Source of the DNA: Pedobacter sp.
GTDB taxonomy: Bacteria; Bacteroidota; Bacteroidia; Sphingobacteriales; Sphingobacteriaceae
Reading direction: 5' to 3'
Assembly (NCBI RefSeq): GCF_965227205.1
Contig: NZ_OZ245727.1
Span: 608,863 to 672,862 of the forward strand
DNA length: 64,000 bases
Of this stretch, positions 1 to 64,000 are shown in pieces. Positions within the stretch are counted from its first letter, which is position 1; every line of letters begins with the position of its first letter. Below the pieces are notes generated by a model that had not been told where the DNA came from, ran no database searches, and saw only the letters and a program-made list of their open reading frames with translations. Made by a program: the position numbers and the translations under genes.

Positions 1-9144: not shown

Positions 9145-9456
9145 ATAATTTTTTAAAGAATTGGATTGCAAAGAAACGAAAAATATAATTAAGATAAAGA
9201 ATTACCAATAACCAAATTGCGAAGAACGAATAATAATCAAAAAACAATTACCAAGTCTGTATGGTGGTTATTGCAGTTTGAAAATTAATGATTGAAATTT
9301 GATAATTCTTACATGTGTGTAGTTTTTACACTATGGATAATGTGTTTTATACACTAAATGCCCTCTATTTGGTTGTGAGGCAAATAATTCTGTTGTTACA
9401 AAAGCTTGGAATGTTAATTTTTTTTATAACTTCGAACAAATAAAAATTAACAAGAG

Positions 9457-10536
9457 ATGAGTTTAAAAGGCTACAAAGGCGTAATTTACGGAGATGCCGT
9501 TCAAGAATTATTTGAGCAGGCTAAAAAACACCAGTTTGCTTTACCAGCAGTTAACGTAACCGGTACAAATACGGTTAATGCGGTATTGGAAACTGCTAAG
9601 GCAGTAAATTCGCCAGTTATGATTCAATTATCTAATGGTGGTGCACAGTTTTATGCTGGTAAATCTTTAGATAATGAGAAATTGCAAGCATGTATTTTAG
9701 GTGCTGTATCGGCAGCTAAACATGTACATTTATTGGCAGAGCATTATGGTGTTGCCGTGGTTTTACATACAGACCACGCCGCTAAAAAATTATTGCCTTG
9801 GATTGATGGCCTTTTAGACCACGGTGAAAAATTCTTTGCTGAAACTGGCAAACCTTTATTTTCATCACACATGTTAGATCTTTCTGAGGAATCTATCGAA
9901 GAAAACATGGAAATTTCTTCAAAATATTTTGCTCGTATGGCAAAAATGAACATGACTATCGAAATTGAATTAGGTGTTACAGGTGGTGAAGAAGATGGTG
10001 TAGATAATAGTGATGTCGATAGTTCTAAATTATACACTCAACCAAGCGAAGTTGCTTATGCTTATGATGAGTTAAGCAAAATTTCTCCACGTTTTACAGT
10101 GGCTGCAGCTTTTGGTAACGTTCACGGTGTTTACAAACCAGGTAATGTTAAATTACAACCGGTTATCTTAAAAAATTCTCAGGATTTTATTAAAGAAAAG
10201 TATAGCTTAACTGCTGAGAAACCAATCAATTTTGTTTTTCACGGTGGTTCTGGTTCTTCACAAGAAGAAATCAGAGAAGCAATTTCTTACGGTGCTATCA
10301 AAATGAATATCGATACTGATATGCAGTGGGCATTTTGGGAAGGTATTTTAGAATATTACAAAAAGAATGAAGCTTATCTTCAAGGCCAGATTGGTAATCC
10401 TGATGGCGATGATAAACCAAACAAGAAATATTACGATCCACGTGTTTGGTTACGCAAAGCAGAAGAAACTTTTGTTAAACGTTTAACTTTAGCTTTCGAA
10501 GATTTAAATTGCATCAACGCAAACGATAAGCTTTAA
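9457..10536 (+). CDS. fbaA: Class II fructose-bisphosphate aldolase
   Basis: HTDH, SSHMLDLS, GNVHGVY, FHGGSGS, KMNIDTD motifs. Confidence 0.97.
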   Translation: MSLKGYKGVIYGDAVQELFEQAKKHQFALPAVNVTGTNTVNAVLETAKAVNSPVMIQLSNGGAQFYAGKSLDNEKLQACILGAVSAAKHVHLLAEHYGVAVVLHTDHAAKKLLPWIDGLLDHGEKFFAETGKPLFSSHMLDLSEESIEENMEISSKYFARMAKMNMTIEIELGVTGGEEDGVDNSDVDSSKLYTQPSEVAYAYDELSKISPRFTVAAAFGNVHGVYKPGNVKLQPVILKNSQDFIKEKYSLTAEKPINFVFHGGSGSSQEEIREAISYGAIKMNIDTDMQWAFWEGILEYYKKNEAYLQGQIGNPDGDDKPNKKYYDPRVWLRKAEETFVKRLTLAFEDLNCINANDKL

Positions 10537-10610
10537 TTCGTTAAAATGTTTTAATGTTGGAATATTGTAACATTGCAACTTTCTAACCTTTTAACATTCC
10601 AACTAACAAC

Positions 10611-10645
10611 AAAAACGCCATTGGTTAAAAACCGATGGCGTTTTT
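10611..10645 (+). terminator. Intrinsic terminator of fbaA
   Basis: AAAAACGCCATTGGT/ACCGATGGCGTTTTT hairpin followed by T-rich tail. Confidence 0.85.
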
Positions 10646-10681
10646 GTTTGTTTTTCATTATATTTAAGCAAATGAAATGTA

Positions 10682-11164
10682 ATGACGAAATCTAAGAATA
10701 AATCCAAAAACAATAATTTTTTTGAGAAATTTGCTAATGCAGCAACTAAATTTACAGGGAGTTCTGTTGCATTTATTGCTGCTACAGCAATTGTAATTTT
10801 GTGGGCAGTTACAGGACCATTGTTTAATTATTCTGAAACCAGGCAACTGGTTATAAATACAGGAACGACGATAATTACTTTCCTAATGGTCTTTTTAATT
10901 CAGAAAGCACAAAACAAGGATGGTAAAGCAATCCAGCTGAAATTAAATGAATTAATTGCTGCACAGCAAGGTGCAAGTAATAGAATGGTTGATATTGAAG
11001 ATTTGAGCGAAAAGGAATTAGACCAGTTACATAAATTTTACGTTACGATTGCTGCACTTGCAAAAAAAGAGGCCGATATTCATTGCTCGCACTCAATTGA
11101 TGCAGCAAAAGAGCTAAATGAGTTAAAACTTAAAACGAATAAACACTTTAAAACCGATAAATAA
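10682..11164 (+). CDS. Low-affinity iron permease family protein
   Basis: QLVINTGTTIITFLMVFLIQ and AIQLKLNELI motifs. Confidence 0.85.
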   Translation: MTKSKNKSKNNNFFEKFANAATKFTGSSVAFIAATAIVILWAVTGPLFNYSETRQLVINTGTTIITFLMVFLIQKAQNKDGKAIQLKLNELIAAQQGASNRMVDIEDLSEKELDQLHKFYVTIAALAKKEADIHCSHSIDAAKELNELKLKTNKHFKTDK

Positions 11165-11586
11165 TGAGTCTACTAGTTCAAAAAGTTATTCATCCCGAAG
11201 ATTTAGATAAAGTATTTGCCATACGCAAAGTTGTATTTGTAGACGAGCAAAATTGTCCGCCAGAATTGGAATGGGAACATGAAGACGAATCGATTCATTT
11301 CTTAGCGTCACACAATGGGCAGCCTTGTGGAGCATGTCGTTGGCGTAAAACTGATGCAGGTTATAAATTGGAACGCTTTGCTGTTCTCAAAGCTTTTAGA
11401 GGAATGGGCGTAGGACGAGCTTTAATTGCTGAAGCTTTATCTGATTTGCCAGAAAGTGCAAATTATATATACTTAAACTCACAATTGGATGCAATGAGCT
11501 TATACGCCAAATTTGGTTTTATTGCGGAAGGAGAGCAGTTTGAAGAAGCAGGTATTCAGCATTTTAAAATGGTAAAGAAGGTTTAG
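11164..11586 (+). CDS. GNAT family N-acetyltransferase (ElaA/YjcF-like)
   Basis: IRKVVFVDEQ, RGMGVGRALI acetyl-CoA motif, EEAGIQH. Confidence 0.9.
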   Translation: MSLLVQKVIHPEDLDKVFAIRKVVFVDEQNCPPELEWEHEDESIHFLASHNGQPCGACRWRKTDAGYKLERFAVLKAFRGMGVGRALIAEALSDLPESANYIYLNSQLDAMSLYAKFGFIAEGEQFEEAGIQHFKMVKKV

Positions 11587-11662
11587 GTTATAAGTATCAA
11601 TTTATTATAAAAACCTTCTTAAAAAAAGCGATTTTATTTAAATGGATTTTTAATTGCCATCA

Positions 11663-12343
11663 ATGAAAGAATTATTGCTCTCAATACTGTTTTATGGCAT
11701 GATAGTAACATGCCAAGCTCAGAAATTAGATACTCTTTATTATGACTCCAAATGGAAATCTGCCGATAAAAAAGATTTTACTTATTATCGGTTAACAGAA
11801 TTCGAGAATAACCTCTATGTACTTAAAGATTATTACAAGGATGGAAATATTCAGATGATGGGTTTTTATAAGTCTGTTGAACCAGAGATTAAGCATGGTA
11901 AGTTTACGTGGTATTATCCAAATGGTGGTATTAGACAAAAATCCTTTTATCAGGATGACTCTCTAAAAAGAACAAATGCATGGAATGCCAATGGTTTAAG
12001 TATAAAATATCCTTTTCTGGCAGATGTGTATATTGAAGGAACTTATACTAAACCTGATATGGAACCACAATTTCCGGGTGGAGAAATTGAGCTAAAAAAG
12101 TTTATTAAAGCCAATCAAAAGGATTCTAAAATTCTAACAGATCAAAAGATTAGTGGTACAGTTGTATTAAATTTTAAGATTTCAGCAAAAGGAAAAATTA
12201 ATAGCATAAAAATCGAGAAATCATTAAATTCCATTCTTGATGACGAAGCTGTGAGAGTTTTAAAAATAATGCCAAATTGGTTTCCTGGTTGTAAAAACGG
12301 AGTCAATGTTCAAAAGCGGGCGACTCAAATTTTCTATTTTTAG
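11663..12343 (+). CDS. TonB C-terminal domain protein with MORN/YwqK-like repeats
   Basis: Signal peptide; HGKFTWYYPNG repeat; PQFPGG...GTVVLNFKISAKG...LDDEAVRV TonB-C motif; start set at ATG 11663. Confidence 0.75.
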   Translation: MKELLLSILFYGMIVTCQAQKLDTLYYDSKWKSADKKDFTYYRLTEFENNLYVLKDYYKDGNIQMMGFYKSVEPEIKHGKFTWYYPNGGIRQKSFYQDDSLKRTNAWNANGLSIKYPFLADVYIEGTYTKPDMEPQFPGGEIELKKFIKANQKDSKILTDQKISGTVVLNFKISAKGKINSIKIEKSLNSILDDEAVRVLKIMPNWFPGCKNGVNVQKRATQIFYF

Positions 12344-12349
12344 ATTTTG

Positions 12350-13207
12350 TTAAAATATCTTGGAGGATAAAATCATCGCTTCATTCCATTTATCCATATT
12401 TAGGTTTAAACCTTCTCCCTTGGAGTTTAAAAAGCTGATTACCTCTTCAGTTGCAATATTTCCGGTTAAATCGTCAGCTGCCATTGGGCAACCACCGAAA
12501 CCTTTTAGTGCAGAATCGATTCTTTTAACACCGCAATCATAGGCTGCTTCTATTTTTTCAAATCTTTCTGTAGGTGTAGAGTGTAAATGAATTCCAATTT
12601 CTGTATTGCTAAACTTTGAAATCAGCTTAGGTAAAATGGCTTTTATCTTTTCAGGAGTAGAAATCCCGACGGTATCGGCTAATGAAATAATTTCAACGCC
12701 TTTGCCAACTAAAACATCAGCCCATTTTTCTACAATTTCGTAATTCCATTCATCGCCATAAGGATTTCCAAAACCCATCGACAAATAAATTACAGCTTTT
12801 TTATTGCTTTTATCGCAAAGTGATAACATTTCCTCAACAGTTGTTAAAGACTGATTAATGCTGGAATTTGTATTTCGTTGTTGAAAGGTTTCAGAAATGG
12901 AAAACGGAAAGCCTAGATAACTTATCTGTGCATGCTTAATAGCCTCTTCAACGCCTCTTAAATTGGCTACAATGGCTAAAAGTTTAGTTGAGGTATTGCT
13001 TAAATCCAGATTTGCTAAAACTTCAGCCGTATCAGCCATTTGTGGTATCGCTTTTGGTGAAACAAAACTTCCAAAATCAAGCGTATCAAAACCAACTTGA
13101 AGCAACAAATTCAAATATTCAGATTTTAGTTTGGTTGGAACGAAATCATGTAATCCCTGCATTGCATCACGGGGACATTCGACTAATTTGAATTTATTTT
13201 GGCTCAT
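12350..13207 (-). CDS. Hydroxymethylglutaryl-CoA lyase
   Basis: ECPRDAMQG, SFVSPKAIPQM, HLH, GGCP motifs; start MSQNKF at 13207. Confidence 0.9.
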   Translation of the reverse strand: MSQNKFKLVECPRDAMQGLHDFVPTKLKSEYLNLLLQVGFDTLDFGSFVSPKAIPQMADTAEVLANLDLSNTSTKLLAIVANLRGVEEAIKHAQISYLGFPFSISETFQQRNTNSSINQSLTTVEEMLSLCDKSNKKAVIYLSMGFGNPYGDEWNYEIVEKWADVLVGKGVEIISLADTVGISTPEKIKAILPKLISKFSNTEIGIHLHSTPTERFEKIEAAYDCGVKRIDSALKGFGGCPMAADDLTGNIATEEVISFLNSKGEGLNLNMDKWNEAMILSSKIF

Positions 13208-13296
13208 ATTATTTTGGTTTAACCGCAAAGTGCGCAAAGTTTTTCGCAAAGAAAAGAAGTTTCAAGAAACAGTAATCCAAAAACTGAGTTTTCATT

Positions 13297-13359
13297 AATG
13301 ACCAATGACCAATGACCAATGACCAATGACCAATGACTAATGACCAATGACTAATGAAC
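13297..13359. repeat. Heptamer tandem array (AATGACY)x9
   Basis: Direct reading; overlaps the ndh stop codon. Confidence 0.95.
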
Positions 13360-14667
13360 CTCCTTCACTTCCTTTCGGTAATCAACGCTTCTATCTTTTG
13401 AAAAGGTTCTGATAATTAACCTTGTACCTCTGTCGTAACTGAAATAACTCCAAACCCAGTTTACGAATACGATTATTTTATTTCTAAAGCCTACTAAAGT
13501 CATTAGGTGAACAAACATCCAGGTAAACCAAGCAAATACACCTTGAAAGCGTATTTTGCCGATATCAACTACAGCTTTATTTCTTCCAACGGTTGCCATA
13601 GAGCCTTTATCAAAATACTTAAACTTTTCTAAAGGTCTGTTTTCTTTAATGTTGATTAAGTTTTTAGCCAAATGGTGTCCTTGTTGAATCGCTGCTGGAG
13701 CAACACCAGGATGCCCGTTTGGTGTTTCCTCATCTATAATTGCAGCAACATCGCCAATTGCATAAATATTTTGATAACCAACAATTAAACTTTGAGTATC
13801 TGTTTTCAATCGTCCGCCGCGAACAATTTCTGCTTTATCTAAACCTGGAATCACCTGTCCTTTAACACCTGCGCTCCAAATTACTGTAGAACTTAAAATA
13901 GGGGCTTTGTCTTGTAAGGTGAGTGTATGTCCGTCGTATCCTAAAACACGAGTTTCATTCATAACCTGAACGCCCATTTTTATTAAAAATTCTTTTGATT
14001 TTTGTTGTGCCTGTGGTGACATTGGGCCTAAAAGTTCTGGAGAATTTTCCACTAGATAGATGTTTACCTTGCTCAAATCCATTTCAGGATAATCGTTTGG
14101 AATAACATGTTTTTTAAGCTCAGCAATGGCTCCAGAAGTCTCCACTCCAGTTGGACCACCACCTACAACTACAAAATTCAGCAATGCACTTTTTTTATCA
14201 GCATCCGTTTCTATTAAAGATTTTTCGAAATTCTGTAAAATTAAACTACGTAGATCCAAAGCTTCAGGAATAGATTTCATCGGCATTGAATTTTGCTCAA
14301 TTTCATTATTTCCAAAAAAGTTGCTTGTTGAGCCTGTTGCAATAACCAAATAATCGTATTTGATGTTGCCAATATCGGTTTTTAGACAATTTTCAGCTGC
14401 ATTTACTTCCGTAACTTTTGTAACCCTAAAAATCAGATTTTTCTGTCCTTTAAAGATTTTACGAAGCGGAAAAGCTATCGAATCGGCTTCTAAACCACCT
14501 GTAGCAACCTGATAAAGTAATGGTTGAAAAGTATGGTAGTTATGTTTATCCAACATTACTACTTGAAAGGGTTTGTTTTTTAATCTTTTTGCTAATTCAA
14601 TTCCACCGAAACCACCGCCAACAATTACTACTCTCGGGTACTCACTTTTAGGAAGTTGTAAATCCAT
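13351..14667 (-). CDS. ndh: Type II NADH dehydrogenase (NAD(P)/FAD oxidoreductase)
   Basis: Two GxGxxG motifs (GGGFGG, GGGPTGVE), FQPLLYQVATG, AIGD. Confidence 0.93.
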   Translation of the reverse strand: MDLQLPKSEYPRVVIVGGGFGGIELAKRLKNKPFQVVMLDKHNYHTFQPLLYQVATGGLEADSIAFPLRKIFKGQKNLIFRVTKVTEVNAAENCLKTDIGNIKYDYLVIATGSTSNFFGNNEIEQNSMPMKSIPEALDLRSLILQNFEKSLIETDADKKSALLNFVVVGGGPTGVETSGAIAELKKHVIPNDYPEMDLSKVNIYLVENSPELLGPMSPQAQQKSKEFLIKMGVQVMNETRVLGYDGHTLTLQDKAPILSSTVIWSAGVKGQVIPGLDKAEIVRGGRLKTDTQSLIVGYQNIYAIGDVAAIIDEETPNGHPGVAPAAIQQGHHLAKNLINIKENRPLEKFKYFDKGSMATVGRNKAVVDIGKIRFQGVFAWFTWMFVHLMTLVGFRNKIIVFVNWVWSYFSYDRGTRLIIRTFSKDRSVDYRKEVKEVH

Positions 14668-14810
14668 TTTATCTGCGTTTTTATCTATGCAAACGTAACA
14701 AAAAGATAGCCAAAAGGTTTAAAAGTTGAAGTTTCAGTGATTATTGAAAATAATATAACTTTAGTATGACGTTTGGTTTTTGGAAGTTTTGAGCAAAAAA
14801 CTGAGTTTAT

Positions 14811-15003
14811 TAAACCTGATGGGAATGGAAATCCTTTTTAATTTGCAGCAACGCTGAATATCTTGTCATTCCGAGGAACGAGGAATCTGTTTCATCGGTT
14901 GCAGATGCTTCGTTCCTCAGCATAACAGTGCCTAAATTAAAAAGATTGGAATGTACAGCAGGACTGGAGTAACCTATGAAATACTGAAACTGCTTTTCAA
15001 AAA
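14811..15003 (+). repeat. Family B element containing a full REP doublet (14864-14927)
   Basis: TAAACCTGATGGGAATGGAAATCC-TTTTT[...GTCATTCCGAGGAACGAG...CTTCGTTCCTCAGCATAAC...]AAAAA-GATTGGAATGTACAGCAGGAC...GCTTTTCAAA. Confidence 0.8.
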
Positions 15004-15041
15004 TTTTAACTAAATATTAATTCAGTTTCCTAAAGCAAAAA

Positions 15042-15068
15042 AAACGCCCCGATAAATCGGAGCGTTTG
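15042..15068 (-). terminator. Intrinsic terminator of secDF
   Basis: AAACGCCCCGAT/ATCGGAGCGTTT hairpin with A-run on + strand. Confidence 0.75.
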
Positions 15069-15089
15069 ATATATTAAGATTTTGATGTC

Positions 15090-18065
15090 TTATTTTCTTT
15101 TCTCAGCAGAGCTACCTAAATCGATTACGATAGGAGTAGAGATGCATAATGATGAATATGTACCAATTACACGTCCGATTAACAATGCGAAGATAAATCC
15201 GCGGATGCTATCGCCACCGAAAATGAAGATTACCAATAACACGAAGAACACTGTTAACGATGTTAAAATTGTACGACTTAACGTGCTGTTTAACGCGAAG
15301 TTAATTAACTGATTACGTTCTTCGCCATGTAAATCTTCTTTACCAGCTTCTTTTAAGCGCTCACGAATACGGTCAAACACAACAACAGTTTCTGTCATGG
15401 TGTAACCCATTACGGTTAAAATTGCTGCAATAAAGTCCTGACCAATTTCTAATGAGAATGGTAATACACCATCTAAAATTGTGTAGAAAGAAAGTACCAT
15501 TAAAACGTCATGCGCTAATGCAAGTACCGCACCTAAACCATATTGCCATTTTTTGAAACGTACAACGATGTAGATAAACATGAATACACATGAAATTAAT
15601 ACTGCGTAGAAAGCACCGTTCACAATATCGCTTGCGATAATTGGCGTAACTTTTTGCGAGCTTACAATTTCATATTTTGAACCAGCTAAACCTTTGTTTA
15701 AAGCATCTTCTACAACTTTATCCGTTTTAGGATCTTGATCTTCGATGTGGAATGTAGTTGTAATTTTAACCTGGCTATCTTCGCCTGCAGTTTTAACCTC
15801 TGGCGTTTCGTTACCGAAAACAGGAGATAAAGTGCTTTTTAAATCTTCAGTATTAACTGTTTTATCGAAATGAACTAAGTAAGTTCTACCACCTTTAAAA
15901 TCAACACCTAAGTTTAAACCACCATTTTTGAAGTACATACCAATACCTGCAACAATAATAATTGTTGAGATGATATAGTAAATTTTACGGCGACCAACAA
16001 AGTTGAATGCTAAGTTTTTAAATGCATTACGTGTAAAGTTGTTATCAAAAGTGATTTCCATTTTACGATCTAACATCGCTTCGAAAACAACTCTTGAAAT
16101 TGCAACAGCAGCAAATAACGAAGAAAGGATACCAATACACAATGTAGTTGCGAAACCTTGAACCGGGCCGCTACCAAAAGCATAAAGAATTGCACCTAAA
16201 ATAAATACAGTAATGTTTGCATCTAAGATAGATGGCATTGCATGTTTAAAACCTTCTTTAATTGCAGTAGGAATGTTTTTACCTAAAGCAAGTTCTTCAC
16301 GTACACGTTCGAAAATTAGAATGTTCGCATCAACTGATAAACCGATGGTTAACACAATACCGGCGATACCAGGTAAGGTTAGCACCGCACCTAATGAAAC
16401 TAAGATACCAATGATGAAGAATAAGTTGATTAATAACGCAAAGTTAGCAACCCAACCAGCACGGTGATAATATAACGCCATGAAGATTAAGATTACGATA
16501 AACGCAATTACGAAAGAGATTAAACCATCGTGAATTGCCTGTGCACCTAAAGTTGGACCAACAATAAAGCTACCTGCAATACGAGCAGGAGCAGGAAGTT
16601 TACCAGCTTTTAAGATGTTAGATAAATCTTTAGTATCTTCTTGTGTAAAGTTTCCAGAGATTGATGAAACACCATTTGGAATTTCGTTTTGAACAGTTGG
16701 AGCAGAATAAACTTGGTTATCTAATACAATTGCAATAGATTTTTTATTTTGAGCATCAGCAGAAGCCTCAGCAGTAATTTTTTTCCATTTCGCAGCACCT
16801 TCGCTGGTCATGTACATCGTTACTTCAGGCTTACCTTTTTGGTCAAAATCGTTACGAGAATCGCTTACCGCTTCGCCACCTAAATCTGGTTTACCATCAG
16901 CACTTGTAACTTTAATTGCATAAAGTTCGAATACTTTAGAACCTTCCATTGGTTTAACGCTCCACATAAACTTCATCGAAGAAGGAATAGAAGAAGCAAC
17001 TTCTGGTAATCTGAAATATGAATTAACCTTTGCAGTATCTTTTTGAAGAACCCAACCAACAATTGGTCCCGGACGCAAAGAAGGCTGACCATTTTCTGCC
17101 TGATAAGTTGGGATACTTAAAACTGAAAATAATGGGTTTGATTTTGCAAGTTCTGCTTTAGCAGCTGTAGAATCTTTTTTAGCTAAACCAGCTAATTTGC
17201 CACCTTTTGCAGTATCACCAGCTTTTTCTAAGCCAGCTAATTTACTTCCAGTTGCAGGAGCAGCAGTAGTATCGTTTGCTACAGGAGCAGTTTCTTTTAA
17301 AGTAGAAGCTAAAGTTTTGTTGATGTTTTCAAGCAAAGAAACAACTTCCTGAACTTGATAAACTTGCCAAAACTGTAATTCAGCAGAACCTTGTAATAAT
17401 TTATAAACACGTTCTTTATCCTGAATACCCGGCATTTCGATTAAGATACGGTTTGTACCAGGTTGTTTTTGCATGTTCGGACTAACAACGCCGAAACCAT
17501 CAATACGAGAACGTAAAATCGTGAATGAACGGTCAATTGCACTTTCAGCTTCTTTCGATAAGAAAGATTGAACTTCTGCATTTGATGCATTTGGTTTTAA
17601 CTGAGAAGCATTATCCTGATTTGAGAAATAATCTGCAAGTTTAACACCAGGACTTAATTTCTCAAACTCGTTAACAAAAAGTTTGATGTAATCTTTACCG
17701 CCTGCGTTTAATTGAGTTTGTGCATTTTTTAAGGCTTGGTTAAAATTAGCATCAGTTGTGTTATCTGCTAATGATTTAACTAATTCCGCTAACGATATTT
17801 CCATCGTTACGTTCATACCACCTTTTAAATCCAGACCTAAATTGATCTCTTTCGATTTTACATCCTGATAAGTAAAGCCCAATAATGGGTAAACCTTTTC
17901 AGTACTCATCGAATCTAAATAAGCCTTCTCTTTGGCTACATCACCTTTCGCATAGTTTTTGGCGTCTTTCTCTACACTAGATGCTACCAGTGTAAATGAA
18001 AGGGCATACGCACAAACGATAGCTAAAACTATCGCTATAAACTTAATAAAACCTTTTCCTTGCAT
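15090..18065 (-). CDS. secDF: Fused protein translocase subunit SecDF
   Basis: LGLDLKGG, IAIVLD, VDANILIFERVREE, LGVDFKGG, TVVVFDRIRE. Confidence 0.97.
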   Translation of the reverse strand: MQGKGFIKFIAIVLAIVCAYALSFTLVASSVEKDAKNYAKGDVAKEKAYLDSMSTEKVYPLLGFTYQDVKSKEINLGLDLKGGMNVTMEISLAELVKSLADNTTDANFNQALKNAQTQLNAGGKDYIKLFVNEFEKLSPGVKLADYFSNQDNASQLKPNASNAEVQSFLSKEAESAIDRSFTILRSRIDGFGVVSPNMQKQPGTNRILIEMPGIQDKERVYKLLQGSAELQFWQVYQVQEVVSLLENINKTLASTLKETAPVANDTTAAPATGSKLAGLEKAGDTAKGGKLAGLAKKDSTAAKAELAKSNPLFSVLSIPTYQAENGQPSLRPGPIVGWVLQKDTAKVNSYFRLPEVASSIPSSMKFMWSVKPMEGSKVFELYAIKVTSADGKPDLGGEAVSDSRNDFDQKGKPEVTMYMTSEGAAKWKKITAEASADAQNKKSIAIVLDNQVYSAPTVQNEIPNGVSSISGNFTQEDTKDLSNILKAGKLPAPARIAGSFIVGPTLGAQAIHDGLISFVIAFIVILIFMALYYHRAGWVANFALLINLFFIIGILVSLGAVLTLPGIAGIVLTIGLSVDANILIFERVREELALGKNIPTAIKEGFKHAMPSILDANITVFILGAILYAFGSGPVQGFATTLCIGILSSLFAAVAISRVVFEAMLDRKMEITFDNNFTRNAFKNLAFNFVGRRKIYYIISTIIIVAGIGMYFKNGGLNLGVDFKGGRTYLVHFDKTVNTEDLKSTLSPVFGNETPEVKTAGEDSQVKITTTFHIEDQDPKTDKVVEDALNKGLAGSKYEIVSSQKVTPIIASDIVNGAFYAVLISCVFMFIYIVVRFKKWQYGLGAVLALAHDVLMVLSFYTILDGVLPFSLEIGQDFIAAILTVMGYTMTETVVVFDRIRERLKEAGKEDLHGEERNQLINFALNSTLSRTILTSLTVFFVLLVIFIFGGDSIRGFIFALLIGRVIGTYSSLCISTPIVIDLGSSAEKRK

Positions 18066-18244
18066 TGTTTGTTTAAAATAATTTGTCTTTCGCTGTTTTT
18101 TAACAAGTCGGCAAATCTAATTAAATTTTTAAATTATAGAACCCCTTAATTGATAATTTATTAAGATTAATTTTCAATATAGAATAATAGCAATGCATTC
18201 GTTACGTTGAACATGTTTTTGCCATTGAATTTGATTGTTATTTA

Positions 18245-18334
18245 TTTGGAAAGCAATTGAAGAAGCATTTGGCTTTGGTTCGGTCCCGCTAATGCTGCTG
18301 CCATGAAAAATGGCATTCGCGAATATCGGGTTTA
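18245..18334 (-). repeat. Family B element, short copy
   Basis: TTTGGAAAGC...GTCCCGCT...ATATCGGGTTTA. Confidence 0.65.
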
Positions 18335-18381
18335 GATGGCAATGATAGAGTATCTATTTTCGGCTAATGGCTTAAGCTCAT

Positions 18382-18440
18382 CGTCATTGCGAGGCACAGC
18401 TTGCCCCGACTATTCGGGGAAGCTGTGTCTTGCAATGACG
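18382..18440. repeat. CGTC-type REP doublet with nested CCCCGAC/TCGGGG palindrome
   Basis: CGTCATTGCGAGGCACAGCTT-[GCCCCGACTATTCGGGG]-AAGCTGTGTCTTGCAATGACG. Confidence 0.85.
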
Positions 18441-18449
18441 GTTGTCGTA

Positions 18450-18953
18450 TTACTTCTTTTTTAAAACCTCAAAAGTATAATCGTACTTATTCTTTTCATC
18501 AGCTTTATGAGGTTCAGAGCTTACTGTTTCCCATTCGTTTCTATCAATCTCCGGGAAAAAAGTATCAGCATCAAAAGTATGGTGTATAGTAGTTAAATAA
18601 AGAGTATCTGTTTTTGGTAAAGCCTGACGGTAAATTTCTGCCCCACCCACAATAAAAACAGGTTTTTCTTCATGCTGTGTAATCGCTAATGCTTCATCCA
18701 AACTATTAACCACTTCAACGCCATCAATTTTTAAAGATGAATCTCGAGTAATCACAATATTTCTACGGTTTGGTAAAGGTCTGCCAACAGAATCAAAAGT
18801 CTTACGACCCATAATAATGGTATGCCCCGAAGTAGTTTGCTTGAAAAACTTTAAATCGGCAGGCATGTGCCACAAGAGTTGGTTGTTTTTGCCAATAGCG
18901 AAGTTTTCGCCTACGGCAACGGCTATGGAAAGGGTTTTTGGTTCACTTGTCAT
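18450..18953 (-). CDS. folA: Dihydrofolate reductase
   Basis: AIGKNNQLLWHMPADL, IIMGRKTF, PLPNRRNIV, VGGAEIY, ADTFFP. Confidence 0.97.
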   Translation of the reverse strand: MTSEPKTLSIAVAVGENFAIGKNNQLLWHMPADLKFFKQTTSGHTIIMGRKTFDSVGRPLPNRRNIVITRDSSLKIDGVEVVNSLDEALAITQHEEKPVFIVGGAEIYRQALPKTDTLYLTTIHHTFDADTFFPEIDRNEWETVSSEPHKADEKNKYDYTFEVLKKK

Positions 18954-18982
18954 TAGTTCATTAGTTCATTGGGTTCATCCGT

Positions 18983-19363
18983 TCATGGTTTAGTGCCAGA
19001 AGATTTCTTGCCAATATATTTTAAATAAGCATTAAGCTTAATGTGTATTATTTCAAGCTTATTAAAAAGTTGGTTATAAATTTCTTCGCTAACCAAACCC
19101 CTGTGTTTCATTTTTCTCAAAAAGGATTTAGTTTCCAAAATAGAACCTCTGCTGTAATAACAGAAGTTTTTATTTTCCTTGAAATGAAAACGTCCATAGC
19201 CTTCAGCTATGTTTGCACTAATTGAATCTGCTGCTCTGCAAATTTGCTACCCTACGGTATCTTTAGCAAAAAAGTCCCATTTCGTTGTAATATCCCAAAT
19301 TTCATTTGATAAATCTTCAGCAAGCATATAAACTTCTAAATCTTCAATTCGATTATAACTCAT
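18983..19363 (-). pseudogene. Four-helix-bundle protein (23S rRNA IVP / Avd-like family) with in-frame TAG at codon 39
   Basis: Manual translation: MSYNRIEDLEVYMLA...DTVG*QICRAADSISANIAEGYGRF...SRGSILET...; TAG at 19247-19249; absent from ORF track. Confidence 0.88.
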
Positions 19364-19472
19364 AATTATTTTGTTTACACACTAATTATAAGGGATGAAA
19401 TTGAATAGAGATTTATAATAAATGTTTAGCCTAATGATACCAATGAACTATTGAACAAATTAAACTAATTAA

Positions 19473-20267
19473 CTAAACCGCCACTACACCCTTAATATGC
19501 GGATGCGCTTCGTAATTTTCCAAAGTGAAATCTTCAAATTTAAAATCGAAAATACTTTTCACATCAGGATTGATTTTCATTGTAGGCAATGGTTTTGGCT
19601 CGCGGCTTAACTGTAAGTTCGCTTGCTCAATGTGGTTGTTATACAAATGCGCATCGCCTAAAGTATGTACGAAATCGCCAGCTTCTAAACCACAAACTTG
19701 TGCCACCATCATGGTTAATAAAGCGTAAGATGCAATATTAAAAGGTACACCCAAGAAAATATCAGCACTGCGTTGATATAACTGGCAACTTAATTTTCCG
19801 TCTGCTACATAAAACTGAAAGAAGGCGTGGCAAGGCGGCAAAGCCATATTTTCTATTTCGGCAACATTCCACGCAGAAACAATAATTCTTCTCGAATCTG
19901 GATTGTTTTTAATGGTGTTGATGATGTTCGTAATCTGGTCGATGTGTTGCCCATCTGGCGTAGGCCAGCTTCTCCATTGCGAACCGTAAACTGGGCCAAG
20001 GTTTCCGTTTTCATCTGCCCATTCATCCCAAATACGAACGCCATTATCTTTAAGGTATTTGATGTTGGTATCGCCAGTTAAAAACCAGATTAATTCATGA
20101 ATAATAGATTTTAAGTGCAATTTCTTGGTGGTAACCATAGGGAAACCTTCTTGCAAGTTAAAACGCATTTGATAGCCAAAAACACTGATGGTTCCTGTGC
20201 CTGTACGGTCGTGTTTTTGTGCACCGTTATCCAGCACATGCTGCATTAAATCTAAATATTGTTTCAT
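19473..20267 (-). CDS. thyA: Thymidylate synthase
   Basis: [43 protein letters not shown]. Confidence 0.98.
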
Positions 20268-20436
20268 ATATCCCTATTCCCGATTAATCGGACTTCCAAA
20301 ATCTTAAGTAATTAATTAAGTACAAATATGTAAAAAATCTTAATCCTGAAATCTTTTAGTTTTCTACATTATCCGATTTTTAAACAAGCCTGACTTTTGT
20401 ATGTTTGCATCAGCACTATATTTGACTTTGAGGGGA

Positions 20437-20470
20437 AAATCTCAAATCTCAAATCTCAAATCTCAAATCC
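20437..20470 (+). repeat. Heptamer array (AAATCTC)x4+ in the ispE 5' leader
   Basis: Lies between TATATTTG (20417-20424) and ATG 20473. Confidence 0.9.
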
Positions 20471-20472
20471 GA

Positions 20473-21276
20473 ATGTTATCCTTTCCAAACGCAAAAATAA
20501 ATTTAGGCTTAAACATTACCGAAAAACGGGCAGATGGTTACCATAACCTCGAAACTGTTTTTTACCCGATTAATATTAAAGATGCAGTTGAGATTGTTAA
20601 TGCTGAAGAAACAGCTTGCAAAATTCATGGCATTGATATTCCTGGCGATGCGAATGATAACCTCTGTTTTAAGGCTTACCAATTAATAAAAGCCGATTTT
20701 GATATTCCAGCGCAGCAGATTAATTTGTTGAAAAATATACCAGTTGGAGCAGGCTTGGGCGGAGGTTCTGCAGATTGTGCTTTTGTAATTAAATTAATTA
20801 ATGAAAAGTTTGCCTTGGATTTATCCGTAACGCAAATGGAAGATTACGCCAGAAAATTGGGAGCAGATTGTGCTTTCTTCATTGGAAATAAACCTGTTTA
20901 TGCTTTTAATAAAGGTGATGAATTTGAAAAATGCGAAGTTGATTTGTCAGCGTGGTTTAAAGTTTTGGTAAAACCGCCTGTACATGTGGGTACGGCCGAT
21001 GCTTATGCGTTGGTAAAACCTCAAAAACCTTTGCAATCGTTAAAAGAAATCATACATTTGTCGCCAACAACATGGAAATATAAGGTTACCAACGATTTCG
21101 AGCAATCGGTATTCGCAAAGTATCCCCAAATTCATCAAATAAAAACCAGTTTATACGATGCAGGCGCAACATTCGCTTTAATGAGTGGTAGCGGTTCGTC
21201 GGTTTTTGCAATTTTTAACGAACCCGTTAAACTGCCCGAACTGGAAAAAGACAATTTAGTTTATTATAATATTTAA
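20473..21276 (+). CDS. ispE: 4-diphosphocytidyl-2-C-methyl-D-erythritol kinase
   Basis: PNAKINLGL, KNIPVGAGLGGGSAD, MSGSGSSVF; start reassigned to ATG 20473. Confidence 0.96.
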   Translation: MLSFPNAKINLGLNITEKRADGYHNLETVFYPINIKDAVEIVNAEETACKIHGIDIPGDANDNLCFKAYQLIKADFDIPAQQINLLKNIPVGAGLGGGSADCAFVIKLINEKFALDLSVTQMEDYARKLGADCAFFIGNKPVYAFNKGDEFEKCEVDLSAWFKVLVKPPVHVGTADAYALVKPQKPLQSLKEIIHLSPTTWKYKVTNDFEQSVFAKYPQIHQIKTSLYDAGATFALMSGSGSSVFAIFNEPVKLPELEKDNLVYYNI

Positions 21277-21360
21277 AAGAGCTGAAAGGTAAAGGCGGAA
21301 AGACTAAAGCAATTTGTCTTGTACTTTATACTAACTACTCGATACTAGAATACTAACAAC

Positions 21361-21783
21361 ATGAATATAAATCTCATCCGCAAAAGCGGGAAGTTTAATT
21401 TCGAGGCAGAAAATGAAGGCGGTTTTACTGTTGAGTTGGATGCAAAGGCTGCAATTGGTGGCGAGGGAAAAGGTTTTAGGCCAATGGAAATGCTTCTTAT
21501 TGGTTTAGGTGGTTGCAGCGGCATCGATATGGTAAACGTTTTGACAAAACAAAAAGAACCTTTAGATGATATCAAGATTGCCATTAATGCTACACGTAAG
21601 GATGAAGAAATGCCTCCGATTTTCGATGTAATCGATATTCACTTCGATTTAACCGGCGATTTAAGTGTTGCAAAAGTAGAACGTGCTTTAGCCATGACCT
21701 TTGATAAATACTGCTCCGTGTCTAATATTTTAGGGCGCTCTGCAAAAATTAACTTTACATATAATATAAATAGTAGTAAGTAG
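21361..21783 (+). CDS. OsmC family protein
   Basis: RPMEMLLIGLGGCSGID and KYCSV motifs. Confidence 0.9.
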   Translation: MNINLIRKSGKFNFEAENEGGFTVELDAKAAIGGEGKGFRPMEMLLIGLGGCSGIDMVNVLTKQKEPLDDIKIAINATRKDEEMPPIFDVIDIHFDLTGDLSVAKVERALAMTFDKYCSVSNILGRSAKINFTYNINSSK

Positions 21784-21863
21784 CAAGTATCGAGTAGCAA
21801 GACAAGTTCTTGACACTCGGCACCAAATCTTGATACTTGATACTCAAATCTTGATACTAAAAA

Positions 21864-23030
21864 ATGAAATCCGAAAATTTTGAAACCATAGCGATACGAA
21901 CTCAAACCGAACGTAGCTCGCATAAAGAACACTCTGCACCAATTTACTTAACATCAAGTTACAAGTTTGATGATGCAGAAGAAATGCGTGCTTTATTTGC
22001 GAACGAAAAGGAAGGGAATGTTTACAGCCGTTATTCAAATCCAAATACCTCAGAGTTTATCGAAAAAATGTGTTTGCTTGAAGGCGCTGAAGATGGTTTT
22101 GCCACCTCAACAGGAATGGCAGCCATTTTTACAACCTTTGGTGCATTTTTAAAAGCGGGCGACCACATCGTTTCCAGTCGTTCTGTTTTTGGTTCAACAC
22201 ACCAATTATTAACCAATGTTTTTGGTAAATGGGGCGTAACTTTCGATTATGCAGATTTAGATAAACCTGAAGATTGGGAGGGTTTGATTAAACCGAATAC
22301 CAAAATGATTTTTGTAGAAACGCCTTCAAACCCTGGTATCGATATTATTGATTTGGAATTTTTAGGCGATTTGGCGAAGAAACACAATCAACTTTTAGTG
22401 GTTGATAACTGTTTCGCCACACCGTATTTACAACAACCGATTAAATTAGGTGCGCATATTTCGATTCATTCGGCTACAAAATACATCGACGGACAAGGAC
22501 GTGTTTTAGGTGGAATTATTTTGGGTACGAAAGAACTTATAGCCGAAGTTATCGGTTTTGCCCGCCACAGCGGTCCGGCTTTATCGCCTTTCAACGCATG
22601 GATTTTATCAAAAAGTTTAGAAACATTGGCTGTTCGTATGGACCGCCATTGCGAAAACGCTTTAAAAGTTGCCGAATACTTAGAAAAACATCCAAAAATT
22701 AAATTAGTGAAGTATCCATTTTTGCCATCGCACCCACAATATGAAATTGCCAAAAAGCAAATGAAACAAGGTGGTGGTATTGTAACTATAGTAGTTAACG
22801 GAGGTATCGAAGGCGCTCGCAAATTTATGAATGGACTGAAAATGTTCTCTATTTCAGCAAACTTGGCCGATACACGTAGCATTGCAACGCATCCGGCAAC
22901 GAGTACACACAATAAATTAACTGAAGAAGAACGCAATATTGTTGGTATTGAACAAGGTTCAGTTCGCTTATCAATTGGTTTGGAGCATATCAATGATATT
23001 TTAGCTGACATTGAGCAAGCACTTTCGTAA
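21864..23030 (+). CDS. metZ: Trans-sulfuration PLP enzyme, probably O-succinylhomoserine sulfhydrylase
   Basis: YSRYSNP, STGMAAI, ETPSNP, DNCFATP, HSATKYIDGQGR (MetZ-like). Confidence 0.8.
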   Translation: MKSENFETIAIRTQTERSSHKEHSAPIYLTSSYKFDDAEEMRALFANEKEGNVYSRYSNPNTSEFIEKMCLLEGAEDGFATSTGMAAIFTTFGAFLKAGDHIVSSRSVFGSTHQLLTNVFGKWGVTFDYADLDKPEDWEGLIKPNTKMIFVETPSNPGIDIIDLEFLGDLAKKHNQLLVVDNCFATPYLQQPIKLGAHISIHSATKYIDGQGRVLGGIILGTKELIAEVIGFARHSGPALSPFNAWILSKSLETLAVRMDRHCENALKVAEYLEKHPKIKLVKYPFLPSHPQYEIAKKQMKQGGGIVTIVVNGGIEGARKFMNGLKMFSISANLADTRSIATHPATSTHNKLTEEERNIVGIEQGSVRLSIGLEHINDILADIEQALS

Positions 23031-23036
23031 GTTGGC

Positions 23037-23063
23037 CGTCATTCTGAATTTATTTCAGAATCT
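23037..23063. repeat. Single REP (CGTCATTCTGAATTTATTTCAGAATCT), followed by a degenerate family B copy to about 23155
   Basis: Near-identical to 53817-53843. Confidence 0.7.
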
Positions 23064-23242
23064 TAATTAGAAAAGCAAATACAGTGGGGCATCGGTTACG
23101 ATAGCCCCGCTTTTTGTTTCAAGCTATCAATGAAAGTGTATTCAGAATTAGGTTAGAAAATCTAAACTATAACATTAAGCGACATTATCCTGAAATCCTT
23201 CAATCCTTAGAAATCCTGATATTACTTACCCTACATCAATGC

Positions 23243-23269
23243 ACAGGTTTATAACCTGTAGTAAATTTG
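23243..23269 (+). promoter_or_regulatory. Candidate operator ACAGGTT-tat-AACCTGT abutting -7 element TAAATTTG of the pirin gene
   Basis: Perfect 7-3-7 palindrome at 23243-23259; TAnnTTTG at 23262-23269. Confidence 0.6.
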
Positions 23270-23293
23270 TATCATAAACAAGAAAGGAAATTT

Positions 23294-24016
23294 ATGTCAC
23301 AGTTTATTTTGCACAAAGAAAACACCAGAGGCCATGCAAATCATGGTTGGTTAAATGCTCACCACTCATTCAGTTTTGCTAACTATTACAATCCTGAAAG
23401 AATGCACTTTGGAGTTTTGCGGGTTTTAAATGATGACTTGATTGACGGTGGAATGGGTTTCGGAGCGCATCCACACGATAATATGGAAATCATAACGATT
23501 CCATTATCCGGAGCTATTGCGCACAAAGATAGCATGGGAAATTCGGCAGTAATTAAAGCTGGAGAAATTCAGGTTATGAGTGCCGGAACAGGCGTTAGCC
23601 ATAGCGAATTTAATGCTTTGCCTGATGAAAAACTAAGTTTATTGCAAATTTGGTTGTTCCCTAACAAGAAAAATGTTACACCACGTTACGACCAATTGGC
23701 TTTAGATGTTGAAGCTCGTCACAACAACTTTCAGCAAATTTTATCGCCAAATCAAGATGATGCCGGTGTTTGGATTCATCAGGATGCCTGGTTTTCTTTA
23801 GGTAAATTTGATGAAGGCTTTGAAACCGATTACAAAATCAAAAAAGCTGGCAATGGTGTTTATGCTTTTGTGATTAATGGTGAAGTTACCATCAATGGAC
23901 AAACTTTAAGCAAAAGAGATGGTTTAGGTGTTTGGGATGCAGATAGCATTAGTTTTAAAGCAAACACTGCCGATGCGGAAGTTTTGTTAATGGACGTTCC
24001 GATGGAATTGAGTTAA
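23294..24016 (+). CDS. Pirin family protein (YhhW-like)
   Basis: RGHANHGWL...HSFSF, GFGAHPHDNMEI, SAGTGVSHSE; start at ATG 23294. Confidence 0.93.
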   Translation: MSQFILHKENTRGHANHGWLNAHHSFSFANYYNPERMHFGVLRVLNDDLIDGGMGFGAHPHDNMEIITIPLSGAIAHKDSMGNSAVIKAGEIQVMSAGTGVSHSEFNALPDEKLSLLQIWLFPNKKNVTPRYDQLALDVEARHNNFQQILSPNQDDAGVWIHQDAWFSLGKFDEGFETDYKIKKAGNGVYAFVINGEVTINGQTLSKRDGLGVWDADSISFKANTADAEVLLMDVPMELS

Positions 24017-24030
24017 ATTAATAATTTATT

Positions 24031-24083
24031 TGTCATACTGAGCTTGTCGAAGTATAATGCATTTCGACAAGCTCAATGTGACA
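24031..24083. repeat. REP doublet (family A)
   Basis: TGTCATACTGAGCTTGTCGAAG...TTTCGACAAGCTCAATGTGACA. Confidence 0.85.
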
Positions 24084-24111
24084 ATTTTATTTTAAATTAA
24101 TTGAAATATAA

Positions 24112-24408
24112 ATGCAAACAACCATACTTTATATCGGCAGAGATACAGAAATTACCATCGTGATGAACCGGTTGCTCAACGCCCGACCAGAATGGAAAGG
24201 GATTTGTGTTTGTACAGATGAAGAAGCAATATTGATTTTAGAAACGCAGAGCGTTGATTTAGTGCTTTTGGGTAATGGTATCGATGCTGAATGTGAAAAG
24301 GCGCTGAGAGCGAATATAAATGCGCTAAAACCTGAAATAAAAATTATTCAGCATTATGGTGGTGGAAGTGGTTTGCTTTATGGTGAGATTATGACGGCAT
24401 TAGGCTAA
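24112..24408 (+). CDS. Small receiver-like (CheY-fold) hypothetical protein
   Basis: TILYIG...VDLVLLG pattern; C-terminal HYGGGSGLL. Confidence 0.65.
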   Translation: MQTTILYIGRDTEITIVMNRLLNARPEWKGICVCTDEEAILILETQSVDLVLLGNGIDAECEKALRANINALKPEIKIIQHYGGGSGLLYGEIMTALG

Positions 24409-24448
24409 TCGCTGTTCACACTTCAATAGTTGTAATTTCCTAGCCTCC

Positions 24449-24610
24449 TAAACGGGATTGAAGCGATATCCTTTTTGGCTGCTCGATTAAACTTACGAAG
24501 TCTCGCAAGCACCAATTCATTACACTTCGTAAGTTTTCTTAAAGGCCAAAAAGATTTAGCGGAAAGCCCGACTAACAATAATCGAAGCTTCAGACTTTGC
24601 TTTTCAAAAA
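24449..24610 (+). repeat. Family B element carrying an AAACTT(A/C)CGAAGT palindrome
   Basis: TAAACGGGATTG...ATCC-TTTTT[...]AAAAA-GATT...AGCCCGAC...GCTTTTCAAA. Confidence 0.7.
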
Positions 24611-24625
24611 ATTGGCTGCTTGGTT

Positions 24626-24673
24626 AAACTTCCGAAGTCTCGTAGGTACCATAGCTTTAGACTTCGGAAGTTT
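24626..24673. repeat. Palindrome AAACTTCCGAAGTCT...AGACTTCGGAAGTTT (family D); second copy at 24489-24536
   Basis: 15-bp perfect arms. Confidence 0.8.
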
Positions 24674-24712
24674 TCTTAAGTCGAAGTTCCTTAAATCTTA
24701 TAAATCCCGCCC

Positions 24713-24994
24713 TTAACTAATATAATCTCTATCCTCGTCGCTTAACTCTTTTTTACTTGAAGTAGATTGATTTTTTTCAATTTCATCATCGTAGCTGCTT
24801 ACCGTTTTCTTCGGTCGGGCAACTATGAAACCGATAATAAAACCGATTACTACGCAAACTCCAATTACCAAAAGTTTTGATACTAGAACATCATTTACAA
24901 CAATAAAATTAAATGGAACTTCATCGCTATTTAAAAATAGAAATGCAGTAAGTAATGCCGTAAGGATGATGATAAAAATGGTTTTTCCGCTCAT
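24713..24994 (-). CDS. Small membrane protein (LapA-like)
   Basis: Two hydrophobic segments followed by a charged tail. Confidence 0.7.
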   Translation of the reverse strand: MSGKTIFIIILTALLTAFLFLNSDEVPFNFIVVNDVLVSKLLVIGVCVVIGFIIGFIVARPKKTVSSYDDEIEKNQSTSSKKELSDEDRDYIS

Positions 24995-24998
24995 GTTT

Positions 24999-27803
24999 TT
25001 AAAAGCTATAATTAAATGAAAACTCTAATATCGGGTTTTGGTTGTAAATTTTGTTAACGAAAACTAACCTTGCTCCAACATCTACAACAGGTTGATACCT
25101 CAAAAGGTTTAGTTTACTGTTAATTTCTACGCCATAAGTTTTTGGTTCTGTAATTTTTGTGTTGATACCAATGTTTTCATAATGGCAGAACAGGCCGGCT
25201 CTAAGATTTCTTACATACGCCAACGAGCTCAATTCCCAATCGGGGAAAGCAAATGGAAAACGGTAATTAAACAACATACTGTTTTGGAGTTTGCTTCTGG
25301 CTAAAATATTATTGTAACCATACACTGTTGCAATTTCTGTAGCATATTGATTTACGCCACTCGCTTTTTGGTAATTAAAACTTGTCAGAAAAGAGTGATT
25401 TTTAGCAAAGCCAGGGAAATATAAAAAACTCTCCAATGCTAAAATTTCGCCTCCAAGATTTTTGTCAAATGGTTGATGATTGTAAGTCGCCCTTAAAATT
25501 TGCGCCCATTTCGGAGCAATGTCTCGTTCGGTAGTTCTTACGCTGTGGTTAAAGGTGAAATTGTACTCCATCGGAAATTTAACTTCGTTGATGAAAGTTG
25601 TTGGCATATTCTCTGTGAGGTAACGTTTAGTAAAAGATGTTGCCGTATTAAAGGTAAAAGCATAGTTGTGGTTTCTTGCATTAAATGAAATTGGAACCGA
25701 TGCATTCAATTTAAAATAGTTCTCCCGCCAATCTCCTTGCTGAATTGCATTTCTGGCTCGGTAGAACGTTCTTCTCGGTCGGTTGCGATACAGCAAGCTA
25801 AAAACAGGATAAAGCGCTTTATAGCTAATGTCTGCAGTGTACTCAAAACGTTTTAAATCGCGATGGTATTTTGCACCAGTATAAAAATCCATTGTGTTGA
25901 GCAAGTTGTTCGATTGAAGCTCCAAGCCAAAAACATATTCGTTATCGATAACGGGAATGATGCTGTGAAAACTAAACAAATTTAAACCCTGACGAAAGCG
26001 GGTTGATTGGTAGGTGCTGTCGGGAATATTTTTGAATACATTGCCGACATTTTCTTGCTGCTCAGCCGCTGCAGAAAAATCAATAAAAATATCTCTACCT
26101 ACCGGTTTTTCTGTAATTGATTTCTCGGCAATCTCATAGCCGTTAATTTTGTAATCGTTAAAAATGATTTTGCCATCTTTGGTTTCTGTCGGATTAAAAG
26201 CGCCGTATTTTGAGTTGCTCAATGCACTAATTTTTTTTGATTTTGTATCGACAGTGTAAATGTTATCGATGCCATTAAAGTGTGCGTTAAAAGCAATCTT
26301 ATCGTTCAGGAAAATTGGGCGGCTTAATTGCTGCCTGCTGTTAGAAATTATAAGTGTTTTTTTGCCGCCTTCCATTAGCCACAAATTTTTTCCTTTTTCG
26401 CTAACGCTGATAAAAGCGATCCGATTTCCTGTTTTATCAAATGCCGGGGTTTGCAAAATTTCGTTTTCGGGATTTGGATAAGTTTTAAGAATATCGCCTG
26501 TTGATGAATTAATTTCTACAAGATTGAATTGATTGTTGAGTTCTACTTTTGCCGCAATAATTTTCTTGCCATCTTCGGATAGAGTAGGAGAGAATAACCG
26601 ACTTTGGCTGCTCAGCTTTTTCAATTTCTTTGTCTTGAAATTATACGAACAAATTACGCTGTAGCTTCTCTGTTTGTAGCGTGGGTCGTAACGAATTTCA
26701 TCCCAAACCAAAACATCGTTTTTGTAACTAAACCATGCTTGTTCCTGGTATCCAATTCCGAAAAGTTTTTGTTCGGTTTTGTCTTCGTTTATGAGCACAA
26801 AATGACGTGCCTCTTGCTTACTTTCTTTAAGGGCTAAAATCTGATTTTTGTTTATGCGAACAGGTAAAAAATAATTGGTCGCTAACGATGTTTTTTCATT
26901 CAAGCTGTTGTAGCTTTCTGTTGTGATTTTTTCACTTTGAATCTTCCATTTTTCCTCGAGTTTTTCTTGAGTCGATAAGTAATAGGTTTTTGTGTTTTTG
27001 CCAGTGATTTTTTTCAGGCTTTGCGAAAAAGGATAAAGCCTTAAAGGTCTTCTTTTAATATCTGATAAAATACTGTCGGAAATAAATTGTCCATATTTTT
27101 CTTTCATGTCGGCAACCATTAAATATCCTGTTTGGTAGTAGCCTGGAGTTACGTCTTTATTCGAGCCGAAATACGCTTTGCTGTAAGAGAATTTCTTGCC
27201 TTCTAAAAGTGAGGTTCGAAAAGGCATCGTCCATTTTGGTTGCCGACCTCTACCAGATTCGGTCAAAGCGGTTTCGTTAACAACGGCATCACCTTCAAAA
27301 AACCAAGTCGGCAGTCCCGCACCGAAATAGGCAAAATAAACCAACTCCGGAAAAGGATGTTCTTGCGTTCCTGTCAATTTGTCAAACTGTGCAACATGCC
27401 TAAGTTCGTGTACGGCGAGGTTGTTTAGCCAATCCTGACTATCGAAATATTGAGGCGGTGTTGCATAGAATTCAGACTTCTTCGGACCAAGCTGAACGAA
27501 GCCATTTGCTATGGTTCCGCGGTTCTGTAGTAGTAGAGGGATGGAGGTGTTTTTCTGCCTTAAACCCAAGCCAACTTTAGGGTAAATATAGGGTAGAGTT
27601 TTTGCCATTCTTTGCGCCTCATTTTCCAATTCTTTCGGATAGATGATTTTAAAGCGGTTCGCTTGAATGTAGTTCCATTTTACACTAAGTGGGTTTTGTG
27701 CAGTGCTGAAAATTTGCCCAAAAACTGATAGTGATATAAAACTTAATATAAATGTGGTTAAGTACTTGATATTTTTATATTTAAATAGTTTATGTGTGTT
27801 CAT
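24999..27803 (-). CDS. Large outer-membrane protein: N-terminal gluzincin-like domain, TolB/WD-like propeller, C-terminal beta-barrel
   Basis: Signal peptide; AVHELRH (HExxH) and WFFEGDAV; repeated FSPTLSEDG / TPAFDKTG / AFNPT propeller motifs; terminal FSFNYSF beta-signal. Confidence 0.75.
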   Translation of the reverse strand: MNTHKLFKYKNIKYLTTFILSFISLSVFGQIFSTAQNPLSVKWNYIQANRFKIIYPKELENEAQRMAKTLPYIYPKVGLGLRQKNTSIPLLLQNRGTIANGFVQLGPKKSEFYATPPQYFDSQDWLNNLAVHELRHVAQFDKLTGTQEHPFPELVYFAYFGAGLPTWFFEGDAVVNETALTESGRGRQPKWTMPFRTSLLEGKKFSYSKAYFGSNKDVTPGYYQTGYLMVADMKEKYGQFISDSILSDIKRRPLRLYPFSQSLKKITGKNTKTYYLSTQEKLEEKWKIQSEKITTESYNSLNEKTSLATNYFLPVRINKNQILALKESKQEARHFVLINEDKTEQKLFGIGYQEQAWFSYKNDVLVWDEIRYDPRYKQRSYSVICSYNFKTKKLKKLSSQSRLFSPTLSEDGKKIIAAKVELNNQFNLVEINSSTGDILKTYPNPENEILQTPAFDKTGNRIAFISVSEKGKNLWLMEGGKKTLIISNSRQQLSRPIFLNDKIAFNAHFNGIDNIYTVDTKSKKISALSNSKYGAFNPTETKDGKIIFNDYKINGYEIAEKSITEKPVGRDIFIDFSAAAEQQENVGNVFKNIPDSTYQSTRFRQGLNLFSFHSIIPVIDNEYVFGLELQSNNLLNTMDFYTGAKYHRDLKRFEYTADISYKALYPVFSLLYRNRPRRTFYRARNAIQQGDWRENYFKLNASVPISFNARNHNYAFTFNTATSFTKRYLTENMPTTFINEVKFPMEYNFTFNHSVRTTERDIAPKWAQILRATYNHQPFDKNLGGEILALESFLYFPGFAKNHSFLTSFNYQKASGVNQYATEIATVYGYNNILARSKLQNSMLFNYRFPFAFPDWELSSLAYVRNLRAGLFCHYENIGINTKITEPKTYGVEINSKLNLLRYQPVVDVGARLVFVNKIYNQNPILEFSFNYSF

Positions 27804-29005
27804 TAAGTATATATGCTAAAATATTTAGTTTTATCAGTTTTTGTGATTTGTTATATTGTTAATTTTTAATTTACTTAAGTTTATTTAACTATTTGATTAT
27901 TATATTTATATGTTATTTATGTAATTTAAAATAAACTCACTTTAACTCAGGTCAGATATTGTTTTTTATGTCGATTTTTTGAAAAATAGACTAGAATTTT
28001 TCAGAAGCTTTTAACGCTTTTAATTTACACTTATTAATTGATTTTCTCTGAAAATTTTCACTCCAATTTTGAATTTTACTTACAAAATTGTGGTTGAAAC
28101 CTCAGTAATATTTCGAGAAATAAGGAAAGTTTTTAAGTGAAAATCTGATATTTTTATGAGAAAATTTGAAGGTTTTTTCAGCTGAAATTATACTCGAGAG
28201 AATGTAAAAGTCATTGCGGAATTCGATTAAAAATCTATTGAGATAATTGTTAAATTCTGAGCTATTTAGGATATAATAAGTTTTAAATAATTATTTTTTC
28301 TTTACGAAATTGTTGCTCCTTAAAATTTATGTGCTGACTAATTGGCATTTTTTTAAAGCTTTTTTTGTATTGATGCAATTGCTTTCAAAATCAGATTTAT
28401 TCTTGAAATCACTCAAAAATTGAGTCGAGAATTAATTAAAAATTTTCTGGTAAGAGTAATTTTTTGCTATGCAAAAAGCAGAAATATTGTAGCAAATTCT
28501 TCAAATTTCTATAGATATTTCGGATGCGATTGTATGATTTTTACAAATTTTTAGGTCACTTTTTCGCCAAAATCCACCATTATAATACAATTTCTAGAGC
28601 GTATTTGCCTGCAAACTATTGAAATTTGAATTTTAATAGGTTTTAAATTTTTGCATATAATATGCTGATTATCTGTGTGTTGATTTGGTATTTGCTCTTT
28701 TCTCTAAAAGACGGTAATTAATGGTTTGCTGCATTAAGCGAGACCTAATTAGGCAATAATATTGAATTATATAACGACTTTTCCGTCTAAGAAAACCATG
28801 CTTTACAATTGATTTTTATCCAAAATGATTGAATGAAAAGTGAGAAAATCTGTTGTTTTGTTTGGAGATTTTAAAGTCGTATTGTTCGGTTTTGCTCCTC
28901 TTTTTTGCTAAGATTGATATGTTTTGATAGTCGAGGAATCCAGTAAAAGGGAGCGGATATTATATGCGGATTTGTAAGGTAAAACTCAAAGAAACTGCTG
29001 GGATT
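27804..29005. other. 1.2-kb AT-rich region without ORFs >=60 aa
   Basis: No entry in the ORF track; none of the repeat families recognised. Confidence 0.8.
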
Positions 29006-29884
29006 CTAAAGATGATTTTTCCTGTTTTTATAGATAGGATATAAGAATACTGAAGCTAAAATTATTACTGCTCCGAAGTAAAATCCAGTGCTCATTTGTT
29101 CTTTATTCTGAAAGAAAATATAAGCTAAAATTATTCCGTAAACAGGTTCTAAATTGGTTACTAATGCTACACGAAATGCGGATAAAGTCCGCATTACAGA
29201 TACACCTGCAACGTAAGCAACAGAGGTGCAAAATGTTCCTAAAATGGCAAGATAAAACCAATCTTTTGAGCTCAGATTAAATGGCATATTAAGCAACGAA
29301 CCATCGTATAAACGATATAAAGTTATCCAGAATAATCCGCCTACTAATTCGTAAAATCCTATAATAGAAGGCTCGCTTTTTTGAACAAATGTTGAGTTAA
29401 TTGTAGAAAATAAACTAGATGCTACAGCTGCAAGAAGTCCGAAAATAATGCCTAATGTGTACTGACTTTCGAACTTAAATATCATATAAATCCCGGCAAT
29501 TATTAATAAACCAACTAAAATATCGCCACCATAAATTGGCTGTTTTTTTATAAGCGGTTCTAATATTGCAGTAAATAATGTAAACGATGAAAGGCAAACT
29601 AAGGTTACAGAAACGGTGGAAACTTTAATTGCATGGAAGAAAAATATCCAATGAATGGCTACAATTCCGCCAGTTAAAAAGAACTGGATAAATTGTTTTT
29701 TTGTGATTTTTATGCTCTTTTTTGTAATTAAAAACCAAGCAAAAAGTGTCGATGTCGCAATCAAAACGCGATACCAAACCATCGGTACAGCATCAATTGA
29801 AATTACCTTTCCGAGTACTCCGGTGAAGCCCCAGATAAATACAGTTGCATGAAGAATAAGGAGATTTTTTTTGTTGGCTTCCAT
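29006..29884 (-). CDS. DMT/EamA family transporter
   Basis: 10 TM pattern; IWGFTGVLGK and TNLEPVYG; start MEANKK at 29884. Confidence 0.9.
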   Translation of the reverse strand: MEANKKNLLILHATVFIWGFTGVLGKVISIDAVPMVWYRVLIATSTLFAWFLITKKSIKITKKQFIQFFLTGGIVAIHWIFFFHAIKVSTVSVTLVCLSSFTLFTAILEPLIKKQPIYGGDILVGLLIIAGIYMIFKFESQYTLGIIFGLLAAVASSLFSTINSTFVQKSEPSIIGFYELVGGLFWITLYRLYDGSLLNMPFNLSSKDWFYLAILGTFCTSVAYVAGVSVMRTLSAFRVALVTNLEPVYGIILAYIFFQNKEQMSTGFYFGAVIILASVFLYPIYKNRKNHL

Positions 29885-29885
29885 G

Positions 29886-30983
29886 CTATTTTGGTGCACG
29901 CTTTAAGAGGTAAAATCCTAATAAGCCAAATGCAATTGTTGGTAGTAAAACGGCAATAAAAGGTGGTAGTCCTCCTTTGGTAGAAAACATTTGCGTGAAC
30001 TGATTAAATACAATGTAAGCAAAGCTTAGAAAGATGCCAATACCTAGCGAAACACCTACACCACCACGAACTTTTCGAGAGGAAAGTGCAACGCCAATTA
30101 ACGTTAAAACAAATGCTGAAAGCGGGTGAAGATAACGCTTATATTGTTCAAATTGTAAGTCGTTCATAATACCGGTACCACGAATTTTTTCTTTCCTTAT
30201 CTTCTCCGCAAGTTCATTTGTAGAAAGGTTTTGAACCACGTTATCATAAGCAGAAAAATCATCCGGACGCATATCTAAAATTGTGTCTTTAAGCTTTCCA
30301 TTTCCGTAAACCATGGTTTCTTTTAAGCCTTTTACATTACGTATTGTATAGTTACTTAACTGCCATTTACGCTTTGTAGAATCCCACTTAATGTTTTCTG
30401 CTATTATCTTTTTGGTAAGCACATCACCATCAAAATTATCCAAAGAGAAGCGATAACCGTAATTTGTTTTGTTATCAAAACTTTGAATGTAGATGTAAGT
30501 CTTATCATCAAGTTTCATGTGGATATTTGACTTTGTAGACGGATCGTTCCGTTTTACATATGTATTTTCAAAGCTGTTTTTAAGCGTATTCGTGTAAGGA
30601 AGCACGTATAAATTCGACAGTAAATTTGCCGAAAATATGATGCTTGCCGAGATAAAATACGGCCATAGAAACCTGTTGAAACTAACACCTCCACTTAAAA
30701 TTGGTACAATTTCAGTTTGGTCAGCCATTTTTGCGGTAAAGAAAATAACCGCAATAAAGTTAATCAATGGCGAAAGCATATTAATATAAAATGGAATCGA
30801 GCCTGCATAGTATTTAGTTAAAACACCCCAAAAGCTCAATCCACTTTTTAAAAAATCATCTAGTTTTTCCGATAAATCGAAAACAACAATTATAATCACG
30901 AAAATTGCAAGGGTATAGATAAATGTTCCCAGATATTTCCCGATTATAAAACGGTCGATAATTTTTAAGTTTATTAATTTCAT
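29886..30983 (-). CDS. LptF/LptG family LPS export permease
   Basis: IIDRFIIGKYL start, TEIVPILSGGVSFNR, SSRKVRGG. Confidence 0.9.
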   Translation of the reverse strand: MKLINLKIIDRFIIGKYLGTFIYTLAIFVIIIVVFDLSEKLDDFLKSGLSFWGVLTKYYAGSIPFYINMLSPLINFIAVIFFTAKMADQTEIVPILSGGVSFNRFLWPYFISASIIFSANLLSNLYVLPYTNTLKNSFENTYVKRNDPSTKSNIHMKLDDKTYIYIQSFDNKTNYGYRFSLDNFDGDVLTKKIIAENIKWDSTKRKWQLSNYTIRNVKGLKETMVYGNGKLKDTILDMRPDDFSAYDNVVQNLSTNELAEKIRKEKIRGTGIMNDLQFEQYKRYLHPLSAFVLTLIGVALSSRKVRGGVGVSLGIGIFLSFAYIVFNQFTQMFSTKGGLPPFIAVLLPTIAFGLLGFYLLKRAPK

Positions 30984-30984
30984 T

Positions 30985-32115
30985 TTATAGTTTGTTGCCC
31001 AATACCTTAACCATCTGGTTTTTCCAGTCGTAAAACTCGCCGCTAATAATTTTTTCTCTGGCTGTTTTAACTAGCCATAAATAGAAATGAAGGTTATGTA
31101 AAGTTGCAATTTGCGCACCAAGCATTTCATTGCTGTGTACCAAATGGCGTAAATATGCTTTACTTGTAACCAAATCTACATGTAAATCGCTATCAGTTTC
31201 AATAGGCGAAAAATCATTTTCCCACTTCTTGTTTCTGATGTTTATTATGCCGTTTTTGGTGAAAAGCATACCATTTCTGGCGTTTCTTGTTGGCATAACG
31301 CAATCGAACATATCAACGCCTAAAGCGATATTTTCCAATATATTAATTGGTGTACCAACCCCCATTAAATAACGTGGTTTATCGGCAGGTAATATGTCAC
31401 AAACAACTTCGGTCATCGCGTACATTTCATCAGCCGGTTCTCCAACTGATAAACCGCCGATTGCGTTACCTTCGCGACCCATGCTTGCAATAAATTCTGC
31501 CGATTTTATTCTTAAATCTTTATAAACAGAACCTTGAACGATAGGGAATAAAGTTTGGTCGAAACCATATTTTGGCTCCGTGTTATCAAAGTGCGTACAA
31601 CAGCGTTTTAGCCAACGATGCGTCATTTTCACGGATTCAGCTGCATAAGTATAATCGCAAGGATACGGTGTACATTCATCAAAAGCCATAATAATATCGG
31701 CTCCAATTGTTCGCTGAATATCCATAGCGTATTCTGGTGTAAAAAGATGCTTCGAACCATCAATGTGCGAATGGAAAGTAACACCTTCCTCTTTAATCTT
31801 CCTTACTTTACTTAGGGAATAAACCTGATAACCACCACTATCTGTTAAAATCGGGCGATCCCAGCCAATAAATTTATGTAATCCACCAGCCGATTCAAGA
31901 ATATCTAATCCCGGACGTAAGTATAAATGATAGGTATTACCTAAAATTATCTGAGCATTTATGTCGTTTTCAAGTTCACGCTGATGTACAGCTTTAACCG
32001 TACCTGCGGTACCAACAGGCATAAAAATTGGCGTTTGTATTTCGCCATGCGCTGTTGTAACAGTTCCGGCTCTGGCTTTAGATAACGGATCGTTAGCCTT
32101 TAAAGTAAATTTCAT
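30985..32115 (-). CDS. tgt: Queuine tRNA-ribosyltransferase
   Basis: TPIFMPVGT, ILTDSGGYQV, MAFDEC, PRYLMGVG, DMFDCVMPTRNARNG. Confidence 0.98.
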   Translation of the reverse strand: MKFTLKANDPLSKARAGTVTTAHGEIQTPIFMPVGTAGTVKAVHQRELENDINAQIILGNTYHLYLRPGLDILESAGGLHKFIGWDRPILTDSGGYQVYSLSKVRKIKEEGVTFHSHIDGSKHLFTPEYAMDIQRTIGADIIMAFDECTPYPCDYTYAAESVKMTHRWLKRCCTHFDNTEPKYGFDQTLFPIVQGSVYKDLRIKSAEFIASMGREGNAIGGLSVGEPADEMYAMTEVVCDILPADKPRYLMGVGTPINILENIALGVDMFDCVMPTRNARNGMLFTKNGIINIRNKKWENDFSPIETDSDLHVDLVTSKAYLRHLVHSNEMLGAQIATLHNLHFYLWLVKTAREKIISGEFYDWKNQMVKVLGNKL

Positions 32116-32231
32116 ATAGGATGCAAAAGTAACAAATTTACAACACCTTATATATATGGTAAATCAGTTTAATGGTTTAAAAACAATCGAATATCTACTA
32201 TGTTATAAAAGCGTAACCACTTAAATAAGCT

Positions 32232-32918
32232 ATGAAAAATTATAATAAATTTAGTTTTCTTGTACTTTTTATCATTTTAAGTCATTTAAACGGTTTCGCT
32301 CAATACGATGCATCAGCAACCTTAAGTTTGGGGATGGGACATGGCTACACAGCTTTAAGTCAGAGTGTAATGAGCAATGCTTTTAATAATAGCAATACCA
32401 AAACACCAGCTAAATCGACCAATGCTGATTATATTTATTTAGGTTTTAGTGATTATAGGGGTTTTGAGGATAAGATTTTAAATTCACTTTTAGCGAACAA
32501 TAAAAATTCTGATAAAGGAAAAATCAGGAGTTTTCTATCCAGTACACGCACAATGTATCATTTTATGATACGCTCCAGAGATTTAGGTTTGAAGGATACA
32601 TACATATCAGATATTATTGCAACTGGAATTGCCTGGAATTGGGAAATGTATCACGAAAGTAAAGCCAGCAAGCAGAGAGTCATTAATCTTCGCAATGCGA
32701 TAAGAAATAATATGGCAAAAGATGGGATTAAAACCCAGATATCCAAGTTATCCGCAGAAGATAAGCGTAATTGGATTTTAAGTTTTATGTACAACAACAG
32801 TATGTTGGCACAAACTATTAAACAATCAGGTAAATTATCGGCTACACAAAAACAACAATTGCTTACAACAGCACAGCAGGCTGGAGTTCCAAACATTGCA
32901 TCTGTATCACTTAAATAA
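32232..32918 (+). CDS. Hypothetical secreted helical protein
   Basis: 228-aa ORF with signal peptide; family not recognised. Confidence 0.7.
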   Translation: MKNYNKFSFLVLFIILSHLNGFAQYDASATLSLGMGHGYTALSQSVMSNAFNNSNTKTPAKSTNADYIYLGFSDYRGFEDKILNSLLANNKNSDKGKIRSFLSSTRTMYHFMIRSRDLGLKDTYISDIIATGIAWNWEMYHESKASKQRVINLRNAIRNNMAKDGIKTQISKLSAEDKRNWILSFMYNNSMLAQTIKQSGKLSATQKQQLLTTAQQAGVPNIASVSLK

Positions 32919-32996
32919 CATTATTGATGTTTTTTTTCAAAAAAGGTAATATTGCAGATTTAAAATGAGAAATTTGCGCCTGTTTATTTTAACGTT

Positions 32997-34124
32997 GTGA
33001 TACTAACCCTAGTCGAAATCTGTTTGATTTCATTTTTTGCTTTTTGCTTAATCATCCAATTATATTATGTGCTTTTTGTTCATTTAAAGCTTGCAAATGT
33101 AACCGTTGAAGAAGTGCCTGATGTAGTTAAAGCGCCAATTAGCGTAGTTATTTGTGCTCGTAACGAGATAAATAATCTAGAAAAATATTTACCTTCTATT
33201 TTCAATCAAAATTACCCTGAGTTTGAAGTTGTTGTTGTAAACGACAGATCTTGGGATGGAACAGAAGAACTGCTCGAAAAATTAGAAAAGCAATATACTA
33301 ACCTTAAAGTTGTTAAGATTTTAGATAACGATAAATTTATTGCAGGTAAGAAATTTGCTGTTACAATGGGAATCAAGGCCGCAAAGCATGATTGGTTAGT
33401 TTTCACAGATGCCGATTGTGTTCCTGAAAGTGATAATTGGCTAATGTGTATGCAACAACCTGTTTACGAAGAAACAGAAATTGTGCTTGGTTATTCGCCT
33501 TACTTAAAAAAACGTAGCTTATTAAATGCACTAATTCGCTTTGAAACTTTTTTTACTGCCGTTAACTACCTTTCTTTTGCTTTAAAAGGAATGCCTTACA
33601 TGGGCGTAGGCAGAAATATGGCTTACAAAAAATCGCTATTTTTTAAAAATAAAGGTTTTGCAGCACATATGCACATACCTTCTGGCGATGATGATTTATT
33701 TGTAAATGCTCATGCAAATAGAAACAATACAGAAATCAGAATTAATAAAGAAAGCCAGGTTTGGAGCGAACCAAATACAAGTTGGGCTGGTTATCTGCGT
33801 CAAAAAAAGCGTCATTTTGGGGCAGGAAAATTCTACAAGCCAAAGCATAAATTTATACTAACACTACAAATTATTTTTCAGTTTTTGTTCTATGCAGTAT
33901 TTGCTGCTTGTATGTTTTTTAGTTTAGAGGCTAAATATGTTGCTGGTGGTATTTTACTTTTGAGTATAATTGTTAAGAGCCTGATTTATCCAAAACTTTT
34001 AAACCGTTTAAATTATAGAGATTTACGTTGGTGGTTCCCAATATTAGATATACTTTTGTTCTTCTTTTTAATCTTAAACGGCTTTCTATCTATCTTTGGG
34101 AAGAAAAAAGTAAACTGGAAATAA
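32997..34124 (+). CDS. GT2 family glycosyltransferase, membrane-bound
   Basis: VVICARNE, VNDRSWD, FTDADC, GDDDL, QKKRH motifs; GTG start. Confidence 0.93.
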   Translation: MILTLVEICLISFFAFCLIIQLYYVLFVHLKLANVTVEEVPDVVKAPISVVICARNEINNLEKYLPSIFNQNYPEFEVVVVNDRSWDGTEELLEKLEKQYTNLKVVKILDNDKFIAGKKFAVTMGIKAAKHDWLVFTDADCVPESDNWLMCMQQPVYEETEIVLGYSPYLKKRSLLNALIRFETFFTAVNYLSFALKGMPYMGVGRNMAYKKSLFFKNKGFAAHMHIPSGDDDLFVNAHANRNNTEIRINKESQVWSEPNTSWAGYLRQKKRHFGAGKFYKPKHKFILTLQIIFQFLFYAVFAACMFFSLEAKYVAGGILLLSIIVKSLIYPKLLNRLNYRDLRWWFPILDILLFFFLILNGFLSIFGKKKVNWK

Positions 34125-34145
34125 TTAAATATTGAATAGAATTTT

Positions 34146-34781
34146 ATGTCTGAAATAAAGCCTGATATCATCCTAAAATATTTTCCTGATTTATCAGAAA
34201 AGCAGATTTCTCAATTTTCTCAGTTATTCGATTTGTATAACCATTGGAATGCTCAAATCAATGTAATTTCGAGAAAAGATATAGAAGAACTTTATGAACG
34301 CCATGTATTGCATTCATTAGGTATAGCCAGAGTTTGTACTTTTAAAAAAGGAGAAAGTGTGCTTGATGTTGGAACAGGGGGAGGTTTTCCGGGTATTCCT
34401 TTGGCCATCTTATTTCCAGAAACTGAATTTTATCTGGTAGATTCTATCGGGAAAAAAATTAAGGTTGTGAACGAAGTAGCTTCTGCATTAGGTTTAGAAA
34501 ACTTAAAAGCTGAGCATTTAAGGGCAGAACAAATCAAAGATAAATTCAACTTTGTGGTTTCGAGAGCTGTTACTCGTCTGGGAGAGTTTTATCCGTGGAT
34601 ACAAGGCAAGTTTAAGAAAGAATCAATAAATGCTATTCCGAATGGTATTCTTTATTTAAAAGGAGGAGATTTAGCTGAAGAGATAAAAGAATCAAAACTG
34701 AAAGCAGAATTATATCCGCTTTCAGCCTATTTTGAGGAAGATTTCTTTGATACGAAGTATGTGGTTTATGTTCCGCAATAA
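34146..34781 (+). CDS. rsmG: 16S rRNA m7G527 methyltransferase
   Basis: RHVLHSL, LDVGTGGGFPGIPL, VSRAV, LYLKG. Confidence 0.96.
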   Translation: MSEIKPDIILKYFPDLSEKQISQFSQLFDLYNHWNAQINVISRKDIEELYERHVLHSLGIARVCTFKKGESVLDVGTGGGFPGIPLAILFPETEFYLVDSIGKKIKVVNEVASALGLENLKAEHLRAEQIKDKFNFVVSRAVTRLGEFYPWIQGKFKKESINAIPNGILYLKGGDLAEEIKESKLKAELYPLSAYFEEDFFDTKYVVYVPQ

Positions 34782-34799
34782 TCTTCTAAATTAACTTAC

Positions 34800-36023
34800 T
34801 TATTTAGTTCCCGGTATCGGGTCGCCGTAAATAACATCATCTTTATTTTGTTTTTTCTTTGCTGGTGCCGGCTCAATTGGTGGAGGTGGAGCCAGAATTA
34901 TTTCTTTAACATCACCTTTAGCAGGTTTTGGTTCAACAGGCGGCGGTGGTGGCGCTATTTTTATGTCTAACGTTTTTTTAGCAGGAGCTTTTGGCGGTTT
35001 AGGAGGTACAGCACCTTTTTTCGGTGCGTCTGGTTTAACAATTGGAGGTCCTATTGGTGGCGGTGGAGGAACTTTTTTTCCTGGATCGGCAATTACAATT
35101 TCTTTAGCCTTTGTCTTTTTAGGTGTTGTTTGATTAGGACCAAATTTATTGCTGCTGGTTTTAGGATATAAGTCTAAAACTCCATAATCTTTTGTAAAGG
35201 CCATTGTTGATGCGCAAACCATAGCACCTGCTAACGGTAGCGTAATTAACAATCTGAGCCTTGCCCATTTTGCTGATTTCTTTTGATTTAACATACTGAT
35301 TCTCTGTTTTAAAATTGATGAATTAAATATTTGGTTAGTGAGTGATAAATTCTGGCTATCGTATGTGTTCTGAATTAAAAACATTGCATAATCATACTTC
35401 GCAACATCTTGATTAGTAGTTGATTCATCTGCTAAATATTCATGTATAAGTTTTACATCTTTTTTTAAGAAGAATACCAAAGGATTAAACCAGTTTAAGA
35501 TTTGTAAAAGCTCAAAAAATAGTACATCAATACTATGCTTTTGGTTGATGTGCACCATTTCATGCTTTATAACCGTACTTTTTTGAGGTAACGACGGATC
35601 TATAAATAATAGCGCAAAAAATGAAAAAGCCGTTTTAGAGCCAGATAGTTCAATTACTCTGATACCATTCTCTTGTTTTACATTAGATTTAAGAAGAAGC
35701 GTAATGAGTCGCTTAAACCCAAATAATAGTTTAACAAATAAAAACATTACAACCAATCCATAGATAATTATTACTATGTTTTCTACGGTTAGAAACGATG
35801 TTTGAACTTCACCTTGTTCATAATAAAACTGTTGCTCCTGAATGATTTCCTTTGAGAAAAAACCAATTTGTAAGAAGGGTAAAACAAAAGCTAAAACAGC
35901 CGAGCAAAGCAAATAAAAACGGTTTGCTGCGTAAAAGGTTTGTTTATGCAGTAACAACCTGTAAAAAGCATAGAATATGGTTAAATACAGATTGGCTTCG
36001 AGTAAATAATATATCCAGTTCAT
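34800..36023 (-). CDS. M56 (BlaR1/MecR1-like) peptidase with Pro-rich C-terminal tail
   Basis: AFSFF, HEMVH (HExxH), WFNP, HEYLAD, LKQRISML. Confidence 0.9.
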   Translation of the reverse strand: MNWIYYLLEANLYLTIFYAFYRLLLHKQTFYAANRFYLLCSAVLAFVLPFLQIGFFSKEIIQEQQFYYEQGEVQTSFLTVENIVIIIYGLVVMFLFVKLLFGFKRLITLLLKSNVKQENGIRVIELSGSKTAFSFFALLFIDPSLPQKSTVIKHEMVHINQKHSIDVLFFELLQILNWFNPLVFFLKKDVKLIHEYLADESTTNQDVAKYDYAMFLIQNTYDSQNLSLTNQIFNSSILKQRISMLNQKKSAKWARLRLLITLPLAGAMVCASTMAFTKDYGVLDLYPKTSSNKFGPNQTTPKKTKAKEIVIADPGKKVPPPPPIGPPIVKPDAPKKGAVPPKPPKAPAKKTLDIKIAPPPPPVEPKPAKGDVKEIILAPPPPIEPAPAKKKQNKDDVIYGDPIPGTK

Positions 36024-36394
36024 TATTTATGTTCTTTAAGCTTTTCAGCGAGTTTAATTATCTCATTTAATTCTTCAGCACCCATTTTTTTATCCTTAAC
36101 TAAAAAAGAAACCAAACTTTCGTAAGAGTTTTCGAAGTAGTTATTCATCACTTTATTTAAAGCGAAACGCTTATAATCTGGTTCGGCAATAATAGGGAAG
36201 TAGATGTGTGTGTTCCCGATCGCTTTATGATCTACAAAACCTTTCCCTTCCAAAACTCTGATAACCGTAGAAACCGTATTGTAGGCCGGCTTTGGCTCGT
36301 CCATCTTTTCTATTACATCTTTAACCAATGATTCGCCCATTTCCCAAAGGATTAGCATGATTTGTTCTTCTGCTTTTGTAAGTTCTTTTATCAT
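36023..36394 (-). CDS. BlaI/MecI/CopY family repressor
   Basis: LTKAEEQIMLILW, PAYNTVSTVIRVLEGKGFV; overlaps M56 start. Confidence 0.95.
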   Translation of the reverse strand: MIKELTKAEEQIMLILWEMGESLVKDVIEKMDEPKPAYNTVSTVIRVLEGKGFVDHKAIGNTHIYFPIIAEPDYKRFALNKVMNNYFENSYESLVSFLVKDKKMGAEELNEIIKLAEKLKEHK

Positions 36395-36397
36395 AGT

Positions 36398-36468
36398 AAC
36401 TATTTTTATAGTTTGCTTAGATTAAAGTTACTACTATTTTTATAGTTTACAAACTATTTTTATAGTTT
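36398..36468. promoter_or_regulatory. Three palindromic ACTAT-TTTT-ATAGT boxes, candidate BlaI-family operators
   Basis: Copies at 36398-36413, 36433-36446, 36451-36468, directly upstream of the repressor ATG. Confidence 0.75.
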
Positions 36469-36530
36469 TTTATTAAATTATTGATTTTTAGTGTTCTATT
36501 AATGATTTTATATTTTCTAAAGCATAAAAA

Positions 36531-36553
36531 AACCTGCCTTGATGGGGCAGGTT
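36531..36553 (-). terminator. Intrinsic terminator of the M28 gene
   Basis: AACCTGCC/GGCAGGTT hairpin with A-run on + strand. Confidence 0.8.
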
Positions 36554-36572
36554 GTAAATTATTTAGTGGCTA

Positions 36573-37547
36573 TTAAAACTTTTCCTGTTTTCGAGGATTG
36601 TCCATCATAATCATTTTATCTTTTAAAATTTGCTGTAAACCAGATTGGTTATCGATACTTTTTACAACATCTAAAACAACATTTGCAGCATTGCTGAAAA
36701 ACTGCTTTGTAATTGTTTCATATTTATCGGTTGCTTTGTGGTAATCTTTATGATCTTCTACACCAAAATAAAGGAATGGAATGTTTTTAGCATTAAATGC
36801 ACCTTGATCACTTTGGTTTGTCCAGTCATCTCTACCAAGTTTAGGGTCGTCGTGACCTAAAGTAACCTTAATATCTTTTCTATTTGTATCGATATGTTTT
36901 TTCAAAAAAGGATATTTAAACGTTCCGGAAACATACAATTCTCCTTTATCGCTGTGACTAATCATATCCATATTTAAATTAACAGCAATAGTTGCAATTG
37001 GCACCGGAGGGTTAGCAACAAATGCCTTTGCACCTTGTAAACCCATTTCTTCGGCATCGAATGAAGCAAAGATGATGGTATTTGTTGGTTTGTTCTTAGC
37101 AAAATAAGCTGCAATTTTCAGTAATCCTGCCGTTCCTGAAGCATTATCATCTGCTCCGTTAAAAATCTGATCTTTAACTACGCCTAAATGGTCGTAATGT
37201 GCCGAAACAACAATTACGTTCGAAGTTTTACCTGGAATATAGCCGATAACATTGGTTCCATTTACCTTTGCACCACCTCTTGAATTAAAAGCAAACTCCT
37301 GTGCGTAGTTTACATTTTGAGGATAAGATTTTAAACCTAATTTTTTAAATCTATCAATAATGTAAGCTCTTGCCATTTCAGCGCCCTTTGTTCCGGTTTT
37401 TCTGCCTTGATATGCATCAGATGATAAGGTTTCTACATCTTTTAGCAATTGCGTATCTAACTTAGATGAATCAGTTGAACTTTGGTTTTTTACTGATGAG
37501 CAGCAGCTTAGCGTAATCGCTAACGGAATTAGGTAAAGGAATTTCAT
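36573..37547 (-). CDS. M28 family peptidase, probable lipoprotein
   Basis: LSCC lipobox-like; SAHYDHLG, GADDNASG, AEEMGL, NMDMI, SDQ, DYH. Confidence 0.9.
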   Translation of the reverse strand: MKFLYLIPLAITLSCCSSVKNQSSTDSSKLDTQLLKDVETLSSDAYQGRKTGTKGAEMARAYIIDRFKKLGLKSYPQNVNYAQEFAFNSRGGAKVNGTNVIGYIPGKTSNVIVVSAHYDHLGVVKDQIFNGADDNASGTAGLLKIAAYFAKNKPTNTIIFASFDAEEMGLQGAKAFVANPPVPIATIAVNLNMDMISHSDKGELYVSGTFKYPFLKKHIDTNRKDIKVTLGHDDPKLGRDDWTNQSDQGAFNAKNIPFLYFGVEDHKDYHKATDKYETITKQFFSNAANVVLDVVKSIDNQSGLQQILKDKMIMMDNPRKQEKF

Positions 37548-37661
37548 ATTTTTTTCGTTTCGCCATTTTTAAATGATGGCGTTTATTTGTTTTTTGCTTA
37601 AAGATATTAATTATTGGGTTATTGAAAGGAAAACGTTGTTTTTTGTACTGTATTGCGTTTA

Positions 37662-37845
37662 TAAACCTGATGGAAATGGAAATACTTTTTTTAGCAGCTA
37701 CCTTGAATAAACTGTCATGTTGAGGCACGAAGCATCTGCAACCGATGAAACAGATGCTTCGTGCCTTAGCATGACAGTGCCTAAAAAAGATTGCAATGTA
37801 CAGCAGGACTGAAGAACGCCATAATGGATGGCTTAGTTTTTCTAA
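37662..37845 (+). repeat. Family B element containing a REP doublet (37711-37778)
   Basis: TAAACCTGATGG...TTTTT[ACTGTCATGTTGAGGCACGAAGCATCTG...CAGATGCTTCGTGCCTTAGCATGACAGT]AAAAAAGATTGCAATGTACAGCAGGAC. Confidence 0.8.
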
Positions 37846-37918
37846 ATTTTAAACATCAATGAAAATTTAAGCTCTTTGCCTTAAACTTTCAACTTTTCAC
37901 TTTCAACTTTCTACTTCC

Positions 37919-40900
37919 TTAAGCTGCAACTTCGCGTAAATCTACTGCAACCACTCTCGAAACGCCTTGCTCAACCATTGTAACGCCGTAAATAATATCG
38001 GTACTGGCAATGGTTCTCTTGTTATGCGATACAATAATAAATTGCGATTGATCAGAAAATTTGCGAATAATGTTATTGAATTTATCGATGTTAGTATCGT
38101 CTAAAGGCGCATCAACCTCATCGAAAATACAGAATGGGGCAGGTTTTAGCAAATAAAGTGAGAAAAGCAGAGCAGTAGCGGTGAGCGTTTTTTCACCACC
38201 TGATAACTGATTAATGGACAAAGGGCGCTTTCCTTTTGGTCGGGCAATAATATCGATATCAGCTTCCAGCGGATTTGCAGTATCCGATAAAATTAAGTCG
38301 CAACTATCTTCATCGTTAAATAACGAACGAAATACAACAATGAAATGTTCCCGTGCTTGCGTAAACGCCTGCATAAACTTCTCTTTTGCAGTATCATCAA
38401 TTTCCTTTATGGTTTGCAAAAGGTCGGTTTTGGCTGCATTTAAGTCCTTTTTCTGGTTTTGAATAAAAGTATAACGTTCATCCATTTCCTTGTAAGCTTC
38501 CATCGCCATAGAGTTTATTGCACCAAACTCGTCTAACTGGCGTTTCATTTTTTCTACCTTCTGGCGAAGCTCAAATTCCGATTCTGTTATTTCAGTTTCA
38601 GTTTCTAAAAGGTCGTTTATATCAATATTAAATTCTACAGCCAAACGCTCTTTTAAAGAGTTTAGATCAATTTTTAAAGAGTTTTTCTTATCCTTTAATT
38701 CCGTTAAAATGAAATCAGTTTCCTCACGATTTTTGCGTAAAGTAGTTAAGTTTGTTTCAACTTCGTTGATGTTTCCCTTGCTTTCAAAATAGTCTTTTTC
38801 AGCTTCTGCCAACCCTTTTTCCATTTCTTCGCGTTGCTGATACATATCCAAAAGCGTATCATCACTCAAATCGGTATGCTGCAGTGTATTGGTGATTTCT
38901 GTTAAGGTTTCCTGTAATTCTTTATCGTTTTTTGCAATACGCTTATTTAAAGCTTCTTCCTGAACAAAGCGATAATCTAAATCTTTTTCTAATCCCGAAA
39001 GTTTATTTTGTTGCTGATGAAAGCGGATATTGTCTTGGTTAAATTTTGTTGCCGATTCATTCACTAAATCAGCAATTTCCTGATAGTTAGTTTGTTGTTC
39101 TTGTAAATTTAAATGTGCTTGCTGTTGATTTTTTTGCAATTCAACAAGCTCAGGCAATTTTTCGGAAAGCGACTTTTCAATTGAAACAATTTTTTGAGCA
39201 ATGTCTGTTTTCCTGTTTTCGCTCGTAGTAATAAACTCCTGGTATTGGTCTCTACGGGTTTGAACAGAAATGTGTTCATTATTCAACCGGTTCATTTCCT
39301 GTTGTAAAACCGCAAGTTGGTTAACCTTCGAAGCTTCCTTTAAACTGAAAATATTATCAGATTCAGCAGAAATGGTTGCGTTGTATTGATTAATAAGTGT
39401 TTCTGAAGACTTGATTTCTTTAGCTAAATTTTCTAAGTTTTTTGCTCTTCCAATTCTTTTACCTTCAAATAAACCAACCGAACCGCCTGATAAGGTAAAT
39501 TTGGTTTGAGCATATTTTCCATTTTTAGCCAGAATTGTTATGCCTTCACTAGCCGCCTGCTTAAAAAGATTTTCTTGTTCAGCTATCGCGATGTAAACAT
39601 TTTGAAGCAAAAGATTACACAGGTTTTTATACTTCTTATCTACTTCTATTACCTCCAATGCAGATATTAATCCCTCATGGTTTGCTATGGTAGCATTTTT
39701 ATCCGCAATATTCTCGAGTATAAAAAAGTTTGCACGACCTCTGCTTGCATCGGTAAGTAAATTTATCGCTTGTACAGCATCTGCATATTGCTCAACCACG
39801 TAATGGTTCATCACCGGTTCAAGGTAATTTTCAATCGCAATGCGATAATCTTCATTACAAAATAAAATATCAGATAGGAGCAGGGCATTTTTTGAAAACG
39901 AATTGTTCTTTTTCAAAAATCGGATAGACTCCGGAAAGCCCTCTAAGCTATCTACAAGCGATTTGGTAAGGTTATATTCGTTTTGTTTCGCGTCTTTTTT
40001 GCGATTTTCGGCGTTTAGCTTTTCTTTATTTGCACTTAAATTGGCTTCAGAATTTGCTAATTTTTCCTTTAAAATTTCTTCCGCTTCTGTAAGGTTTTTT
40101 ATGGTTGACTGCTTTTCTCTAACCTGAATATCAAGTTCCGCCAATGCATGGTCAAAGGCTTTTAGTTCCATGCTTTTGGTTTCAGTATCATCAACATTTC
40201 TGTTGGTTTCTTGTACCAAAGCATCTTTCTGAATGTTTAAAATGTCGATTTCTTTTTGAGCTGCATAAACCTGGTTTTGCAATTCGTTAACAGATTTCAC
40301 CAAATTATCCGACCTGTTTTTCTCAGTCTGTTGCTGTTCTCTGAGTGTATCAAGCGAAGTTTTTAAAGTTTTCAAATCTGCTTCAACTCTGTTAAAAACT
40401 TCAGTTTCAGTTAAAACTTCTTCATTAAGTCGCTTAATGTTGTATTTTATATGATTAACTTGGTTTTTATCTTTTTCAAATTCGGTAGATAAACGAGTTT
40501 CCTTTTCCTGTAAAAAACGCATTTGCTCGTTTTTAACTTTCTTTTCGCTCTCGTAAGCACGAATTTTTGAGACCAGTTCGTTTGTAGCTTTTTGCTGTAC
40601 AGATAGGTTTTTTTCCTGATTAATGCTTTCCAGCTTAAGCTTCTGCAAGCCAGCTTCACCTAAATCTATTTGGGTGCTTAATTCCGTTCGGTTAACCTGT
40701 TGGTTTTGCTCCTGAGTTTCCAGCGCAATTAAATCGGTACGGAAAAAGGAAATTCTATGTGAAGCAAGTTGCACACTTAATTCGCGATATTGCTCCTTTA
40801 ATTTATAATATCGCTCTGCTTTTTTAGCTTGATTTTCAAGCGTTTTAAGGTTTTTCTCAATCTCGAAAAGTAAATCTTCAACACGTTCTAAATCGGCCTC

Positions 40901-41452
40901 AGTATCCTTTAGTTTATTAAAGGTTTGTTTTTTTCTGAGTTTGTATTTAGAAATCCCCGAAGCTTCTTCGAATAATGAACGGCGTGAATTTTCTTTATTA
41001 GAGATAATTTCATCAACCATTTTCAGTTCAATAATCGAATAACTGTCAGAACCAATACCTGTATCCAGAAATAAATCGGTAATGTCTTTTAATCGGCATT
41101 GCACATCATTCAAGCGATATTCACTATCGCCATTGCGGTACAATTTCCTGGTTATGGTAACGGATGAATAAGCAGTTGGAAGTACATTTTTGGTGTTATC
41201 AAAACTGAGCGAAACCTCAGCGAGTTGTGCCTGTTTTCTGTTTTTTGTTCCGTTAAAAATGATGTTTTCCATTTTTTCAGAACGAAGGGCTCGTGTACTT
41301 TGCTCGCCCAAAACCCATCGCATGGCATCGATAACATTAGATTTTCCGCAACCATTCGGACCAACAATAGCAGTTACGCCTTCATTAAAATTGATGGTTA
41401 CTTTATCGCCGAAGCTTTTAAAACCTTTAATTTCTAACTTAGTAAGTTGCAT
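37919..41452 (-). CDS. smc: Chromosome segregation protein SMC
   Basis: GFKSF, GPNGCGKSN Walker A, coiled coils, hinge GRANF/GGSVG, LSGGEK, FDEVDAPLD. Confidence 0.98.
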   Translation of the reverse strand: MQLTKLEIKGFKSFGDKVTINFNEGVTAIVGPNGCGKSNVIDAMRWVLGEQSTRALRSEKMENIIFNGTKNRKQAQLAEVSLSFDNTKNVLPTAYSSVTITRKLYRNGDSEYRLNDVQCRLKDITDLFLDTGIGSDSYSIIELKMVDEIISNKENSRRSLFEEASGISKYKLRKKQTFNKLKDTEADLERVEDLLFEIEKNLKTLENQAKKAERYYKLKEQYRELSVQLASHRISFFRTDLIALETQEQNQQVNRTELSTQIDLGEAGLQKLKLESINQEKNLSVQQKATNELVSKIRAYESEKKVKNEQMRFLQEKETRLSTEFEKDKNQVNHIKYNIKRLNEEVLTETEVFNRVEADLKTLKTSLDTLREQQQTEKNRSDNLVKSVNELQNQVYAAQKEIDILNIQKDALVQETNRNVDDTETKSMELKAFDHALAELDIQVREKQSTIKNLTEAEEILKEKLANSEANLSANKEKLNAENRKKDAKQNEYNLTKSLVDSLEGFPESIRFLKKNNSFSKNALLLSDILFCNEDYRIAIENYLEPVMNHYVVEQYADAVQAINLLTDASRGRANFFILENIADKNATIANHEGLISALEVIEVDKKYKNLCNLLLQNVYIAIAEQENLFKQAASEGITILAKNGKYAQTKFTLSGGSVGLFEGKRIGRAKNLENLAKEIKSSETLINQYNATISAESDNIFSLKEASKVNQLAVLQQEMNRLNNEHISVQTRRDQYQEFITTSENRKTDIAQKIVSIEKSLSEKLPELVELQKNQQQAHLNLQEQQTNYQEIADLVNESATKFNQDNIRFHQQQNKLSGLEKDLDYRFVQEEALNKRIAKNDKELQETLTEITNTLQHTDLSDDTLLDMYQQREEMEKGLAEAEKDYFESKGNINEVETNLTTLRKNREETDFILTELKDKKNSLKIDLNSLKERLAVEFNIDINDLLETETEITESEFELRQKVEKMKRQLDEFGAINSMAMEAYKEMDERYTFIQNQKKDLNAAKTDLLQTIKEIDDTAKEKFMQAFTQAREHFIVVFRSLFNDEDSCDLILSDTANPLEADIDIIARPKGKRPLSINQLSGGEKTLTATALLFSLYLLKPAPFCIFDEVDAPLDDTNIDKFNNIIRKFSDQSQFIIVSHNKRTIASTDIIYGVTMVEQGVSRVVAVDLREVAA

Positions 41453-41654
41453 GGTTTGAATCCGGGGAAGCGGATTTCAATATTAAGGATAATTTCGGGG
41501 TTTTTCAAACGTAAGTTGATTGTTTAACCACAAAGAACGCAAAGGTGTTTTGCCAGAGAGCGCTCAGAGATTCTTACAGAGAACATAAAGCTAAGTGTGT
41601 AAAAGAATAGCCACGGAAACACTGAAGGCATGGAAGTGTTTATGTATAATGAGG

Positions 41655-42345
41655 AAAAACCTCACCCTGTGATGTAAGAAGTTAGGCTACTTTTTTAGCG
41701 GCCCTCTCCTTGAAGAGAGGGTTTTAAGGGAGGGGGGTAAAATCCTAGCATTCCGCCGTAAACCACCAACCATTGTTTCCCTCTCTTCCAGGAGAGGGAT
41801 TGTAGTGAAGAACGACGAGCAGAACCTTTAACAGGGAGAGGTTTTAAAAGCTCCGTGTAAATCCGTGGCAAAAAAGGTTAATGAGCTGCATGTTAAAGAA
41901 AACCTCATCCAGTGAACGTAAGAAGTTAGGCAAGTTTTGTAGCTGCCCTCTCCTTGAAGAGAGGGTTTTACGGAAGCGGTAAAACCTAGCATTTGCCACA
42001 AACTTTTATTTCCCTCTCTTCAAAGAGAGGAATTGCAGTTAAGAACTAGGCGTAGAAACTTTAACAGGGAGAGGTTTTAAAAAATCCGTGTTTCCGTGGC
42101 AAAAAAAGGTTAATGGGTTGCATGCTAAATAAAAAACCTCACCCAATGAACGTAAGAAGTTAGGCAAGTTTTGTAGTTGCCCTCTCCTTGAAGAGAGGGT
42201 TTTAAGGGAGGTGGTAAAATCCTAGCATTCCGCCGTAAACCACAAACCTTTGTTTTCCCTCTCTTCAAGGAGAGGGATTGCAGTTAAGAACGAGGAGTAG
42301 AAACTTTAAAAGGGAGAGGATTTAAAATTCCGTGCTTCCATGGCA
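41655..42345. repeat. Three tandem approx. 240-bp palindromic units (CCTCACCC/CCCTCTC-type REP doublets)
   Basis: Units start at about 41656, 41899, 42133; each has AAAACCTCACCC...GGGAGAGGTTTT ends and two CCCTCTC(C/T)TT(G/C)AAG(A/G)GAGGG hairpins. Confidence 0.9.
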
Positions 42346-42393
42346 AAAAAATAACTTAAATAAAATCTGTAAATCTGTGGCTAAAACAACCAA

Positions 42394-44697
42394 CTATTTA
42401 ACAATCATCAGCTTTGCAAACTTCAGCAACAACTGCTTATTACCCAATCCCTGAAAAAATACCGTTGCTTTTACATCAGGCAAAGTTCCTTCCAAGCTTA
42501 TAATTTTTCCGAATCCAAATTTTTCGTGTTCTACTTCCATTCCGTTTTGAAATTCGTGTGGTTGTGATGGTGCAAAACCTGGTGTTGGAACGTGTGCTTT
42601 TGCCAATAATGAAGTTGTTTTCGGACGAACTGGTGGAGCAGATGTTGTTGCGCTTGCGGGTTTTGGTTTACTGAAAAAATCTCTCGGTTGTGATGTCCAA
42701 CTTTTACGCTCATCATCAAAATTACCATCTAAGAAACCACTTTTCGCCGCCGGTTTAACATCTAATTCTAAAAATTTAGGATTAATTTCGTTAATAAAAC
42801 GGCTTGGTTCGCAATTGGTTAAAGTTCCCCAACGGTAGCGAGAAGTAGAATAAGTTATGGTTAGTTTTTTTTCAGCCCTTGTTATAGCAACATAAAATAA
42901 CCTGCGCTCTTCTTCCAAATCAGAACGAGAATTAACCGACATTTGTGAAGGGAAAAGATTCTCTTCTAAACCAACAATAAAAACATTTTTAAACTCCAAG
43001 CCTTTGGCAGAGTGTATCGTCATTAAAGAAACCGTATCCTTGTTTTTATCGCCGTCTTTATCATCATTGGTTAAAAGTGCAACGTCTTGCATAAAAATAT
43101 CCAGACCTCTTTCCTCAATATCTTCACGCTCTGCAAACTCTTTTATACCATTTAATAACTCCTGAATGTTTTCATATCTGCTTCTGCCTTCAACACTATC
43201 ATCACTATATAATTCCTTTAAAATTCCGGCGTGTTGCGCAATAAATAAAGCAGTTTCGTAAGCATCGAGTTTTTTAGCCTCAGCGGCGAAACTCTGAATC
43301 ATCATCGAAAAATCGTTCAACTGGTTGGCTAAACGTCCATCAACATACATATGAGCGTTCGAAATTACATCCCACATGGTTTTATCATGTTGGTCTGCAG
43401 CTACGATTATTTTATCAATCGAGGTATCACCAATGCCACGTTTAGGATAATTGATAACCCTTTTTACCGCTTCCTCATCATTTGGATTAAAGGTTAATCT
43501 GAAATACGCAATTAAATCCTTAATCTCTTTCCGTTGATAGAAAGACAAGCCACCATAAATTTTATAAGGAACATTCAGCTTTCTTAAAGATTCCTCCATT
43601 GCTCTACTCTGCGCATTGGTGCGGTACAAAATGGCGAAATCCTGGTAATCGTAACCTTTTAAACTGCGTTCCTGTACAATAGATTCTGCAACCAGTTTCC
43701 CTTCCTCATTATCAGTAAAAGCTCTCGAAACCTTAATTCTGTCGCCAGCTTCATTATCAGAGAAAACATTTTTTTCTAACTGGTTTTTATTATTCGCAAT
43801 AATACTACTTGCAGCATCAACAATATTTTGGGTTGAGCGATAATTCTGTTCAAGTTTGTAAACCTTTAAATCAGGGTAATCGCGTTCAAAATTTAAAATG
43901 TTCTGAATATTTGCACCGCGAAACGCATAAATACTTTGCGCATCATCACCTACAACGCAAATATTTTGGTAAGCTGCGGCAAGCTTTTTAACAATAGTAT
44001 ATTGAGAAAAGTTAGTATCCTGGTACTCATCAACCATTAAATACCTAAACTTTTGCTGATATTTATTTAAAACATCTGGATGTTCTTTTAGCAAAATATT
44101 GGTTTTGAAAAGCAAATCATCAAAGTCCATAGCGCCGGCTCTGAAACAACGCTTTGCATAAGTTTCATAAATCTGCCCAATTAATGGTCTTTTGTTCTGG
44201 TTATCTTCTGCCTGTATCTGCTCGTTTGAATTATATTCTGCCGGAGAAATTAAATTATTCTTTGCAGAAGAAATTCTATTGAAAACAAAATTAGCTGCAT
44301 AAAGCTTATCATCAAGCTGCATTTCTTTTAAAATACTGCGAATTACACTTTTGCTATCATCCGTATCGTAAATCGTAAAATTACTTGGATAACCAATTTT
44401 TTCAGCTTCAACGCGTAAAATCTTTGCAAAAACAGAGTGGAAAGTGCCCATCCAAATGTTTTTAGCCTCTGCACCAACAACCTTACTAATACGCTCACGC
44501 ATATCTTTACTGGCTTTGTTGGTAAAGGTTAAAACCAAAATATTAAACGCATCTGTTCCACTTTGTATAAGGTGTGCAACCCGATAGGTAATTACTCTCG
44601 TTTTTCCTGAACCCGCACCTGCAACAATCATTACCGGTCCTTTCGTGTTCTCTACTGCTGCTCTTTGCTGTGGGTTTAATCCTTCTAAATAATCCAA
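42394..44697 (-). CDS. pcrA: UvrD/PcrA-family ATP-dependent DNA helicase
   Basis: AGAGSGKT, DEYQDTN, VGDDAQSIYAFRGA, LEQNYRS, TIHSAKGLEF, EERRLFYVAITRA, C-terminal Tudor-like domain; TTG start at 44697. Confidence 0.95.
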   Translation of the reverse strand: MDYLEGLNPQQRAAVENTKGPVMIVAGAGSGKTRVITYRVAHLIQSGTDAFNILVLTFTNKASKDMRERISKVVGAEAKNIWMGTFHSVFAKILRVEAEKIGYPSNFTIYDTDDSKSVIRSILKEMQLDDKLYAANFVFNRISSAKNNLISPAEYNSNEQIQAEDNQNKRPLIGQIYETYAKRCFRAGAMDFDDLLFKTNILLKEHPDVLNKYQQKFRYLMVDEYQDTNFSQYTIVKKLAAAYQNICVVGDDAQSIYAFRGANIQNILNFERDYPDLKVYKLEQNYRSTQNIVDAASSIIANNKNQLEKNVFSDNEAGDRIKVSRAFTDNEEGKLVAESIVQERSLKGYDYQDFAILYRTNAQSRAMEESLRKLNVPYKIYGGLSFYQRKEIKDLIAYFRLTFNPNDEEAVKRVINYPKRGIGDTSIDKIIVAADQHDKTMWDVISNAHMYVDGRLANQLNDFSMMIQSFAAEAKKLDAYETALFIAQHAGILKELYSDDSVEGRSRYENIQELLNGIKEFAEREDIEERGLDIFMQDVALLTNDDKDGDKNKDTVSLMTIHSAKGLEFKNVFIVGLEENLFPSQMSVNSRSDLEEERRLFYVAITRAEKKLTITYSTSRYRWGTLTNCEPSRFINEINPKFLELDVKPAAKSGFLDGNFDDERKSWTSQPRDFFSKPKPASATTSAPPVRPKTTSLLAKAHVPTPGFAPSQPHEFQNGMEVEHEKFGFGKIISLEGTLPDVKATVFFQGLGNKQLLLKFAKLMIVK

Positions 44698-44780
44698 ATT
44701 GGCTCCTGTTTTTACAAGCTTCAAAAATAATAAATCCAATGCGCTTTAAACAAAATGTTGAGAAATAGCAGCCAAAATTT

Positions 44781-44882
44781 TTTGAAAAGCAAAACCTACG
44801 TATCAAACAAGGTTAGCCCTTTGCTTTGCTCATACGCCTTCAGGCCTTAAGCTCAGGCCGGTATCCGCTTCGCCAAGGTTTA
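44781..44882 (-). repeat. Divergent family B element
   Basis: TTTGAAAAGC...AGCCCTTTG...CCAAGGTTTA termini. Confidence 0.5.
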
Positions 44883-45001
44883 ATAAATTAAGCTTGTACA
44901 ACTATTTATGGTTTAAAAGCCAGTGTGTTATAACTTTTAACGATAACTGATAAATCAATAATAATGACAGATTCTTAATTAAAAGAAATTCATCGCCTTA
45001 T

Positions 45002-45349
45002 TTATCTATTCTTTAATCCCCACTCAACCATCGAGTCAAGCACTTGTGAAAGTTCTTTTCCAGATGTGCTTAAAATATATGTAACCACCGGAGGTACAAC
45101 AGGTTTTGCCTCTCTTATTACCAAATTATCTTCCTGCATTTGCTTTAAATGCTGTATTAACATTTTTTCTGTAATCTCCGGAATCGCTCTTTTAAGTTCA
45201 CTGTAGCGTTTTGGTCCGCTCATTAAGTGGTAAATAATTATTGGTTTCCAATATCCACCAATCTTACTCATAACAAAAGTTACAGGGCAGCCACTTAAAG
45301 CTACTCCTTTATTATAATTACGTGTAGAACTTTCTTTAACGGCCGTCAT
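45002..45349 (-). CDS. HxlR-family winged-helix transcriptional regulator
   Basis: CPV...IGGYWKPII, KRYSELKRAIPEITEKMLIQHLKQM. Confidence 0.93.
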   Translation of the reverse strand: MTAVKESSTRNYNKGVALSGCPVTFVMSKIGGYWKPIIIYHLMSGPKRYSELKRAIPEITEKMLIQHLKQMQEDNLVIREAKPVVPPVVTYILSTSGKELSQVLDSMVEWGLKNR

Positions 45350-45356
45350 AGATACA

Positions 45357-45404
45357 TACTTTAGGATAAGTACTTGTATAAAAGTAAGTACAAATATAAC
45401 TTTG
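45357..45404. promoter_or_regulatory. Two TACTT-N6-AAGTA palindromes plus -7 element TAACTTTG
   Basis: Palindromes at 45357-45372 and 45371-45386; TAnnTTTG at 45397-45404; between divergent regulator and oxidoreductase. Confidence 0.65.
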
Positions 45405-45430
45405 TATCTATATAAAAAAGAATAAAAATT

Positions 45431-46315
45431 ATGAAAATAACACTTATAGGTTCTTTAGGGAACATTACAAAACCTTTAGCAAAAATCTTGATTGAAAAAG
45501 GACATCAGATTACAGTAATAAGTAGTAATAATGCAAGGGAAGAGGAGATAAAAGCACTTGGCGCAAAACCAGCGATAGGGAAATTGGAGGATACCGAATT
45601 TTTAACTTCAGCATTTACAGGTGCTGATGCAGTTTACACAATGGTTCCGCCAGATTTTTCAGCATCAAATTTTAGATCATACATTGCATCAACAGGTAAA
45701 AGTATTGCCGAAGCAATTAAAAAATCTCAGGTTAAAAAAGTTGTAAACTTAAGTAGCATTGGTGCCGATTTACGTAACGGAACCGGACCTATAGCAGGTT
45801 TATACGATGTTGAGCATACTTTTGAACAGCTTGATGCTGATGTAAAACACTTAAGGGCGGCATATTTTTACATCAACTTTTTAGCGAATATTGATATGAT
45901 AAAGCATGTTGGTATTTTAGGTTCAAACTTTAGTGCAGAAACGAAAATGGTTTTAGTTCATCCTATAGATATTGCTGCTGCAGCTGCTGATGAACTGGAA
46001 AGTGATTTTTCTGGTAAATCTGTTAGGTATGTAGCCAGTAGCGATAATCAGGTTGCTGGTGATGTAGCCAAATACATCGGCGAAGCCATAAATAACCCAA
46101 GCTTACCATGGATAGAATTTACAGATGAACAAGCGTTGCAGGGAATGATAGATGCAGGTTTGCCTGAAGAAATTGCGAAAAATTATGTTGAAATGGGAAC
46201 GGCCATGAGAAGCGGAAAAATTTTCGAAGATTATTTCAAGAATAAACCATCAGTTTTAGGTAATGTTAAATTGGTAGATTTTGCAAAAGATTTTGCGTTA
46301 GCATATAATAACTAA
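45431..46315 (+). CDS. NmrA-like NAD(P)H-binding oxidoreductase
   Basis: N-terminal GSLGNI Rossmann motif, GADAVY, LSSIGA. Confidence 0.9.
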   Translation: MKITLIGSLGNITKPLAKILIEKGHQITVISSNNAREEEIKALGAKPAIGKLEDTEFLTSAFTGADAVYTMVPPDFSASNFRSYIASTGKSIAEAIKKSQVKKVVNLSSIGADLRNGTGPIAGLYDVEHTFEQLDADVKHLRAAYFYINFLANIDMIKHVGILGSNFSAETKMVLVHPIDIAAAAADELESDFSGKSVRYVASSDNQVAGDVAKYIGEAINNPSLPWIEFTDEQALQGMIDAGLPEEIAKNYVEMGTAMRSGKIFEDYFKNKPSVLGNVKLVDFAKDFALAYNN

Positions 46316-46458
46316 GTAATTGAAAGCTGTTTTGTATGGCTTAACCATTCAAAACAGCTTGTTGGTGTATTTTAATGAAAATTCTACAGTAATTGGTTCG
46401 CTTTTATGCCAAAATAACAGGACATCTATTTGGGAATAGATTTTGATATATTACTGCT

Positions 46459-46782
46459 ATGGAAGATAAAAAAATAAATAAAAACATAGAATTTACCGAT
46501 ATTCCAGAAGGCACAAGTACAGATATTTACGCTAATTTAAAAGAGAAATTAGAAAGCGTTCAGCAGTTTCCTGGTGTATATTGTTTTAAATTCATCCTCA
46601 CAGGTGGTTTAGATAAAGTAGATGATTTACGCAAGATTTTGCCAGATGAGGAGTTTATAGAACAAGCTTCTAAAACTGGCAAATATGTATCCATAACAAT
46701 CAATAAAAAGGTGGAAAACGCTGATGAGGTGATTGCAATTTATAAACAGACCGCAGAAATAAAAGGAATAATGACACTATAA
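46459..46782 (+). CDS. DUF493 (YbeD-like) family protein
   Basis: FPGVYCFKFI and SKTGKYVSITI. Confidence 0.85.
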   Translation: MEDKKINKNIEFTDIPEGTSTDIYANLKEKLESVQQFPGVYCFKFILTGGLDKVDDLRKILPDEEFIEQASKTGKYVSITINKKVENADEVIAIYKQTAEIKGIMTL

Positions 46783-46803
46783 TAGTTTAAAAAATCAATA
46801 TTT

Positions 46804-47775
46804 CTACCTCGAAACAATGAATTTTTTAACAGAATTATATTGCCCTGAATCTGATGAAATTTTAAAGAAATAAATGCCAGGCGTAAAGGTTGTGGTATTT
46901 ATTTCTAATGTATGTTTGCCTGTATTAAAGTATTCATTAACTACCGTTTTTGCTAATCTGCCCATGATATCATAAATCTGCACATTTATCTTATCAGGTT
47001 CTGGTAAAACAATATCAATAAAAGTTTGGGTAGAAGCAGGGTTTGGGTAGTTCTGCGTAACTACAAACTTTAAAAACCTATCAAAAATAGCTTTGTTAAT
47101 TGCATCAAAAATTACAAAGCTTATTAATCTGTAGCCTCTTGCATTTGGGTGAAAAGGATCCTGGTAAAGCGAAAAATCTCTTCTCATCGCAGCATTAACA
47201 TCCGCAAGGTATATTTTGTACTCTGCCGCAAGTCTTCTGTAAGCAGCATTAATATTTCTAATATTTGTATTAATTGGTATATATTCTCTTGTGGTGCGGT
47301 CATCAACAAATTGCAGCGTACAGATAATTGGTACTAGTCTTTGCTTTAGGCTGGTTGTTATCAGCAATCGCATATTTTCTGTGGTTTCTGCAACACTACC
47401 AACACCACGAGTCATTGCAATTGCATCATTTATGCCCATGTTTAGTACGATAAAGCCTGTTCTGTTTGCAATGGCATTATCAATCCTCAATAAACCTTGC
47501 CTGGTGGTTTGCCCGCCAATACCATGGTTGGTAATGTTTATCGTTTTTCCTGTATAACAATTAGCAAAGTTAGATTCGAGTAAAGATTGAAATCCTAAAC
47601 CTCTAACGCCTTCAACGGTACTGGCTCCAAAGGTTACGATATTAATACTGTCTTTAGAATAGTATTGGGCTGCCTCCGGGCAACTTACACCAACATTAGT
47701 TTGTGCAGAAACACAAACGGGGGTAAAAAAAGAAAATAGAAGCAAAGCATAAGTTATAATTGCGCCTAATTTCAT
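46804..47775 (-). CDS. SGNH/GDSL hydrolase with T9SS type-A C-terminal sorting domain
   Basis: FGAST, GIGG, GIND, DPFH blocks; QNYPNP...IYDIMGR...GIYF...KKFIV C-terminal domain. Confidence 0.88.
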   Translation of the reverse strand: MKLGAIITYALLLFSFFTPVCVSAQTNVGVSCPEAAQYYSKDSINIVTFGASTVEGVRGLGFQSLLESNFANCYTGKTINITNHGIGGQTTRQGLLRIDNAIANRTGFIVLNMGINDAIAMTRGVGSVAETTENMRLLITTSLKQRLVPIICTLQFVDDRTTREYIPINTNIRNINAAYRRLAAEYKIYLADVNAAMRRDFSLYQDPFHPNARGYRLISFVIFDAINKAIFDRFLKFVVTQNYPNPASTQTFIDIVLPEPDKINVQIYDIMGRLAKTVVNEYFNTGKHTLEINTTTFTPGIYFFKISSDSGQYNSVKKFIVSR

Positions 47776-47847
47776 TGATAATATTCTGTGGAGATTTTAA
47801 TAAAATTTTATGAGGCGCAATCTACCAAAAAGCTAAGAAATATTCTA

Positions 47848-48150
47848 TTAGTATTTCATATTTGACTTTTCGGTTTCAATTGGGAAGCAATTATTTAGCA
47901 CAACCCACTTTTGTCGTTCCTGATTTTTGTAAGAAATTGTGTCTACAACATTAACGGTGTATACCTTTCCTTTGTTTTGAACAAGAAACCAGTTGAAACC
48001 ATTTTTACTAAACTTATCAAGTAAATTGCCACTGATTACAGTGTATTCTTTTTGTTTTTGCTTTCCGTAACTTCCTGATTGATAGGTTATTTGTGCGGAA
48101 GCTAACTTCGAAATAAATAAAATTGAGAAAAATAAGAAAATCTTTTTCAT
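47848..48150 (-). CDS. Hypothetical secreted protein
   Basis: 100-aa ORF with signal peptide. Confidence 0.55.
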   Translation of the reverse strand: MKKIFLFFSILFISKLASAQITYQSGSYGKQKQKEYTVISGNLLDKFSKNGFNWFLVQNKGKVYTVNVVDTISYKNQERQKWVVLNNCFPIETEKSNMKY

Positions 48151-48434
48151 AGCAAAAAAATATCAAATCCAGGCTTATTTTATTAAGCAGTTTAATTTTA
48201 ATTGGTTAATAAAATGTTTTTCGGGACGATGTTTTGTACTACTAAAATTGTTACAAATAATTGCAGCCATAGGGTAACCACAATTGGTTACAAAAGTAAT
48301 TTAATCAAGCAAAATGTGGAATATTTTGTATCTTTTAGTTTACAAACCTTTTGATATTTGTCAAATTTTGAATTGAAACAAGCTACTATTACTTATGTTG
48401 CATAAATCCTATATTTGTCGAAATTCATTTTGTT

Positions 48435-49805
48435 ATGCAAGAAATTAAAAATTATGTAGAAGCAAACAAGCAACGTTTTCTAGACGAGTTGTTTGAATTA
48501 CTACGTTTTCCATCAGTTAGTGCCGACCCAAAATACAAAGGTGATGTGTTAAAAACGGCCGATTATGTAGCTCAAAAATTAAAGGATGCAGGTGCAGATA
48601 ATGTAGAGATTTGTGAAACAGCCGGCTATCCAATCGTTTACGGAGAGAAACTAATCGATCCTTCTTTACCAACGGTATTGGTTTATGGTCATTATGATGT
48701 TCAACCTGCAGACCCATTAGAATTATGGCATACACCACCTTTTGAGCCAACGGTTCGCGATGGAAAAATTTATGCCCGTGGTGCTTGCGATGATAAAGGC
48801 CAGTTTTACATGCATGTAAAAGCGTTTGAGTTAATGATGCAAACCAACACTTTGGCTTGTAACGTTAAGTTTATGATAGAAGGTGAAGAAGAGGTAGGTT
48901 CGGCAAATCTTGGCATTTTTGTTAAAGCAAATGCAGAGCGTTTAAAGGCAGATGTTGTTTTAATTTCCGATACTTCGATGATTAGCATGGAACATCCATC
49001 TATCGAAACCGGCTTACGTGGTTTAGCATATATGGAAGTTGAAGTTGTTGGGCCAAACCGCGATTTACACTCTGGTGTTTATGGTGGTGCGGTAGCAAAC
49101 CCTGCAACAATTCTTTGCAAAATGATTGCTTCGTTACACGATGAAAATAACCACATCACTATTCCTGCTTTCTACGATAAAGTTATTGAATTAACCGATG
49201 AAGAGAAAAAAGCTTTAAATTCTGCTCCTTACGATGAGGAAGAATATAAAAAAGACCTTAACATAGAGGAAGTTTGGGGAGAAAAAGGTTATTCTACTTT
49301 AGAGCGCACAGGTACTCGTCCAACTTTAGAAGTAAACGGAATCTGGAGTGGTTACATTGGCGAAGGTGCTAAAACCGTATTGCCGAGCAAAGCAAATGCG
49401 AAAATTTCTATGCGTTTGGTTCCAAATCAAAGTTCAGAAGAAATTTCGGAGATTTTTGCTAAGCATTTTGAAAGCATTGCGCCTAAAAATGTAAAGGTAA
49501 AAGTTACCCCTCATCACGGTGGCGAGCCGGTTGTAACGCCAACAGATAGCATAGCCTATCGCGCTGCAGAAAAAGCAATTGAAGACAGCTTTGGTAAAAC
49601 TGCAATTCCAACTCGTGGTGGTGGTTCTATTCCAATTGTTGCCTTATTCGAAGATGTTTTAGGTATTAAATCTGTGCTTTTTGGTTTTGGTTTAGATAGC
49701 GATGCACTGCACTCGCCAAACGAAAAATACGATATCTACAATTATTATAAAGGCATTGAAACTTTGCCATTGTTCCACAAATATTTTGCTGAATTAAGTA
49801 AGTAA
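48435..49805 (+). CDS. M20 family dipeptidase
   Basis: YGHYDVQP, RGACDDKG, EGEEEVGS, DLHSG, HSPNE. Confidence 0.95.
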   Translation: MQEIKNYVEANKQRFLDELFELLRFPSVSADPKYKGDVLKTADYVAQKLKDAGADNVEICETAGYPIVYGEKLIDPSLPTVLVYGHYDVQPADPLELWHTPPFEPTVRDGKIYARGACDDKGQFYMHVKAFELMMQTNTLACNVKFMIEGEEEVGSANLGIFVKANAERLKADVVLISDTSMISMEHPSIETGLRGLAYMEVEVVGPNRDLHSGVYGGAVANPATILCKMIASLHDENNHITIPAFYDKVIELTDEEKKALNSAPYDEEEYKKDLNIEEVWGEKGYSTLERTGTRPTLEVNGIWSGYIGEGAKTVLPSKANAKISMRLVPNQSSEEISEIFAKHFESIAPKNVKVKVTPHHGGEPVVTPTDSIAYRAAEKAIEDSFGKTAIPTRGGGSIPIVALFEDVLGIKSVLFGFGLDSDALHSPNEKYDIYNYYKGIETLPLFHKYFAELSK

Positions 49806-49903
49806 CCCCCATCCGCCTATCGGCACCTTCCCCCTGAAAAGGGAAGGGTTGCAGGATGCAGAACCCTACGTTTCTTTTTATGACAAGTCGTCGATAGCCA
49901 GTT

Positions 49904-49940
49904 AATCCCTGTTTATTTTTTAATAGACAGGGATTTTTTT
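49904..49940 (+). terminator. Intrinsic terminator after dipeptidase
   Basis: AATCCCTGT/ACAGGGATT hairpin followed by T-run. Confidence 0.75.
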
Positions 49941-50066
49941 TGGAAATGAATGTTCAGTTTTTCATTGGCGCTGCAGTCCTGCTATACATTTCAATCTTTT
50001 TGTTACTGTCAGTTTGAGCTTGTCGAAGACCTGCAACAAAAAGTATTTCTATTGCTATCAGGTTTA
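49939..50066 (-). repeat. Family B element carrying a single REP (50006-50030), an intact homologue of the IS110 target
   Basis: AGTCCTGCTATACATTTCAATC-TTTTT[GTTACTGTCAGTTTGAGCTTGTCGAAGACCTGCAAC]AAAAA-GTATTTCTATTGCTATCAGGTTTA. Confidence 0.8.
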
Positions 50067-50238
50067 TAATTTGCGGTAAAATTTTCATAGTAAAAGGAGC
50101 CACCAATCCGCCTAAGGCACCAATATCGAAGATAAATCGGTACTAAAGCAATCTGAAGGAGAATGAAAGCACGGTGTGTAATGCACCCTGCTATCCCCCA
50201 TTGGAGGAGCCTGTCCCGAGACTTCGGGAGGCACGGCT

Positions 50239-50697
50239 AGGATTTTTAAACTTTGAGGGGAAACTCCCCTCCTAATTTAGGAGGGGTGGGGGTGGTTTTA
50301 TTAATTTTTGTTCTTTTTCCCATTATTGGTTTGTTTCGGCTCGCCGCCAAATGACTATTTTCTTTTGGCTTAGCCCAAAAGAAACAAAAACCCAAGGCTT
50401 GGAAGTGTTGTTGGATAAATTCGTTAAAACATTTAAAGCGGCAACACAAGCTGCGATGAAGAATCGCAGAGTGTGCGCTGCCTTGTGCTGTGGTAGATGA
50501 AAAATTGTTCAAATGTTTTAGCTTTTTCTCCTTCCAACACTTCCTAGGCCGGATTGCAGGGTGGTCATAGCGAGTCGTCATCACGACTTTGGTCGATAGA
50601 TTTTATAATCACGCTTGTCCTCTTTGGAGGGGGCAGGGGAGGATTTTTAAACTTTGAGGGAAACACCCCTCCTAATTTAGGAGGGGTGGGGGTGGTT
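50239..50697. repeat. 58/59-bp direct repeats (50239-50297, 50640-50697) bracketing family C copy C2 (about 50335-50587)
   Basis: AGGATTTTTAAACTTTGAGGG(G)AAAC(T/A)CCCCTCCTAATTTAGGAGGGGTGGGGGTGGTT present twice. Confidence 0.85.
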
Positions 50698-50729
50698 AAA
50701 ACATCCATAGCTAAACAAACCCAGCCACT

Positions 50730-50836
50730 TAAACCCGACCTGAATGTAAAATCCTTTACCGATTTTTTCAATCGGGAAAGATTTGAAATGGGGGCGGGAC
50801 TGAATTGAGCGATTAGCACTGCAATTGCTTTTCAAA
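50730..50836 (+). repeat. Family B element
   Basis: TAAACCCGAC...ATCCTTT[CCGATTTTTTCAATCGG]AAAGATT...GGCGGGAC...GCTTTTCAAA. Confidence 0.7.
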
Positions 50837-50880
50837 AAAAGAAAAATCACTTTTGGCTAATTTTTTTTTAAATTGTGCTC

Positions 50881-51861
50881 ATGAAATACATAATCCCATC
50901 TCTTTTACTTTTTGTAGCAAGCACTTCTTTTGCGCAAAGTACTAAATCGATTAAGCAATCGGGAAACCCAATTTTTGAAGGTTGGTATGCAGATCCTGAG
51001 GCGGCTATTTTTAATAATAAGTATTGGGTTTATCCAACTTATTCTGCAAAGTATAAAGAACAGGTTTTTCTGGATGCTTTTTCATCAACAGATTTGGTAA
51101 CATGGAAAAAACATCCTAAAGTTTTAGATACAGCTGCGGTTAAATGGGCAAATAAAGCCATGTGGGCGCCAGCAATTGTAGAGAAAGATAAGAAGTATTA
51201 TTTATTCTTTGGTGCTAACGACATTCAAAGTGATAATGAGGTTGGTGGAATTGGTGTAGCTGTGGCCGATAAACCTGAAGGACCATATAAAGACCATTTA
51301 GGCAAGCCATTGGTTGATAAATTTCACAACGGGGCGCAACCAATTGACCAATTTGTTTTTAAAGATAAAGACGGACAGTATTACCTGATTTACGGGGGAT
51401 GGAAACATTGTAACATTGCAAAACTAAATAAAGATTTCACTGGCTTTTTGCCATTTGATGATGGAACAATTTTTAAAGAAATAACGCCAGACAAATACGT
51501 TGAAGGACCATATATGTTTATCAGAAATGGTAAATACTACTTTATGTGGAGCGAAGGCGGCTGGACCGGTCCGGATTATTGTGTAGCTTATGCAGTTAGC
51601 GATTCGCCATTTGGCCCTTTTAAAAGAGTTGGTAAAATTTTAGAGCAAGATGCTGCAATTGCAAGAGGAGCAGGGCATCATTCTGTAATCATTAATGAGA
51701 AAAAGAATTCTTATCACATCGTTTATCACCGTCGCCCGCTAACGGAAACTAATGGAAACCATCGTGTTACCTGTATTGATGAAATGAAATTTGATGCAGA
51801 TGGAAATATCCTTCCTGTAAAAATTACCAATGAAGGTGTAAAAGCTCAAAAGGTTAAATAA
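50881..51861 (+). CDS. GH43 family glycoside hydrolase, secreted
   Basis: WYADPE, MWAPAI, PIDQFVF, VEGP, GHHSV; start at ATG 50881. Confidence 0.93.
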   Translation: MKYIIPSLLLFVASTSFAQSTKSIKQSGNPIFEGWYADPEAAIFNNKYWVYPTYSAKYKEQVFLDAFSSTDLVTWKKHPKVLDTAAVKWANKAMWAPAIVEKDKKYYLFFGANDIQSDNEVGGIGVAVADKPEGPYKDHLGKPLVDKFHNGAQPIDQFVFKDKDGQYYLIYGGWKHCNIAKLNKDFTGFLPFDDGTIFKEITPDKYVEGPYMFIRNGKYYFMWSEGGWTGPDYCVAYAVSDSPFGPFKRVGKILEQDAAIARGAGHHSVIINEKKNSYHIVYHRRPLTETNGNHRVTCIDEMKFDADGNILPVKITNEGVKAQKVK

Positions 51862-51868
51862 ATATTTT

Positions 51869-51903
51869 AAAGTCAGTTTTTAGCTTGTTTAGAAACTGAC
51901 TTT
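51869..51903. terminator. Bidirectional terminator between GH43 and MFS genes
   Basis: AAAGTCAGTTT/AAACTGACTTT hairpin between convergent genes. Confidence 0.7.
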
Positions 51904-53128
51904 AATTGCTTTCAGCTAAACTATTTGCCTGTTTTTTATCTAACAAGCTAAAGCCGTATGCACAAATCAAAAGGATACACGCCAAGCCGAACCAAAGCCA
52001 ATTATAACCTAAGTGCTTTGCAATAAAAAATCCAGCCATTGGACCAACTACCTGGGCACAACTCCAGCTCAATGTATAACCTGCAGCATATAAGCCTCTG
52101 TTATGCTCATTACTTCTGCTAATAACCACCGTATTAATAAAAGGTAGCACAAACATTTCGCCAATGGTAAAAGTTACGATGGTTAGTATAGCTGTAAATA
52201 CATGAAAAGTAATCGGCGCACTAAGAAGTAAATAGGAAACGGCAAAGAAAACGGAACCGATAATTATAAAAAACATTGGCGACTTTTTCTTTTCGATTTT
52301 ATTAATCATAATCATTTCGAACAGGGCTATTATCGACCCGTTTATACCAATGATTATTCCGATGGCAAATTCGTCGATGTGCCACTGCTCCTTAAAAAAT
52401 ACCGGAACAACCCTAAACATCAGGAAAGCACATGTAATAAAAAGTGTGGTTAACAGGATAAAACGAACATAAAAGGCATCTTGCCAGGGTTTTAAAATAA
52501 CCATGTTGCTGCGGTTTTCTTTCGCTTTTTTTATAAAATCTTTAACCTGAGGCAATAGAAATAAAATGGCTAAACCTACTAAAATACTCACACCACCTTC
52601 TACAATAAACAATAGCTTGTAATTTATCGAAGCAATTATCCCTGCCATGCTTATCCCTGCAGACCAGCCAATGTTAACTGCAAGTCGGTTTAACGAATAT
52701 GAACGCGTTATTGTGCCTTCTTTTGCATAATGCGCAACCGCAGTAAAATTCGCCGGACGAAAAGCCTCGGAGAAAAAACTGATTACGACTGCTAAAATAC
52801 AGAGTGTAGAAAAATGGGTTATGGTCGAAAATAGTATGAATAACAATCCGCCGATAATTGATGAAAGTATTTGAACAGGTCTGAAACCAATAATATCGGT
52901 TAGTTTACCACCAGTTGCGGAACCCAAAATAGAACCAACTCCAAAGAGCGTAATAATTAAACCAGCATCAATTTCTGAACGGTGCAAACTCTGTGTTACG
53001 TACAAACCCATAAATGGAACAGCCATACTACCGCATCTATTAAACATCATTACAATGCTTAGCAGCCAGGTTTCTTTACTTAGTCCGCTGAATGATGATT
53101 TGTATGTATTTAAAATGAGTTTGAACAT
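51902..53128 (-). CDS. MFS transporter
   Basis: 12 TM pattern; GGKLTDIIGFR motif A. Confidence 0.92.
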   Translation of the reverse strand: MFKLILNTYKSSFSGLSKETWLLSIVMMFNRCGSMAVPFMGLYVTQSLHRSEIDAGLIITLFGVGSILGSATGGKLTDIIGFRPVQILSSIIGGLLFILFSTITHFSTLCILAVVISFFSEAFRPANFTAVAHYAKEGTITRSYSLNRLAVNIGWSAGISMAGIIASINYKLLFIVEGGVSILVGLAILFLLPQVKDFIKKAKENRSNMVILKPWQDAFYVRFILLTTLFITCAFLMFRVVPVFFKEQWHIDEFAIGIIIGINGSIIALFEMIMINKIEKKKSPMFFIIIGSVFFAVSYLLLSAPITFHVFTAILTIVTFTIGEMFVLPFINTVVISRSNEHNRGLYAAGYTLSWSCAQVVGPMAGFFIAKHLGYNWLWFGLACILLICAYGFSLLDKKQANSLAESN

Positions 53129-53203
53129 GGTGCGTTTTCGAGTGCAAAAGTAGTGAAATGGGTTGTGATAAGTGATGAGAGAAATTAAATAGTGAGGGAA
53201 ATT

Positions 53204-53746
53204 CGGAGAGTTTTTCGAAATATAAATTACAAGTAAGTTTGAACGGTTTTAATGGGTTGTCATGCTGAGCCTGTCGAAGCACTTTCCGAATCACGTTCTA
53301 CAATTCCGTCATTGAGAGGCTGATTTTTCATCAGCCGTGGCAATCTCCTTAGCTATCCGTAACATACCCTGCTCACGGTCTTTTCTCAGCTCACCGTCGC
53401 CGGATGGCTCTTTCTTTTGGCTTAGCCCAAAAGAAACAAACCTGAGCGCAGCGAAAGCATGACCACCTGTAAAAACAAATGAAAAAAAGGACATAAACCC
53501 AAGGCTTGCATCTTTTCTTTATTTCAGCTATCGAAATTTTAATAGCGATGATATGAGGCCTTCCATTTCACAAATCCCCATTGGCTGCATATTCAATGCC
53601 GAACTCTTCGAAAATCTGCTATGCCGGATAGCATGGTGGCCATAGCGAGTTGTCATCTCAATCCTAGCGGAGAGATTTTCGAAATATAAATTACAAGTAA
53701 GTTTGAACGGTTTTAATGGGCTGTCATGCTGAGCCCGTCGAAGCAC
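53204..53746. repeat. 79-bp direct repeats (53204-53282, 53668-53746) bracketing a REP and family C copy C3 (about 53390-53660)
   Basis: 76/79 identity by hand; about 50 bp of the repeat is non-REP sequence. Confidence 0.88.
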
Positions 53747-53962
53747 AATCTTTTCTTAAATGGTATTAAATGCCTTATATGGTAAATTTTATCACTCACA
53801 TTACATCGCCACTCTCCGTCATTCTGAACTTGTTTCAGAATCTCCCTACCACATTCCAGGATTCATGTTCTTACCATCTTGCATATTCCTTCGAAAAAAG
53901 GTTCTTGTTTTCGAATAAGGACCAATGAAGAATCCTATAAAGTGCAAAGGAATAGGCAAACA

Positions 53963-54017
53963 GGGGTAGACTTAAGGTAGACTAAAGGCGGTCTTGAGGT
54001 AGACCGGAGGTAGAGTT
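53963..54017. repeat. Five imperfect 11-bp direct repeats (consensus RAGGTAGACTT)
   Basis: GGGGTAGACTT AAGGTAGACTA AAGGCGGTCTT GAGGTAGACCG GAGGTAGAGTT. Confidence 0.7.
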
Positions 54018-54285
54018 GTAAAACTTATTTTTGGGAAAACGCTATAGAATTTATCATCCCTATTGAATAAACTAAAATACAAATTTTACAGCAATAAGTA
54101 AAGGAATGATGGAGCTTTTCGGAAACCCTGAGAAATTACTTTAAGTTCAATAATGGCTGCTAAGGGATTGCAAATCCGTATTTATTGTAAAATACGAAAT
54201 GCTGATTGCTAACCTTCCAAACAGCAAAATTTGTTAAATGAAGTTAAATTGTTTGTAATGGCTAGTGATATCTTTAAATTCAGAC

Positions 54286-55566
54286 ATGAACGCTCTTTCG
54301 AAGAATCTTTCCGTTTTACTTATACTTCTTTCTCCGTTTTTTTGTTGTGGACAAGCCTTAAGCGAACTGCAAGCTTGGCTAACAGATAATACGACAAAAA
54401 TCAATTCCGCTGATACCCTGGGTTTTCAGCTTAATAAAGAATTTTTTAATCAGAAAACGATAATTGCTTTGGGCGAACCCACTCATGGTACATCTGAGGC
54501 ACAAATCAGCAGACATAAACTCCTCGAATTTTTGGTGCAAAATTGCAATGTTAAGTTTTTAGCACTCGAAGCGGTATCAAATTGCGAAGCCGTTAATGAA
54601 TTTCTACTTAATGGCAAAGGAACTGCTAAGGCAGCATGCAAAGCACTGGATATGTGGATGTATGATACCGCGGAAACCGAAAAACTAATGCTTTGGATTA
54701 GAAACTACAACCTGCTGAGAAAGGCAAATGAAAGAATTAGATTTTATGGAATCGATTATGCATTGCAGAAAATCAATGAGCATTTTTTATCTGATTCTTT
54801 GGTTGCTAATGGCATTATATCCAAAAGTTTAATAAGCAGAATAGTCAGTGCTGATTCTAAAACTTTTAATAATAAAAATGCTTCGGTAGAAGAATTAACG
54901 GTTTACAAAAACGAATTAAAATCCCTTGCTGATAGTATTAATTTGCAAAAAAGTTTGATAGTGAAAAAGGTATCAGCTGCTTATTTTTTCTATGCTATTT
55001 ACCTTTGCAAAACACTTGAACAAACCATACAGGCTAAGATATTGGGTAACAAATTACCAATTGCCTACCGCGATAGTTGCATGGCAGAAAATGTTCACTT
55101 CATATCAGCTACCAACAATAATGCGAAGATTTTCGTGGGCGGACATAATGCTCACATAAGGAAAATCGATAAGGCAACGATGGGCTTTTTCTTAAAAAAG
55201 ATTTTTGGCGCTGGTTTTTATACTATCGGAATTTTTGCAGGTGAAGCTACTTTTAGAGCCTTCGTTTTTAATAAGCAAAACTCCATATATGACCTCAAAC
55301 TAAACCAAAGTAAAGATTTGCAAAGGTATTCACTCGGACATGAGTTGAAACCCACAAGTTTTGGTTCATTTTATATTGACTTTAAGTCTTGCAATAAAAA
55401 TTTAATCTATAAACAACTCTTCGAAAAATCAAAGTTTAATCTCTATGCAGGGTGGTTGTATGATCCTGAAAATCCAAAGAAGTATTTTTTATGGGATTCT
55501 TTAACAAAAAATTATGACGCAGTAATCTATTTTAATGAAACCTTTGGGACGGTTGCGATAAAATAA
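54286..55566 (+). CDS. Erythromycin esterase (Ere) family protein, secreted
   Basis: ALGEPTHG, conserved R and ALE, RFYGID, RDSCMAEN, GHNAHI, YDAVIYF; start uncertain (54265 or 54286). Confidence 0.85.
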   Translation: MNALSKNLSVLLILLSPFFCCGQALSELQAWLTDNTTKINSADTLGFQLNKEFFNQKTIIALGEPTHGTSEAQISRHKLLEFLVQNCNVKFLALEAVSNCEAVNEFLLNGKGTAKAACKALDMWMYDTAETEKLMLWIRNYNLLRKANERIRFYGIDYALQKINEHFLSDSLVANGIISKSLISRIVSADSKTFNNKNASVEELTVYKNELKSLADSINLQKSLIVKKVSAAYFFYAIYLCKTLEQTIQAKILGNKLPIAYRDSCMAENVHFISATNNNAKIFVGGHNAHIRKIDKATMGFFLKKIFGAGFYTIGIFAGEATFRAFVFNKQNSIYDLKLNQSKDLQRYSLGHELKPTSFGSFYIDFKSCNKNLIYKQLFEKSKFNLYAGWLYDPENPKKYFLWDSLTKNYDAVIYFNETFGTVAIK

Positions 55567-55766
55567 GCTTATACCTTAATGGTTCTACAGTTTTTATAAA
55601 TTTTGATTTTTAGGAGTTATTGTTGTGCTAACAACAAATTCAAAATTCCATGGATTTCGTGTTTCCGTGTCTAAATATTATTTATTGATTTGACATGAAC
55701 GATAAGCGTTGGTTGATTTTTTTAATTTCCCCGCATTTTTCCTCAACTTAGCGGTATCAAATAATT

Positions 55767-56633
55767 ATGCCGCCAGAAAAAAGAATACCGACTATCAGAA
55801 AACCTTCAACCCGAAAGCCTGTAAATCGCAAAAAGAAATCTAAACCGTTTCCAACACAATGGAAGGTGGCTATTGCAGGTTTGCTTTTGATATTATTATC
55901 TCCTTTTTATTATGGTTATGTGGTAAGTGCTTTTGTTTCAACCTGGCGATGGATAACGGATATTGGCGAAGACCCGAACTATAGAACTTACAAAAGCTTT
56001 GACATTAAAATACCGAAAAAATATTCCATACACGGGATAGATGTTTCTTATTATCAGGGAAAAATTGATTGGGAAAAGGTTAAGAAGATGAAGGAAGATG
56101 AAGTGAATGTCAGCTTTGCTTTTATAAAAGCTACAGAAGGTATTTTATTAGTAGACCCTTATTTTCAAAGGAACTGGCGTGAAGCGCCAAAGGCGGGGAT
56201 ACTTTGCGGTGCTTATCATTTTTTCCGCCCCAAACGTGATGGCAAAACGCAAGCTAAATTTTTTCTTCAGGTGGTTAAAATAGAAAAAGGAGATTTGCCT
56301 CCGGTAGTCGATATTGAAACTTTAGATGGTGTTTCTCCACTTAAAATGAGAGCGGAACTTTCTGATTTTCTCAACTATGTGGAAATGAAAACTAAAGTCA
56401 GGCCAATTATTTATACGGGTTTAAAGTTTTATGAAGATTATTTGATTGAAAAGTTTGATGAATACCCGCTTTGGATTGCACACTATTATCAGCCCAAATT
56501 GAGATTAGATAAAAACCGCTGGAAATTCTGGCAACATTCTGATAAAGCTAAAATCAATGGTATTGGTCATGTTGTTGATTTTAATGCTTTTAATGGAGAT
56601 AGTACAGCGTTGGCCCAGATGGTAGTGAAGTAA
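55767..56633 (+). CDS. GH25 lysozyme with N-terminal membrane anchor
   Basis: HGIDVSYYQ, FIKATEG, GAYHFF, PPVVDIE, WIAHY, FWQHS, VDFN. Confidence 0.93.
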   Translation: MPPEKRIPTIRKPSTRKPVNRKKKSKPFPTQWKVAIAGLLLILLSPFYYGYVVSAFVSTWRWITDIGEDPNYRTYKSFDIKIPKKYSIHGIDVSYYQGKIDWEKVKKMKEDEVNVSFAFIKATEGILLVDPYFQRNWREAPKAGILCGAYHFFRPKRDGKTQAKFFLQVVKIEKGDLPPVVDIETLDGVSPLKMRAELSDFLNYVEMKTKVRPIIYTGLKFYEDYLIEKFDEYPLWIAHYYQPKLRLDKNRWKFWQHSDKAKINGIGHVVDFNAFNGDSTALAQMVVK

Positions 56634-56664
56634 ATGTATGCCACGTGTTTTTTCCACTTCGCTA

Positions 56665-56916
56665 GCTTGCCTCGACTCACCGCCGTCGAGTGGCTCTAAA
56701 CTTTTTCTTGATAAAAAGTTTAACAAAAATCAAGGCTTGGATCTGATGTCGGATAAAAGGGATAAAGTTTCTTTTCGGCATCACAAGCTGCGATGAAAAA
56801 TCGCAGAGTGTGCGATGCCTTGAGCTGTGGTTTTATGAAAGTTTTTGCAAAAACTTTAGCCTTTTCTCTTTCCATCATCTCCTATGCCGGATAGCATGGC
56901 GGTGTAGCGGGGCACG
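56665..56916 (-). repeat. Family C copy C4
   Basis: AAACTTTTT-CTTGAT-AAAAAGTTT hairpin with ATCAAG partner at 56729-56734; TGCCGGAT at 56885-56892; internal CACAAGCTGCGATGAA block shared with C2. Confidence 0.75.
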
Positions 56917-56964
56917 ATTGATAACTAATCAACCAATGAACTAATTAACCAATGAACCAATCAA

Positions 56965-58062
56965 CTAAATCGTCCAACTCTCGCATTTCTCTAAGAAAAA
57001 TTCGTCAGCTTCTGCCCCAATTCCAGGTGTTTCGGGTACATCTAAGAAGTAGCCATTGTAGGTTAAGCCACCGACAGCAGGGTCAACTAAATGGCCTAGT
57101 AAGGCGGTATCTAAGTCAAAAAACACCACATTCGGACTAGCCAAAGCGAAATGAAGATTTGCACTTAAAGCAATACGGCTTTCGAGCATACTGCCAATCA
57201 TACATTTAACTCCGGTTTGCAAGGCTTCTTCGTGTATTTTTTGAGCACCTAATATTCCTCCCGATTTCGAAAACTTGATGTTTAAATAGCTTGTAGATTG
57301 GCTGTTGATGAGTTTTCTCGCATCGTGATAATTATAACAACTTTCATCAGCCATTAATTTTACAGGAGAGTTTATGTTGAGTTCAGGTAATTTATCATCA
57401 TACCAGGTTCTCATAGGTTGTTCGCAAAATTCGATGTTGTATTGAGCAAGTTCGCCTAAGGCAAATAAAGCTTCATCGAAAGTCCAACCTTGGTTTGCAT
57501 CCAAACGCAAAGTAATATCTTCTCCAACCGCTTCCCGAATCTGTTTAACACGTTCTATATCATCGTTAACTTTCTTTCCTAGCTTGATTTTTAAAATGGT
57601 ACAGCCCTGTTCTTTGTACTTAACAGCAGTTTTTGCCATTCCTTCTGGTGTGTCAATACCAATAGTCATATCGGTTTCTATTGTACGTTTGGTTCCGCCT
57701 AGAAATTTATATAAAGGTAGATTAGCATGTTTGGCAGCTATATCGAACAATGCCATATCAAAAGCACTTTTAATGGTACTGTTGTGGTCGGCATAACCCA
57801 ATAAATCGTTCATCCTCTCTGGTATTTCCAGCGGATTTTTATCTTTCAATATCGCTGCAAAATCCTTCGCCATTGCAATACAGGTTTCCTGCGTTTCGCC
57901 AACAATCATCGGGAAGGCAGAGCATTCTCCAATACCATGAATTCCGCTGTCCGTGTAAATTCTAATCAAAACATTCTGGGCAAAGTGCATGGTTCCGGTT
58001 GCAATTACAAATGGTTCCATCGGGATGCTAAAACGATATATTTCGGTATGTGTGATTTTCAT
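56965..58062 (-). CDS. Dipeptide epimerase (L-Ala-D/L-Glu epimerase, enolase superfamily)
   Basis: LKIKLG, LDANQGW, EQP, ADES, NIKFSKSGG, DLDT. Confidence 0.93.
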   Translation of the reverse strand: MKITHTEIYRFSIPMEPFVIATGTMHFAQNVLIRIYTDSGIHGIGECSAFPMIVGETQETCIAMAKDFAAILKDKNPLEIPERMNDLLGYADHNSTIKSAFDMALFDIAAKHANLPLYKFLGGTKRTIETDMTIGIDTPEGMAKTAVKYKEQGCTILKIKLGKKVNDDIERVKQIREAVGEDITLRLDANQGWTFDEALFALGELAQYNIEFCEQPMRTWYDDKLPELNINSPVKLMADESCYNYHDARKLINSQSTSYLNIKFSKSGGILGAQKIHEEALQTGVKCMIGSMLESRIALSANLHFALASPNVVFFDLDTALLGHLVDPAVGGLTYNGYFLDVPETPGIGAEADEFFLEKCESWTI

Positions 58063-58109
58063 AGTGTTGTTTTTCTAATTTAACCTTTAGGTTATTTAAA
58101 GTTTTTTTA

Positions 58110-58240
58110 GTCCTAGCCGGACAGGCTTCTTACTTTTTGGCAACAAAAAGTAACAAAAATTGCCGGCTGAAAATTTTTGTTTTAAAGGTAGTAATTTGGC
58201 ATTGACAATGCATCCCCAAAAATTTGTTAGGCCGGATTAA
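58110..58240 (-). repeat. Family C copy C5 (short)
   Basis: GTCCTAGCCGGACAGGC; TTACTTTTTG/CAAAAAGTAA hairpin, loop GGCAA pairing with TTGCC at 58160-58164; GGCCGGAT end. Confidence 0.7.
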
Positions 58241-58315
58241 ATACTAACGGGGATTCACTACTTTGGCTTAGTTGGGTGGAAATTTAATCTTTACAAAAAG
58301 GATGCAGATTTCCAG

Positions 58316-58639
58316 CTAGATACGATAATGTGTCCAACTCAATTCGGTACGCATTGCGTACCAAATTGGAAATGCGGAGTAAAAGGCCCTCATGTTATTC
58401 AGATTTCTATCATCAAAACCCTTTCCAAACTCCAAAGTTAATTGCGTTGATAGATTTTTTAGAGTAGCTTTTCCATAGTCTGCTCTTAACTTTCCTTTTT
58501 GCTCATCTTCAATAATGAGTTTTCCAATTTGCCAATATGATTCCAATAATGCTGAATTTGCAGCACGAAATACTTTTAAACGAGATTGATTGATAATCTC
58601 TTTAATGGCATTGAATAAGTCGTTATTGGATACTTCCAT
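58316..58639 (-). pseudogene. Truncated DUF1016/YhcG family gene (N-terminal domain only)
   Basis: YWQIGKLI...RADYG...LTLEFGKGF...NLNNMRAFY...ELSWTHYRI then stop; the C-terminal PD-(D/E)xK half is absent. Confidence 0.75.
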
Positions 58640-58742
58640 TAATCAATAGATTTCCAACTAAAGTATAAAAACAAAAACTAAAACAAAACAGCTTTGTAGA
58701 TATTTAATAGCTTTACGTTTTCAATCTTATATCTCACAATCC

Positions 58743-60764
58743 ATGTCGAACATACATTCCGAGCCAAATAATTTAATCAACGCTTCATCGCCATATCTAT
58801 TGCAACATGCTTATAATCCTGTACATTGGTACGAATGGGGTAACGAAGCATTAGAGAAAGCAAAAGCTGAAAATAAACTGATTTTGGTGAGTATTGGCTA
58901 TTCGGCTTGCCATTGGTGCCATGTAATGGAACGCGAAAGTTTTGAGAACCATGAGGTTGCAGAGGTGATGAATCAGCATTTTATCTGCATAAAGGTGGAT
59001 AGAGAGGAGCGCCCGGATATCGACCAGATTTATATGTATGCCATACAATTAATGACGGGTAGTGGCGGCTGGCCTTTAAATTGTATTTGCCTGCCAGACC
59101 AACGTCCAATTTACGGTGGAACTTATTTCAGAAAAAACGACTGGATAAATATCTTGGAAAATGTTGCAGGTTTATGGGCGAATGATCCTGATAAAGCCAA
59201 TCAATATGCAGAGCGATTAACTTCCGGCATCCGCGATAGCGAGAAAATAATTCCGGTAGTTTTAGATGGAAGTTATACAGATGAACATTTAACAGAAATC
59301 ATCGAGCCATGGAAAAGACATTTTGATATTGCATTCGGAGGTTACAATCGTGCGCCAAAATTTCCTTTGCCAAATAACTGGGCTTTCATTTTAAGATATG
59401 GCTTTTTAAAAGATGATGAATCTGTTTTTACAGCGGTTTGCCATACTTTAGAAGAAATGAGCAGGGGTGGTATTTACGACCAGATTGGTGGTGGTTTTGC
59501 CCGATACTCTGTTGATGATAAGTGGCATGTGCCACATTTCGAGAAGATGCTTTACGATAACGCACAACTAATCAGTTTATATGCCGAGGCTTATCAATGC
59601 ACAAAATTCGAATCTTTTAAAAAAACTGGCGTTGAAAGTATAAACTGGGTTTTTAATGAAATGACATCTCCCGAAGGTTTATTTTATTCGGCTTTAGATG
59701 CCGATAGCGAAGGCATTGAGGGTAAATTTTATGTATGGGATAAAACAGAATTTGATAATCTGCTCGGTGATGATGCTCTATTAATTGGTGAATATTACAA
59801 CGTTACTTCAGAGGGAAATTGGGAAGAAGAACAAACCAATATTTTAAGAAAAACTGTAAGCGATGATGATATTCTGACGAAATTCAATATTGATGCAGAA
59901 ACGCTTTATGCTAAAGTAGAATCGGCAAAGGTGAAATTACTGAATGTCAGAAATCAACGGATTAGACCTGGTTTAGATGATAAATGTTTAACCGCCTGGA
60001 ACGGTATGATGATTAAATCGCTTGCCGATGCTGCACAAATTTTCAATCACGATTTATATTTCAAAAAAGCTGCTGTTACAGCTAATTTTATACTCTCTAA
60101 CCTTAAGCCCGAAAACGGAGGCTTGTTCCGTAATTATAAAAACGGAAAAGCATCCATCACTGCGTTTTTAGATGATTATGCATTTTTTATTGAAGCCTTA
60201 ATTGCACTTTATGAGTATGATTTTAATGAGCAGTGGTTAAACGAAGCAAAGCATTTAACCGATTATGTAATTGCTAATTTTACCGATGCCGAAACACCAA
60301 TGTTCTTTTATACATCGGCAGAGGCTGAATATTTAATTGCACGTAAGCATGAAGTTATGGATAACGTAATTCCGGCTTCGAACTCTGCAATGAGCCAGAA
60401 TTTGAAAAAGTTAGGATTGCTTTTCGATAATGAAACATACACCGAAAAGGCTAACGAAATGCTTGCAGGCGTACAGCCGAAAATTAAAAGTTATGGTTCT
60501 GCTTATTCAAACTGGGCCATTCAACTTTTAAACGAAGTTTATGGCATAAATGAAATTGCAATAACAGGTGTTGAAGCGGAAGCTGTTAAATTGGAATTGA
60601 GTAATCACTATATTCCAAATAAAATTGTGTTGGGTGGGGTAGGAAGTAATTTGCCATTACTTAAAGGCAAAGAAAGTAACGATACCAAAATTTACGTTTG
60701 CAGAAATAAGGTTTGTCAGTTGCCTGTTAAAACGGTTGAAGAGGCATTGTTGAATATAAAATAA
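58743..60764 (+). CDS. Thioredoxin-domain protein (YyaL/SSP411 family)
   Basis: [50 protein letters not shown]. Confidence 0.93.
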
Positions 60765-60852
60765 GCTTGAACAAAAGCTATAATTTACTTAAACTTTATA
60801 GTTTTTTAACCTGACTATTTTAAATTGCAACTATCTATTTAATTAATGCCTT

Positions 60853-61482
60853 ATGAAAAAACATTTTATTGCAATGGTTATTGCCTTGCTACCTTTTTGC
60901 GCTGTAAAAAGCCAGATTAATCCAACAATTAAAGCAGGAGTTACTTTTCCTTCAATTTCAAGTAGCCAATTTCAAGATTTACAAGATGGGCCTGGTGCAG
61001 TAGATTACAACATGTCTACCTCTTTCTATGTTGGCGGAACGGTTGATTTCCCCCTTTCTAAAGCCTTTTACTTACAAACCGGAGCAATGGTTATCGGTAA
61101 AGGCGGTCAGAATGAATTCTACGGAAATAAAAGCAAAATCAAGACTTTTTATGTTGAGGTTCCGGTAAATTTCCTGCACAAATTCCCTGTAGGTGCTCAT
61201 AAAATATTATTAGGCGCAGGACCATATTTCGCAGTCGCTTTTGATGGAAGTACAAAATTAACCACCAGCACCGAGCAGGAATATAATGTAGATATGAGAT
61301 TCGGTAACGACTATAAACGTGCCGATTTTGGACTAAATTTCGTTACTGGAGTAGAGTTTGCAAAACACTTAACACTTAATGTTGGGTATGGTGTAGGTTT
61401 AATGAATATCAGGGTCTTAGCTTCTGATTATATTACCGACAGAAATAACGTTTTATCAGCTGGTTTAGGTTACAGATTTTAA
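60853..61482 (+). CDS. Outer-membrane beta-barrel (porin family) protein
   Basis: Signal peptide; VEVPVN, GAGPY, DFGL, terminal GLGYRF. Confidence 0.88.
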   Translation: MKKHFIAMVIALLPFCAVKSQINPTIKAGVTFPSISSSQFQDLQDGPGAVDYNMSTSFYVGGTVDFPLSKAFYLQTGAMVIGKGGQNEFYGNKSKIKTFYVEVPVNFLHKFPVGAHKILLGAGPYFAVAFDGSTKLTTSTEQEYNVDMRFGNDYKRADFGLNFVTGVEFAKHLTLNVGYGVGLMNIRVLASDYITDRNNVLSAGLGYRF

Positions 61483-61645
61483 TAAGTTTAGCCTTATTTC
61501 AACTCATTACGAAACACCGGATTCATTTATTTACATTCTCTCTGAACAAATAAGCTTACTTTTTTGTTAGCTTAATAATTAACTTATCTTTGCCTCGCAA
61601 TATTTAAAAGCGATAAAAGAAAAATAGATATTGCCTAAATAATTA

Positions 61646-61696
61646 TGCCAGTTGCCGGTTAAAACTGTTGAGGAAGCATTAGCGTATTTACATTAA
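61646..61696 (+). pseudogene. Orphan 3'-end remnant of the YyaL-family gene ([16 protein letters not shown])
   Basis: 30/36 nt identical to 60714-60749; all 6 differences are synonymous third positions. Confidence 0.8.
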
Positions 61697-61706
61697 AAAA
61701 AATTGA

Positions 61707-62213
61707 ATGAATATTTCACCAAACTCAGTAGTGTCGTTAACTTACGAATTGCATACTACTAACGAAGAAGGACAACAAGTTTTTGTAGAAAAAGCTGACG
61801 AACAAAACCCTTTAGTATTTTTATATGGCGTTGGCATGATGTTGCCAAAGTTTGAAGAGCATTTAACTGGTTTAAAAACTGGCGATGAATATAGCTTTGA
61901 ATTATCTGCAGCTGATGGTTACGGAGAATTAGATCCGGGTGCTTTTGCTGATTTACCAAAAGCAATGTTTACTGAAGCTGGTGGCGAAGTGCCAAATGTT
62001 GGTGATGTAATTCCTTTACAAGATAACAATGGCAACCAATTCAGAGCTGGTGTAACTGCTGTTCACGAAGAAACTGTTGCGGTAGATTTAAACCACCCAA
62101 TGGCTGGTAAAAACTTAATGTTTGCAGGTACTATTTTAAGCGTTCGCGAAGCTACGCAAGATGAGTTGGCTCATGGTCATGCTCACGGTGCTGATGGTCA
62201 TTCAGGTCACTAA
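61707..62213 (+). CDS. slyD: FKBP-type peptidyl-prolyl isomerase SlyD
   Basis: PLVFLYG, DLNHPMAGKNL, His-rich tail HGHAHGADGHSGH. Confidence 0.92.
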   Translation: MNISPNSVVSLTYELHTTNEEGQQVFVEKADEQNPLVFLYGVGMMLPKFEEHLTGLKTGDEYSFELSAADGYGELDPGAFADLPKAMFTEAGGEVPNVGDVIPLQDNNGNQFRAGVTAVHEETVAVDLNHPMAGKNLMFAGTILSVREATQDELAHGHAHGADGHSGH

Positions 62214-62237
62214 GAAAAATATAAATTAAAATAATAC

Positions 62238-62269
62238 AGGCTTCGGGTTTTAACCTGAAGCCTTTTTTT
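62238..62269 (+). terminator. Intrinsic terminator of slyD
   Basis: AGGCTTCGGG/CCTGAAGCCT hairpin plus T-run. Confidence 0.85.
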
Positions 62270-62348
62270 GTGTAAACTTTAAAATGTAACTTTAGGGTAT
62301 TGTTGTTATCAACAATTAAATCTCTAACTAAATGTTAAATTAATCGAT

Positions 62349-62927
62349 ATGAAAACTATACTCTTTTCACTTTTTGCTTTTGTATTTTCTTACAGTTTGC
62401 AAGCACAAACGGGTTTAAAAGTAGGTGATAAAGCACCAGAATTTATTGCTAAAAATAGCGAAGGTAAAGAAGTTAACCTCAAGCAGTTGTTAAAGGAAAA
62501 TAAAAGTGTTTTATTGTTTTTCTATCGTGGGCAATGGTGTCCATATTGTAATAAACACATTAAAGATTTACAAGATTCGCTAACCAGCCTAAGCAGTAAA
62601 GGCGCTTATGTTCTTGGTGTTACACCAGAAAGCGATGAATCAATTGCCAAAACAAAAGGAAAAACGAAGGCTTCCTTTTCGCTAATATCTGATAAAGGTT
62701 ATAAAATTATGAAAGCCTATAAGGTTGATTTTGTAATGGAAGAAAGCCTTGTATCAAAGTATAAAGGTTATGGTATTGACGTAGCCAAAAATAATGGAGC
62801 ACTAGATGCTGTTTTACCAGTTCCGGCAACTTATGTAATTGGCAAAAACGGTAAAATAAAATTCGTTCAATTCGATAAGGATTATAAAAAAAGAGCATCT
62901 GTAAAAGAATTGGCGGCTACTCTTTAA
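62349..62927 (+). CDS. Peroxiredoxin-like (AhpC/TSA) family protein, secreted
   Basis: FFYRGQWCPYC motif, LPVPATYVI. Confidence 0.9.
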   Translation: MKTILFSLFAFVFSYSLQAQTGLKVGDKAPEFIAKNSEGKEVNLKQLLKENKSVLLFFYRGQWCPYCNKHIKDLQDSLTSLSSKGAYVLGVTPESDESIAKTKGKTKASFSLISDKGYKIMKAYKVDFVMEESLVSKYKGYGIDVAKNNGALDAVLPVPATYVIGKNGKIKFVQFDKDYKKRASVKELAATL

Positions 62928-64000
62928 AAATCTAATTTTAACCTTAAACCACCGTTAGTAAGGTTCAGATTATCTTTCGAGAAAGTTTTCATTGGTACAC
63001 GTAAAAATGGTTCGACAGCGAAATTCTTTTTACCGTAGATTTTTTGTTTATAGCCTAACGAGAAATTGTAAAAACCAATGTATTTATCGGCTGCGGTTGT
63101 AGCTTCTGCCTGTGGTTCTGAAACACGCTCGGTAACCAATAACATTTGCTGCTCTGCATATCCGTTAGCTGAATTAGCTACTGTTCTATTCTGAGCACTA
63201 CTTACCAAATAGTTATTATCTTGATGATTGTTTAAAACAGCAAGTGCAGAAACACCAACGCCAGTATAAAACTTTTTACTAATGCTATATTTTAATTCTA
63301 TCGGGATATTTATACCACGAACATTAGCATTAACAGATTCGAGACTTTTAGACGTATTTACAGTTGCTGTTCCTTTGCCACTCATAACCGGACTTGCATC
63401 AGCATCTAAGCTCATGTTATTATTACCAGATGATGGGTTACTTGTGCTGCTTAATGCGGTATAAGCAATGCCCGAACTGATGGAAATTTTATCGGCCACA
63501 TTGTACGAAAGTGAGAAACCATAATTCATATTCACTTTATTATCATTTCCCATTGCTGGCGCAACATAAACTCCTGGTTCCCATTTGCTATTACCCTTTG
63601 CTTTATCGGTTTTTTGCTGATTACTTGCATAACTATCGCGAGCAAGAATATCTTCAAAGGTTAGCTTGGTTTGAGCAGGTTTTTTCTTTTCAATTATCAG
63701 TTCTGCTTTTTTGTTGTTGTAATTCGCAATGCTGAAATTTTTAGTTCCAGGCTTTAAAAGCAGATTTTCATTTTGCTTAACAATTGTTGCTAAATCTGTC
63801 TGAGCGTTATTTTCCTGATTAGCAATCACATTGTTTTGGCTGTAAACTTCAGTTTTTACATCTCTGACAGCAGGTTGAGTTACCACATTTTTGTTTAAAT
63901 TTTCAACAGTTTCTGATGTCTTTTTAGGTTTTGGAGCATTAACTGCTAAATCTTTTTGAGTATTAGGATTTGTATGTGATGGCGTAACTGTATCAATAAC
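62924..64000 (-). CDS. Outer-membrane beta-barrel domain protein, 3' part; frame open to the window end
   Basis: No stop between 64000 and 63886 in frame; INIPIELKY, VEPFLRVP, terminal LKLDF. Confidence 0.8.
   Translation of the reverse strand, partial: VIDTVTPSHTNPNTQKDLAVNAPKPKKTSETVENLNKNVVTQPAVRDVKTEVYSQNNVIANQENNAQTDLATIVKQNENLLLKPGTKNFSIANYNNKKAELIIEKKKPAQTKLTFEDILARDSYASNQQKTDKAKGNSKWEPGVYVAPAMGNDNKVNMNYGFSLSYNVADKISISSGIAYTALSSTSNPSSGNNNMSLDADASPVMSGKGTATVNTSKSLESVNANVRGINIPIELKYSISKKFYTGVGVSALAVLNNHQDNNYLVSSAQNRTVANSANGYAEQQMLLVTERVSEPQAEATTAADKYIGFYNFSLGYKQKIYGKKNFAVEPFLRVPMKTFSKDNLNLTNGGLRLKLDF

Follow-up and report, generated by a model that had tools for sequence, protein, structure and literature searches.

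Short extragenic hairpin repeats that crowd the DNA between genes, and that mark where local duplications, deletions and indels begin or end, are familiar from the enterobacterial REP/BIME clusters and the REPIN-RAYT system of Pseudomonas. The locus analyzed here resembles them in these respects. It lies in a stretch of 64,000 nucleotides of Pedobacter DNA (the window), where a 79-bp direct repeat (the 79-mer) brackets a REP-type hairpin repeat and one copy, C3, of a structured intergenic element that we call family C. The REPs of this locus, however, are of a Bacteroidota type (GTCAT...ATCTCC) and are interleaved with a structured element of 250-400 nt, and the duplicated core is unique sequence and no REP. 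Head-to-tail arrays of small RNA genes and minisatellite-like repeats, which change through unequal recombination, offer a second likeness: as in family C, the units share their orientation, are homologous over their whole length, occur in non-integer numbers and differ in number between relatives. Unlike those arrays, family C is built of a conserved structured element with a variable center, exchangeable modules and REP-rich spacers, and neighboring units can be different members of the family, as are C2a and C2b of Pedobacter sp. Leaf170. The Flavo-1 RNA motif (RF01705), which is also present in the window, is likewise a multicopy structured intergenic element of the Bacteroidota, but family C matches neither Flavo-1 nor any other Rfam family; the Rfam search with the 79-mer and C3 yielded no matching family for either.

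Direct repeats of tens to hundreds of base pairs around an inserted element, the arrangement found at our locus, are also made by the insertion sequences IS1634 and IS1549, whose repeats measure 8-514 bp (PMC2266710). An earlier note on this DNA had regarded the 79-bp repeat as far longer than the target-site duplication of a DDE transposase. The two published exceptions soften this argument, and because of them a long repeat alone does not exclude a DDE enzyme. IS1634 and IS1549 nevertheless possess a DDE transposase and terminal inverted repeats, whereas our locus has neither such an open reading frame nor inverted repeats, and the left neighbor of the single-copy allele stays with the right copy of the repeat.

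The pair of 79-mers sits in a spacer of 1136 bp between a leftward-oriented MFS transporter gene and a rightward-oriented gene of the erythromycin-esterase family (Table 1). A repeat search recovered the two copies as the earlier note had described them, in direct orientation, at a spacing of 464 bp and with 76/79 identical positions (96%). The mismatches fall at 53211/53675, 53257/53721 and 53272/53736, and at all three the left copy carries T (A on the minus strand). What had been taken for about 50 bp of ordinary sequence plus a REP half has to be redrawn: the 79-mer consists of the 9-15 nt at the 3' end of a hairpin repeat, REP_b, followed by a unique core of about 45 nt, the same in both copies (53212-53256 and 53676-53720), and by a complete 25-nt hairpin repeat, REP_a. 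On the plus strand, the local REPs have the form GTCAT, stem-loop, ATCTCC. The first bases of the 79-mer are CGGAGAG(A/T)T, which form the 3' arm of a complete REP_b at the right copy only; the left copy lacks the 5' half and begins within the REP_b consensus (CGGAGAG...). REP_b is an authentic, recurring type, which is found at eight other places in Pedobacter as GTCATyTCGA..GyAGCGGAGArATCTTTT, and its GTCAT begins 3 nt past the 3' module of C3, a recurrent offset in family C. REP_a is a dispersed, short imperfect palindrome with a third copy in the window at 24032-24054. As claimed previously, the 385 bp between the copies contain a REP and the family C copy C3. The parts of C3 are its 5' module (53378-53443), a 55-nt indel with a REP (53440-53494), a unique center and a 3' module (53592-53649).

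Table 1. Features of the locus from left to right, in window coordinates.
Feature	Position	Strand	Basis and remarks
MFS transporter gene, left neighbor	51902..53128	-	Pfam MFS_1, E 3.7e-41; orthologues throughout Pedobacter
Left flank x, common to Leaf170	53129..53194	.	BLAST match to Leaf170 loci L073/L078 (~84-85%) ends at 53194
Nine bases (AGGGAAATT) between x and left copy	53195..53203	.	Alignment; Leaf170 has 89 unrelated bases and the REP_b 5' half instead
Left 79-mer (P1): REP_b 3' fragment, unique core, REP_a at 53258-53282	53204..53282	+	Probable secondary copy, lacking the REP_b 5' half
About 23 unique bases from left copy to REP_c	53283..53305	.	In relatives of runs X29, X25, X28; absent from X16
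REP_c, GTCAT...ATCTCC hairpin repeat	53306..53348	+	Sequence; Logan depth 13-36 times single copy in the bins of 53257-53430
Family C copy C3	53349..53650	+	Alignment; nhmmer 57 and 54 bits
REP_b, complete (TGTCATCTCAATCCTAGCGGAGAGAT)	53651..53676	+	Overlaps the start of the right copy by 9 bases; 5' half 17/17 in Leaf170
Right 79-mer (P2), REP_a at 53722-53746	53668..53746	+	Both neighbors as for the single copy in Leaf170
Right flank y, common to Leaf170 (~93%)	53747..53828	.	Alignment
REP_d	53816..53845	+	Leaf170 homology stops in the REP_d loop, the edge of a 1785-bp indel
Erythromycin-esterase-family gene, right neighbor	54265..55566	+	Pfam Erythro_esteras, E 3.1e-33; absent from Leaf170

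The core of the 79-mer is specific to this locus. A 43-nt core pattern searched with up to three mismatches is present at two places only in the 64 kb, namely in the two copies, where none is expected by chance. Among the Logan contigs, four junction-specific contigs are each found at about single-copy depth in four runs that contain this strain, and in run X3 the 45-nt piece common to both copies attains about double depth. Since all four junctions occur at similar depth in the four runs and the shared 45-mer is doubled in X3, the two-copy arrangement is real and not an artefact of assembly. The bin over the core has a depth of 19.3 versus 16.9, which is single-copy once the overlap of contigs is allowed for; the REP parts of the region reach 13-45 times the single-copy depth, with a value of about 13 times and many different flanks over 53257-53343. 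Exact 20- to 23-mers of the core were without a match in one genome per prokaryotic species (searched with a 23-mer) and in the JGI metagenomes (two patterns on the contigs). Such exact patterns missed the copy of Leaf170 described below because its core differs at two bases. Pattern counts in the window, Logan depth and the two collections consequently dispose of the suspicion that the 79-mer might itself be a dispersed repeat, as far as its core is concerned.

The allele with a single 79-mer, which the earlier note had proposed to look for, exists in Pedobacter sp. Leaf170 (GCA_920984665.1), where it is free of the REP_c and C3 block. We found it by a BLAST search with the core against the loci collected for family C (a 45-nt match with 2 mismatches). 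Leaf170 is the closest genome available and its locus is orthologous: the MFS gene is 84% identical at the nucleotide level. In the protein collection, the best MFS relative is 93% identical; exact look-ups of the MFS, esterase and GH25 proteins of the window yielded no entry. In the orientation of the window, the order in Leaf170 is MFS gene, x, 89 unrelated bases, the 5' half of REP_b, one 79-mer (74/79 identical), y, and then the sequence that corresponds to window position 55614 onward, with the GH25 gene; REP_c, C3 and the esterase gene are all absent from this locus. The REP_b 5' half of Leaf170 (TGTCATCTCAATCCTAG) is identical to window 53651-53667 at 17/17 positions, and the whole of window 53651-53828 matches L021 6627-6449 with 93.9% identity over 179 nt. 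Hence the right copy of the window has the same neighbors on both sides as the single copy of Leaf170, and the left copy has neither the REP_b half nor, at close range, the Leaf170 right neighbor. In a simple target-site duplication the left copy keeps the old left neighbor and the right copy the old right neighbor. The pair in the window is not of this kind because the REP_b 5' half seen in Leaf170 precedes its right copy, and not its left one.

The Leaf170 allele is itself rearranged, since nothing in the window corresponds to its 89-nt segment. An origin of this segment as a remnant of C3 was considered and rejected, the segment coming out at rank 257 of 2552 tiles; what it resembles most closely nearby is the right flank, of which it contains an imperfect copy in inverted orientation (35 nt, 77%). 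The 79-mer and REP_b of Leaf170 are thereby flanked by an imperfect 35-nt inverted repeat (L073 2627-2661 and 2785-2819, 77% complementary), the left arm of which is missing in the window. The relatives with 77-81% MFS identity (L001, L003, L074-L077) lack the 79-mer, and their intergenic DNA is either short or unrelated. Without an outgroup that possesses the 79-mer, and with a rearranged allele in Leaf170, the polarity of the events is not fixed. Two further differences between the genomes deserve mention. The esterase gene and its flanks, 1785 bp in total (53829-55613), are absent from Leaf170, with one breakpoint in the loop of REP_d, of which Leaf170 retains the 5' half only. Window and Leaf170 agree at 94% of the positions in the non-coding block of REP_b, 79-mer and y and at 83-84% in the flanking genes, a difference that suggests constraint or recent exchange.

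Additional alleles emerged from metagenome and RNA runs in the Logan collection; those of X16, X29 and X25 are represented by short, low-depth and fragmentary contigs. In X16, one unbroken contig runs from C3 (from 53411 on) through REP_b and the 79-mer into y, and neither x nor the left copy nor REP_c had a contig at the 6-8x depth of this run. For X29, only the context of x, left copy and REP_c was seen, and for X25 both contexts, with a right copy devoid of REP_a. The junction between x and the left copy is found in the relatives of X29, X25 and X28, and those of X25 and X28 combine the left-copy context with a C3 that lacks the REP-bearing segment 53440-53494. The relatives of X16 and X25 carry a 38-nt insertion at 53592 in C3. 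At position 53211 all relatives have A, so that the T in the left copy of the window is private, and position 53257 is T in every left-context copy and C in every right-context copy. In two runs with the same species label, X23 and X24, none of this organism was found. Together these sequences give an allelic series, from Leaf170, which lacks C3 and has a single copy, through X16, with C3 and a single copy, to the window, with C3 and two copies. Such a series at one locus, comprising the absence of the element, the element with one flank copy and the element with two, is rare. RNA-seq and metatranscriptome contigs cover 53307-53463 exactly (X26) and, in a relative (X25, X28), about 53164-53578 including the left 79-mer. 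This hints at transcription of the region around REP_c and the 5' part of C3, on a strand that the contigs do not reveal and with carry-over of DNA being possible.

The wider behavior of family C provides the frame in which the repeat pair can be understood. A degenerate pattern of the 3' module detected 67 loci, all of them in Pedobacter, and the survey of other genomes was conducted on 8-kb pieces that contain one exact pattern. Module profiles identified about 170 copies of family C in these pieces. All adjacent pairs within 1 kb (101/101) are arranged head to tail, with a median period of 502 bp (interquartile range 397-588), and the spacing of 464 bp between the 79-mers falls inside this range. 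Family C is an uncatalogued structured repeat that fills intergenic DNA of Pedobacter with head-to-tail arrays. Tandem duplication is indicated in L029, where the similarity among whole units of element and spacer is 86-95%. Isolated 5' or 3' modules, possibly partial units, stand beside 13 of 37 arrays or singletons. Upstream of the MFS gene, Leaf170 has no unit, the window one and BG31 four. The C2 locus comprises one unit in the window and two different ones in Leaf170, C2a and C2b, the second directly after the first. The C2 orthologues (window 56665-56912, L021 5163-5404) are only 59% identical in the 5' module and 90% in the "variable" center, and they have different hairpin sequences, a pattern that is compatible with an exchange of modules between family C copies.

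REPs and family C are coupled in space. GTCAT-type REPs start 2-3 nt or 16-19 nt past the 3' module in 25 of 155 copies (16%; L002-L072) versus a background of 1.6%, which indicates a fixed spatial relationship between the two kinds of repeat, and REP_b after C3 belongs to the class with the offset of 2-3 nt. As Leaf170 has REP_b without any family C copy, insertion of the element just 5' of the REP is the simpler reading at the C3 locus. About one third of the arrays and singletons have 59-129 nt in common between their outer flanks. In a different part of the window (41655-42351), a 244-bp tandem repeat with 2.9 copies that is rich in CCCTCTCC/GGAGAGGG hairpins constitutes another intergenic tandem array.

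A second bracketed case, at 50239-50697 around the family C copy C1, lends no independent support to duplication through insertion. The 59-nt repeat concerned (50239-50297 and 50640-50697) is a G+C-rich double hairpin (…GAGGGGAACTCCCCTCCTGATTTAGGAGGGG…GGTGGTT). Such modules are present downstream of the 3' end of family C in 13 of 20 cases, 11 of these at 38-41 nt, and the arrangement at about 40 nt recurs in many Pedobacter genomes (L018, L057, L041, L012 and others). Since the module normally follows family C at a fixed offset, it belongs to the element's own 3' region and is no unique target DNA; it may be an optional 3' extension or a terminator of family C. At the C1 locus, Leaf170 possesses a solitary double-hairpin module and no C1. 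The left copy of the C1 repeat is best seen as a 3' remnant or a duplicate of a unit. C1 and C3 are alike in that the sequence adjoining the 3' end of the element is repeated 5' of it.

We favor the explanation that the pair of 79-mers is a secondary local duplication of the 3' flank of C3, amounting to 1.17 units of a family C array and with breakpoints at REP hairpins; we give this reading roughly an even chance of being correct. In this scenario, the order and the enzymology of which we infer, REP_b, 79-mer and right flank would be the original arrangement and thus the first in time. C3 would next have come to adjoin REP_b on its 5' side, in the way in which many family C copies adjoin a GTCAT-type REP. 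Later, a second copy of the C3 3' flank would have been placed 5' of the block of REP_c and C3, with the left breakpoint inside the REP_b hairpin and the right one at the outer end of REP_a. The outcome would be a head-to-tail repeat with a unit of 464 bp, present 1.17 times, and such an organization is the usual one in family C. Host recombination or an error of replication may have led there, by one of two routes: through unequal exchange or slippage, after which the C element of the upstream unit would have been lost, or through a template switch at the REP hairpins. We prefer these to a staggered cut made in the course of insertion. Once present, the two 79-mers can drive further expansion or deletion through homologous recombination.

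Several findings agree with this local duplication. They include the arrangement in Leaf170, the position of the left copy's first base inside the REP_b consensus, and X16 with its C3 and single copy. Copies of family C lie head to tail in the same orientation and with a period like that of the repeat pair, and copy number at the MFS locus varies among Leaf170, X16, the window and BG31. REPs mark other local breakpoints as well, namely the 1785-bp indel in the REP_d loop, the lack of REP_a in the right copy of one relative, and the REP-bearing 55-nt indel of C3. Against it stands that a tandem duplication with a subsequent deletion needs more events than a single coupled one, and that the shared outer flanks of 59-129 nt are not predicted by plain tandem duplication alone. 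At the C3 locus the window has 1.17 units, and none of the relatives showed two complete ones with the same spacer. The repeat is best read as an ordinary local duplication and so reveals by itself no new chemistry of insertion. The allelic series, together with the fixed offsets of the REPs and of the 3' hairpin module, nevertheless supplies testable rules that concern how arrays start, grow and shrink and whether REP hairpins serve as the breakpoints.

The earlier note had proposed integration of a circular or reverse-transcribed intermediate by homology, or a target-primed insertion with a wide stagger. Spelled out for the alleles now at hand, REP_c and C3 would have entered on the 5' side of REP_b through a staggered cut that spanned at least 96 bp, REP_b and the 79-mer included, or a circle bearing the 79-mer would have integrated by homology, and the left REP_b half and neighboring bases would have been lost later. 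We consider this unlikely. That the core is unique to the locus, and that an allele without C3 contains one 79-mer between the same outer flanks, is what this proposal would lead one to expect, and in this part it has held up; repeats of 77-85 nt between the outer flanks of further Pedobacter arrays (L048, L010, L034) and the long repeats of IS1634 and IS1549 (PMC2266710) also speak for it. Its geometry has fared less well. The REP_b 5' half lies at the right copy, unlike in a simple target-site duplication, and an extra, precise deletion is therefore needed, and X16 combines C3 with a single copy, the right one. There are no terminal inverted repeats in 52500-54500. The block that would have been inserted is composite (REP_c plus C3) and has internal indels among the relatives, and the sequences after the left repeat differ among the cases, whereas a transposable element would have defined termini, usually inverted repeats, next to the duplication. 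The case at C1, furthermore, turned out to involve a module of the family and not target DNA. With regard to attL- and attR-like sites of a site-specific recombinase, the 385 bp hold only short open reading frames without a Pfam match, and the four genes that flank the region (MFS, esterase, GH43 and GH25) are unrelated to recombinases. Template and variable repeats of a diversity-generating retroelement were rejected as well; both copies are non-coding and none of the four flanking genes encodes a reverse transcriptase.

Active copying of the 3' end of a unit is a rather doubtful alternative. The template, a read-through transcript or a strand displaced up to the REP_a hairpin, would be copied by a reverse transcriptase or by an HUH/REP-associated enzyme, and the left 79-mer would be a nearby, 5'-truncated insert. 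The duplicate does stop, on its 3' side, where a hairpin repeat ends, and on its 5' side at an arbitrary point inside REP_b. The upstream copy at C1 is likewise the element's own 3' module and ends just past the G+C-rich hairpin, and contigs from RNA runs extend over 53307-53463 (X26) and about 53164-53578 (the relative). These contigs are strandless, however, and possibly derive from DNA; a landing just upstream of its own source is left unexplained, and there are two local cases only. An extension of this idea to the whole family is likewise rather doubtful: units of family C would multiply by copying from the 3' end, via read-through RNA or a strand displaced up to a REP hairpin, and the copying would often stop early and leave 5'-truncated copies beside their source. 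Stubs of this kind would be represented by the left 79-mer and by the upstream module at C1, and full-length products by the arrays. Were this true, family C would be a non-autonomous retro-element or rolling-circle element of the Bacteroidota.

It is improbable that the allele of the window is a recombinant of two others, one with the 79-mer 5' of C3, like X29, and one with the 79-mer 3' of C3, like X16, with the crossover within C3. X29 with its left-copy context only and X16 with its right-copy context only would fit the role of the parents, and the 59% identity of the C2 5' module next to the 90% of its center is compatible with exchange between copies. The proposal leaves the origin of a 79-mer on either side of C3 unexplained; deletion from the two-copy form could equally well have produced either single-copy context, and the data are fragmentary. 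Chance, a faulty assembly or the separate insertion of a dispersed 79-bp element on each side, to which the dispersed 25-nt REP_a at the flank might lend some color, can be dismissed as hardly credible in view of the zero chance matches expected, the near single-copy depth of the core per copy, the lack of an exact 20- or 23-mer match in two collections and the four junctions seen in independent runs. Local duplication of the C3 3' flank remains our preferred account.

A few observations on the core and its surroundings complete the description. Folding of the conserved block 53651-53850 gave a weak signal (z = -2.1 and -0.9). A Bacteroidota -7 box (TAAGTTTG, 53234-53241) was considered as a conserved promoter element in the core and is unsupported, both core differences of Leaf170 falling inside the box. 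A third, degenerate copy of the repeat in the left flank was not significant (437 of 2000 shuffles). Over 13 nt, the MFS leader at 53156-53168 resembles the junction of core and REP_a at 53250-53262 (AATGGGnTGTGAT versus AATGGGnTGTCAT), a similarity that could be due to chance or mark an older fragment. The same look-alike is present in Leaf170 (L073 2556-2568 versus 2747-2759), and its variable base n matches within each species.
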